A stretch of 64,000 nt of DNA from Tricharina praecox (lineage: Eukaryota): the NCBI RefSeq assembly GCF_024521635.1, contig NW_026250438.1, positions 124,001 to 188,000 of the forward strand, given 5' to 3'. Position 1 is the stretch's first letter; every line of letters begins with the position of its first letter. The notes under the pieces were generated by a model. That model searched no databases, was not told the origin of the DNA, and was given only the letters and a program-made list of their open reading frames with translations. Of this stretch, positions 1 to 64,000 are shown in pieces. The translations under genes and the position numbers were made by a program.

Positions 1-566
<566 letters not shown>

Positions 567-2397
567 GGTGTATCTCGGTGGTTTATTCTTTGCTGTGATG
601 CGTTATGGGTTGTTGTGGGGGTTGTTGTGGACGGTCGTTGAATGGAATTATGCGGAAGGCCCTCTATATTCCCTGGCGGCGGCAGCGATGATGATGGGGG
701 TGTTCGATATTATTCGGAAACGTGTGAGTCCAGTCCCGTCCGTCCAACGTGCCATCGACATCCGGGGGCTTGACAGGAGTATTTAAGTGAGCTCGCGGAG
801 CTCACATAGTTCACAAGTCATCCGCCATCACAGGTACATTTACCGGGACAAGGGCAGCACACCACCATTACAATTATTACGCCCGCTCGCCGGGCCACAC
901 GCTACCACAACAAGGGTACATACATAACATTCAAAGACGCCCCCCCCCCCCCCCCTCTCCCCTGCCCGTCGAGATGGTGGGAATAACCTACCTCTCTACA
1001 TAGAACACTCCTCGCCTCGCCTCGTTCCATGGCATAGCATGGCATGGCATGTGGCCGATGTCAGTCTGTCTCCCACACACACCCCCCCCCCCCTTTCCAC
1101 GGTAGTTAGTGGGGCGAGAAAGATAGGCAGTGGGCATGGGCACGCTCAGGAACAAGGCACCAGCGACCAGTGAAGTGATCAGCTTAGAGACGGCATTCCT
1201 CGAACGGAAGGGGAGGGGGAGCGGCGACCGTGGTCCGGACAAAGGCGAGGGGAGCACTCTGATCGGCCAGCTCATCATCACCATGCCCAGACTCCAGACT
1301 CCAGACTGCAGAGTCAGAGACGGCAGGGCAAGACAGCTGACGGGAAACCGGCTGCTGCCGTTCGTTCGACTCGGACGTTCTTTCACCATTCAACTCGACC
1401 TACATACATAGACCTGGACCTTGCCGTTTTTCACAAGACCTGCGTTGCATGTGTCGATGGGGAAGGGAATGTCCTGCAGGAACAACACAGTCCGGCCAGT
1501 ACATAGAGTCGAGTCGGGCACGGTACGGTGAGACGGTGATCTCCACGCCCCCAGGGATGTCTTGACTCTTCGACACATGTCGGTCGACATCAATACTTCT
1601 GCTGCCCGGAGCAAGGGCGAATCGAATCATGATTCATCCACCGCACCGGGATCACCGAGTTGAACGGCATACATAGATAGAGTGTCCACGTCTTGTGCCT
1701 TGTGGTGTGCGGGGGCGTGTGCAGGGAAGGTGTGTGAGGAGGACAAAGCAAAGCCTACCGGTACTCGCATAAGCAAGCAGGCAGCAAGCAGACAAGCAAG
1801 TACTTACTCTAGGTACCGGTACATATGATACCGGTAGACATGATACCAGCGTAGTCGAGCAAATAGTTACTGCTAGCAGTTAGCTACATGTTAGCGGGCG
1901 AATGTATGTAGGAGGGGCGTGTCTGAATCTAGATGCTGCAAAGCAATGCGGGCCAAGTGACGTGACGGACGCACATTGCAATGATTCCATCGGAAAACCC
2001 TCACCCCTCAAACCCCGCACACGCGCATAGCTACGCACATGGCCACTCGGGGGAAACATGTCTCGAAGCGATGACGGCTAGTGGTTGTGGATGGCGTCGA
2101 GTCGAGCTGGCATCGAACAGCGCAGGCGGGGGAGTTGTCCAAAGGAAAGGTGCAACGAGCCGCTATGCTCGGTAGCACCGGCCGACCTACTCGCTCACCA
2201 AACCGAACCAAACCTTGCCCGCGACGCCCACCCGTTGCTGTCGCCGTCGCCGTGGAATCTTGCCTTGCCTTGTGTACCCATGTCGCAATGCCGCACTGTC
2301 GCCCGGCTGCAGGCGCATTCGTGACGACATACATGGTACTCTATGTATTCCAGGAACAGAACAGGAACCGGTGCTTAGCGATTGGCGAGGCAGGAGT

Positions 2398-2600
2398 TCT
2401 TTCTTTTTTCTTTCCTTTTTCTTTCCTTTTTCTTTCCTTTTTCTTTCCTTTTTCTTTCCTTTTTCTTTCCTTTTTCTTTCCTTTTTCTTTCCTTTTTCTT
2501 TCCTTTTTCTTTCCTTTTCTTTCCTTTTCTTTCCTTTTCTTTCTTTTTTCTTCCTTTTTTCTTTCTTTTTCTGTGTTTCCTTTTTCTTTATTTCCTTTTT
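2398..2600. repeat. Pyrimidine-rich minisatellite, ~11-bp unit (TTTTCTTTCCT)n
   Basis: Directly visible tandem array. It accounts for the spurious Phe/Ser-rich and Lys/Glu/Arg-rich ORFs in the track. Confidence 0.95.
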
Positions 2601-4197
2601 CGGTCGGACGCGGACCGCGGATCGATACCCTGTGCGGGAGGTCTCGCCGAATGCCGAAGCAGCAAGAAGCAACATTTGATCCATCCATCGCAGCGCGTGC
2701 CGCTCGCCGCTTCGCCGATCGGAGATGCTAAGATCCAATCACACGCTCACACGACGGTACTTCTGACGGCTTGCATGCTCTGTGTACATACATGCCAAGG
2801 TGGCTACTCTACATGGGAGACAACAGGATTCTTGCTTCCTCGGTGCGCGACTCGCGAGGAGTGAGGGGTGAACACCGCTGAACACTGGAGAGGATCGCTG
2901 ATAAGGTAGCTGCAAGTACCACTGGATACATGGATGCACACAAACCTGCTGAGTGCTCTGCCCAACACCGTGCTTTGGTTGGTAGCTTGCCGGTCTCTAT
3001 CTTCCAAACGGAAATTGCCGGCTGGCGTTGTACCCTGTGTGGAGGTGAACTATATCTGAGCGAGTCGCTGTGATGCGGCTGTGGAGCTCGCAGCTTTGGC
3101 CATGGACTGGACGGCTGGCTGGATGGCTGGTTCTGCAGAGAGACGGTCAGCAGACACCGCGACTGCGCGAGGTGGAGCACTCCACCGTACATACTCACTA
3201 CAATCTCAGGCCGGATGACTGTCTGTCGGGCTGTCAGCTCGCATTCCTGCACATATATAGCAATAGACCTGGTAGGTACCTTGAGTACCATGTATCTACC
3301 TTGAGTACCGTATGTGCCGTATGAAGAGCATCCGCATTTCCGCCTCGCGCCAGCGGCCAGAATAGGTAGCAGACAGGTATGTGCATAAATACCCAGGAAT
3401 CCAGGACCGAGTAAGGTGGTGTAGATCCTACATACCGGTATCATAATAGTTCACGGTAGTATACGGTAGTAATATGTAACTGCTTCCAACTTCCAGCTTC
3501 CACACTTCTTTGCCCAGCCACCGGGTGGTCCACGGTCGTCAAGCTTCGATGGAGGATGGAGGGAGGGAGTCGAGCGAGTAAGTTGAGCTGCCAAATGGCC
3601 TTCCTTCCTGGTCGCGTGGGCCACCCATGCCATGCCATGCTTCCCAGTGCTTCCAGGGTGCCGGTAATCGATGTGAAGCTTCATCGACTGGACGAGGTGG
3701 ATTCACTGGATTGTGCCGGCTAATCTAATTGGACACTTCCGACGACCCTCCGGACAAAACCCCGGAGAGTTTGGAAGGCGGGGAAGACGTCGAGAGTCCG
3801 CCATCTCCAAACTCGCACCTTCCTACCGTACATCACCATCGAGTATGTGCATCTATTTCATCGCAACTTGACCTGCGACTGCCCAACACCACAGTGCACA
3901 CGTCAAAGCACTCAACCTGCAAGCAAGCATTCAGCACTCTACTGCCTGGTACTACCTAGTAGTAGTGACACCCATGTCCCGAGTCTCGATCACGCCGTCG
4001 CTGTCACGGTTGTTGATCTCCGATTACTACTCTACACTAGGCACTCTACAAAACTAGGACATACATGTGGACATAGTAGCCCCGCATCAATCGAGACCCC
4101 GCATCCGCGAACCCCACATTTCGGCGACAGCGGCTTAAAGGAGCATCGTGTGAGAGTTAGTTTCCGCGAGGCCGGATTCTTTGTGGTGGATCCTTTG

Positions 4198-4253
4198 TGG
4201 TCGACCGTCGACCGTCGACCGTCGACCGTGGACCGTGGACCGTGGACTGTGGA
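4198..4253. repeat. Heptamer tandem repeat (GTCGACC/GTGGACC)n, about 7 copies
   Basis: gtcgaccgtcgaccgtcgaccgtcgaccgtggaccgtggaccgtggactgtgga. Confidence 0.9.
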
Positions 4254-6194
4254 GCACTGCATCACGCGCGTTGTGTGTATCTACTATAGTGTAAATACAC
4301 ACGATCCACCACGGTTGATCCGGTAGGACGATGGAGGGAGGGAGGGAGGGAGGGAAGCAGGTAGAAAGCAGGTAGGAAGAAGGTGGCGCGTGCGTGCGTG
4401 CGTCCACTGTCCACAGTGCACACAGGAATGATCATGCGCCCTCACGTAGGTGTGTACATCTCGCAGCGAAAGCCGAAGGCCGAAGGCCGGTGCGAACCGT
4501 TAGTTGGTCTACTATTTCCCCGGCAAACGAAAGCTTGACCCTCCTCCCCCCGCCTCCCCCCTCCCTCCCCACAGGCCTTCCCCGCCGAATTCTTGCACTT
4601 GCGCTTCATCCCAGTTACCCACGCTTCGCCGTTCTTCTTGGAGTCTTGGAGTCTTGGCTTCCGGATCATCTCGGTTCAACTCGGAGATTTGTCCGCCGTG
4701 ACGCAAGCGAGATCGTACACAGTGGTTACCGTAGGTAGTGTGCACAGGATATCACTCGCCGGCAATAGGCAGTCATAGATAAAGAAAACGTCCCCGTCCC
4801 GAGATGTCCCAGGAGATGAAACTTGAAAGTTGAAAGTTGAAAGACTAATCCTCACGGCCTGCCTATCTAGATGGCACTGGTCCTGCCCTTTGAGCACCGC
4901 ACAGAGGACCCCGCCGAACGTCCACCCACGCTCCAGATTCGGCACAGCGATGTGTGCGTGCCTGTTGGAAACGTTCGCTGCAGCAACAATATCGCCAGCG
5001 GCGAGGTCTCTCTTTACACATACCTATATGTACAGACTTGAGACTTGGAACTTCTTGGTCCGAATGGTGGGTACCTACTCGCCCAGGTGCCGCCGGCGAA
5101 GGGAACTCGCCCCCAGCCAGGCAGCACTCGGTCGGTCGACCGTCCGCGGAACTTTGTTCGCGCCAACATCTCCCGTGGGAGAGGTTGAGAGGCCAGCATG
5201 CATCAAGATTCAAACCTCGAGGTGTCTGACAGAAAACCTGCGGCATCAACCACACAAAATTTTCTTAACCACCGAATTCAGGGGCAAAAGACCGGTGAAA
5301 AACAAATCGAAAATCTCGGAAAATCACTCGTCCGCGTCGATAAAACGCACATTTGGCTCCCTCCCTCCCTCCCTCGGAGTCTTTAGAAGAGCTAAATACT
5401 TGGTACCTTTGGGTTTCGCCCAGTTGAGCAAAAGAGATCGTCCCAAGCCGTCTAGGTATAATACGATTCCACTGATGAGCCGACATCGACATCTTGATGC
5501 GATTGAAATTTGAACTTTTCGACATGTTGAAGCTTTGAGGTTACCGGTAACTAACCATGAACAGCCAGGGGAGAAGAGGAAAAATGCGGGGAGGGCTGGT
5601 TAGATGGTTAGAGAGGCATTTGGCGATGTTCACGAGACGGAACTGGCAATTTCTGCCTGTTTCGATGACTACATAGGTACAATCATCATATGGGCAGGGG
5701 TTGATACGCACCTACCTATTGCCGACCAGATACGGAATTACTACGATAGGTACGCAACCTACTTCCTTTCGAACATAGTGGCTACGGTCGAGAGGATAAG
5801 GATGAGAAGTGGGCGCCGGGAAGGATGGTGTGGAGGGAATGGAGATGTGTTACCTAATGTAGGAAAGGTGGCGAAGCCCCTGCTGCTGCCTCAAACAGAG
5901 AATGCTATGCTACCGACGATAGACAATGCCGGACTGGGCTGTAGGAAAGAGGCTGATTCTGGTGAGATACTAGGGAGTCAGGGACAATGCTGAGAAGCTC
6001 ACAAAGGCTGCTTACGACGACTACTAGTGGGTCCGTAAAATGATAGGGAACAATGCAAAGAACCAGTGGCCGGGATACACAGGCATGTAGACGTGTAAAT
6101 AACCGACAGTCAAGCGGTAAGAGCTTGCGAGTGATTTTTGGTGGAGATACAATATCGGCATGGTAGCGTTGGTAAACGAATTGTAGACACTCAT

Positions 6195-6325
6195 GCTGGG
6201 TGAGTGAACGTGAGAGTGAATAGGACTTTGAAGGCACACGTGCGTGGGAGTGGATGTTAATGTGAATGGGACGTTGCAGGCACACGTGCTTGGTAAGTGA
6301 ATGTGAGAGTGAGTGTGTACTCTAG
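6195..6325. repeat. Degenerate ~47-bp tandem repeat, about 2.7 copies
   Basis: The pattern gtgagtgaa..gtgagagtgaat.ggac.ttg.aggcacacgtgc recurs with a ~47-bp period. Confidence 0.6.
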
Positions 6326-6592
6326 GTTTCTTGGATAGACTATTGTTTCCTAGAAAGCTGTGTTTGACGATGTTCAATAGACCCTACATCACTTAGTCCC
6401 AAACTTTGGATCGCCCTCACCATCACGATGATCACTCGAGAAGGTCGTGATACGGACAGCAACAAAAAACTCCATTAAAAACTACCCCAGAAACCCAGTT
6501 TCTCCAAAAATAAACGAATGCATATAGCCACTGATTCCCTAGTGGAATCTTCATCCTCGCTCCAAACTCACAAATTACAATACACGGCACGA

Positions 6593-9362
6593 CTAATTAT
6601 CACCGTCGCCACCACCACCTGGGGGAGTGACCGCACCCGTGACGACCGAGACGGAATCGACGTAGGCATCTCTGTTGTTACCGCCTCCAAGGGGACAATT
6701 GACGGTGAGCGAGATGACAGCAGTTGAGCTACTGGGGGTGAACGTGAAGGAGACGGGAGTCCAAGCGTTCGGCGGGGCGGTAGCAGTAGTCTGGATGGGG
6801 GCACCATCGGCGCTCCAGGTGTACTGGCAGTTACCGTCGGCGTCTTGACGCTCGTACGCGGTAAGTGTGTGTTGCACGCCGGCACACACCTCGATGCTCT
6901 GCGAGAGGGTGGCGGCTCCGTTGGAGCCGGTGAAGCGCATCATGTATGCGCGATTGCCGGCATGTGCTAGCCCTGTTTGCGCGCCGGAGGAGGAGCTGGC
7001 GCTGACGGCTCCGCTGATCGCCCATGGAGAGATGTTGGCACTGGCGTCGAAGCCGCCGTTAACCACGCGGTTGCCGGTCAGGGTGCAGACTGGCGGTGGT
7101 GTGGTGGGGCAGGATGTGATGGTGACGGCGGGGAGAGTCACGGTGGTAGCGGGGAGGGTGACGGTGTCGGTGACGGTTACTCCAGGAGCGGTGATAGTGT
7201 CGGTAATAGTGCCGCCAGGGAGGGTGATGGTGTCGGTGACGGTTACTCCAGGAGCGGTGATAGTGTCGGTGATAGTGCCGCCAGGGAGGGTGATAGTGTC
7301 GGTGACGGTTACTCCAGGAGCGGTGATAGTGTCGGTGATAGTGCCGCCAGGGAGGGTGATAGTGTCGGTGACGGTTACTCCAGGAGCGGTGATAGTGTCG
7401 GTGATAGTGCCACCAGGGAGGGTGACAGTTGCGCCTGGGCCACCAGGGAGAGTGATGGTGTCGGTGACGGTCACACCTGGGCCACCAGGGAGAGTGATGG
7501 TGTCGGTGACAGTCGCTCCAGGGCCACCAGGGAGAGTGATAGTGTCGGTGACGGTCACACCTGGGCCACCAGGGAGAGTGATGGTGTCGGTGACAGTCGC
7601 TCCAGGGAGGGTCACTGTTGCGCCTGGACCACCGGGGAGAGTGATAGTGTCGGTGACAGTCGCTCCAGGGCCACCAGGGAGAGTGATAGTGTCGGTGACA
7701 GTCACGCCTGGGCCACCAGGGAGAGTGATGGTGTCGGTGACAGTCGCTCCAGGGAGGGTCACTGTTGCGCCTGGACCACCGGGGAGAGTGATAGTGTCGG
7801 TGACAGTCGCTCCAGGGCCACCAGGGAGAGTGATAGTGTCGGTGACAGTCACGCCTGGGCCACCAGGGAGAGTGATGGTGTCGGTGACGGTCACACCTGG
7901 GCCACCAGGGAGAGTGATAGTGTCGGTGACAGTCTCTCCGGGGAGGGTCACTGTTGCGCCTGGACCACCGGGGAGAGTGATAGTGTCGGTGACAGTCGCT
8001 CCAGGGCCACCAGGGAGAGTGATGGTGTCGGTGACAGTCGCTCCAGGGAGGGTCACTGTTGCGCCTGGGCCACCGGGGAGAGTGATAGTGTCGGTGACGG
8101 TCACGCCTGGGCCACCAGGGAGAGTGATAGTGTCGGTGACGGTCACGCCTGGGCCACCAGGGAGAGTGATGGTGTCGGTGACAGTCGCTCCAGGGCCACC
8201 AGGGAGAGTGATGGTGTCGGTGACGGTCACACCTGGGCCACCAGGGAGAGTGATGGTGTCGGTGACAGTCGCTCCAGGGCCACCAGGGAGAGTGATAGTG
8301 TCGGTGACAGTCGCTCCAGGGCCACCAGGGAGAGTGATAGTGTCGGTGACAGTCGCTCCAGGGCCACCAGGGAGAGTGATAGTGTCGGTGACAGTCACGC
8401 CTGGGCCACCAGGGAGAGTGATGGTGTCGGTGACAGTCGCTCCAGGGAGGGTCACTGTTGCGCCTGGGCCACCGGGGAGAGTGATAGTGTCGGTGACGGT
8501 CACGCCTGGGCCACCAGGGAGAGTGATGGTGTCGGTGACAGTCGCTCCAGGGCCACCAGGGAGAGTGATGGTGTCGGTGACGGTCACACCTGGGCCACCA
8601 GGGAGAGTGATGGTGTCGGTGACAGTCGCTCCAGGGCCACCAGGGAGAGTGATGGTGTCGGTGACAGTCGCTCCAGGGCCACCAGGGAGAGTGATGGTGT
8701 CGGTAACGGTCACACCTGAGCCACCAGGGAGAGTGATGGTGTCGGTGACAGTCTCTCCGGGGAGGGTCACTGTTGCGCCTGGACCACCAGTGAGAGTGAT
8801 AGTTTCTCCAGGGACGGTGACGGTTGAACCTGGGCCGGGAATGGTGACGGTGTCGGTGACGGTATCAGTGCCGCTAGGGATGGTGACAGTCTCTCCAGGG
8901 AGGGTGGTGGTCCCCCCAGGAATGGTGACGGTGTCAGTGCCACCAGGGAGGGTGGTCGTACGGACTTCACCCGTCTTGGTGATGGTGACCGTACGAGTCG
9001 AAGGAGGAGCTGGGTAGCCGGGGACCTACAAACCACAAACATCAGCAACCGGTCGTAGCAATTGACATCCGTCTCGCAAATGCGGCAGACACCACGGTCC
9101 GGATCAATTGACTTACCTCAATCGTCCGCGTGACGGTCTTGGTGTTGTGGCCATAGCCTTTGTCGACCCACTTCGTAGTGGTCTTCGGGACGTACCTCGT
9201 CTTCGTCCTGGTCTTCGTCACGGTGACGGTACGGTGATTGTGATTGCGATCGCGGTGATCTCGCTGTTCGATCTGGGCTTCGCCGGCGCCGCGTCTTTCG
9301 TGGTCCACAGGGCTGGCCAAGGCCAAACCTGTCAGCATGAACAGGATGTACTGGGGCTTCAT
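6593..9362 (-). CDS. Secreted Thr-rich tandem-repeat protein (892 aa) with C-terminal CBM4/9-like (galactose-binding-like beta-sandwich) domain
   Basis: Exon 1 9362-9117 encodes signal peptide MKPQYILFMLTGLALASP and a dibasic ERR site. Intron 9116-9026 (GTAAGT..GCTGAT..TAG). Exon 2 9025-6593 is in frame and encodes ~29 TVTDTITLPGGPG(A/V) units, then NRVVNGGFD..PW..AHAGNRAY..LSQSIEVCAG..WTPVSFTFT..YVDSVSV, which resembles CBM_4_9-type modules. Confidence 0.88.
7130..8780 (-). repeat. Coding minisatellite: 42-bp main unit with interspersed 21-bp half units and distal 33-bp units
   Basis: Direct reading: 14-aa TVTDTITLPGGPGA/V, 7-aa TVTLPGA/E/G, and 11-aa TITDTITAPGV / TVTDTITLPGG units. Confidence 0.97.
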
Positions 9363-11471
9363 ACTGAATTGCTAACGAGTGACAAGTGGAATAAAGAGTG
9401 ACTTGACCGATGAAGAAGCGTGGATATCAAAACGCAAGTCTCTCCTCCAGCTTAAGTACCCAGACGACAAGACACCAACTCTCACGGGGTCCCACTAAGG
9501 TGCCTCTTAGGGGAATCTACTGCCAGCAAACAAGCGCAGTCTGCGCAGCCATTTCTTGGTGCATATCGTCTTTGTCGTTTGGCGTTGGTGGTTTTCTCCA
9601 AAATCTAAAAGAGGATGCTCTTTTGTGGAAACTAACCAAAATTGAGACAAGGTTTATGGCCACCCTCATGGGTTAAAACTCTGGAAAATCCGATTCCGAG
9701 CTTCGGCAAAGTCCTTGGCGATGGTTCCTGGGAGTGACTTCCGGTTCACGCCACCGAATCTCCAGGGTGTGTAAACCCCGAGTGCTCAAGTGCGAGGCGA
9801 AGGTCGAGACCTCCACTATTCAGATCTTAGCATGGTGGTGATTCGCCACCCAGAAGCAGAGAAAGAACCAACCTGCGTCCTACGTTACCCAAAAACTCTG
9901 GTAGAAACCTGGTCGTTGGGCTTCTGAGTGCGGAGGCGAGTGAACCCCGTATGAACCTATCCACGTCCGTGAGGCTTCAAGCATTCACTCAGATGTCGCA
10001 GCTGTCATCCGTTAGCGAAATTGATCCAACTTCTCGTCAAGACGGGGGCGAGCGAACAGAAACCACCTAGTTAACCCCATGCATAACGCTACAGACTAGA
10101 TAGATGCTACTTTAGCTTGTGGCTTGCCCAGGCCCCAGACCTTCACGGCTGATGTTGAATCCGTGCCGCCGTCGCCACAAGCTTGTTACTAGAGGACGTC
10201 GTTCATCCGGCTTGGCTCAGTGAAAGCACTGGATGGACCAGAGCCGACTTTGATTCCCGGGGAGGACGAGCTAACCAACTGTGTTGTTCTCGAAGTGAAG
10301 TTCGTGAGGTTGGGACCAGCAGCTGCATCCATATGCATAGAGAACGCTTCGCGATGAAGTCGCGGGAGTCCTTGGCAGATTCCAAACATCGGGTACCTCC
10401 GCAAATCCCCCACAAGATAAGCATTAGAATTTCCGCAAGGGAATCCAGCCGCATACCGGCAACCAGTCAAGTCAAGCTTCGTCGGTCCGTATAAACAGGG
10501 AGATTAACCAGCCGCCCAGCCCCTTTAGCACCTAGCTGCGACGATTGTTGCTTATGCGTAGCTTCCAATTTACCTAATGGAATCTCAAGCGTCAAGAACG
10601 TCCAGCCCGTGTGCACTTGCCGATTATCGTGGAGATATGATGCTGCGGCGTAATTGGGTTGGAGAGTTTTAGAACGACCGGCAGCACATATGACGACGGT
10701 CATCATTGATGAGACATGCACAGAGGCGGCACAGTTGTCAGTGAGTAAGGCTATCCATGGTAGATAACCGCACTAAAGGTGAGAGGAACACCGTGCCATG
10801 GGCCGTATGTATCATATGTATGTAGAGTACATACAATAGGTGGGGATATTCCCTTTTCAGCCCCACAGATCCGGGGAAATTTGTCTTGCTTATCAGCCGC
10901 AACGGCCTTTTGCTTAGGAAACTTGAAGTTCTATGATTTGAACGTCTTCATACCGAGTGCGGATCATACCCGTACAGGTATATACCTAGCTGGCCAAGTC
11001 TAGACCAAGGATTGTAGAATAAATGGGTGACTCACATCAGCCGTTTAATTACCCAGTTCAGCCCTCACGCCGTAATTCGCACGCTGCGCACGGCATTTTC
11101 ACTTCGAACATGTTGGAACATGTTGGCCAATGAATGAAGCTCAAGCCACCGTATGACATCAAGTAGAGTACTCTACTAGTATCGGCAGTCTGTGGCGAGA
11201 TCGGAGAGAAAGTATCCAACTGAATAACCGCTTTAATGCCAAAAGAAAGTTCAAAGACCCCTTCTAAGAAGTGCGATGCAGAGGGATGTGCATGTGTTTC
11301 GCAGGTGCGCAGGTTCGCACTTGTGCAATTGCTTCTTTTCTGTCCTGCATGATTCCAACACCATCCTTCAGCCGCGGAATATGCCCATACGGACACGGAA
11401 CTTCCCCTACTCTCCCTCGCCGATCACTCCCCTGAATTCCCACACTTTGGCATTGCTCAAAACTTTGCCCC

Positions 11472-12554
11472 CTAGACTTCCTCTCCGATCAACCCCTTGA
11501 ATTCCCCCAATTCGGCGTCGCTCACCTCCCCAACCAGCGCTGCCGCCTCACAATCACTCTTCATAGCGACCTCCCTAGTGGTACCGTCCAGGATCGCCAC
11601 GCCGCCGCCCTTCTCCCAGCCCCGTCCCAGCGCGAGAACCAGAAGATACAGCGCCTCCTCCTTCTTGTCACTATCCTCCAGCACGCGGATAGCCACCCTC
11701 TGCACGACACCACTCTTCAGCAGCTGCGGATTCCCCGAGAGCGTCCAGAAGCTCTGCCAGACCATTCCATGGTCTCTACAGAACCGGCGAACATCAACAT
11801 CCCAATTATTTCCCGGCCAGAAGCGGTTCTGCACGATCGCAGGCTTGACCTGGCACTCCTCATAGAGCCTTTCGAGCTCTGGCAGCGCCACATTGGAGAC
11901 GCCCAGATGCCAGATCTTCTCGAGCCGCACGTAGTCCTCGAGGACGCGGTAGGCCTCGAGCGTCTCGGCATGCGTTTCCATCGGCGAGTGCAGCAGCAGC
12001 GCGTCAAGGTACGTATCGAGGTGCGCGAGACTGGTCGTTACCGACATCTTCACCATCGACGCGAGCGGCAGCGTTAGTTTGTACGGACAGTTCCGCGGAT
12101 CCTGCCCGCCCGGCGACGTGAATTTGCTCTGGATGAAGAGTGTGTCCCGCGGCGTGTGCTGCCCGCGCACGCTGGTCATCAGGAACTCTTTTAGACCATT
12201 GCCGACGAGGTCTTCGCGGTAGTGCTTGGGCTGGCACGCCGTGTCGACGCCTGGAGGCTGTTAGTTGCGGCGGGGGATGGGGCGAGGAGCACGGGTACCT
12301 TGGAATCCAGTTCGGAGTGCAGTTGTAACGAGCTCGGCGGTGGCACCCTTTTTCCAGGCGGTGCCGTACAGGAGGAGCGGATGTGTCCGCGAACCGGGGA
12401 GCGTCAAGGAAGGTGCTGGTCCTGCTTCTTCCGATGGTACGGGGCTCGGCGGTGGAGGCGGAGATGGCGTTCCTGGTCGCATTGTTCCTGGTCGCCTTAT
12501 TTCAGCGGAGAATCCTCGTCTGTTGATGGTCATGAGACGGCGGTAGATATGCAT
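11472..12554 (-). CDS. Aldo/keto reductase family oxidoreductase
   Basis: Exon 1 (ATG at 12554, or a downstream ATG) runs to 12299. A 48-nt intron spans 12298-12251, and exon 2 runs to TAG at 11472. Motifs: LLYGTAWK, GFQGVDTACQPKHYREDLVG, LFIQSKF, YLDALLLHSP, IWHLGVSN, VKPAIVQNRF. The start codon is uncertain. Confidence 0.9.
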
Positions 12555-12688
12555 CTGGTGGGTTTGGAGGGAGGGCGGGGCGGACCGGTGAAGACCTCTC
12601 AGTCGGAAGCATTGGGCCAGTGACGCAACCGTACGCAATAGGTAATAGATGCGATCACATCATCTCCGCATCCCCAGATCCTGATCCT

Positions 12689-13154
12689 CGCACAGCGCGG
12701 CACGGTTCACGCGCGGCCGTTGCTAAGAGTTAGTGAATGCCTGCATCACGTGAATACCGCTTATTCTTACTTAGCCGAGCGGAAATGAGACCTCGCATCG
12801 AAACCTCCGTAAGCCTGTATCGATAACTATCCTATTTCCCGCACAGAAGCACGGTTCACGCGCTGCCGTTGCTACATACGGCCCCCAAGATATCACGTTA
12901 CACGTATCTAAGCCCGCTTATTCTTAGCCGAGCGCAAATGCAACCTTGCATTGCGAGTGATATGTACCTCCGTGGGCCTGCACATGCAGTACAGTACCCT
13001 ACATATGGTTCCCACCATTCTCATATAACCGCCCTTCGCCCTTGCATAATATTGCGAGTGATATGTATGTACCTTCGTAGGCCAGCACAGTAGAGTACAA
13101 TACCTGCACACATATGATTCCCACCATTCTCATATAACCGCCCTTTTCCCTTGC
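12689..13154. repeat. Two overlapping degenerate tandem duplications in the intergenic spacer
   Basis: Unit A at ~12689-12816 matches ~12840-12980 (cgcacag..gcacggttcacgcgc.gccgttgcta...ccgcttattctta...gccgagcg.aaatg). Unit B at 12950-13045 matches 13051-13154 (attgcgagtgatatgta...catatg.ttcccaccattctcatataaccgccctt..cccttgc). Confidence 0.85.
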
Positions 13155-13166
13155 CTACCTACCTAA

Positions 13167-14033
13167 CTACGCCATATTCTTGTAGACCACATCCCACCCG
13201 GCCGCAGCCAGCCCGGGTGGATTTCCGATCAGCAGTGCCTTCGCCGCAGTATCCCCCTTGAGCGCCCACTTGAAATACGCCACGGCGGCCTTCCCAAACT
13301 CCCCGCCGTTGGCCTCGCTATACGTCCCCATATGCCCAACATCAAAGTTTGCCTTCCACGCTGGCAGCCCCGCCGGCAGGTCCGCGTAGTCGCGCTCGCC
13401 GTTGGGGTAGGCAATCTTCCGCTACTTGTTAGCACACATCCACCTCGGACAGATCATAGGTAGAGTACATACATCACCACTCCCGCCGAGGAAGTAATAA
13501 ACCGGCACCCTTATCCTATCCAGCAAGTCCTTCTTCTCCATATCCAGCAATCCCGAATTAAAAACTCCCACCGTCCTGACCCTAGTATCATTCCCGACGT
13601 TTATTGCCTCCAAGCCACCACAGCTCTGTCCCGCAACGGCCATACTCCCCGTATCCAGTCTTCCCTGGTACTCCCCGCCCTCCCCGCTCGCTTCCTCCGC
13701 CCAGTCCAGCGTCGCCGTCAACATCGCCGCAGTGGTCTGCGGGAACAGCCGCCCGTCCGGCGCGCCGTTCGCGACGATCATGAAGCCGTAAGAGGCGATT
13801 TCGGTTAGGAAGTTGGAGAACGTGAGGCCCCGGCCCATGCACCCGCCGTTGCCCCAGGCGATCACCGGGAGGGATTGGTTAAAGGGGAGCGTGGAGGGGA
13901 GGTAGATCGTGTGCTTGGGGAGCGTTGTGGAGGTCGTGTATTTTGCTGGGTAGGGGCCGGTGCCGCTGCTTTGTGCGCGCGCGGGGACGGCGAGGAGCGC
14001 GAGGAGGTGGGGGAGGAGCGTGGTGAAATGCAT
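13167..14033 (-). CDS. Secreted alpha/beta hydrolase (cutinase/lipase/polyesterase-like)
   Basis: Signal peptide MHFTTLLPHLLALLAVPARA, then GTGPYPA, PVIAWGNGGC and nucleophile elbow AGQSCGG. Intron starts at 13472 (GTATGT) with acceptor at 13416 or 13422. Exon 2 gives D-IAYPNG and VGHMGT (putative catalytic Asp and His), with stop at 13167. Confidence 0.88.
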
Positions 14034-14567
14034 GCTGCTGGATTGGTGCTGGAGCGGGGGGCGGTGGCGATCTGTCAGTACATACACAGCTCCAACCAGC
14101 TGGTGGGTTTATATACCGTACATATCTACATTCTAAGTCCTCGGCACAGAAACCGCACCCATCACCACCGCCGAAGATGACCACGGAGACAGCGATCATC
14201 ACCCACTGACCGCGGCAGCGCGGCTTGGGACCTTGCATCGAGATGCGCTGCAATTATGCAAATTGAACCTTCAAGATTCATCGCATTACTCGGTTCCAAA
14301 CCGAGCCACTGAGCACATACATCCCGCACGATGAATCTAGAGTAAGTATGCACTCCGCAAAAACGCATCTATCTTAAATAATGAATCTCCCCCCGCATTA
14401 ATCACGGTTCACGATATGGTACCAAAGATCGCTAGAAGATCGGTTTTGACCGCGGTTCACATACATCTGGGATGGGCTGGCAGCCGTAAATTGTAATATA
14501 CTGGTACCGCCGTACCGCGTCAACGGCGGAATTATTCCCGCCGGAAAAATTGGCGAGGTTCGCTGCG

Positions 14568-14705
14568 CCCGTATAGAGCGTGTATAGAGCTCGTAGAGTA
14601 CCCGTATAGAGCGTGTATAGAGAATTTATAGAGAATATATAGAGAATATATAGAGAATATATAGAGAATATATAGAGCCCAGAGAATGTATAGTGTCTGT
14701 ATAGT
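14568..14705. repeat. Compound tandem repeat: 22-bp direct repeat plus (AGAATATATAG)n
   Basis: cccgtatagagcgtgtatagag occurs twice, followed by about five 11-bp agaatatatag units. Confidence 0.85.
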
Positions 14706-16340
14706 GCCTATCTCGGCTATCCTCGAATTCACGTGCTGTCCGCCGACCACGGGGGGTCACTGTATTAGAGACATCCGCCGAGCCAAACATCACATCTCGG
14801 GGCTCCCGATCACTATACATCACCATGTATCGCATCGCACCCAGAATCGTTTCCTGAGCGGCGAGCGGTCATTGGGACATCGGCATCGGCATCCCCGTAA
14901 CGTAAGTACTTAGCCAACTATCCCCCGTGCCAAAGGCCAAGCAGCGGGCGTATGCACTGCCCGACCAACGCTCTCGCCTGCGCCGTTGGAAAGGGCCAAG
15001 GACAAAGTAAGAAGCACGAGCAAGCGTCGAACCACCCAGCAAGCAGCACGCCAACTCGGTCAATACGGCCAATACGGTACAGGAGTACACCAGAGCCTCG
15101 GCACCCCCGTCCCGACCTCGAGCAGTCTTGGGAGAAGGATCACCAGCTGTATCTTGATGAGGATTACATGCAGCTAGTCAAGACCCAAGACCCAAGACCC
15201 AAGACCTCGGTTCGATGCATCCCCATCCCCCCTCGGACGCCCCCTGATGGATGTCCACCAGTATACGTAGCTTGGCGACCTCGCTCCGATCTAACCCAGA
15301 GTATAGTATACCTACTATTATACCCAGTATCCCACTATCTGCGGCCCTTGAAACCACGACATCGAGTGATGCCGCGTGCATGAGACCATGATGCATAAAC
15401 TATGATATCGTGCTGGTGAGAGGGTGTACTTCCTCTACTGTCTACCGAGACGTTGTCAATAACTAATTGCGCGGGGTTATATTGGCATGATGAGTGGGTG
15501 ACCATTTATAGTAGTTACCGGTGGGGCAGAGTTGATTAACTCGAGCATTATCACTCGTTTCCGGCCCTTTCCTATATGGTCATTGGTACCAAAGTTTAGC
15601 CAGCCGACTTCCTTCCTACGTACCTGGTATATAGTATACCCCTGATTCCTTCCTCATTCTCCTCTTGCTAATTTCCATAGGCGCTACCACTCACATAATA
15701 TCACATCGCATAACATTACATGGAACTAAGACTTTCAATGACCATTGATTGGCGGTTAACTATTCCCACATTTGCTCCCTTCCCCTTCCCCTTCTCCTTC
15801 TCCTTGCCCACCCCCACTTCACCGATACCCAAGTAGGCAGTACAAGTACAAGTACATTCATATCCAAAAACACCACATCTACATACATACAAGAAAGAAA
15901 GCAAGAACCCCACACCCACGCTGAATAGAATAGAAAACCAAAAAGAACCATTTCCCCTTCCCCTTCCCCCCCAGAGATAACGAACGCCGTAACCAAAAAA
16001 AGGAAAAAAAAACAGGAACCAGAAGATATATGATATGATGATAGCCGTGTGCCCACCCAAATGTTGACTCCGAAGCCCGAAAATAGAGAGAAAGGAAACA
16101 AGATGATATCCCACGCTTTGAAATTGAAATCGAAACAACACTGCTAGAGGAAAGGAAGAAGTCGCGTGGTGCTGACAAGTTGAGTTGATGAAGGTGGTGT
16201 AGGGGTGTAGTTAGTGGTAGTTGGTGGTAGGATCGAGATGTTGTCGAGATGTTGTCGCGATGAAAGGGCAATATGTGCAGGAATATTCCGTCACCGTCCT
16301 CGTCCTAGGTAGGAAAGCCGGCCGGCCTCGAGTGAGTAGA

Positions 16341-18554
16341 TCACCGCTTCTTCTTCTTGAAATTCATATACTTGCTCCACCAAATCGACGTTTTCAGGGC
16401 GAATCCAGTTTTATACCGCTATAGTTTCCGTATCAGTCAGTCCGTCTTCCTCTATAGTTCATGCGACAATCGTCAGGAGGGCGAGCGTGCATACCTTATA
16501 TGTAACGATACGACTCCCATCGACGAGCTCATCAGGCTGCGAATCGATATGGAACCCGAGCCACGGCATGAGTTTTGCAAAGATGACCCAGTAGATGAAG
16601 CCGCCAACGATGATGCCGGATGCCACGCCAGGCGTGACATACGATGGGATGTCGGGCTGGCTGAATGGCGGCCACCACGTGAGCACGATGATGAACAGGT
16701 TGAGTGGAACGTAGATCGCGATGATCGTGAGCATGACCCGCCATGGAAGCATGTGTGGCTCCCATCGGTGGATACCCGTCTTGCGATACCGCAGGAATAC
16801 CACTCCGAGAGACACGACAACTGGCCAGAGCTGTTAGAAATCATGACACAGTGTAGCAGTTGTAAAGGGTAACAAACTTATCATCCAGTTCTGTCCGTAG
16901 ATGAAGAGATCCGTGATAAGATTGTAAGCCGCATCGTCCTTGTTGCTCGGCGTGAATATCTTAAGACCATTAGCCGAAAGCCAAAAAAAAAAAAAAAAAC
17001 GACGGGCCTTTTTCCCGATGGGTCAATACGTACGATGAAAGCAGCCGCAACGAACCAGTGCAGGACCAAGGCGCCGACAGGAGTATCGTAGTGACTCTGC
17101 CTTGCGAAATACTTCGAAAACGGCAGAATCCTGAGCTTAGCAATCTCCTGCTTCACTCTTGCCAGCCCGTACGTCGACGACACAAAGTTGCCCATGATGG
17201 ACAATGCGACCATGACCTTGAAGCCCCTCTCGATGAACCAGCTGTCACCAAAGACCTTGACGAAGAACTTGGCCGCGACCATGTCTCCACCCGCCATCAA
17301 CTCCTCGTCCGAGAGCACCGTGAAGTACGCAACGTTCGCCAGCACGTACAGCACCGTCGTCAATCCTATCGCCGAGAAGGCGGCGATCTTGAAAACCTTC
17401 GATTCGTTGCCTGGCGGTCGGCGCACCTCCGACAGGACATAGTTCGCGTTCTCCCAGCCCGTGTACGCCCACAACACGCCCAGTATGGCGTTCGAGTATT
17501 CCCACATGGTCATGGTCCTCGTCACCATGGCGTTATCCCAGTTGGAAAGACCGTACGTGCCTCCGCTTGTGACTCCCTTGCCCCTTCCCCCAGCCATCGC
17601 CGCAAACCCAACCATGATGATGAAGGTCACCAGAGTAACCTTGTAGATGGCAAGGAGGTTGTTGACGAAGATACCCATCTTGCGCGAGAAGATGTGCAGC
17701 AGGCATACCGCCGTCAGGAGACACAGCGCGAGGAACTTCTGTAAGCGATAGTCAGGGTTGATGTCTCCGGGCTCGAATGCCTGCAATATCAGTTTCGCGA
17801 AGGCGATAGTATTCCCGGCGAAGTGGGTCAGGAGAATAAAGAGTAATGCGATGACGATCACGGCAAGGTATTTCGGTCGCGGATAACACTCCTCGACCTG
17901 CGCAAGTCGTTAGCGAAAGTCTCCCGTGTCAAGTTGGCATGAGAGGGGGCCCTACGTAAACAACCTCGGCGCCGGAGAACGGCAACGTAATCCCCAACTC
18001 AACATAAATCAACAGTCTAACAGAAAACTCGGATCAGAATCGGGTTCAAGTTGGATTCCAGGAAGGATGAGAGAGAGCGAGTCTCCTGCATCAAAAAACA
18101 CCCCCCTCCCCCAAAAAAAAACAGAAGCCATCAAAAAGGAAGAGGGAGAGAAAAGTATCGCGCACCCAGCTAGACTCATAAGTCCACAAGCGACCCACAG
18201 GAACAACGCGACGCCTCTGCCACCACAGTTCTCCAGGACCACCGACGGTTTCGCAAAGACGCCAGTGCCGATCATCTTGCTGACGATGAGCGCAGCGGTC
18301 GAGAAGTACCCGAGCTTCTTCTGTTCTGGCATAGGCACGTACTCGACCCTATCGTCGCCGACGTCCTCGTCGGTGAGCCGCGGCGGACTGCGCAGCTCGA
18401 CCAGATCCTTCCGCCGATCGAACTCCATCGACGTGCTGGCCCCCCGCGCGTTCTGCCGCTGATAGTATTGCGGAAACGCCTCCGCCCCAGTGCTCGCGTC
18501 GGACCGCACCGACATCAGCTCGACGTCGGACGAGATTCGTCCGCCCCCCGACAT
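16341..18554 (-). CDS. APC-superfamily amino-acid permease, MUP1/LAT-type (methionine permease-like)
   Basis: Multi-exon gene: KKLGYFSTAALIVSKMIGTGVFAKPS / GLLIYVELGITLPFSGAEVVY / VEECYPRPKY...WAYTGWENANYVLSEVRRP...ARVKQEIAKLRILPFS...TPVGALVLHW. The last exon RYKTGF...KKKKR* ends at 16341. Substrate is inferred from family resemblance. Confidence 0.9.
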
Positions 18555-19386
18555 CTGTGGCGTTCGAAGCGCCGCCGCGGAGTGGATGCGCGAGCGATGC
18601 GAGGCGACGGTGGATAAGGATCTCTAGCGGCGGTCGTTCGGCACGCGACGATGGTTGCGGCGGTAGTGGTCGTGGTCGTGGTGGTGGTCGTGGCGGTCGT
18701 GGTGTTGGTGGTGATGCTGTCGTCGGAAGAAGGAAAGCACTGGCGGCGCCGCAGTGTCATGCAACGGGATCGATGTTTTCTTCCTGGTGGAGTGATGGGT
18801 ACGAGTCGTCGCGGTAGTAGTTCGGGTTCGCACTCTGGGCCTGGGCAGGGCTGGTAGTTAGTGATGGGTAGTGGACGGTGGTGGTGGGGGGACCCGTCCG
18901 ACTTAACTACTCTCGGCTCCCCTGAAAGGAAGCCCGCCGCCCCCTCCCCGCACACCCCTGGAGGGAAGAAATCGATGGATGGGGAAGGGAGGGAGGAGCG
19001 AGGGGATGGTTACCGCTGTCGAAGAAGGCACTCTACATGCGCAGCCATGTAGGAATGGGTGCTTTCCTGCTCTGCTCTAACTGCTACTATAACTACTCCA
19101 TCCGATTCTCGGGACTCTCTATCTATCCAACGTGGATTCTCCCGAGGTTTCGTCAGAGGAGGGATGTTGGGGCTTATGATTTACGATGAAGCCCGGCGAC
19201 GGATGGGTGGAAGAATGGATGGGTGGATGGATGGGGTGGAGATCATGATAATACCCAGTACCCTACGCAGAGTAGAGTGCAGTGCACACTCTAAATCCCC
19301 AAGTTAGGCATGAGCAGAGTTGCCAGTGCCCGCACTCGCAGTCCGCAGGGCCACAGGCCGGAGGCGGCATGTCGCAGACTCGCAGG

Positions 19387-19440
19387 CGGCATCCCATCCC
19401 AGCCGGCATCCCATCCCAGCCGGCATCCCATCCCAGCCGG
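19387..19440. repeat. 17-bp tandem repeat x3 (CGGCATCCCATCCCAGC)
   Basis: Three perfect copies, followed by a (TCTCC)n run. Confidence 0.92.
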
Positions 19441-22400
19441 CCATTTCTCTCCTCTCCTCTCCTCTCCTCTCCATCCTCCCCGTCCATCCATCCTCTTATC
19501 GCTCCAACGCTCGCCCAGTCCACTGTTCACAGTTTTGCTCAGGGTTGTGCACCTTTATGCACTTTGTGCTATGTATGTGGGCATGGCAAGGTTGCGAACC
19601 CGTGGAACCCGAGAAAGCTCCGGCCCGCACCACACCAAAAGCCAGTCTGCAGCAGCCCAGGACCCAGGCCCCAATCCAGTCGAAAGTCGATGGTTGCAAG
19701 TTCGGGGTTACCAGCTGTGGCTGGACTGTGGCACTGTGGCTCGTGATTCCGGGCAGGCACGGTGCGGTACGGTAGCGGATGCACGATTCACGATTCACGA
19801 TTCACGAAGTACTTACTTGGGTACATACCGGTGGACTACCTACTCCGTCGCAATGGCCGTGCTCCCAACGCAAGGCTGAAACATGCCGATAGGTATCACA
19901 GGTAGAATGGTATCTCGGAGCATCTCTCTATCCAACCAACCAACAAACGCAGCCCAGCGATCTCACGTTCATGACACCTAGCGTTTTGTCCACACCGCTG
20001 GAAAGCAGAAGCATTGGATGCTGGCATCCGTCTAGGTACCGTATGGAGCACCCCGCCCAGAGTAAGGCTTTTGCGCCCGGCGTCGAGTTGCACTTTGTGG
20101 AACCTTCCAGCCAGCCAGCCAGTACCAGCCGGCTTCTGGTGACGGGGAAGGCGGGGGCGGAAATTGGGGCATAGCCACCGCAAAATGGACACCGTTGGGC
20201 AAGTGCCGGTACGTATCAACGCCTCTTCCATTAGAAGTTCCCATCCCATCGGACATCCAAGGACTGTGATAGTTAAATAGTATCGATACATAGTAACACA
20301 GCGCGGGCCAGTTGCAAGTTAGTTAGGCCGTTTGATCGTCAGCGCAGAGGGCCGGAGGCCCGGAGGACCGGAGGGCAAAGACCGGCCGGCCGGTGGTGCA
20401 TATCGAGATTCGAGAGACAGCGTCGGCGGCGGCGGTGAGACACTTGAAACGGTGAAAGATCTGCAGTGCCTCCGCATTTTCCGCCTCTGCCTTTTCCTCC
20501 TCTGCCTTTCCCGCCTCTGCTGACGATGCTTGGTATGCTTGGCTGGTATGGTTGGTTGGTTGGTTGGTAGGTACATAATCCACTGCATGCACTGTGCACC
20601 GTGCGTTGGGTCTGTGAGTGAGATACTCTACATACACACAGTCACAGACGGCCAGCGAGCAAATCACGCTCGAGTCCTCGACAGTCCTTGGGAAAGTGCT
20701 GCTACTTGTGCTGTAGAAACGAGTGAGGAAGGAGACACGAACTTCAAGTACCTTTCAAATTCCAAGTTCCACATCCTCGAGCCCCTTCACTCCACTTTAC
20801 TCTACTCTGGATACTCTATGTTTATTGATACTCTTCTCCACAATCCAGCCAACCAACCGACCCCACAAACTAGTGGCGGCCGTTGCAGACTACTATATAC
20901 CACTACTCTACCCACTACATAGCAGGTACTCTATATCAAAGTACCTAACTCCGTCTGGCTACCACCCCCAACCAACCAACCAACTGCAGCCTCCATACGG
21001 GGCCGAAACTCTATCTCTATCCTCTCCTCTCCGACAGCCCACTCATCACCCCCCCTCCCCAACCAACGAACCAAACCAAACCAAACCGTTCGATCTCGAA
21101 CACCGTTGGGCCCCAGTTAGGGGTTCCTGGGTGGTGGCTGCCGTGCTTGCTTTGCTTGCTTGCTGTTTGCAAGACAAGACGTCTCCATATGTAGCACCCT
21201 CGCCGGGCGCCGCTGGAAACTGGAAGTTGGAAAACTCCCACATCACGCAGAAATAAAAGCCGTCTCAGTCTCACGATTGATTTCCGCATCGGAGTGTGCA
21301 GCAGGCCTGGTGTGCAGTGCCTACCCATCTAGAGTACCGTACCGTTGATCGACAGCGACACGGACACGGACGAGAAAGTCAGCTGCCTGCCTCGATCGAA
21401 ATGGGCTGCGGTTTGTTTTATTTTTGTCTTGGGTGGGTGATGACGGGACGGACTCGGGCCTCACAAACCGGAGACGGAGACGGAGACGGGAGGCTGCAGT
21501 GTTGTGGCGGTGGTGCTGATGGTATGCCATAGGTAGGTGGGTATTTTTTTGCAATGTTGGAACTTGGGAAGTTGGAAGGCATTGAGAGGCCCCTCCTTCT
21601 GCCCTCTCCGCATGGAAATCAATCAAGATTCAAAGGGTATCTGGTCGACCGGACTATGGATCTGTCCTCCTCCTCTTCCTTCTCCTCCATTTAGCCCAGC
21701 CCAGCCGGTCGGTTGAGTAACCGCAAAAGCCGCGCACACACACCACACTGCACACTCGCCCTCGCGCCCCGCGGATCAGCGTGCAGCAGCCTACCAATAC
21801 TAGTATATCTGTCTATCCGTGACCCTCGATGAGGATGAACCCGAAGAGGCGGACCGGTGGTCTTTGTGGTTGTTGTGGTGGGTGGTGGCAACGGTTGGGC
21901 CTGGCCTGGCCTGGCTTTTTTCCTGATCGGGGGGGGGGGGGGGGGGGGGGGGGCGTGCGCCTTGCGGGCGGGCGGTTAATCAGGGGGCCCGGGGAGGAAG
22001 GGAGGGGGGATGGGATGGGATGGGATTGTATTTTACCTGCTGCTTTGCGACTGGGTCGGTTGGAGCATGTAGAGTAGAGTGGGGAGGGTACATAGAGGAG
22101 GTTAGGGACCGTAGCCGGAGGGGGGGAGGTTCATCTTCTCTGCTCACTGCTCACTGCTCAGCCTTCTTCCTTTCGAGACTTGCAGGCCGTCCAGCGGAAC
22201 GGATGGCAGGAATCATGATGTTTGTGTTGGAACTTGGAACTCGGAAGACCAACGCTGCGGCCCAGCGCTGTTTCCGCTCCGAGCATGTGGATGAATAGAG
22301 TAGAGTATGGGATTGGATGGACTTATTGTTGCCGGTCGGACACGATACGATACATGCCATAGTTACGGACGGCAGTTGCGAGTCGTGGTGTGTACTTGGT

Positions 22401-25400
22401 ACTCTACATATCCAAGTATACCGGCGAGGTGAGGCGAGCTCCTCGAACGGTACTCGCAGGGTGGCGGTTGAGGAGGTAGGACAAGCGATGGCAACTCGCC
22501 GTCCACTCGTGTACTGCACCAACAAAGTACACATGTAGAGTACAGTGGGTAGAGCACTCTATCGGTATCTTGTATATCTTCGATAGGAAATGGGAGGCCC
22601 GACTCCGGTGAACTGTCATCGTCGCCGTTCTGTCGGGGAGTGGGGATAAGAACAAACGAAGATCATGAGAACGAAGCGAAGCGAATGGGTTCCATCATGC
22701 CATGGTCGCCAACGAACTCCATATTAGACAGACATGGCGAAAGGCTTGTCCCGGGTCCTGGTCCGCGGCGGGGTTGTGCTGGTGGTGGTGCTGGCGGCGG
22801 CCGGCGGGAAAGAGCTATCCCGCCGCCCACCGCCCGCCGCCGCCCGCCCGCCGCCCGGCGTCTAAATCCAAATCTAAATCTGAAGCTTGCACAGAAATCG
22901 GACGGGATTTCCCCAGGACTCGCTCGGCTAGAACACCCACCACAGGGCTGATGGTCAAGTCCTTACTCCACACAGTTAGGTACCTCCAGCCCAGCCCAGC
23001 AACCAGGGCTCCTCCGGTTTCGACGGCATGGCACGGCACGGACTCGGGGTCAGATTCCCCTCTCTCTCGCACAGAACAGCACAGGCCAACAGGCCAACAG
23101 ATGATACCCAGTTCCTCTGCTATGCATCCAAGCCCCCTCCGCTGTCACTGCCCAGTGTCCACCGTCCACCGTCCGTACTCTACAGCATGGATACATATCC
23201 CTCCAGACTCCAGCGTCCGCAGGCCATCCACCATCCCAAGTACCTAGGCCCATGTATCATCGCTAGGCACACATACTCTACATACGGCGGATCGGATCGC
23301 CACCAACTCCGCCCGTGTGGGTGGGTTGGGCGGGTGGACGAGTCGAGATAATGCTCCCATGCGCGTGCTCTTCTCTGTTGTACTCTAGGTACTCTGTTGT
23401 ACTGTACTCCGTTGTACTTTACTCTGTTGTGTTATGCTCTGCTGTGCTGTGCCACGGCAGATTTTTCTCTTTCCTTCTCGTCGTCTGGACGCTGGACTGG
23501 GCGGAGACGGGGGCGTCCGCCTTTGTATGTGACTCTGTGTACTATATAGTATGTATGCAGGTATTGTATGCAGGATGGCTGTCCGGATACCGCCGGGATC
23601 CTGAGGATTTATGTATGTATCATAGCCAAGTATTTATGTGCGTATTTACAGTATGTATGAATTTGTGGGGGAGGGAGGGGGAATAGGCTCCAATAGAGTG
23701 AGGGAGAATATCTACCTAGAATCTAGGATCTAGGTATCATACTACTTTGTTACTTGGGTATCTACTATCTACTATCGACGGACATGGGTTTATTCCGAGC
23801 TGGCATTTATGTGGGTGATTATTTACTTGGATCTCGACTGTGCCACCCGGGGGCCCCTAGGAGCGGGAAATGACAGCGCGGGGGGATGAGAGGAAACGGA
23901 CTGTGAATGTATGGATGGATTTATCTACTCTAACTGCAGTCTGCCGGGTCCAGAGTGAAGTTGTAACTTGTGACTAATTTCACCCAAGTGTGTGTAATGT
24001 AGAGTACATAGGGTATCCAGAATATTGGTATTGATCTCTAGTATCTGGAGCCGTGAATTCTTACATAATAATACCTAGAGTACCTCGTGAGCACTCTACT
24101 CGATGCATTCACGTTCCATCCATCCAACTATGCACGGCCATACCTATACCAACACTTCATAAGCTCATACTAAGTACAAAGGTAAGATGTAAATAGGTAG
24201 TCGCATACCCGTCGGTATATATATGGCATCTACAACCTAGGTACCTCCCTATATACTCGATATCTACAGTACCGACATGCATCACGCACCCTCCCGCGTT
24301 TGAAGTTTCACGAAAGAGGCATCCAACCTCCGCACAACCTCCGCCCCCGGCTTGAGCCCTTAGTTATTCCAGTCTTTTTTTTCCTTCTCGCTGGCGGCAA
24401 CAACAATCTTAAGGTTATATAAACTCTAATCGACGCCTTCGCCTCTACCTCAGCCTCCGAAAACAGGGTATGAGGACGTGTGCGGGGAGCGGAGGAATCA
24501 TTGCTTGTTTACTACCTACTCTACGTCGATGTCGAGATTTCCCAGGGCGTGCGGTGGATATGCACGTGCCCGTGCCCGTGCGCATAACTAACCCACAGCC
24601 AATGGGATCAACTTCCAGCTTTTCGCCGCGGATGAAGGATTCGCTCTGATATATCTGGAGATATAGATGTGTCGATATCGATAACTGCATGTCTGCGCTT
24701 GCCCCGCCAGCTCGGCGCTCCGTGGACGCGGCCAGCGGCTGGGTATGAATGTACCTATGTCTGCACCTATGTAGGGTTACGTTTCCGTCTCTGCGGAATT
24801 CCGTCCGAACGATCCGAAGCTTGTAGACTTACATACATACAAGCACCCAGCTTATCGGGCCTCGGGCCTTCGGGCCTGGTGAATCGGAAAAAAGCGCCGG
24901 TGGCTTGAAATGCCGAGTGATTCCACATGCAGCAAGAGTAATCGTTCGGACCGGCACGGCCGCGTTTTCCTTCGCCGTATGGTAGGTAAGGGTCCCGAAA
25001 CATTACCCCAGGGAAAGGGTGTGCTGTGGATCCGGTTTCGCGGAGATGTTGGTGGTGACCGAAGGGGATTTTAGGTGGACATATGGCGTTGTGGAGGTCG
25101 GCTTAGAAGGATGGAGTTGTGGGTTTTGAGTCATATACTATATGTACTTTCGCAGGAGATATAATGGAGGGCCATGGTCCTTATTTCTTAAACCGCTCGA
25201 TTTCTTTTTTTTTTGTTTCATCATCGTAGCATTCGACCTTTGCAGATCATGGCTGTGTACACGACCGGTTCCACCCCACTGTCTCCGATCGCTGGCCGCG
25301 AGCCCGATGTGGGTTCCCCATTGCCCTCCGCCCGGCCCCCTCCGCGCATAAAAAAGGGGCTCGATTTCTGTTGTCCTCTTTGATCCGTTGGAGGAGAGAT

Positions 25401-25475
25401 GGGTTTCAACTTCCGAGTGATATACTGTACTCTAGTATCTACGGGACAGAATGAAGTGCCATGTGTTTTCAGGGC

Positions 25476-25652
25476 TGGTGGAGGTGATTCACTGGAACGA
25501 TTGAGATGGAGAGAAGTGAAGTATGTTCGGTCTAGGAGCTACAGGTGCAAAAGAGAGAAATAAAATCAAACTTGAACCCGCTGCTGCACCGAATCCTCCA
25601 AGCACCCATCACTAGTCCTCCAAACGGCTACCTAGTAGACTACTCACCAGAA
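25476..25652 (-). repeat. LTR-like dispersed repeat, copy 1 (3' of gag)
   Basis: Aligns by eye with 26612-26730 (same orientation) and with 36136-36330 (inverted). Confidence 0.8.
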
Positions 25653-25682
25653 ATTATTGCCGAGCTTCTCATTCTTGAGCTT

Positions 25683-26480
25683 TTAGTTGTCGGTGGTTCG
25701 CTTGCCAGGAGGCTCCTCCCGCTGCTTCCGAAAGCAGTTCGAATCGATGTGGCCCCTTCGCCCGCAGTAGGCGCACTTCAAGGACTTCTTTCGTTTGTTG
25801 CGAGATTGCATCCTTGATTCATTCGACGCCTTGGGATACAAAAGCGCATCAGGCGCGATGCCTTTGACGCTTCGTATTTCAGCTTCTCGAGCAAGCAGCA
25901 TTCGCAGGATTTCGTCCGGCTTCCTGTCCAGAGATTCGGATTCGATACGGCCCTCGATAAGCTGTACCGTGATGTACCAGTCCGCACTGTAAGGGTCGAT
26001 ACCGTGGAGCAGATAGAAGGAATGCTCCCTCTTGGACATCTTCTCGGAATCCTCTTTGGCGGCAAGATTGAACTGGTTGACGGCGTGCTGGATGCTTCGG
26101 GCGTAGGCTTCGACGCTGCCCAGATCTTCAAGACGAGTGCTAGAAAGTTCTTCCCGAATTTCGTAGGAACTCTTCTGAATCTTGGTAGCATAGTCTTCCT
26201 TGATCTTTTCCCACAGCGCCCGAGGCTCCTCGTAGTCGATGTACTTCTTCTGCATATCTTCGTCCATGGCCAAGAGAATTGTAGACCTGGCAATCTCCTT
26301 ACGCTGGGACCAGGAAAACCATTCAGCGATTGAGGACTTCTCTGGTTCCCCCTCTATGCCTCTGAGGATGTTCGAGCACATGTTCAGCCCACAAACCAGG
26401 CGAATGTCGAATGCCCACTCTTCGTAGTTGGTGGCATTTAACTTGGCGATGCCAGCTGTTGCCTGCAGAAGGTAGTCCAT
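25683..26480 (-). CDS. Ty1/copia-type Gag-like protein (265 aa) with CCHC zinc knuckle; no pol
   Basis: Intronless ORF: IAKLNATNYEEW (copia gag N-terminal KLNxxNYxxW), ARSTILLAM..PRALWEKIKEDY..SVEAYARSI..YLLHGI (UBN2/Retrotran_gag_2-like), and CAYCGRRGHIDSNC (CX2CX4HX4C). Confidence 0.87.
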   Translation of the reverse strand: MDYLLQATAGIAKLNATNYEEWAFDIRLVCGLNMCSNILRGIEGEPEKSSIAEWFSWSQRKEIARSTILLAMDEDMQKKYIDYEEPRALWEKIKEDYATKIQKSSYEIREELSSTRLEDLGSVEAYARSIQHAVNQFNLAAKEDSEKMSKREHSFYLLHGIDPYSADWYITVQLIEGRIESESLDRKPDEILRMLLAREAEIRSVKGIAPDALLYPKASNESRMQSRNKRKKSLKCAYCGRRGHIDSNCFRKQREEPPGKRTTDN

Positions 26481-26510
26481 CGTTGCTGAGGGTTTGCACG
26501 ACGTTGCTGT

Positions 26511-26613
26511 TCGTGGAGTTAGTCGTGAGGTCGTGGAGTTGGTCGTGTGGTCGTGGAGTTGGTCGTGTGTTCGTATGTTCGTGTGGCCGCTGCTCGTCTG
26601 CTCGTCTGCTCGT
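26511..26613. repeat. Short tandem repeats in the gag leader (~20-bp unit x3; CTGCTCGT x3)
   Basis: tcgtggagtt(a/g)gtcgtg(a/t)gg x3 and ctgctcgtctgctcgtctgctcgt. Confidence 0.8.
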
Positions 26614-26730
26614 GGAGGTGACCACTGGAGCGGCCGGGATGGGGAGAAGTGAAGTATGTTCGGTGTAGGAGTTACAGGTATAAGAGAGAGAGATAGAGGG
26701 AGGGAGAGAAAGAAAACCAAACTTAGACCT
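26612..26730 (-). repeat. LTR-like dispersed repeat, copy 2 (5' of gag, partial)
   Basis: gtggaggtga..cactgga.cg...g.gatgg.gagaagtgaagtatgttcggt.taggag.tacaggt...agagag..aaa.caaactt is shared with copy 1. Hand count: about 84% identity over 80 bp. Confidence 0.8.
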
Positions 26731-26959
26731 CGGTCCGAAACCCAGATGTAAACGTACAATCATAACGACCGAGTGCGAACGCATGCACCACGACCAGTCG
26801 AGAACCCGGTCCAGGCCCGCCTGCCCGCACTAACCGGAAAAGGCCACCCTGCACCCCACGCGTGCGTCAGAGCCTCACTCTAGTTACCGATTGCAGAAAA
26901 AAAGTTTCAATTCACGTCTCCCACCGCAATCGCACTCGTACCTCCGATCGCACCATACG

Positions 26960-28816
26960 ATGCCATCCACCGCCGCTCTCTCGTCGTCGAAGAAGCGCAA
27001 GCTCGCCGTCGGCGCCGATGCCAAGGCCGTCTCCAAAAAAATGCCCAAGACCAAGAAGTCCCGGTCCGTGGTGCTTGCTCCACCAAAGACCACGCAGGAA
27101 GATATCCTCCAGCTCGAAGAGGCGATCGTCGAGTCCGCAAAGAATTACAACAATATTGTCACGCTCCTCGCCTGCTTCAAAGACTCCCTCGACGATGATC
27201 CGCAACTCGCTGTTACCGCTGCGGTATCGCTGTGTCGCTCGTTCTGCCGCCTCATGGCGAAGGGACGGCTGCTGAAGCGCAAGGGAGACGACGAGGACGA
27301 GGCGACAGTTGTCCTGTGGCTCAAGGAAAGGTATAAGGAATACGTGACGGAGCTGTGTAAAGCGCTGGACCATCCGAGTGGTGTGCAGGTTTGTGCTCTC
27401 GGGAGTGTGGAACCGGCACGAGCGCTGACTTGTGAGGGAAGGACACGGTGTTGACGCTGCTCATGAGGCTGGTTAAAGATGAGGGCATGCATCAGAAACC
27501 GGAGGGCGAGGAGTACTACTTCCCCGGCGATACGTTTGCCAAGATCGTGAAGGGCGTTGTGGTGACGGAGAATATGGACGATGAGGCGAAGGCGGCATGG
27601 GTGGAGAAGTATGTGGATGCATACAACGATGTGCGGTACTCGTTCTTCACGGCGATAAAGTAGGTCCATTCATGAAGGTGCTGTCTGGTATCTACTGACG
27701 CATATAGACATCTTCTCGACGAGCGCGAAGACGAAATCTCTCCCGCCCTCCTGACAAGCACCGTCAACCTCCTTCTCCTCCCCAAAAACCTCCCGACCGC
27801 CGAAACGGAAGAAATCACAGACTTCTACGCCGTCGTGCTGCCCAGCAAAACCTCACGGAAAGCCAAACCACCCACAATACTCTCCCCCAGCGCGCACCGC
27901 AAAGTGGTGCAAGAAGCCTGGTGCAATGTTCTCCGGCACCCGCTCCCCGCAGCCCTCTGCAAATCCGTCCTTCTCTCCGCCGAGCGGCGCATCATCCCCT
28001 CCTTCACCAAACCGCAGCTCCTGATGGACTTCCTGATCGCCTGCTACGACCACGGCGGCACCATCTCGCTGCTCGCGCTGAACGCGCTGTTCCACCTGAT
28101 CTCGACCAAAAACCTCGACTACCCGAACTTCTTCACAAAACTGTACGCGCTGCTCGACCGCAACCTCTTCCACATGCGCTACCGCTCGCGCTTCTTCCGC
28201 CTGCTCGACACCTTCCTAGCATCTACCCATCTCCCCGCCGCGCTCATCGCAAGCTTCATCAAGCGCATGGCGCGCCTGTGTCTCTCTGCACCCCCGGGCG
28301 CCATCGTCACCGTCGTGCCGTTCGTCTACAACCTCTTCAAGAAGCACAGGGCTACGACGTATATGATGCACCGGATTCCGGTGGATGCGGACGAGGCTGC
28401 GGAGTGGAGTGTTGCGGGCTACGTCGACCCGTTCGATGAGGAGGAGACGGATCCGTTGCAGACGGGCGCCATCGAGAGCTCCGTCTGGGAACTCGAGACG
28501 CTGATGAGTCACTGGCATCCGAATGTGGCGACGCTGTGTAGAATCGTGAAGGAACAGTTCACCAAGGAACGGTATTTGATGGAGGATTTCTTGGATCATA
28601 GTTATAATTCGGTGAGTACTCGCTCAAAGATATCGTGTGGCAGGGAGAATGGCTAATGATTGCGGGTAGATGTTCGATATCGAGACGAATAGGGAGTTGA
28701 AGAAGGCGCCGGTGGTGGAGGTTGACGTTCCGAAGAAGATATTCTTCAGGCTCGAGGGGACAGAGGAGCAACAGCAGAGTGGGAATCTGTTGTTAGATCT
28801 GTGGAGCTTTGAGTAG
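26960..28816 (+). CDS. NOC4: Nucleolar complex protein 4 (CBF/Mak21 domain, 40S biogenesis)
   Basis: Four exons (26960-27388, 27442-27659, ~27708-28611, 28670-28816). Motifs: LLMDFL..YDHGGTISLLALNALFHLI..NLDYPNFFTKLYALLD..YRSRFFRLLDTFLASTHLPAALIASFIKRMARL..AIESSVWEL..HWHPNVATL. Confidence 0.95.
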
Positions 28817-28989
28817 AGAGCAGTTGAGTTGGTATTGCTATTACAGAAAGAAATGCTCTATGGGTGGTATGGTAAAACAAAGGGATATTGGAGATGCCAA
28901 ACGCCGGATTCCGTGGGGAAGGAAAAAAAACAAAGATGACGCCGTATTTTGAAATCGTATTCGTGAGATGGTGATGTGTCATGAAGAGA

Positions 28990-30250
28990 TCACTTCTTCC
29001 GCGAACTCCTTCTGACATCGCTTGCTCCTCCGCGAGTACCTCGTTTTCCTCTGGAGCCCTTTGGACGTCCGCGACCCCGAACCACCACACCCCTGCTGCT
29101 GCCCCTTCCACCGCGACTGCCTCTGCCTCCCCGTCCCCTTCCTCTGCCCCTAGCAGAAGTCGGCACCTCATCCTCGGTTTCGTCACTTCCGGAAGCAGTA
29201 CCCGAGCCAGATCCCTCCTCGTCACCGTCCTCCTCCTCATCCTCCTCCTCATCCTCGTCTTCATCATCCTCCTCGTCGTCCTCCTCTTCCTCTTCCTCTT
29301 CTTCTTCCTCCTCCTCTGCCTTTTCCACCGCCACCACCTCCTCCTCCTCCTTCTCCACAACGGTTTCCTTCTTCTTCTTCACCTCCTCCACCTCTTGTTC
29401 CTCCTCTGCCTCGGAAGATTCGGCCCTAACACTGTTGTCCCCGACGATCTTGTCGTCGTCTTCCTCCTCATCGGGTTCCTTCTCCTCCGTTGCAGCGCGT
29501 GCAGGCGTGTTTGGGGTCTTCCTGCCTCCCGCGCCTCTGCCCCTACCGCCGTACCCACGAGCACGCGGAGTAGCACGACCTCTGGTGCCACGGCCCCTCG
29601 TGCTGCGGGCGGGAGTGGGCGCCGGTGACGCGGAGCGCGAGGGAGTATCTACACGGTCAGTACACGGACCGGGGCAACCAGGCATGGGAAGAGCAAGACC
29701 AACCCGAGATCGTATCCCCATCATCGTCTGGCACGGTACTAGCCTCCTTCGCCGTCCTCATAGGGCTATCCCTCGAGTCAGGATCCCACCTCCTGTTGCG
29801 CATCAAGTCGCCAAACTCGTCTTCGGACAGACTGAACTCCTTCCAACCCTTCGGCAGATCCTTCGCAGCGTCGTCTGCATCGTCGTCATCATCCTGCGCC
29901 TCATCATCATCGTCGCCGGCCTCGACCTCGTCCTCCATCTCGTCCAGCGCCTCCAGATTGTACAGCGTCTTGAGCTTCTCCCAGATCCCGTGGATCCCCG
30001 TGTGCTCGCCCGACACCCCATGGTTCTTCATCAGCTCCGCAATCGCGATGATCCGGAAGTGCTTGTGCATCCCTGCCGGCTTCAGGCGGTAGATCGCGAT
30101 CGCTTTGAATAACGTCGTTTCTTGCTCGTCTGTCCACCCGTCAGACGTGATCGGTGACGCTTGTGCGGTCGTCGTGGTCGTCGTCGTCTCTTCGCCCAGA
30201 CCGGAGGACGCGATCCGAACGGTCGGGCGCGCGCGCTTTTTAGGTGCCAT
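28990..30250 (-). CDS. EAF7: NuA4 histone acetyltransferase subunit Eaf7 (MRGBP/CT20 family)
   Basis: WTDEQETTLFKAI..KPAGMHKHFRIIAI..HTGIHGIWEKLKTLYNLEALDE..WKEFSL. One intron at ~29649-29703 (GTTGGT..ACTGAC..TAG) joins this to an acidic, RG-rich tail. Confidence 0.9.
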
Positions 30251-31787
30251 TGTGAGGTGAGGTAAGTTGTGGTGCTGCTGTGCGCGCGGGGAGTGCTAGG
30301 TGGATGGGAAACACTACTCGCGCCGGATGTCGCGCGTCATGCACGTGACTCACATCTCAGCTACTTACATCACCTGCCTAGCGTGCCCCGCCAGATCACG
30401 AGGCATCACTCCACCTTCGACTTCTTTTATCACCCCCCAATAAATTTCTGTATTATGCACCCCCCGGCCGGTCGCACCCCCCAACGAAACTAGACTCCCC
30501 GGAAGCGCTCGACTGGCATGGCATGGCATATGCAACGTAAGTTTAAAAGCAAGCTGCAACCACCGTCGCAGTCAGGGCTGGGATCAGGACGCAGCATGTC
30601 CAATCACGGTGGTGGAGAGCAAGAATGTATGCAACCATCTCGTGGACAGCATGAATCCTCTCTAAACAAACACATGCAGGACCGGTAGGTAATGTGACTC
30701 TGTGTACACTGTACATAGATACTGGTATTTATGACGGTACTCTACTTGCTGCGGCTGTCGCCAAGATATCCGCCGTGGGGTCTCGCTCGAGAGAAATCAT
30801 TCCCAGACACTTTCCCGTGAGGGAAGCATGCCCCGTGAGAAATCATGCGTACTTACTCTGAAGCTCAGGGTTCTCTGAATGACGGTTTCGTGCTGAGACG
30901 AATGGAAAGTTGAAACAATAGGTCTCTACTCTAGGTTGATGGGATAGGATTCTCCACTAGTTATCAAGTAGAGTACTCTGTCAGAGGTGATAGAGACGCC
31001 TGGAAACCGGATGCCTGCCTGCCTGCGTGCCCCACGCGCGCCTGCTCGCCTTCTCGCCTACTTGCCTTCTCGCCTTCTCTGTGCCCCCCTCCCCCACCGG
31101 TGCCTGAAGCCCAGATGGCCCCGCAGAAAAGAAAAAATCCTTGTGGCGACAGGCGCCGCGCGTTGCGTCGCGTTGCGTGGGCGAAGAAATCCGCTGCACC
31201 AAAGAACGGTTGGGTGTGGCTGTGCCAGCCAGCCAGCAATGTCCGTGGCGTTTGATTGCGGCTGGGGTTAGTGCGGGGGAATACTTGCGGGATGGGTGAT
31301 TACGTCACGATGGCGGTGCAGGGGATGAGCTTGGATGGAGGGACACTGGCAACTGGCACTGGCACTGGGGCACAGCAGAGCGTCTGTTGAGTCGCCACGA
31401 ACTTGAAGGATTTGAGGCCAAGGAAATATACATGGCTCCTGAGTCTTGTCTGAGCTTTGTTGCATCCCGTGCATGTGCGTGTGTGCGGTTAAGCAGGTGT
31501 GGTGGTGGGTGGAATGTGGTGGATGGGTGGTGGGTGGGTGTGTGGTCAAAAACAACCAGCTGCCCGGGCCCCTTGGAGTGAAGCTCAAAAAGCTCGACTT
31601 ACTCTGCATACCACCTAATCCCCAACTACCCTCCACCTACCTTCCACCTACCTTCCACCTTCCATCCACCCTTCCGTCCTTCCTGCTCCCGCATCTCCAT
31701 ATCATCTCTCCTTCCCTCTCCTCCGCTTTCCTCTCGCATTCCAAACACAGAACGAGCTCCCAGAGAACCCCCCAAACACCAGCAGCT

Positions 31788-33752
31788 ATGAGAGAAAACA
31801 TCATCTTCACCTTCCCCGGCATATCCGTGACGGCGCCGCACTCTACCAGCGCAGTCGGGCTGCTCATCCTCTCCTCCTCCTCGCAACAGATCGACTATGC
31901 GCCAGCACGGGAAGACATCTACCTGCGGCTGCGGCACACGCCCGACAGCGAGAAAGGGTCTGACGCATTGGACGTATTGATCGAGGCGTGGCGCGAGCTG
32001 CGCAAGACGTCGCCGCGCGAGTTCGTTCTCGCGACAGAATTTGGCGACATCACGATTTCGTTCCCGGAGCTGCACCACTTGATCCCGCAGAACGATACGC
32101 GCATCGACCTGCCCTTGGAGGCGAAGGCCGGCATGACCTGGGAGGTCATCGTGAGAGAGTTCGAGGCTGAGGTAGACCGCTTCGTCAGCTACAGGAAGAA
32201 CTCGTATTCCCTCCTCGATGCCCCCTTTGGCGCGCAGAGCGGGAAGGCCCGTGAGGCAGAGGGCATCAAGCCGTATAACCCCGGGGCGTACCCGAATGAG
32301 AAGGCGGGGGGGAGTGGCGGGAGTGGTGGCAGGTTGGTGCTGGTTGATGAGGAGAATGGCGCGGAGGTGGGTGAGGTCGGGGGCATGCAGGTGGCGACCA
32401 TCGATGTCGTGCCGGGGAGTAAAGGTACGTAATTTTGTTCTATCCCCATGATCAGGCCGAGTGACGTAAAGTGGCTGGCGATGCATGTGGTGGGGTGATG
32501 TTACACGAGATGAGTTGGAGCTGACCGTCGACTCAGATCCCGTTGAAATCACCTTCCCCACCGAAGGCGAGAGTGGCCCAGTCACGGTAAGCTCTCCAGC
32601 TTTTTATACAGTCTTGTTTGCTTCACTTGCTGTTTCCAAGGACATTGCGAATGTGTTCTTCGAATGCTGTCGTCTTTGTTCGAACACTATCTCCACATCT
32701 GTCTCCGCCGCAGCGCCTTGTGCGCTGTCTCGGACCGTCACCTCCTACTCCTTCTTCTTACCCAATACCCCAATGTTGCTCTGCCTCACTCATCGCGATC
32801 CAGTTTCACAAATGACTGACATCTCTCGTGACAGGTCCGCACAGCCGACTACCTCAAAGATGCCTCACACCCCATGTACCAAAACAGCTCTCTGGTGCAG
32901 ACCGCAGCCACGGCATCGCGTCTCATCGTCACCACATCCGCCTACATTTCCAACGCCATGACGCAGGGCGCTCAGACTTTCGCTGAGAGAACGAAGCCCA
33001 ACACTACACCCACCACCTTCCAGCCCTCGACACACGAGCGCTTCCAGCAAGTCCACACTCTGACATCGACGGCCGCCAAGTTCTCGTCCGTCGCCGTCGG
33101 AAAGGTATCGCAACTTGCGCAGAACGCGGGTGCGAAGCTGGCCGGCAAAGACAAACCGCAGACGCGCGGCAAGCCCAGGGACCCCAACATCCTGAACAAG
33201 TCGCTCATCGCCTTCTCGACCGTCGCCGACAGCATCGACTACGCATCCAAATCGCTGCTGAACTCGACGTCGCAGGCAGCCACGCAGATGGTCACGCACA
33301 AGTACGGTGCCGAAGCCGGCGAGCTCTCCAAGAACCTGACCGGATCCGTCAAGAACGTGGGTCTCGTGTACATTGACGCCTCCGGTGTGTCGCGCCGCGC
33401 CGTCGTTAAGGGCGTCGCCAAGGGAATGGTCGTTGGCAAGGTCCGCGGCGGAGGAGAGGTCATCGTGCCCGGCAACGGCGAGAAGGTCGATGGTCTGCCG
33501 TATGGATGGGGCGATGGCCCGCTCGGAGGCGCCCACGCTGGTCCCCCGAGCGGAAGGATCACCCCCGGCCAAACCTCACATACCCCGCCTCCTCCTGGAT
33601 ACACTCCCGCTGGGTACCCCACAAGTGGCGAGGGCAGCAACAGCATGTACTTTGCGCCGCCACCAAGGGCTCTTACCAGCCCGGCGGCCGTCAAAAACGG
33701 ATATCCAAATGACAAGCCCAAAAACGAAAAGAGCACTGAATTCCGCTTCTGA
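31788..33752 (+). CDS. Spartin-like / senescence-domain protein
   Basis: Exons 31788-32424, 32537-32586 and 32835-33752 are in frame. Motifs: GRLVLVDEENGAEVGE; SSLVQTAATASRLIVTTS..LNKSLIAFSTVADSID..VTHKYGAEAGEL..VKNVGLVYIDASGVSRRAVVKGVAKGMVVGKV. Confidence 0.85.
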
Positions 33753-34142
33753 GCGGTCGCGTGTGTTTCTTTCTTCTTCTTCGAATTGATTTCTGTTTTT
33801 GAGAGGGGGTATTTTTTTAGTCCTGGACTTGTATGGCTTCGTTGGCTGGGAATTCTTTTCTGTTCGGGTGCTTGTTTTCATCCTCATTTTTATTAAGTCT
33901 GTCGATATACCGGGTTTGCGTAACGGAATGAGAGAACATCAATTTATTGTCGCATGCGGCCTTTTCATGACCATTTGAAGCCGTGTCACCAGGCTACGAG
34001 TGACTCCCGATGACACACCACCGTGCTCCGCCAAGCGCCCTGGCCCACCTATTAGCTCAACCCCTGCCCCAATTTGTAGCCCCGCAGTCGAAGTGACCCT
34101 CCCGCACGCCCGCATGGACCCGTGCCGACCTCGCACATCCCC

Positions 34143-35941
34143 ATGCGACCCCCACGACGACTCCTCATCCAGGCGGACGGGCTGCGGCGATGCCTCTGCC
34201 CCCGCCTAAACGACGTCGCCCTCTCACGGAGCCTCCTCACGTCCCCTCGCAACCTTTCCTCCGCTGCGGCCGCGGCCATCGTCACGCCCCCGGTCGACCC
34301 GCCGCCCGTGTACGCCGCCCCTCCGCGCGCACCCACGCACTCCCGGCCCACGCCTGTACCACCCACCGCGCTCCCGCCCCTCGAGCAGATATCTCGCCTC
34401 GCCTCTCGGCGCTCGCCTGCTGTATTCTCGACCGCATCCTTGCTCGTAGCCTCGGGCGCGCTCGCGCCGTCTCTGCGTCTGTACGAGATCCTTATCGGCG
34501 CGTGCGTAGTGGGGGGGCATGGGGTATCGCTGCAGGCGACGGCGTTCTCGCTGCTGGACGACATGTGTGCGCGCGGCATCGTGCCGAACGCGAATGTCTA
34601 CACCATGCTACTGCGGCTCCTGGCTAGGAGTACGGACTATGTACGCCGCGCTAGAGTGCTCGAGCTTATGCAGCAGAGGTGGTTTGAGGTGGGCGAGCAG
34701 GCGTGGGGGTGGGTGGTGCTGGGGTACCTCAAGGATTGTCAAGTAGAGATTGCGCTCGAGATGGTGGTTGAGAGGGAGGAGCGCGGGTGGGAGGTTGGAC
34801 GCTGGGTCTATAAGGCGCTTGTTAAGAGGTTGGTGGAGTTGGGCGAGGTGCAGGAGGCTCTGAGAGTGCTCAGGAGGATTGAGGGGGAGTTTGGCGGGCT
34901 GGTCTGGCAGGGTGTTATGAGACCTGAGGGGAGGAGCAGAATGTGGTGGGAGCTCCTGGTCAAGGGCGCAAAGGATATGAATGTGTGTACTCCGTCTGGG
35001 GGATGCTGGTGGTGGTGGTATGGTGGCTAACTGGTCAGATCGAAGTGACGCGCTACGTCTGGTACAAAGCCCTCGTGCACGAAGCGCCACTGCCGATGTT
35101 CACGCCCTCCCTCGGCGATTGCAACCTGGTGCTGAACTGCGCAGCGCGGCACTCCGACGCCTCCCTCGCCGCGGACGTCCTCCGCGTGCTCACCGAAGAA
35201 GGCCTCCCGCTCAGCGAGCACCACTACGCCTCACTCCTCGAAGCGACAGCCAGCAACTCCCCGACCAAATGCTTCAGCATCCTCTCGCACATGCGGTCGA
35301 TCGGTCTCCCCCCAACCGCTTTCACCGCGCAGCCGCTCGTCTTGCACCTCTCCCAAACCAAATCCGCCACCGACGCCGCATCCACCTCGCTGCTCGACCT
35401 CGGGGGAACAGCGGACCTCGCCGCAGTCGAATCTGTTCTCGCCGCGTACTGCGCGCTCGGCGAGCTCGACGCGGCGTTCGACGTGTACACCACGATCGCG
35501 CAGCTGACCTCTGCCATGCCCACAACTCACACCTTCAACATCCTCCTCGCCGGCTGCGCCGCCGCCGGCGAGAAGGCACTCGCCCTCTACACGCTCGCGG
35601 AAATGCGCGGGATGCAGGTGCCGCCTGATCAGGAGTCGTATGATGCTATGGTGCGTGTATGCGTCAATGCGTGTGAGCCTGACGCTGAGGGGGTGGAGCG
35701 ACCGTGGGACGATGATGTCTGGACCTGGCTGGAGGCAATGAAGCTCAAGCGCTGGAGGCTACGGAGGAAGTCGTATGAGCTCTTGGCGATCGGCTGTGCG
35801 AAGAGGGGCGATGAGAGGGCGGTGAAGGTGGTTGAGGAGCTGGCGAGGATACATCCGGTCGGAAAGGTCGATGCGCTGAGGGCGGAGGTGGGGAGGAAGC
35901 TTGTGTGGGTGAAGGGGAGGGAGGGGAGGGAGGGGAGGTAG
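34143..35941 (+). CDS. Pentatricopeptide repeat (PPR) protein, probably mitochondrial
   Basis: Exons 34143-34982 and 35039-35941. PPR-like units: GIVPNANVYTMLL, CNLVLNCAAR..LAADVLRVL..HHYASLLEA, MPTTHTFNILLAGC..MRGMQVPPDQESYDAMVRVC. Arg-rich N-terminus. Confidence 0.87.
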
Positions 35942-36135
35942 ATAGACTGTAGATACCATAGAGAGTGGAGATATCCGGATAGTGACGAAAACAGCTAAAC
36001 TGGCTGAGAATGTGCCCACCTAAGTACCTACTGCGAGAGTGCGAGAGTGCTTACATACCGTCCATCGCCCGTACATACCCTCGCCTTCCAAGTTCCGTCT
36101 ACGGTGCGCAGTTACGTTTCTCGCAGACGAGTGTG

Positions 36136-36330
36136 TTCCTATGAATAGTCCACTAGCCGTTCGGAGGACCGGTGATGGGTGCTTCGAACATTCGGTGCTT
36201 GGAATATTCGGTGCGGTAGCGAGTCCAAGTTTGGTTTTCTTTCTCTCTCTCTCTCTCTTGTACCCGTAGCTCCTAGGCCTCAAGACACCGCTTCACTCCA
36301 TCTCGATTGTTCCAGTGAATCATCACCACC
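36136..36330 (+). repeat. LTR-like dispersed repeat, copy 3 (solo; inverted relative to copies 1 and 2)
   Basis: Its reverse complement matches 25476-25652: gattcactggaac.at.gagatggag, ctaggagctac.ggt.caa.agagag, aaa.caaacttg.ac.cgct.c.gcaccgaat..tccaagcacc, catcac..gtcctcc.aacggcta. Confidence 0.82.
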
Positions 36331-37607
36331 ACCACGAGTCCTTCCAACATCTTACTCGTCAGATTCACCCGTCACATTCACGTAGTGAATTGAATGAACT
36401 CCAAGCCTCTGGGTCTTTGGTTTGGCCGACGGTGAAGCCTGAAGACCCAGGGGCATGAGCGATCAAATGTGGCACCCAGCCTGCGACGACGTCCTGCGTC
36501 GGAGATAGTCCCTCAAGCTACATACCGCTCCTACTACGCGCGGAGTTATGGTAGGTAGGATAGTAGGACAGTATTCGGTGCAGTGATCATGGAATATCAC
36601 TCGCCAAATGTCATCTTTTGGAGGTTGGAGAATCTACTACCTAGTATGTCTGGAGGAGCTCATTACTACTATAGTACTCCTCTGCGGATGGAAGACGGAC
36701 CAGACTCCAGAGCTAGCAAGCTGTCTATTGGCCAAAGCAAGACGTATTTCGATTTGGGCACATCACATCACATCGCACCTCCCGCTTCACATTGCACCTC
36801 GAGCAAACAATTCTCTGTGCGCAAATTACGCAAATGCTACAAAATCCAAACGTCCAACTCCGACACTGTAATTTCCATTTTTACCGTAACTTCGGTCACT
36901 GTCGAGAAGCGAGTGAGATCGTGTGCCGGACGCATTTGGGAGGGGGGTGCGGAGGTATGCTGGTTTGGAAGTTGGACCAGAGTTCCGAAATCCGTATTCA
37001 CGCGGGAGGGCGTCGTGATTTTGAGGTGTTCACTGCTTGGACGGGACGCTTCGCTGTTCTGACTCTTCCAAGCCTCAAGCCGAGTTAGATGGATGGGATG
37101 GGCGTTTCTTAGTCACATTGAGATTTGCTTAGCTACTGGTACAGAATACTCCGATACTCGTATGGGGCTCAATGGCGGGCAGCAGGATACATTGTACTAG
37201 TACATACCGGTATATGCGTAACCTGACTACGGCTCGAGGGCTTATTCGCTCGCTCGCTGCCAGATGAGCAACTGCCAACAGCCAACTGGATGATATCGAG
37301 GTTATATCATTATCATATATGAGCATTATACGCGTGTGAGCATCCAAAGATCCTCATTCTGCATGGCCAATGCAATTAAATTCATCAAAAACTAAACAAT
37401 AGGTACCTAAGTCGATAACAAAAGAATGGACATATAGTCATAACCGCTCACCCTCCCCTCCCCCTCACTCTCCACTGGTAACCCTCAATCTCTCTGCCAA
37501 TAGCCCCTCCCCTGGTTCCCTCCCTTCCTCCCTCCCAATATCCCACTCCATTTCCTTCACCGCCAACACTACCAGTCTCACTGTTTACCTTGCCCAAGCC
37601 CTACCAC

Positions 37608-38189
37608 CTACTGCTGCACCAACTTCCCATCCTCACACCTATACTGACTGAGGTTATAGCACGCAGTGCCACACACATTCGGGAAGCCAACTGGGCAGAG
37701 AAAGTAATTGACGCAGACATACTTTTTTTTTGCACCCCCCACATTAGCCCCGCCCATTCCATCTCCCCATCTCCCCGCCTATCTCTCCCCTCATCTCTCC
37801 CCCTCCATCACTTTCTCTCATCTCTCGGGGGAAGGAGGTACTCACAGAGTTCTTATCAAACACCTGCCCGTTGCACACGCCGACGGGCCGCAGCTCGCCA
37901 TTGACGCAGGAGTAGTTCGAAGGGTCGAAGCACGCGACGCCGCATGGCTGGTAGATCACCCCGTGCAGGATCGGGCATAGGAGGTTGTTGTTTTGGGGAT
38001 AGCAGGTGTACTATGCTGTGTTAGCTGGGCATCAAGAGGAGGGGGGGGGAAGGGGAGGGGGGGATGATGGGGGGGGCGGACTTTGTCGATTTCGTATGGC
38101 TGCGTGCCGCACATCCTCACTGGGGCTGCGGAGGCGGTGATCGCGACGAAGAGGAGGGTGAGGAGGGTGGTGAAGGTGGTGAACTGCAT
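37608..38189 (-). CDS. Small secreted Cys-rich protein (128 aa) built from CBM52-like beta-1,3-glucan-binding repeats
   Basis: Exons 38189-38082, 38010-37846 and 37721-37608. Signal peptide, then CGTQPYEIDKYTCY..NLLCP..QPCGVACFDPSNYSCVNG and CNGQVFDKNSYVCVNYFLCP..CGTACYNLSQYRCEDG. No catalytic domain. Confidence 0.83.
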
Positions 38190-38191
38190 TT

Positions 38192-38222
<31 letters not shown>

Positions 38223-39157
38223 ATGGATGGATGGATGGATGAAGTGCGGATGGGTGGTGATCTGGAGACTGGATCTGCTGCTGGATCTGGACTCTGGTGC
38301 TTTGAGCTGGTGGATGAAGCTGAAGCTGAAGGGGAGGATTGGGCGGGTTTTTATATTCCCCAGATTCTCCCACCAGGGCGTGAGAGCTCATGATAGCCTG
38401 AGGCCTCATCACCACTGTAACCACGCCCGATGAACATAGGTAACGTTACCATCACACCACAGCCTAGACATGCTGTTTTCAACCTACCTCCTCGTATCGA
38501 AAGATCCGTACGTTCCCATAGCTAGCTACAGCAGCTCGTATGGAAAGCCTCGAAAGCGAGTCAATCGTACATACACGATACATACAGGTACATATCAGTG
38601 ATCGTGAGAGTTGAGAAGTACTCCTATGACGTAAGAAGATCTCGTATTCATTTTCACCTGTTTGCCGAGACCATGGAAATCGCGGCACGGTGCGTCGGAT
38701 CGTGGGACGGCGGGAGTTGGCCGCTGAATCGATGTCTCTTTAGAGAGAAACATTTGTCTCTGAATACGCAGGTTGAGGTAACTGGCGTCGACAGGATACA
38801 GTAGCAGCTGAAAACTGAACCCTTCGGCTTCAGCTTCCCCATAAAAGGCCAATGGGGATCGCTCCAGATAACAAGACATGAACACCAGGAATAACGGCAC
38901 CGCACCGCATCATAATATCATATTCACGATTCACGATCATATTCACGAACACGTGAGGTCTCAAGTCAATCGCGCGTCCAAAAATAGAGTGAAAGAGCGG
39001 AGAACCCTGTAGATCAATCATCACCAGAACTATGTACCTACGTAGTACTTGCACAGGTCGAACGATTCTACCCCAGATCCGCCCAACTACTGGCCCGTTT
39101 TTTGGGCACGTAGTGTACCGTAACCCGTTGCACATACCCAAACGGAAGATGCATAGG

Positions 39158-39192
39158 TAGCAATCATAGGTAGCAATCATAGGTAGCAATCA
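39158..39192. repeat. 13-bp tandem repeat (GTAGCAATCATAG), about 2.7 copies
   Basis: Directly visible. Confidence 0.8.
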
Positions 39193-40227
39193 AGCCACGG
39201 CTGTTGGCGGATACCTGCCTATACATGTATTGCACAAGTACAAAGCCCGTCCTCCCGCGATGTGGTCGCCGACCCGACAGGGCTGATGGGAGGACCGGTA
39301 TATATAGTACATACCTTGTACATAGGTACGAGCGGGAAGAGGTGGGGGAATGGGAGAGGGGAGGGGGGAGGGGGGGGGAGGGGCACGACAGGTTTTTGCG
39401 GGTTGGACTGGGAGGTAGTTACTCGGGTTCGTCTACGGCCTTCCGCCGGCGCCTGTGTGTTAAGCCGTCGGTCCGCCCGTCGGTCCATCCGCTCGATCGA
39501 TATCCTTCACGAATCACGCTTGGTTTCCATACTTATCTCTGCACACGTACCCAGACGTTTTTTCTTTTCCACCTGTATACTTCGCCTCTCGCTCGCGAAA
39601 ACGACGAGACTTTTACCTATTTTATTTTTGGCCCTTCCACATCCGAGCTCTGCCGGCCCCCCACTACCCAGGGGGGCTTTCACCTTACCAGTCTCCGCGG
39701 AACTTCTGATGAGCCTCGGCCACTGGCCAGGACTGGCCGCTGCTGCCGTCACATGGAATCACGAACTGGCGAATCATCTCTCGCTGAACAAAAGCTTGTG
39801 TTCGACGACGAATCGACGTTCGTACCCGCATCTGGATTCTGCTCTGGCGGCGCTTCTGAGTCCTGGCCAGTCAGTGTCGAGATATTGGGATGAGCTGGCT
39901 GCTGGCCGCTGGCGCAGGAACGTATGTAGGTAGGGAGGTAGGGCTGGATGTGATTCGCTGGAGGGTACCAGTATGTAGGTATGTACGAGTGCTCTAGAGT
40001 AACGTTAGCTGAGGCCAGGAACGAGCGGTATGTAACGTGGACTGAGGCCAGGAACATGGTGGGCACTGCGCAGTGGGCACTGGCCACTGGACAGTGGAGT
40101 GACGAGTATGGGGAGTGCTGGTACAAGAATAGAACTATGATAGAGTGGTGGGCTGTTTAGCGAACGAGCGAGGTACTATGTACCATGTATATACTATGGT
40201 GGTCGATCACCACAAGGCAAACGCATG

Positions 40228-40281
40228 GACGAGCAGATGAGCAGATGAGCAGACGAGCAGAGTCTAGACGAGCAGACGACT
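40228..40281. repeat. Octamer tandem repeat (GAGCAGAY)n
   Basis: gacgagcagatgagcagatgagcagacgagcagagtctagacgagcagacga. Confidence 0.8.
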
Positions 40282-43200
40282 CGGCCGGGGAGAATGGAGA
40301 GCAGAGGTAAAGTCTCGGAGCATGCTCGATTGCCAAGTTATTAAGTTGTCTGACTTTTCTATTTTTCTATTTTTGACTGACCATGGATTGCATGCGCCGC
40401 CAAGTTGTCGGAATTCTCACTGCCCGTCGAGATCACCACCGAGCGAGTGACCGCGCCATGATACTCGTCGACAACTACCATATGAACTCCACTTACCATC
40501 TATCGGGGGTATGTAGGTGAGCACCCAGAGTAACCGAAGAGCGTAAGCACCAAAGTCTCTAGCGCCGGGAAGGGCCTAGTCCGCGCACTACTGGCAGATA
40601 GTTACTCTACGGTACTCCGCAGTCGGAGTCTGCAGTCGGCAGATTCCCCGGAGGTGAGATGGGTGAGATGGGCACGGTCCGGGGGTCGGCATGTTTGAGG
40701 TGGACGCAGAATTCTCCATCGGGCCTACGGATTTCGAGGATTAGGATGTCATACGGATCACTGCCGCGTGCCTCTCGCAATTGCATGCTGGCATGCCGCA
40801 TGCAATCAGCCCATCATTCCCGGTAATCATCATCAGCACATGGTACCTATCCCCACAGCACTTCCTTCCTGAATCACGGATCCCGGCCATCGCCACTCCA
40901 TGCCTGCTCCCGAGGTGCTCGTCCGTCAGATCGCCAATTGCGAGACGGACACTGACTTGGCCGACGTGGCATGGCGAGGATACCGGGTTCTATGGAGACA
41001 GCCCCCCCCTTTCAATAGCGATACCGTATGTACACTGCATACCTATAGTACCGGAAGTCGGAATTTTCGGAGTTTTTGTGGTGTCGTCGGAACTCCACTG
41101 GGGACAGAGTCGGATCCCAAAGGTCGAAGCACGGACATCCGCACCGAGTCGAGGGTTGCTATAGTTGAACGCATGTCTACTATGTGCATACTATATCTAC
41201 ATATACACCACCAGCATCCTCGGACAACGGCCAGAACGGATCGGCGTTTGTTGTGAGCGTGTATCCCGAGTCCTCCCACCTTCCAGAAGCGCAGTCTGGC
41301 CGCCGCCGCAACGCCTCGCAGGCGCCACGCGCAGACTTCAAAGCTCCACTCCGCACTCCGCAGTGCGCAGATGCAAGTCTGAGTGAGCATCTGAGCGTGT
41401 ATATATAACGGCGATATTGATCTTCACTTGCCGGTGTTGCTGTTATTGCTGTTGCTGTTGTTGTCGCGGCTAGTTACAGGTGTAAGCCTCCGCACGGCGC
41501 AGACAGACCGCATCGTGCGAGACTCGAGAGTGTGAGCGATCATCCTTGCTAGTGAATAGATCCAAGTGCCTGAAATTAACGGCGGAGTGCAGTTCGCGGT
41601 TTCGACGAGACCACCTACAACATGGATATCCTACATACCGTATGTATCTGCTTGGGTAGAATACATACTCCATCGGCTCCGTTTCCCCCCACATCGTATA
41701 CTGCTAACTTATAGATGTCTATCTTAACCCACCCCACACCCCCCAAGGTCTATCTGTAGACGGAAACACCGCTCACCGGCGAATAATGGATTCTGAATCA
41801 AGGGATGCTTCTGCTTCCTGGCCGAGCCCCGCAGTTAGCGAAGGCCAAGGATAGGCACGGACGGTGCGCTAGTTGCTAGTTACTTTGGATTCTGGAGTCT
41901 GACCTACCCTACACACCCTTGCCGTCACGACTGAGCTTCTCCATACGGAACAAATATCTATCTTCATACTACGGTACTGCCATGATACCTATGGTGTTCT
42001 AGGGGGGTGAGTGTTGGTGGGTTTACATAGCCCTTATCTTGTCTTCTGTAGCGGACGTATGTAGCAACAACCCGCAGGGCCTCTGGCTTCCATCTCGATT
42101 CTCCACTGTGATTTCTGCCGACAGGCGCCACCTACCTACATACCGGTACCTCTGCTATGATGGACGGTTGACGGAGTGGCCCTCATGCTTCGGACTCGAA
42201 TCACAGTGCGTACCTGGGTAGGTACCTACCTCATACCTAGGGAAAACGGCCAGCCGAACGAAATGTTGCTTGGACGTTGATATGGAGTCCGGATGAGACA
42301 CGTGAGGTGCGGCGTGGGGCCGCCCCCACATTCCAGGACCCTTCGCCCGCCGTTAGAGTTAACTAGTCCCAAGCTAACCCGCACGGTAACTAGCCAAAAG
42401 CCCTTCTGCAATCGTCCTGTACCTACACACCGCTATGTATTCACATCGCCTTCGGAGATCGGAGATATCGATATATCTTCAGACTCTTCGGCGCTCGTCA
42501 ACCCCCCACACATACACACACGCACACTCACATCTGCCTACCTACATATCTCCTGCCTATGTACCCCCCCAACATCCAGCTGGAACACGTTATCTCCAAG
42601 CGAGAGTGCACGCGAGATAGGTACGGTACTGATGCTCCTGTGTATGTACGTAGTGCACATTATACTCTACTAGTACTTAAGCGAGTTGTCGCGTGGATTT
42701 GTTACCTTCGCTCCTCGTCGAGGGGGGGGTGCAAGTGAAGGGAAGGGAAGGGAGCTTAGGGACAGGAAGGCGTTGGTTGGTGCGTCAGTCAGTCGGTTGG
42801 TCGGTCGGTTTGAGGGGATGGCTACCATACTAGTACCTACATCCTAAATAAGACATCGCGGGCCAGGCCGTTCTCCGAAAAGGTCTCAGGAGCGATGACG
42901 GCCTCTGGTTGGTCGGATCTGACGACAATCCTGGGGTGGGGAGGGGAACCATCGTCTGCCGCCGGTACTGACCGGCCCCCATCCATCCATCCATCCATCT
43001 GGATTGATAACAGGGGATATATGGAATATATTAATCGACAAGCTCGGCCATTTCTTCTAGTGTAAATAGTGGCCATGGGTGAGTTGCCCCCGGCCGCGGC
43101 CACCATGTTTCCTCCCCTACTAGATACCCCCGCCGCCCCCGCCGTAGCCCCCATGATATGATATGATGGATGGGCTTTTGGAACGAGCTGCGAGAAAGTG

Positions 43201-43784
43201 GGGATCAGCCATGGGCCTGGGGAGGGATGAAGGGATTTCGAGGTGACCATGCTTCGTACCCAAGTACGTACATACTCTATCTATTCTGCTATTAGCTAGA
43301 GCACAAAGGTGAGAGGAGGAGGATGAGGGGGGAGGCCCCAACTGAACTGGGAAAACTGGACGGAATATCCCACGGCCTCGGAGCCATATGTGTGTTCTGC
43401 TATGTACAGCCGGTAGACGTGTAGCTATAGTGGTAGCGGCAGTAGTAGTAGTAGCGCTGGTAAGAATTGGCACGCAGGCACGCAGAACAGCCAGTAGTCC
43501 TGGTCCAGACTGGATGCTTGGGTTTCGTCCTTAAAGGGACAATGCCCTCATAACGGATCCATGCTTGGGTTCTTGCTTCTTTCTCGGAACCAAAGATCAA
43601 GTGCGATAACATGCGTGAGTTCCCGGTTTCCTACATATCTCGTTGGTCACCTACCGCACTTCACGAAAGGGCATATGCTGACATCGACCTCCCCTCGTTT
43701 TAAAGCATCAGTGCATGCAATTTCGCCGGTCTGAGTGGCGGTATAGAAACCTTCTCTCTCCTTCGCACTTAGCTGCAACCTACG

Positions 43785-45176
43785 ATGCCACGGCCCAACG
43801 ACTTATACTACGACCGAGTCCAGCTGCCGATATTCCTCGGGCTGATCTGCCTGGTGTGGATTGTGGTGGGCGTGCGCCTATGGGTATTCCGAAAACACTA
43901 CTGCGGATGGAGGACCTGGCGAGGACTCAGCACCGCGCTGACACTCCTGTCCGCCGTCATGTGCACGATCTATGTCGCCATGCTCGCGGGAAACTACTTC
44001 CTCAATGAACGCATCATCCGCATCCGCGACATTATCAGCCCTAATCCGGCAACTTATGAGATGGATCGGAAGCCAGAGTCTTATTCGGCCGCAGAGATAC
44101 AAACAGTTATCGATGCTTCGGAGGAAATCTACATGGTATGTATCTACATCCATCCATCCATCCATCCGTCCATACGACATAGGTAGAGCAGCACTGACCC
44201 GATCTCCTGGCCAAAATAGCTCCAACTATGGCTTCGAATAACCCTCAGCATAGCCCTCTGGCTCGTCAAATTCGCATTCGTAGCGCTGTTCCTCGAGACG
44301 CGCGAGGCGCTCAGCCACCGCTGGCGCATAGTCCTGTACATTACCGCCGCCACCATTTCCGTCACCTTCGTCGTGGTGATCTGGACCGTGTGCAAAGACG
44401 TGATCCAAAGCTGGGTCCACCCCACCGTCGAAGACATCCTGTTCGTTCCCTTCCCCCCTTCCCCCATACCCCTCACAGACACAGACACAGACAGACTAAC
44501 CCCCCCCCCCACAGCGGCGGCATCTACGTCAATGGCATCCGCTTCGTCGCGCTCGAAGCGGACAACGAATTCGTGCTTACAGCGGCAAACATCATCACGG
44601 ACATCCTTTTGGTTCTGATCGCGTGTAAGACCGTGACCGCGTTGCACCGGCCGATCTCTGCGGCCTCACTGCTGTTCATCATGGTAGCGATCACCGTGTC
44701 CGTCGCAATCGGCCGGCTGATCCTGAACATCCTCACGATGAACGTCATGTTCTATTCCGACCACGCCACTATTCCCCTGCAGCTGCTGGCTGAGCTGGAA
44801 ACGTTCTTTGCGGCTATCGTGTCTTGTCTGCCCGGGCTGAGGGTACTGCTGAGAAGCTCCGGAAATCAGCAGGAGGAGGAGTTTGTTGAGAATGAGGTTA
44901 TTGTCCCGAGTCATGAGATGCTCGATATACGGGATTCCACGAGGTACGGACACACCTGCCCCCTAGAGACTTCATCGTATGTATTGTACTAACACACCAC
45001 CCAGATTCTCCGAAGTAACAGACGCCAAATACAGCCACAGCCACGGGCATGGGCACGGGCACAGCCTGCACAGCCTGCACAGTCGGCCGGGCAGCGAAGA
45101 CCCGTTCACCAACGCGAAGGCGCCGAGTTCGGGCAGCGGCTCGTATACCATTGCGAGGCAGGTGAGCATGGCCTAG
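43785..45176 (+). CDS. PTH11-like integral membrane protein (fungal rhodopsin-domain, GPCR-like; no CFEM domain seen)
   Basis: Exons 43785-44135, 44220-44440, 44515-44943 and 45005-45176 are in frame. About 7 hydrophobic segments with IVVGVRLWV, ALWLVKFAFVALF, AANIITDILLVL, VAIGRL and ELETFFAAIVSCLPGLR. Confidence 0.82.
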
Positions 45177-46320
45177 CCTCATAGGAGGGAGGGAGGAATT
45201 GGACAACCCTTTTTTCACTTTCTTTTCTTTACCTTTTTACTTTTTACTTTTTTACTTTTTATTTTGATGTAATCACGAACGCTGTATGAACAGAACATGT
45301 TCCGCAACGACTTTACCCAGCCATCAGGGTCTGCAATACGATGGATAATTTGGATAGATTTTTTCTGAGCTCTATGTATGCACTCTCTGCATAATCCTGT
45401 TGAGTTTCGGAGGGAACTCCGATGATTGGGGGCGGGGGGGATAGATCTCGCGGAAAACCGAGGCCGCCCGCAGTGCGCACGGACTGGACCGTTGGGCTAG
45501 AGAGGCGCAGAAATGTGGTCCCGAACGAAGGCGGCGCGGGTGAGAGATCGTGAATGGCAGGTATCACATGCTGAGAGCAGGACAAGCCTCCAGGGCTGCT
45601 CATTTACACAGATATTATATATGCATATAAATTCAAGCCGCAATGTTCTGCGATAGCTACTCGAGTTGGAAAGCGTTGAGTGACAAGCTGTGAGTTGGCA
45701 TCACATGCCGAGAAGCGCAAGTGTGGCTACGGAGGTCACGAGACACTCGGATCCAAATAAACTGTGGGCTGCGTCATATAGTCCGAGTAAGCATCTGAAC
45801 ACGAGACGAGCTTCTTCGTAGATATCGATTTCTCCTTGCTGCAGCTTCCGTCGGGGACCTCCGGTACACACATATATCACGGCAATTATGGTTTCGATAT
45901 CTGTCGTCGAGCTCCGTGGATGCAGGCATGCAGATCTCCATACCGCGGGTTGCGACTGTTCGCCTCGCCGTTCGTGGAGCGAGCTTCACATAGCTCCTTG
46001 CTGATCGTGGACGCGCGTGAGTGTGTATTTTGCATTATCCAACCCCAAATTCCACCTTGCGCGCCCAGAAAATCAGAAAAAGGAATGAACACCAGTATCG
46101 CAACAGCCAGCCAGCATTCGTAGTAGAAGGAAGATGGTAATATGGTGGGGAAGTGATCCGTTTTTTTGCAATTACGGAACCAGAGAATGACATGTGTTGG
46201 GGTGAAAAAACAGCAGCAGCGCAACCTTTCCCCCCCACTTTTCATAATCACCATTCCCCCTTGCCCCATCCCTACAACGATCCTCCTCCTCAACAGATGC
46301 CCATTTTTTGTTTGCGCCGT

Positions 46321-46655
46321 TTATCGCAGTCTGCGGGCCTCGCGCTCGGACTCGAGGAGGCACAGGATGTCGTGCTCGCGGACGGGTCCCTTGACGTTAC
46401 GGATGATCGATCGGGTCGTGTCGTCGAGGAACACAACGCGGACCTGGGTCACTCCTCCACGGGATCCTGAGGGTCGAAGTCTCAGCAATCATTCTCTCCT
46501 GCAGTTGCAACCCAATTCCACCGCCATTCCACCATTCCCATCTCCAGCTCCATTCCCATCTCCGTTTACCGTCGGGGTGAGGGATAACGCGTACCGGTAC
46601 GTCCGAGGACCTTCGAAACCTTGACAAGCTTAACGGCGACCTTGGTTGACTCCAT
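46321..46655 (-). CDS. RPS28: 40S ribosomal protein S28 (eS28)
   Basis: [68 protein letters not shown] after removing one intron. Confidence 0.97.
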
Positions 46656-47215
46656 GTTGATTTATTGTAGATCTGCTTGCAGCACTCAAAATATCAGCTG
46701 AAACGCCTTTCAATTTCGCGAGCGATTCGGCACGTACGCGGAAGTACCGGAAATTGGGCGTAGGGCGGGTGGGGCGCGGAAAGTCGTTCGTCGTTAGGCG
46801 GGTCGTCGTCGTTTTTTCGTGTGGGTCTCAACTTGATAGTACTAACGGTGGGTGTTGAAGATTGTGAGGCTGGGCACTGTGCGTTGGTGCCGGACTGTTG
46901 ATTTGTGCGGTGCGGGCTAGGGTTGCGGACCTAATCTCTGTCAACGACTAAATGTGGTTAGTTTATCGCTATCATTCGAAATATAGATAATTGAGTGAGA
47001 AAAGCCGTGTGGAGCATCTCAATGTTACTTAAATTCGAGCGGGGTAGAGTTTGGGGGGCGATGTGTATTATATTGTTTCGTGATGTCGAGCTGGAGATCT
47101 AGATGGCGGGGGTGCTCTATTCCGCCCATACCTCACCGCAGCTCAGGAGAAGCTCACATCATCGCCCGCTCGCCCACCCTGCACCGCAATCTCCCTAAGC
47201 TCCAAACTCGCCCGG

Positions 47216-49010
47216 ATGGCTCAGCCAAATCAGATGAACAACCTCACGACACTGATCAAACGGTACGTCGAGAAAACATAGCTCCCATCTAGCTCTCTAC
47301 CCCGTGTGCGACGTGTGTTGACATCTCCATTTCGCGCCGTAGGCTTGAAGCCGCGACTTCACGTCTGGAGGATCTAGCCACGGTAGCTCCACCGGGCAGC
47401 AGCGCTTCCTCCGCCATCGTTCCGGCGCCAGTACCATCAGCAGCATCAGCTGGATTGATTTCCTCCCTGCCCGCCTCAGCTTCCGCGGCTGCCGCTCCTC
47501 TGCCCCTGCCGGAGGAGCTGCCGGCTTCGGTTGAAGATTTCAATGAGATCATCGATGGCGAGGTCGCGAAGTACGTCAAGCTCAGCAAAGGTCTCGGAGG
47601 GTTGATCGAGGAGCAGGTATACCATTCCTCCACTCTACTGTAGATAGCTCCATGTTCAACTAGCTAATCTCCCCCGCGCACACAGAGCAGAGCTGTCGAA
47701 GAATGTTTCTCCGAGCAACGCAAATTCCTAATAATCACGACGAAAGCGAAGAAGCCCGAAGCGTCCTCTAAACTCTTCATGGATCTCCTGTCCGGAATGC
47801 AAGTGGAGATGACAAAGGTCACCAACATCCGCGAGAACCACCGCGCATCCCCGTTTCTTAACCATCTGTCTACCGTCAGCGAGGGAATCCCTTCGCTCGC
47901 ATGGGTCACCTATGATACCAAGCCCGCGAAGTTCATCAATGAGATGGTCGGCGCGGCAAGATTCTACGGTGATCGCGTGCTTAGGGAGTACAAGGAGAAG
48001 TGCGTGGCTCGAGCGGGACGGGGTGGAACGAATCTAAGTGCTGACATTATGCCGCCCATAGGAGTCCCGAAATGGTCGAATGGGTCCGATCCTACTACGC
48101 CGTCCTCACAGCACTGGAAGAGTATGTGAAGAGGCACCACCCGATGGGTGTAACCTGGAACGCGAAGGGCATCGATGCGGGTGAAGCTCTCGCGGCCAGC
48201 AAAACCGCCACCGCAGCACCCAGCTTCGTTCCCAGCGGCCCACCACCTCCACCCCCGCCCCCGGGCCCGCCACCAATCCTGTCTCTCGACGGCCCTCCAA
48301 CCCCCGCCCCCTCGGGCGGTGACATTGGCAGCGTCTTCGATGAGCTCAACCGCGGCTCCGCCGTGACCGCCGGCCTCAAAAAGGTCGACAAATCCCAGAT
48401 GACCCACAAGAACCCCGACCTGCGCGTGTCATCCACCGTTCCTGCGCGTCGCGACTCTTCCGGCAGTCTCCGCGGTAAATCCCCGGCGCCGCCTACACGA
48501 GCCAAACCTGCGTCCCTCACCAAGAAGAAGCCCGGCAAGCTCGAGCTCGAAGGAAACAAGTGGATTGTCGAGTACTTCGAGAACGAGCAGGGCCTGGTCA
48601 TCTCCGAGACGGAACTGAACCAATCCGTGTTCCTCTTCCGCTGCAAAAACACCACGGTCCAGATCAAGGGGAAGGTCAACACCATCACCATGAACGAATG
48701 CAGCAAGACGAACGTCGTCGCCGACGCCCTCGTCTCCGGCATCGACGTGATCAAATCCAACTCCTTCGCCATCCAGGTCCTGCAAAAGATCCCAACCGTA
48801 CAACTCGACCAGTGCGATGGCGGCACCATCTACGTCTCGGAGGAGAGCATGGATGTCGAGGTTTTCACGAGCAAGACGAGTAGTGTCAATGTTTACATCC
48901 CCGGCGCTGGCGATGACGGGGATTATGCGGAGCGTGCGGTGCCCGAACAGCTCAGACATACCATCAGGAATGGGCAGTTGGTTAGTGAGATCGTAGAGCA
49001 CTCGGGCTAG
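47216..49010 (+). CDS. SRV2: Adenylyl cyclase-associated protein (CAP/Srv2)
   Basis: MAQPNQMNNLTTLIKR|LEAATSRLEDLA, NHLSTVSEGIPSLAWV, poly-Pro, WH2 VFDELNRGSAVTAGLKKVDKSQMTHKNP, and C-terminal CARP domain ending SEIVEHSG. Three introns. Confidence 0.97.
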
Positions 49011-50439
49011 CTAGTCGGTGTGCGTGTAATGTTGGGATGGACGGGTAGATGAATTGAGTAGACCGCAATTGAGCGTTTGCTATGCATGTTTGCATGTTCA
49101 CTTTGTGGATATTGATATTGATGCCATACCATAATCTTATCTCATCTCTCCTAGTCGCATCTTCAAAGCTTTGGGCTATGTCACGGCGATCAAATAAGTC
49201 CTTCCCCAACTTCAGCGCTCAGCCTTCAAGCTAGCCAAAGCACCGGCGGCCTTGTGGTTCGGTTGGAAACAGTTCGCCTGTGCTTAGACGACTGTTGGCG
49301 GATGACATGAGGTGAGCGGGAAGCTGCTGACACGCCGACGAGCCAGAATCGGTACCGGTAGCAGTGATCACGGCCAAGAAGTCACCTAGGTAAAGCACCT
49401 CACCAAACACCACAACCGCCTCATCCCACAGGCCACAGCAGTACCGTAAAAAAACATTTCATTTCAATTCCATACACTCTTTCATGAATACTCATACTCA
49501 TACTCATACTCGTACTCGTCACTCATCCCTCATCCCTCATCCAGCACCCCCTCCCCCGAAGCCAATCACGAAGGAAAAAAAACCATACACCAAAAACATT
49601 TGAAGCAGTAGCAAAAACGACAAAACACGAAGAAAAGCAAGAAACCATTTTATATCAACTCCAAGTCAACACGTAAGGAAAAAAAGAAAAAAGAAAAAGA
49701 AAAAGCTGTAGCCACTTGCAAGTCAGTCAGGCAGCCCACCACTACTAACAAAACTAGCCCACCAGCTAGCACAGGTAGCATCGAATCGAATCGAATCAAA
49801 ATCAAAACATGAAAACATTTGTACGCCAAACACACGGAACAAAACAGAACGAAAAGAGAAAACAAATCCCTCCCCCCCTCGAGCCTCGACCGTAACCTCA
49901 CAACCTCAAAAGAGTGTGTGTAAAGGGAAGATATGGAAAAGGCAGTGAGAACGATGGATGGATGTTGGGTGGAATGGAAAAGTTCTAGGTATCGATAGAG
50001 GGAGAAGAAAACACTAACAAAGGGAGCAAAAAAAACACAAAGCTAGACACAGACAAAGACAACCACACGGACTTCTGTCGTTATCGAACTCTTCGACAAT
50101 TGGTGTGGAAGGAATTTGAAGGGAAAAAAATGCGAAAAAATGCGAAAGAAAAGGAAACCACCTGGGTAACAAATCGAACTAATCAATCAAGGTATGTAGT
50201 ATTAACGGTATGTGCAATGAAGTGAAAAGCAGTCAATATCTTTCCTCTACCCGGCAAAGCAGGCCACCGAGGCAGACACGAGCTCGAACAGACGAAAAAC
50301 GGAACGAAATGTTGTTCGGAGAATCAACGCAGAGGGCAAGGTATGGTGGTATGTGATGGTAGCAAAGATGATGGCGGTAGGTATGGATGACGACGAAGTG
50401 GGTGAGAAACTGCGAATGACAACGAGACAACAACTAAAC

Positions 50440-53400
50440 TCATGTCCGGGAATGTTGTGAAATCTTCTCCCAGTCTGAGTCCAAAGATCCGGCCCTGCTG
50501 TGGAATGACCCTCTGCTAGATGCGGAGCCAGCACTTCCAGGCGGTCCAGCGACAGAGTCCTGCCCTGATCCGCGTCTGCGGTCTCCATTGTAGAAAGCCG
50601 CTTCCATGTCACTCATCACTCTGCCGGGCTCGGCTTGTAACTTATCTCCGGTGATAGAGCCGGGCTCTCCCGAGAGAGAGAGTCTGCTTCCAGGCCTGTT
50701 GAGACCATCCTGCGAGCCGTTGGATGACGACTTCTGGAGGATTGCTGAACTGAAGAACGGAGCAAAATCTTCGAATGAATCCGATTTTGGCCGTGATAGC
50801 CGCCCTTGGATAACCTCCGTCTTGACGCCGCGCAGCGCAAGATAGTTGGTCAATGAGTCGATGGCGTCCTGCAGTCCACCCGCATCGTTCCGCGTATACG
50901 AGAACGTGATCTTTTGCTCCTTGATGGGGCTGTCCAGGTTTGCCTCTCCTACTTGCATCTGGATGCACATCCGATCCTTCGTGGGCTCTACGACTTCGCT
51001 AGTGAAACGCTCGTCAACCATGGCTGTAGCCAGTTCCGGTGACCATATTAACCGGATGTCGTGACTCTCCGGAACGAGTGCCTGTCATCTTTTCAGTATA
51101 CTCGTAGATAACACAACGGCGCCCCAGCCAGAGGAAAGAACATACCAGAAGCCCCTCCTTAAAGTGGGGAACCTGCCACTCGGGTCCCTTGATGGTGACA
51201 GAATCACTGGCCATCTCCGTGCTGGGAAACGAAACACTACAACTCCATTTCTTCTCCAAAGCGTCAATGATGACTCGTTGCGCGACCATATTGCGATGGA
51301 ACAACCGCGGAATCTCGACCGACTCAGTCACAATGTCAGCATCAACCTGCTGTACCATCTCCATGATCTCAGCCTTGACGAGCTCCAAATTTGCCGCATT
51401 CCGGGCTGGTGTCCGGCACACGACATTGTCCACCTTGAGATCCTCGTTCTCCACCTTGCCTGCTGTCCCCCGCTCCATCGCGTTGGAGAACTTGACGAAA
51501 ACCGAGTACTTCTTCATGATCGTTTGGATGTGTTGACCACCCACGCCAATGATCCGCTTGTGGTAAGAGTCCGGAACGTGGAATGACATTGATGCTGGTA
51601 GCTCCTGCTCGACCAGTTCCAAGCCCACCTTGACATTGTCGTACTTCTGACCCACGACGTCGATGTAAAAATTGTATTCGCTGAAGCCATCGAACAGAAT
51701 GTGGATGTTGGATTGGCCCATAATCTTATTAATCTTGCCGTTCTTCTTACCAGCCACAAACTCCTTGTGCTCGTTAGCAAGTTCGATTTTGACCCGCAAT
51801 TGGTAGTTACTGCATCGGACGTAGTCAATTTCGTTGAGGAGCTCAAGGCACCGTCTCACAGCCCAGTCGGAGCCGACAATTTCGAAGTAGTTCTTGTTGA
51901 ACGCCACGTCGGCACCGCTCTTGGTTGACAAGTCAATGAGGATCTGCTGGAACTCTGCCGGGGATGGGACACGGCGACCGCTGATTGTCGTCCGGTCGTC
52001 AATCATCCACCACGTCGAATCGTAATACTGTCCCGCGATCGACATTATCGCTCGCATGGTACGGTCGATCTGGAGAGTCTCCAGTCCCTGCACCCGCATG
52101 GAACTGTTGCCAGATCCGAGCACCGGCAAGCAAACATATGTGCCATTGGCCTCCATAATCTTCTTGATCTCGTCGAGGCGCTCCAGCAGCAAAAAGTCAA
52201 TCTTGCGGTACGACATCTGCAGAGTCATTACGAATGCGTTCGCTTGGCAGGCCTACGGAAACGAGAAGTCAGAAGAGGGCACCACACGACAACCATAGTT
52301 CAACTTACCAGGGAACTCAGCATCTGCTCCGCTTTTGCAACATCGGCCTTGGTAGGACCAACAATGAAGATCTCGTCAGGATGCCGTCGTTGACACCCTC
52401 GCGGAAAGTAGCCATACACGCGCGGAAAAGGTGGAGGAAAGTAGACCGCCGTTCCAGTAGCGGACTCGATCTGCTTGACGTTCTTTCTCGAGCGACCGCA
52501 CAGCACGCTATGTAGCGAAACTTCAACGTACATCGGCGAAACAATATTGCCAAGCTATACGGGGAAAGTCTGGTCAGAAACACCGATCACCGGGATCAAG
52601 GAACAATCAATATGCTGGGGTTGAACCCACAAGGTCATCGATCATGATGAGTATACGGGTCTTCGCATGCTCGACACTCTCGTAATCGCCGTATATTTTG
52701 ACCCGCAGTCGCGTTGCCTGGCTCGCATCCACCTCCGGATCGCCAGCAGCGCTCGCCTTCGATTCCTCGGGCTTCATGACGAAGATGCCCGTTCCGGTAT
52801 AGTTCGATATTTGTGTCAAGTGGTTCACGACCTTCGCACTGGGCTTTCCGTCGGCACCGTAGAATAGGTCATGATCGAGGTCAACACACGCCGCCCTCTA
52901 CCGAAAAGAAACGTTAACAGAGTGGCGCGCAATAGGGATATCCGGAGGCGTGTTTTCTCACCAATGCAACCGGACACCGCGCAAGGAACAAAGATCTCAA
53001 TTTTTCGATCGCGGTGCTGTCCGGCGCAGCAATCCAGACGCCAATAACGATATCACTCTTCGGCCTCTGAGTTTCAAAACTATGATCTGACGATCCGGGC
53101 CCGGTAGTACTCTGCGGCTCGGACACCGTTACGGACGCTTGGCAGCCACCGGGGCGGTCGTTAATCTCCTTACACAAGATCTCCAACTCCCGCACTACAT
53201 TCTGGTAGAACGGCAATCTCCGTGGAACTGGGGGACACCCGTCCGGATGCAGCCAGTTGAGTTCGGCATTGCTGGTCAGAAGCAGTGTATCCTCTTTGCG
53301 CGGCGGTGGCGGTATCGACAGCTGGATACAGAACGAGTAGTGGTGGCCCGGAATCGCCGGAATGGTATCTAGGCTCGCATGAGGAGAAATTGACACGAAT

Positions 53401-53492
53401 GACGACGAGGCTTGGATATGGGAATGCGCAAAGTTGTCGAAAACGGGCTTCGGAGGCAGGGCGTGGCCAGACGGCTGCGAAGAGTACATCAT
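50440..53492 (-). CDS. Multi-KH-domain RNA-binding protein (YLL032C/Mug60-like)
   Basis: Multi-exon gene. KH signatures: HSVLCGRSRKNVKQIESATGTAVYFPPPFP, HKEFVAGKKNGKINKIM, YHKRIIGVGGQHIQTIMKKYSVFVKFSN. Start and terminal exon are less certain. Confidence 0.85.
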
Positions 53493-56071
53493 ACGTCCCA
53501 CGGGGGTGGTGGTGGTAGCCGTGCGGATAGTAGACGATTATTTCGGAGGCGAGTTTATAGGGTGTTCCGTCTCTTTCTCTATCTTTCCTCCTCTCTCTCT
53601 TGCGAGTTCGTTCGTAGGGGGAATGTTTCTGTTTTCGCCGTTTTTTCTTCTTCTTCTCTCGTTCGTTTCGTATCGTTGCGATGCGTGTATGCGTGAAGTA
53701 GTGTCGTCGTCGTGTGTTGTCCGAACTGGCGGTCTAAGGGTGCATCAAGATATGCCGACTATGTGTTGCTGATTGCCCTAGATTTTTTACCCGTAGATGT
53801 GGATTCCGGATTCCCTGTGGCGTCCTCTTTTCTCTATTCCGTTCGACAAGAAGAAAGTTGAAGTTTGCAGCCCGCCGAGCACGCAAATTGTGGTTGTTCG
53901 CTTCTCGTTTTTTTTTTGTCCGAGAGGGAGTTTTGGCAAGAGACGGGTTTGTTGGTGGTGGTGGTGAAGAGGGCGGTGGGCGGTGGGCGGTGGGCGGTGG
54001 TGGTAGTGGTAGTGGTGGTAGTGGTGGATGTGGTTGGTTGGGCTGGGTTGGGTTGTCGTCAGAGGGAAGTCGAGCGAGCAATCGGTGTGGGGGGGGGGGC
54101 GAGGAGCGCTGAGGCTCTTCGCTTTAATAAACGATGTTGCTTGCTGTTGGCGGCAAAATGCTTAGCCAAGCTTTCAATTGAAGAAGCGGGCCGAGATGGC
54201 ACTTATGATAGTGATACGATAGAGGCAAGGGCAGGTACTGTGGTGTGTGTGCTTGATGGGCAATTACTCGATGATCACCAGCCGGATTGCTTGCTTAGGG
54301 CTCAAAGAATCGAATTGAACCAACCGATGGAGATGCCCGAGGCACGCAAAGTGTGGTGTGGAATCTACGCAGGGGAGCAGAGTCGGGTAGTGTCTCTGCG
54401 TATGCTGGATATATGCACTCAAACGGTGGAAGCCGTGGGCTGGAAGGTTGACGATATCTCGGTATATGGATCGAAATAGAAGGGAGTTGGCAGAGGATAT
54501 CAAGCACAGAAAGAAGAGAAGAAGAAGAAGAAGAAGAAGAAGAAGCAGATAGACCAGAAGGATGTGGAAGAGGAGGGGGAGAAGGGAGGGGGAAGGCCAC
54601 AAACAAACTTCACAACTGGACTCGAATGTATACGCATAAACCTTGTGTTGAGCCATCTGGGCCGGACATCACAAAGTATCTCCTCGTCCCGATTGACACA
54701 CCGTTCTGCACAGTTTTGCAATAGCCAGCTAGGAGTACTCTGCCCACCACCCATCTCGCTCCGTAACCCGCAAGCGCTCCCCGTAGTCGTCATGGATCCA
54801 CACTCGCCTCGTCACGGTTGGCCGTCACATCCGACCATGATGCAATGATGCGAGTTCCGGAGGGGTATAGGAGGAAGAAGAAGGTTCGGAAAGCCAAACA
54901 AGAAGTACGTACTCGTGGAAAGACCACCACGAAAACAACACGCGTGTGGGAGGAGTGTGTGTGAATGTGGCTGGGCCAGCTGGCGTGTCTGCCGGACGAC
55001 AGTGTTCCATCATCGACACGAAACCAGGACGGAGGCAAAGCTTAGAAAATCCCACGTCTTCTATTCCGGTCCCGAAGCTAAAAACAAACATAACAAAAAC
55101 CATACATACGACTAGAGGGCCCAAACGAGCGAGCAAAGGAAAGCGAGTCTTCGAATCGAACTGTCCTATATATCAACGTCGGGGAGCCTCGGGGCAAACT
55201 TTGCTTTAGTTTTAACTTTTGGCTTTGGACTCACTCTACCTATTTCTAGACTCTCCAGTGCCTTCGATGCCTTCACTGCACGGCTAGTCGTGACTATGTA
55301 GATCGATGTTTACAACTTCTTCACGCCTCTTGTTTCTTCCAGCCAGAGTATCATACGCACTCCCGACTCTTGTTCCTGGTTTCACTCCAGATCTATTCAA
55401 CTGGTTTCAAACACTCGAACTAGGGCTCTTTGGGGATCATTCGGTGGCAGAACGGTGGTGTGAGGTGAGAGCAATCGACGAGCAAAAAGCCTCACAGCGA
55501 GCCCCTAGAAGACTGTGCGTGCTTGTGGTTGAAGGCCCGTGAAGCGCAATTGACGTCCACCTCCATTTCGCCCAACGCCGTGCCGAGGCACAGAGGTTGT
55601 TTTTGATGATCTAAGGGATGCCGAAATCAGAGTACGAGTGAACATGATGCTCGTGTCCCCGAGACTTGGGTTCCAATAATCGTGATTGACTCCCGTGAAG
55701 TGTGAAGGCGGGGCGGGTTCTGGTTGGCAGGGTGGATGGACTGAAGGGTGGGACTGGATCATGTGACTATGGCCCGCTGCGGTGAGTTTACTCACGCCGC
55801 TGAGGGTGTAGATATTTTTACAATGAAAAAGAAGTTTTATGTTTGTCTGCTTCAAATTCAAGCACACAATTCTCACTTTCTTGACCCCCTGTAAAGTAAA
55901 AATACAAGCCGGTAAAAAAAAGCACGAAAGGAAAAATCCCATCAGGAACCAAATCCCCGTAACCCCGAAAGAACACAAGAGAAAGAAAAAAAAGGTGGAA
56001 AAAAACGGTGGCGGTCAACATCCCATCCATCCCCCTGCATCATCTCATCTCATGACAACGCTTCTCTCCAA

Positions 56072-58429
56072 TCAATCCCGGTACCTATATCCCCCAACGC
56101 CGCCGTACGGAGAATAGCCCGCCCCGGGTGGTGGAGGGACCATAGATGGTGGTGGTATGCTGTAACGCTCCCTTTCCAGATCGGGACGCACGCTTGCTGC
56201 TCTGCTGTAAACCCTGTCCCCATAATACTCCGGGACGTCTGGACGAACGCTGGGTTGGCGAGGAGGAGGAGGAGGCGGAAGGTATGCTCCCTCACCGGGA
56301 CGAACACTGGCCCTTCCGTCCGATCTACCGTAGTAATCAACACCTGCTCTGGGAGGATATTCCAGTCCGTCCGGAAGTACGGCCATGGCAGCCCTCGTGA
56401 GTGGTCTGGCGTATTCAGGAGGCGGGGGGTATGATCCGCCGAGAGGCACCGGTGGCCTTGATTGAGACGAGCCTGAATAGTCCCGCTTCCTGTAACCACG
56501 GTAATCTTCTTCTCCCCGATACATAACACTCTCGGGCCGAGGCATCAGAAATGGCGGCTCTTCGGGGTAGCGAGCGTGCGGGGCCGGCGGCGCAAAGGAG
56601 GGCTCACGGGCTTCGTAATAGACACGGTCTCGGGGATCTCGGGGATCTCGGGGCGGTGGCGGATATGGGTATTCCATTGCTACAGGACCGGGCCCGCGAA
56701 TGTCTTGCTCAACACCATCCGGCATGAGACGAGCTCTCTTAGGGCTGGGGGAGCCTGCTGGTGGTAGCCTCTGATTCACTGGGCCAGGAGTATTGTTCCC
56801 CATGATATCCCTCCTACCCCGTACGTCAGGTGATATGGACCTGCTGTCCCTACGGCGTGCATACGGATCCGATGGAGATGCAGATCTGCGGGGGAATGGC
56901 GGGCGAACTGAGGGCGGGGGCTTTGTTCCATAACGACCGTAATCTTCATATGCCGGTCTCGGTGCATAGTACGGCGGCGCCGATGGAGGTGCAGCATATT
57001 GCGGCGCATAAGGCCTTCGGTAATCGGGCGGCGGTGGAGGGTACGCGTAAGGGTCCTGGTATGGATACCCCTCGTATGGGTGACGGTGCGGAGGTTGCCC
57101 ATAAGGAGAAGGGTGTTGGTAGTAACCGTGAGCTGCTACATCAGGAGGCATGCGGTAGGGCGGTCCGCCCGGATGAGCACTCTCCCTGCTTGACGGTCGC
57201 AGAGCTCCTACGATCTCTGGCGACATCATCCTCCTGGCGTACTCGTCGCGGGGGGGAAACGGCGGAGCATTTATTGGTTCCTGCTTGGGGTAAGGATCTG
57301 GAGATGGCTGTCTAGCTCGCTTCGACGGCACCTGTACGGTATGCGCTGGAGGAGGCGGTGACAGTCGCTCCGCGTTCTCCAGTTCAATTATGCGGTCTTG
57401 GGATTCCACACGAGCAACATTTGCAGGCCGAACGGGCTGAGGAGCAGCAGGCGATCGAACCTGGCTAGTCGCGGAATAACGCGGCTGCGGGGAGGCCAAT
57501 GGCGATCGAGCCAGGTTACTCGCGGAGTAGCTGGGTTGAAAAGGGTCCAGCGGCGATGTGGATTGCTGTGGTTTGGATACTGGTGGCAGCGGTTGAGGCC
57601 GTCTCTCCCGCTCTCTGAGAGTTTCAACGATCCTCGAGTGCGGTGGTTCGATTGGCACTTCTCTCGTAGCCTCCACACCCGCCGCAGCCGTCACGCGTCG
57701 ACTGTCGAACCGGTCTTCCACATGTTCCTGCCACCTCGCCGGGCTATCATTAGACTTCCTCGCCATTTCTCCACCATCGCCCCTATCCCTATTGCCCCTA
57801 TCGTCCCTCTCCCCCTTATCCCCAAAGAAGCCCTTCAGTTTGTTGATTGACGATGGATCCTCAGGACGCTCCACAGGCTTCAACCACATACCCGCCTTCT
57901 GCATCGCCGCCTCCAAGTCCACATCATCCTCAACTTCTGCAACCGCCTTTCCATCCTTAACCTCCATGCCCAAGCGCGCCTCATATTTCTTTTGCTCCAG
58001 CTGGTTCCTAACCTCATGCTCGATGCGCTGGCGCTTCAACGTAGTCTCGGCTCTAATCAACACATCCGACTTGGTGAGCAATACGTCCTCGATTTGACCT
58101 GTTGCGGAAGCATTGGTAGCGGCAGTAGACGGAACAGCGGTGACGATAGCGGCTGGGTTCGAGGCGGCTGGGATGGTAGACTTCTTGGTCGTCATCACCG
58201 GCGTAGGTTTACTCGAGCTCTGGCCAGAGGTTGAAGTAGCTGCCGGTAGAGGTGCGGGAGTAGCAGCCGCCACGGATCGCACGATACTCGGCGGCTTGAA
58301 ACGAGAATGTCTCCCCATGTAGATTTCATTGCGCAGATTGATGATCCGTTGGTAGTCACGAATCTCCTCTGGTGTGTCGGCCGGTGATGCTGGCACGCTT
58401 CCCGGAAGCTGGGCAACGTCTGAAGCCAT
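56072..58429 (-). CDS. Uncharacterised Pro/Tyr/Arg-rich, largely low-complexity protein (785 aa)
   Basis: Long intronless ORF with two ordered-looking N-terminal blocks (EIRDYQRIINLRNEIYMGRHSRFK; LLTKSDVLIRAETTLKRQRIEHEV) and a disordered C-terminal half. Confidence 0.82.
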   Translation of the reverse strand: MASDVAQLPGSVPASPADTPEEIRDYQRIINLRNEIYMGRHSRFKPPSIVRSVAAATPAPLPAATSTSGQSSSKPTPVMTTKKSTIPAASNPAAIVTAVPSTAATNASATGQIEDVLLTKSDVLIRAETTLKRQRIEHEVRNQLEQKKYEARLGMEVKDGKAVAEVEDDVDLEAAMQKAGMWLKPVERPEDPSSINKLKGFFGDKGERDDRGNRDRGDGGEMARKSNDSPARWQEHVEDRFDSRRVTAAAGVEATREVPIEPPHSRIVETLRERERRPQPLPPVSKPQQSTSPLDPFQPSYSASNLARSPLASPQPRYSATSQVRSPAAPQPVRPANVARVESQDRIIELENAERLSPPPPAHTVQVPSKRARQPSPDPYPKQEPINAPPFPPRDEYARRMMSPEIVGALRPSSRESAHPGGPPYRMPPDVAAHGYYQHPSPYGQPPHRHPYEGYPYQDPYAYPPPPPDYRRPYAPQYAAPPSAPPYYAPRPAYEDYGRYGTKPPPSVRPPFPRRSASPSDPYARRRDSRSISPDVRGRRDIMGNNTPGPVNQRLPPAGSPSPKRARLMPDGVEQDIRGPGPVAMEYPYPPPPRDPRDPRDRVYYEAREPSFAPPAPHARYPEEPPFLMPRPESVMYRGEEDYRGYRKRDYSGSSQSRPPVPLGGSYPPPPEYARPLTRAAMAVLPDGLEYPPRAGVDYYGRSDGRASVRPGEGAYLPPPPPPRQPSVRPDVPEYYGDRVYSRAASVRPDLERERYSIPPPSMVPPPPGAGYSPYGGVGGYRYRD

Positions 58430-59471
58430 AGCTAGTGACTTTTTGCGGGGAGGTGCGTTGCTTGCGGTGGGTGAGGTGGGTGAGGTGGGTGAGGTTGGGG
58501 AACACGCGACGAGGACCCGGGTTGTAGGGGGGTGGTGGTGGTGGTTTCGAACTTATTGAAGGAAGGAGAGGTCGGCATCGAGTCGCGGTCGCGCTAGCTA
58601 GCAATGTGCATCTGATCTAATCTGATAAGTAGTGGAGCACGCTAGTTGTTACTACTAGAGGAGAGCAAAGCCCCACCAGTGCCACCACACCATGACGCAT
58701 TGTCACGACATACCGGACCTTCCGATTCGCCGGGATACTCAGTACGGGAGTCATTACGATCTACGAGGAACAAAATCCACAAAACAGAACCGGCATACAT
58801 AAGGTGTTGATTCATCTCCTCCGGTTGCGGAACGTCATAAGAAATTTCGGTAGAAGATTGACCACCGCCCAAACAGCAGAAGGGTAAAAACATCACTCCG
58901 TTAACCACAACATCACGAATCCAGGCACAACTGGAGACAGTTCAAGCCTCTTACCCAAGTTACCCAACACATCATCATGCAACCCAACAGCATATTACAC
59001 ATCTTCGCGAATCTGGTGGACATCTCACAGTTTCCAAAATTGTCTTTCGTATATATCAGCCAATCTCAAGCCTGTTAAACGCCTTTCAATGTCCAGCGCC
59101 GATCTGAGCTTTTCAATATTGTGATAAGAAAACCTGCCTCCGGAAACTTCTGGGAACCCAAAGATATGTCGATAGATGCGGAACGAATCGTTCCTAGTGT
59201 TACGAAAAGGACGAGTGGGATACCGTTGACATCGTGATTCGTGAAGGTGAGTAGAACCTCAAGGAAGGAGGGGTTGTGGTGATGCTGCGGGGCGACAAAA
59301 GTAGCTAGATCTGCATTCCACCTCAGGGACCGGTTCACTTCCAGGCGTGACTCCCTTCGTGTGTCACATACCATTACTCACCGGAGCTCCAGCTCGCCCA
59401 TCACCACCACTACCGTCCTCACAAGATCTTCAACCACAACAGAAGCCGGCCCTTAGACCAAATTGCACACG

Positions 59472-60361
59472 ATGGCTTCCTCCGAGCTCCCCGTCTTCTT
59501 CTTCGATATAGACAACTGCGTTAGCTCTCCCAGTCCCTTCGCCAGCCAGCCAGCTAACAGTTTCCAAGCTCTATTCACGCAACAAGAGAGTGCACGACAT
59601 GATGAAAGACCTGATCCGCGCCTACTTCCGGGAGCATCTCGGTTCCTATCCCACCCTCCGTTCCTCTCCTTCCCACTAACTCGCCGCACGCAGAATTGAC
59701 ACCGGAAGACGCCCAAAACCTCCACGAACACTACTACGAACAATACGGACTAGCGATCGAGGGCCTCGTCCGTCACCATAAGATTGACCCGATAGACTAC
59801 AACCGCAAAGTCGATGATGCGTTGCCGCTCGAGGACGTGCTGTCGCCCGATCCCGCGCTAAGAGAACTGATTGAGGCGATCGATACGACCAAGTGCAGGC
59901 TGTGGTTGTTTACGAATGCCTACAAAACGCATGGACACCGGGTGATCAAGCTGTTGGGGCTTGAGGGGCTCTTTGGGGGTGCGTACGCAAAGACTGAGTG
60001 TGTAGGGAGTGGATACTGACGAGAGGCATAGGGATGACGTTCTGCGACTATGAGGAGTTCCCGCTGATGTGTAAACCGAAACCCGAAGCCTACGAGAGAG
60101 GTACTGTCTCTTTCCCGCTTCTCGTCCCTCCACAAGCTGACGGCTCAAGCAATGCGTGACGCCGGCATCGCCGACAAGAGCAAATGCTACTTCATCGACG
60201 ATAGTGCCTGGAACTGTCAAGCAGCGCTAGAATACGGATGGCCGCACGTGGTCCACAAGCTGGAGCCCGAAGACTCCGACCCCGAATTCGCACACGGGAA
60301 GCACCACATCCGGGATATCTCGGAGCTGAAAACCGTCTTCCCGGAGATCTTCAAGCCGTAG
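59472..60361 (+). CDS. SDT1: Pyrimidine 5'-nucleotidase, HAD superfamily (SDT1/PHM8-like)
   Basis: Spliced protein: VFFFDIDNC|LYS, YYEQYGLAIEGLVRHHKIDP.DYNRKVDDALPL, LWLFTNAYKTHG, G.TFCDY..CKP, CYFIDDS..NC. Four short introns. Confidence 0.92.
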
Positions 60362-60615
60362 GCAGACACGTATACTGTACCAGTAGATGAATGCATAGAA
60401 TCCTCTTTCTTGTGATCCCAGAACCATTACATAGAGTAGAGTACATACATCATACCGGCCACTTGTAGATAGATGACGCCTGCATGCAGGGTCCCCTCGC
60501 GTCCACCACGCACTAGTGATGTTTGCACCCCACAACCTTTAACGAACCAACATGTCGCGCTTTTCACTTTACACGACACCGACGCGCCCTCCATACACAC
60601 CTTGAATCCACACTG

Positions 60616-63600
60616 ATGGCGGAGATGGAGATGGGCAGTAGTAGCATCAGTCCAGCCAAAAAACGAAAACGCAGCTACTCCTCGTCCTCGTCGTCCTCGC
60701 GCTCCTCATCCAGCCCCGACCGAACCCCGGCACGCAGACCGGTGGTCGTTTCTTCCTCCGAAGACGAAGATGATGTATCGGAATACAAGCAGTCATCGTC
60801 GCCCCCATTGCCCCCGCCAGAATCGGCTTGGGGTTCGGGCGAGGATGAGCATTCGTCCGTGATCAGTGGCTCGCGGAGGAGCGAAAAGATTGCGGGCGCT
60901 GAGGGCGACGGGGATTGGGATTGGGGGAGTGTTGATGGGACGGACGCGGACGCGGACGAAGATAGGAACGGGGATAGGACGGAGAATATGGAGTGGGAGG
61001 ATGATGCTTGGGGGAGTGTTGAACCAGCGAGTGATGCTGAGAAGCAAGGGGAGCCCGCCGCGCGGGTCAATGGTGGGGGCGTTGGGATTGCGACAGATGA
61101 TGATTGGGGGAGTGTTGAGCCTACCGAGGATGAGGATGGCGACGGGGATGTGACAATTGTTCCGGATGGTGGAGACGATGAGGAGAGTGAGGAGAGTGAG
61201 GATGAAGAACGGGAAAACGTGCAGCACGCGCAAGTCAGTATTGACGACCAAGCTACAGCCGACGATGACTGGGGCAGCGTTGAGGCGGCCTCGGACGGCG
61301 AGGGGAGAGTCCAATCTGAGGGAGCGGAGGACAGTGGAGACGAGGAGGACACCGGGCCCGCGCTAGGAAGAGCCACCGACGAAGAAGCCTATGAAGCCGA
61401 GTCGGAAGAGGAAATATATCCCCATCGCCGCCGGAGGCCGGTTATCCACTCGCCAGAACTATCAGCAGAAGACGATGAAGATGACGACTCGACGACCTCA
61501 ACCTCCCGCTCCTCCCGCTCCCGCATATCTCAAACCTCAGAAACGTCTTCCCCGTCCCCGTCCCCGTCCCCCCCACCTCTATCCAGCAAATCCCGTTTCA
61601 TACGAAACGCCTCGCAGCAATTCCACGAAAGCCTAGATGCGGAATCCCCCCCACGCGTCAAGGGCCGGCGGCGAGGGGCCCAGAGAAATAAATTCACCAC
61701 GGAGTATGTGGATCTTCTCAACACCGAGATCCGGGCGGCGCGGGACAGGTCTATCTACAGCACCTCCGATGCTTTCCGTCGACAGGGATGCTACGTGCTC
61801 CTGTCGTATTGGACACCCGACGAGCAAGACGTATTTTTCAACCACCTCGCAGTGCTGAGAAAGGACGCAGTTGATGGCATCGCCAAAGCCGTGGGAACAA
61901 AAACCGTCTTCGAGTGTCGCGCGTATATACAGCTACTAGAGGAGGGGCTGTTGGAGGTACAGGGGAGAAGGAGTGTCTCGCGCTCGCGGGATACCGTAGG
62001 GCTGGGGGAAATTCCAGCCGCGGTGGAACTATCGGAGGACTGTGTGGCGGCGCTCGAGCGCCAGGCCGATTTCGTCGAGGACCGGAAACGACGGGATGAG
62101 GAGCGGTTTGAAAAGCGGCGGTGGGGAGATTGTTGGCTCATCGATGAGGAGCTTGCGGCGGAGGTGAAGAGCCTGTATAAAGCCGATGATACCGAGGGGA
62201 TTAACGAGATCGCTCCAGAGGCCGAGCTGCTCGATGTTGCCAAGATTCTGGACCTCTCGGAGAAGTACTTCATGAACGGCTCTGGCGAGAGTAACTACCG
62301 AGCCTTCGCCCCGCGCGGCGAGACTCCGTCAATGCGCTACACCGCCTTGCAAGACCTCCACAGTCTGGTCCTCTCCGTTACCCGCCGCATAGTTCAGACC
62401 AGCATCTTCATGGCCGAGTCCCGGCTTCGGAATATGGAAAACCAGATCTTCGCACCAGCGCCATTTATCCGTGCTGACGACGTGCAAGCCGCAGTGGAGG
62501 CAATGAGTCTGCCCCAAAACACGGTGCAGTACTGGGCGCAGCTACCACGGCGTACCGGACTGGCAGTTGTCGAACACATCATCCAGATGAAATACAAAGT
62601 TCCGAAGACGATGGAGCTCACGCACGTCGAGGAGTTCCTGAACAAGCCCATCACGAAAGTCAGTGGCACAAAGATCAGGCGGAAACCCCAGGCACCAGAA
62701 GCGAATAGCAACCCCCCTTCCGAAGCCGAGGACTCCGACGCAAGCGAGGCAGGATCCCCCACCGCTCGGTCCTCATTCTCCTCCCTAGATCCCGACTCCT
62801 CAGACCTCTCCGACGACGACGCCATGACAACCCACCCCTCGGCCGCCCACATCCGGCGCACACGGAAACTGGCCCTTCTCGCCGCAGCAGAGGACCGCTA
62901 CATGAACGCCATCGACGCAAGACAATCCCTGCGTGAGGAGAAACAGCTGTGGCGAGTGATGGGCTTTTCCCCCACCACATCCGCAGATGAGAATGAGGAG
63001 GAGGGGGATGAGGGGGAAGTACCAAACCCTCTCCGCCGCCAAGTGCGGGATCTCGAGTGTACCACCGACTGGCGTGACGACGTGGTATACCACGCACCGT
63101 GGGAGGTGGTGAAAAAATTCGATACGATTTCGTGGCCGGAGGCCGAGCACACCCATCAAGATGCACTACCGGACCAGCCAGCAACTCCAAACCGGAATCG
63201 AAAACGACGGAGGATCCAATACTCCGACGACGAAGAGGAGGAAGCGGAGGCTACGCCGACAGATTCAAGCGCCAGCGATGTCGAAATGCCACCAGCAAAA
63301 AAGCCCAGGTCCAAGTTACAATCACAATCGCAATCACAATCACAAGCACAATCACAATCGAGGCCAAAATCGAAACCGAAATCGAAGCCGAAACCCGCAC
63401 CACCCCCACCCCCACCACCGGTACAGAGATCCCCGAGAAAAGCACGGAATAGAAGACAGAGCGCTGCGCCGGTGGGATTCGTGAATACTGTTGATGCGCT
63501 TATGGACTCTGACGATGGTGCTGCTGGGGACGCTGTTGGAGGCGGGGAGGAGCCACGGGAATATGAGTATGTGGCGGAATATGAGGAGGATGAGGAGGGG

Positions 63601-63630
63601 GATGATGAGTATCAAGAGGAGGAGGAATAA
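60616..63630 (+). CDS. RRN5: RNA polymerase I upstream activating factor subunit Rrn5 (SANT/Myb-like plus histone-fold-like region), with a long acidic N-terminal extension
   Basis: SYWTPDEQDVFFNHLAVLRKD.VDGIAKAVGTKTVFECRAYIQLL; EIPAAVELSEDC; LSEKYFMN; ALQDLHSLVLSVTRRIVQTSIFMAESRLR..IRADDVQAAV. First ATG is at 60616. Confidence 0.85.
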   Translation: MAEMEMGSSSISPAKKRKRSYSSSSSSSRSSSSPDRTPARRPVVVSSSEDEDDVSEYKQSSSPPLPPPESAWGSGEDEHSSVISGSRRSEKIAGAEGDGDWDWGSVDGTDADADEDRNGDRTENMEWEDDAWGSVEPASDAEKQGEPAARVNGGGVGIATDDDWGSVEPTEDEDGDGDVTIVPDGGDDEESEESEDEERENVQHAQVSIDDQATADDDWGSVEAASDGEGRVQSEGAEDSGDEEDTGPALGRATDEEAYEAESEEEIYPHRRRRPVIHSPELSAEDDEDDDSTTSTSRSSRSRISQTSETSSPSPSPSPPPLSSKSRFIRNASQQFHESLDAESPPRVKGRRRGAQRNKFTTEYVDLLNTEIRAARDRSIYSTSDAFRRQGCYVLLSYWTPDEQDVFFNHLAVLRKDAVDGIAKAVGTKTVFECRAYIQLLEEGLLEVQGRRSVSRSRDTVGLGEIPAAVELSEDCVAALERQADFVEDRKRRDEERFEKRRWGDCWLIDEELAAEVKSLYKADDTEGINEIAPEAELLDVAKILDLSEKYFMNGSGESNYRAFAPRGETPSMRYTALQDLHSLVLSVTRRIVQTSIFMAESRLRNMENQIFAPAPFIRADDVQAAVEAMSLPQNTVQYWAQLPRRTGLAVVEHIIQMKYKVPKTMELTHVEEFLNKPITKVSGTKIRRKPQAPEANSNPPSEAEDSDASEAGSPTARSSFSSLDPDSSDLSDDDAMTTHPSAAHIRRTRKLALLAAAEDRYMNAIDARQSLREEKQLWRVMGFSPTTSADENEEEGDEGEVPNPLRRQVRDLECTTDWRDDVVYHAPWEVVKKFDTISWPEAEHTHQDALPDQPATPNRNRKRRRIQYSDDEEEEAEATPTDSSASDVEMPPAKKPRSKLQSQSQSQSQAQSQSRPKSKPKSKPKPAPPPPPPPVQRSPRKARNRRQSAAPVGFVNTVDALMDSDDGAAGDAVGGGEEPREYEYVAEYEEDEEGDDEYQEEEE

Positions 63631-64000
63631 GCGGTTGTACATAGTTTTTTGATGATTTTGGTTATGGATAATGGGCGAGCGCCTGGTTTTGGAACTTAGA
63701 ACTTGGTGGGGCGTTTATTTTACTTTATCTTTTTATTTCGGTTTTTGGTGGGAAATACCAATTACATTCAGTTACGAGGGAATGGGGATTAGTTTCTCGA
63801 TGGAACTGCGGCGGTCGTTGCTTTACTATACAGATGGTGCGTAGATTATGAATGAGGCAGACGAAGGCCGAGTGCCCACGCCGTCCGTCCAGCCTCTCGA
63901 TTAGTCGGGACAGGATTTGGAGCCATTTCTGGTTCAGACGGAAGAGAGAGAGATCTTCCTGTTTTATTTCCCATGCAGCCTATCTAGACTATGGCGAAGA

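Follow-up and report, generated by a model that had tools for sequence, protein, structure and literature searches.

A complete Ty1/copia gag without pol between decayed LTRs in Tricharina praecox: relic or retained gene?

The window analysed here, that is, the whole 64-kb stretch of Tricharina praecox DNA, contains a complete gag reading frame of the Ty1/copia type that lies between two diverged repeats and is not accompanied by pol, and the question raised by this locus is why the ORF is intact when the repeats around it have decayed. The reading that we prefer, with about an even chance of being correct, is that of a dead, internally deleted Ty1/copia LTR retrotransposon whose Gag has no role in the host. 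A host-retained (exapted) Gag is a more tentative proposition, under which the insertion would have the age indicated by its LTRs, with nothing but the gag ORF kept by purifying selection. A third explanation, improbable on the evidence given below, is a non-autonomous gag-only LTR element of the plant TR-GAG type, formed elsewhere and inserted here as LTR-gag-LTR with the help, in trans, of an autonomous copia partner. The parts of the element and a related repeat in the window are the following.

25475..25664, minus strand: 3' LTR, about 190 nt, its start set by homology to the LTR start of the metagenome locus L005 and to the solo copy
25665..25676, minus strand: purine-rich tract AAGAATGAGAAG, adjoining the 3' LTR on its 5' side, called PPT-like by position only
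25683..26480, minus strand: gag ORF, 265 codons from ATG to TAA with no stop or frameshift, with capsid domains and one CCHC knuckle
26481..26608, minus strand: leader, with motifs in common with the L005 leader and with tandem repeats, and with no TGG-type primer-binding site (PBS)
26609..26773, minus strand: 5' LTR remnant, of which 26609-26740 aligns well with the other copies and 26741-26773 is doubtful
36127..36338, plus strand: solo LTR of the same family, recognised by homology to the flanking repeats, with no gag adjoining

The gag reading frame and its product

The gag ORF, the sole ORF between the two LTRs, runs without interruption from ATG to TAA, as the sequence-only reading had described it. 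Of the three Pfam domains proposed there for an HMM search, Retrotran_gag_2 (PF14223) is recovered at residues 52-144 with an E-value of 2.8e-11 (43.6 bits against a cut-off of 27), and the other two remain below threshold, DUF4219 with 12.2 bits against 27 and zf-CCHC with 13.7 bits against 20.8. Although the zf-CCHC profile does not reach its cut-off, the knuckle read off the translation is indeed complete, with the spacing C-x2-C-x4-H-x4-C at residues 236-249, and its residues C236, C239, G243, H244 and C249 agree with the class-conserved columns. An AlphaFold2 model, computed from 33 aligned relatives, is nearly all helical with a mean pLDDT of 90.8, and a Foldseek search of the PDB started with this model identifies the Drosophila copia capsid as the top two matches (8vvw_A, E 2.5e-4, and 8s41_A, E 1.7e-2), the PNMA2 capsid also being among the matches. 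The capsid fold that the sequence-only reading proposed to look for is thus the one predicted, and a model of this confidence is a point in favour of exaptation. The profile match, the CCHC knuckle and the predicted capsid fold confirm that the ORF encodes a Ty1/copia Gag. The Drosophila copia Gag (Ty1/copia, Pseudoviridae; PDB 8vvw, 8s41) is alike in Retrotran_gag_2, the CCHC knuckle and the predicted fold, but the sequence identity of its capsid to the window Gag is 17-18%, and the window gag stands without pol.

The Gag proteins of relatives can be aligned with this protein from residue 1 up to residue 263 of 265. Of 54 columns with class conservation in 38 distant relatives, the window Gag retains 48 (the relatives themselves range from 36/54 to 53/54), which, together with the intact CCHC motif, favours exaptation and speaks against a dead relic. 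A tryptophan that is conserved in the family at residue 36 is, however, serine in the window Gag and leucine in a second strain, and its loss tells against exaptation. The slightly different strain is represented by sequencing run X2, in which a contig bridges 26197-27004, from gag into the neighbouring gene; the same arrangement in a second strain is a point for retention by the host, but the sole difference from the window in 284 nt of gag, 26374 G>A (Ser36 to Leu), is non-synonymous. No second region like this Gag is found anywhere in the 64-kb window. A second ORF of 265 aa, at 16881-17678, is an amino-acid permease exon, and the matching length is a coincidence.

Remnants of the element and its relatives

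The two repeats that flank gag, 25490-25562 and 26623-26695, share 73 nt at 84% identity (89 nt at 83% by blastn), and by our count the printed repeat cores differ by 12 substitutions, 11 of them transitions. The divergence of roughly 16%, with about 12 substitutions that are nearly all transitions, which had been noticed from the sequence alone, therefore holds for the core; the distance of about 30 bp from the gag stop to the repeat has to be corrected to about 18 nt, counted to the start of the 3' LTR. The repeat family is dispersed beyond the two copies beside gag, the third copy (36127-36338) being in the orientation opposite to that of the flanking pair. Among the related loci described below, L005 is a complete element with 208-bp LTRs that are 94% identical, CTTTC at both flanks and a leader of about 150 nt; TGGTTATGAGCCC directly follows its 5' LTR, and GGGGGAG, the counterpart in the relatives of the purine tract AAGAATGAGAAG, directly precedes its 3' LTR. 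The window repeats share with the L005 LTR blocks at the CTACTAGCCGT motif, a CT-rich run and a CCATCT..GAT..TCC.GTG block. Because of this homology to the LTRs of a full-length element, the 3' LTR and the 5' remnant are to be regarded as true LTRs of the copia lineage to which the Gag belongs.

The 5' LTR can be aligned only over its 3' part of about 130 nt, and its first 60-90 nt match neither the 3' LTR nor the solo copy nor the LTRs of relatives, so that its 5' part is, as judged from these alignments, truncated or replaced. The leader has GACCAACTCC and GCAACG-ATG in common with that of L005 and contains a threefold run of GCAGACGA as well as a threefold tandem repeat of 20 nt at 26508-26574. 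At the position where relatives carry TGGTTATGAGCCC, there is no TGG-type PBS, and the GCAGACGA run is present instead. No target-site duplication (TSD) is found, that is, there are no matching 5-nt flanks at the inferred ends, which are themselves uncertain. Rfam and tRNA scans of the region identify no structured RNA. From its sequence, the locus can be described as a truncated 5' LTR, leader, complete gag, PPT-like tract and 3' LTR, and, given that no PBS or TSD is recognisable, the element is probably immobile now. In its layout the locus agrees with a TR-GAG, since pol is missing and a complete gag, the only ORF, lies with a purine tract at the PPT position between two LTRs, and to this extent a gag-only family is favoured; the missing PBS and TSD, the truncated 5' LTR and the solo nature of the other LTR copy in the window speak against it.

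As noticed at the outset, there is no pol in the 64-kb window: a tblastn search with nine relatives (three gag/Pol_BBD fragments and six long relatives, three of which were checked with Pfam as copia polyproteins) yields matches only at 25647-26546. The relatives present a different organisation. A scan of metagenome contigs, started with an alignment of the window Gag and four relatives (five sequences), identifies 14 related loci, L001-L014. In the same tblastn search, gag is followed directly by Pol_BBD, integrase or RT in L001-L009. Behind the gag of L013 there is the first pol domain; the sequences of L011 and L014 end inside gag, and L010 and L012 are truncated, with no LTR after gag. 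The latter two were considered as further gag-only copies and rejected, L010 because its degenerate gag is cut off by unrelated sequence, and L012 because it covers residues 1-98 only and is located among satellite repeats. The LTR-gag-LTR layout is seen in none of the 14 related loci, which is evidence against a gag-only family. In nucleotide comparisons, the gag coding sequence (25702-26486) is the only part common to the window and the metagenome loci, with 66-79% identity; no flank is shared and no synteny is detectable between them.

The closest relatives for which DNA is available, with 48-59% Gag identity, all have pol directly after gag. Since pol follows gag directly in these nearest relatives and is missing from the window, the window copy can securely be classified, on the sequence, as a pol-less, internally deleted copia derivative with a complete gag. 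The homology of Gag up to residue 263 and the position of the stop 18 nt from the LTR suggest that the deletion spans the interval from about codon 259 to the purine tract. The junction can be placed only within this interval (25665-25705); local alignments of the gag tail and the downstream sequence to the pol 3' ends and 3' UTRs of relatives are low-scoring and mutually discordant.

A HMMER search yields 411 matches at E 1e-3 or better among 1.84 billion representatives. The nearest of these, with 50-74% identity, are short fragments, several with the knuckle missing or degenerate; more distant matches include P0011, P0016 and P0024 (36-41% identity), with Pol_BBD after gag, and P0047, P0065 and P0070 (23-28% identity), which are full copia polyproteins according to Pfam. 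In a set of about 15 billion predicted proteins, the closest one is a 168-aa fragment with 73-74% identity and the next ones look like broken element copies; the lack of an orthologue in this set counts against exaptation. The ESM Atlas contains generic copia-gag clusters only. A word search for longer fused gag-pol relatives scored none of 2583 candidates, which is a weak result given that the HMMER search and the metagenome loci did reveal gag-pol relatives. A stop or frameshift is present somewhere in all eight gag-pol loci that were translated, and gag is unbroken in L003 only. In view of the gag-pol relatives and of the disruptions in 8/8 translated loci, this is an ordinary copia lineage whose sampled copies are mostly decaying. 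That the other sampled members of the lineage are normal gag-pol elements, with all eight examined loci broken, speaks for the window copy being a relic as well.

Four sequencing runs bear on the locus. Run X1 matches the window sequence, with a single contig that spans 25353-26787 with zero differences. Over the gag interior, X1 contains one contig at 85% identity or more, and the summed depth equals the depth of this contig; because contigs show presence, not absence, this single-copy signal is weak evidence, and at that weight it agrees with exaptation and disagrees both with a gag-only family, of which no second contig at 85% or more is seen, and with a relic, for which no gag source copy at that identity is seen in this best DNA run. 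Variant letters of the solo LTR occur in 22 X1 contigs (at 36175) and in 11, which shows that the LTR family is multi-copy, a point for a gag-only family and also for a relic; eight X1 contigs of other LTR copies cease to match at 36127. An X1 joint, 25518>26695, was considered as an empty or solo-LTR allele and rejected, as it fits an LTR copy elsewhere (15 other letters between, and 35 nt on the shorter side). Runs X3 and X4 are RNA, as judged by spliced contigs over neighbouring genes. The neighbouring gene (NOC4-like) encodes a CBF/Mak21 domain and is covered by a spliced transcript contig that is oriented divergently to gag and has its start at 26939, some 165 nt away from the LTR remnant. 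No X3 or X4 contig extends across the gag interior, which says nothing for or against gag expression.

Age of the insertion and integrity of gag

The divergence of the LTRs was computed on the 96 columns in which all three LTR copies of the window align well. The K2P distance between the 3' LTR and the 5' LTR is about 0.18 (12 transitions and 3 transversions), compared with 0.205 between the 3' LTR and the solo LTR and 0.28 between the 5' LTR and the solo LTR. When the changes are polarised with the solo copy, 5 are unique to the 3' LTR and 10 to the 5' LTR; of the latter, 6 are AT>GC and fall within about 20 nt (the cluster was read from the alignment). Because AT>GC is the direction opposite to that of RIP, RIP is rejected as the source of the LTR divergence; the six-change cluster looks like one conversion tract, not six independent mutations.

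To put a probability on the survival of the ORF, neutral decay of 0.05-0.10 substitutions per site per lineage was assumed and the window gag ORF itself was mutated in simulation. With 0.05 substitutions per site, 0.6-3% of the runs leave the ORF without a stop or frameshift; with 0.08, the proportion falls to 0.1-0.7%, and with 0.11 to at most 0.08%. The contrast between decayed repeats and intact ORF, on which the sequence-only reading was built, is therefore upheld, with a probability of about 0.03 or less for an intact ORF under neutral decay at the LTR-derived age. An ORF that is intact at an LTR K2P of 0.18, with a neutral P of at most 0.03 at d of at least 0.05, favours exaptation, weighs against a relic, and is left unexplained by a gag-only family, which gives no reason for the ORF to outlive its LTRs. 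The same direction is indicated by L005, which serves as a calibrator: its gag is broken three times, by two stops and one frameshift, at only about 6% LTR divergence.

The window Gag shows no excess branch length either. The branch from the ancestor common with the sister clade is 0.418, compared with 0.37-0.42 within the sister clade, 0.431 for P0006, the nearest relative, and 0.615 for the visibly degenerate L009 from the same ancestor; a branch no longer than those of the sister clade is again a point for exaptation and against a relic. The pairwise dN/dS of about 0.15 between the window gag and L001-L003 lends exaptation no support: the value carries no information, given a saturated dS of about 2 and a path that for the most part was travelled as an active element. 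The GC3 of the window gag is 0.66, compared with 0.53-0.57 in relatives and 0.61-0.82 in host ORFs, and decides nothing. The preservation of gag beyond that of its surroundings is thus quantified, and it makes host use possible.

Readings of the locus and comparison with known systems

For a dead relic, the following course of events can be proposed. One deletion, or a template switch in reverse transcription, would have fused the last gag codons to the sequence just upstream of the PPT, in a copy located about 165 nt upstream of the transcript start of the neighbouring CBF/Mak21 (NOC4-like) gene. The PBS and the 5' part of the 5' LTR would have been lost later, so that no further reverse transcription would be possible. 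The ORF would be intact because the copy has mutated less than the LTRs imply, the LTR pair being a poor clock, given that the cluster of six AT>GC changes in one LTR resembles conversion from a diverged copy; a chimeric origin may have distorted the clock instead, or the gag ORF may be intact by luck. Such lucky relics are to be expected, as a scan that flags intact ORFs enriches them. Apart from the survival estimates, the conserved columns and the branch length given above, this course of events has against it the neatness of a deletion that removed all of pol, spared the whole of gag and kept the PPT position.

Retention of Gag by the host, which we regard as possible but on balance doubtful, accounts directly for the contrast between the intact ORF and the decayed cis elements: the non-coding parts needed for mobility (the PBS and half of the 5' LTR) would have decayed while gag was kept. 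By analogy with known Gag-derived factors, the full capsid-nucleocapsid product might then form particles, or might co-assemble with related copia Gag and poison it, as a restriction factor of the decoy type. Transcription would start from the LTR remnant or from a promoter region used in common with the divergent CBF/Mak21 gene, a gene of ribosome biogenesis. The locus would, if this minority view were correct, represent an early stage of domestication caught midway, in which a full-length copia Gag is retained in a filamentous fungus and the LTR scars are still legible. In addition to the lost tryptophan and the missing orthologue, this view is weakened by the possible distortion of the LTR clock, by the persistence of the LTR scars, unlike the deep co-options in print, and by a low prior, as a scan for intact ORFs enriches lucky relics.

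Precedents for exaptation are the single-copy co-opted fungal Ty1/copia gag genes Crtg12 and Crtg13 (Wang and Han 2021, PMC8321522). Both genes are single-copy and were defined by synteny or co-phylogeny across families together with measured selection; Crtg13 is placed earlier than a common ancestor of about 242 Ma, and no age is given for Crtg12. Compared by these descriptions only, the window gag is alike in being a fungal copia-derived gag ORF that is apparently single-copy and better preserved than neutral decay predicts, but differs in that LTR scars remain and the nearest relatives are elements.

A model for restriction by Gag alone is provided by p22/p18 of Ty1 in Saccharomyces, a Gag-derived copy-number-control factor (PMC4599808, PMC8458377). 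Like it, the window Gag would be a Gag-derived protein able to disturb the assembly of particles by related elements. As described, p22 is a Gag that lacks its N-terminal part and is initiated internally in an active element, whereas the window ORF encodes a full-length Gag, alignable with relatives from residue 1, in a pol-less immobile copy, and for this reason falls outside the p22-like class, membership in which was considered and rejected. No active cognate element was found for the window Gag.

The plant TR-GAGs resemble the window copy in having two LTRs and one ORF for a complete Gag and in deriving from a copia family that has autonomous members; AT5TE33540 of ATCOPIA63 is an example from Arabidopsis, where copia-family TR-GAGs have been shown to transpose (PMC8704663). 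TR-GAGs are mobile families with intact cis signals, unlike the window copy with its missing PBS and TSD, truncated 5' LTR and no sister copy seen. A full-text literature search found no description of elements of this type in fungi. Element-level selection for cis signals would account for the neat layout, with the family since dead or its copies unseen, but for want of a second gag copy in X1 (a weak point), of a PBS or a TSD and of a complete 5' LTR, and with close relatives that, where DNA is available, are all ordinary gag-pol elements, the mobile gag-only family put forward by the sequence-only reading is unsupported and very unlikely.

Internally deleted LTR elements are common, and the window element, taken alone, is an ordinary one. 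What sets it apart is that Gag is fully preserved while the cis elements have decayed, a contrast that can be measured. If the site is empty or broken in relatives, the locus would serve as a caution against dating by LTR divergence, a poor clock in the presence of many diverged LTR copies that can convert each other. Conservation in synteny and expression of the ORF, if shown, would make it a young co-option of Gag in a fungus, a stage that is absent from the record because the published cases, discovered through synteny between families, are deep, and the locus would offer a tractable system for the passage of a capsid gene from parasite to host use.

A SINE-like insert near the 3' LTR

Beside the gag-bearing, pol-less copia element, about 117 nt from its 3' LTR, the window carries a short insert.

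25209-25358: 150-nt insert, A-rich tail on the minus strand, flanked on either side by a 14-nt direct repeat
25195-25208 and 25359-25372: the flanking direct repeats, 14 nt, GCTCGATTTCT(T/G)TT

The match to other copies of the insert ends at 25208 on one side and at 25338-25354 on the other. Variant letters within it are carried by up to 31 contigs of the DNA run matching the window (X1), and in the RNA runs the depths of the covering contigs add up to about 14,450, with most of these contigs differing from the window's own copy. Rfam and tRNA scans of the insert gave no match. The insert resembles a small RNA retroposed in the manner of a SINE.

A second repeat lies farther along the window.

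33930-33963: 34 nt long, at the 3' end of a transcript contig with high coverage (31140-33959)

Numerous contigs from all four runs share this piece, with loose ends at either side, and one X1 contig links it to 25256, within the SINE-like insert.

Tandem arrays in the leader

Two short tandem arrays occupy the leader of the element, upstream of gag.

26508-26574: 20-nt unit, three copies
about 26587-26610: GCAGACGA, three copies

In run X2, from a slightly different strain, a contig over these arrays has 20 gap letters, counted without placement along the contig; they might represent one repeat unit fewer in that strain.

Satellites and decay among the copia relatives

At the truncated related locus L012, a 98-residue gag fragment stands between satellite arrays.

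L012 1-1930 and 8380-11385: 126-nt satellite, long arrays, both orientations

The loci L001-L009, on metagenome contigs, form one copia family with LTRs of about 208 bp. The 3' LTR of L004 runs for about 16 nt and then gives way to unrelated sequence. All eight translated gag-pol copies (L008 left out) contain stops or frameshifts. Several of the stops are Arg/Gln/Trp-to-stop changes, a pattern that would fit C>T mutation.
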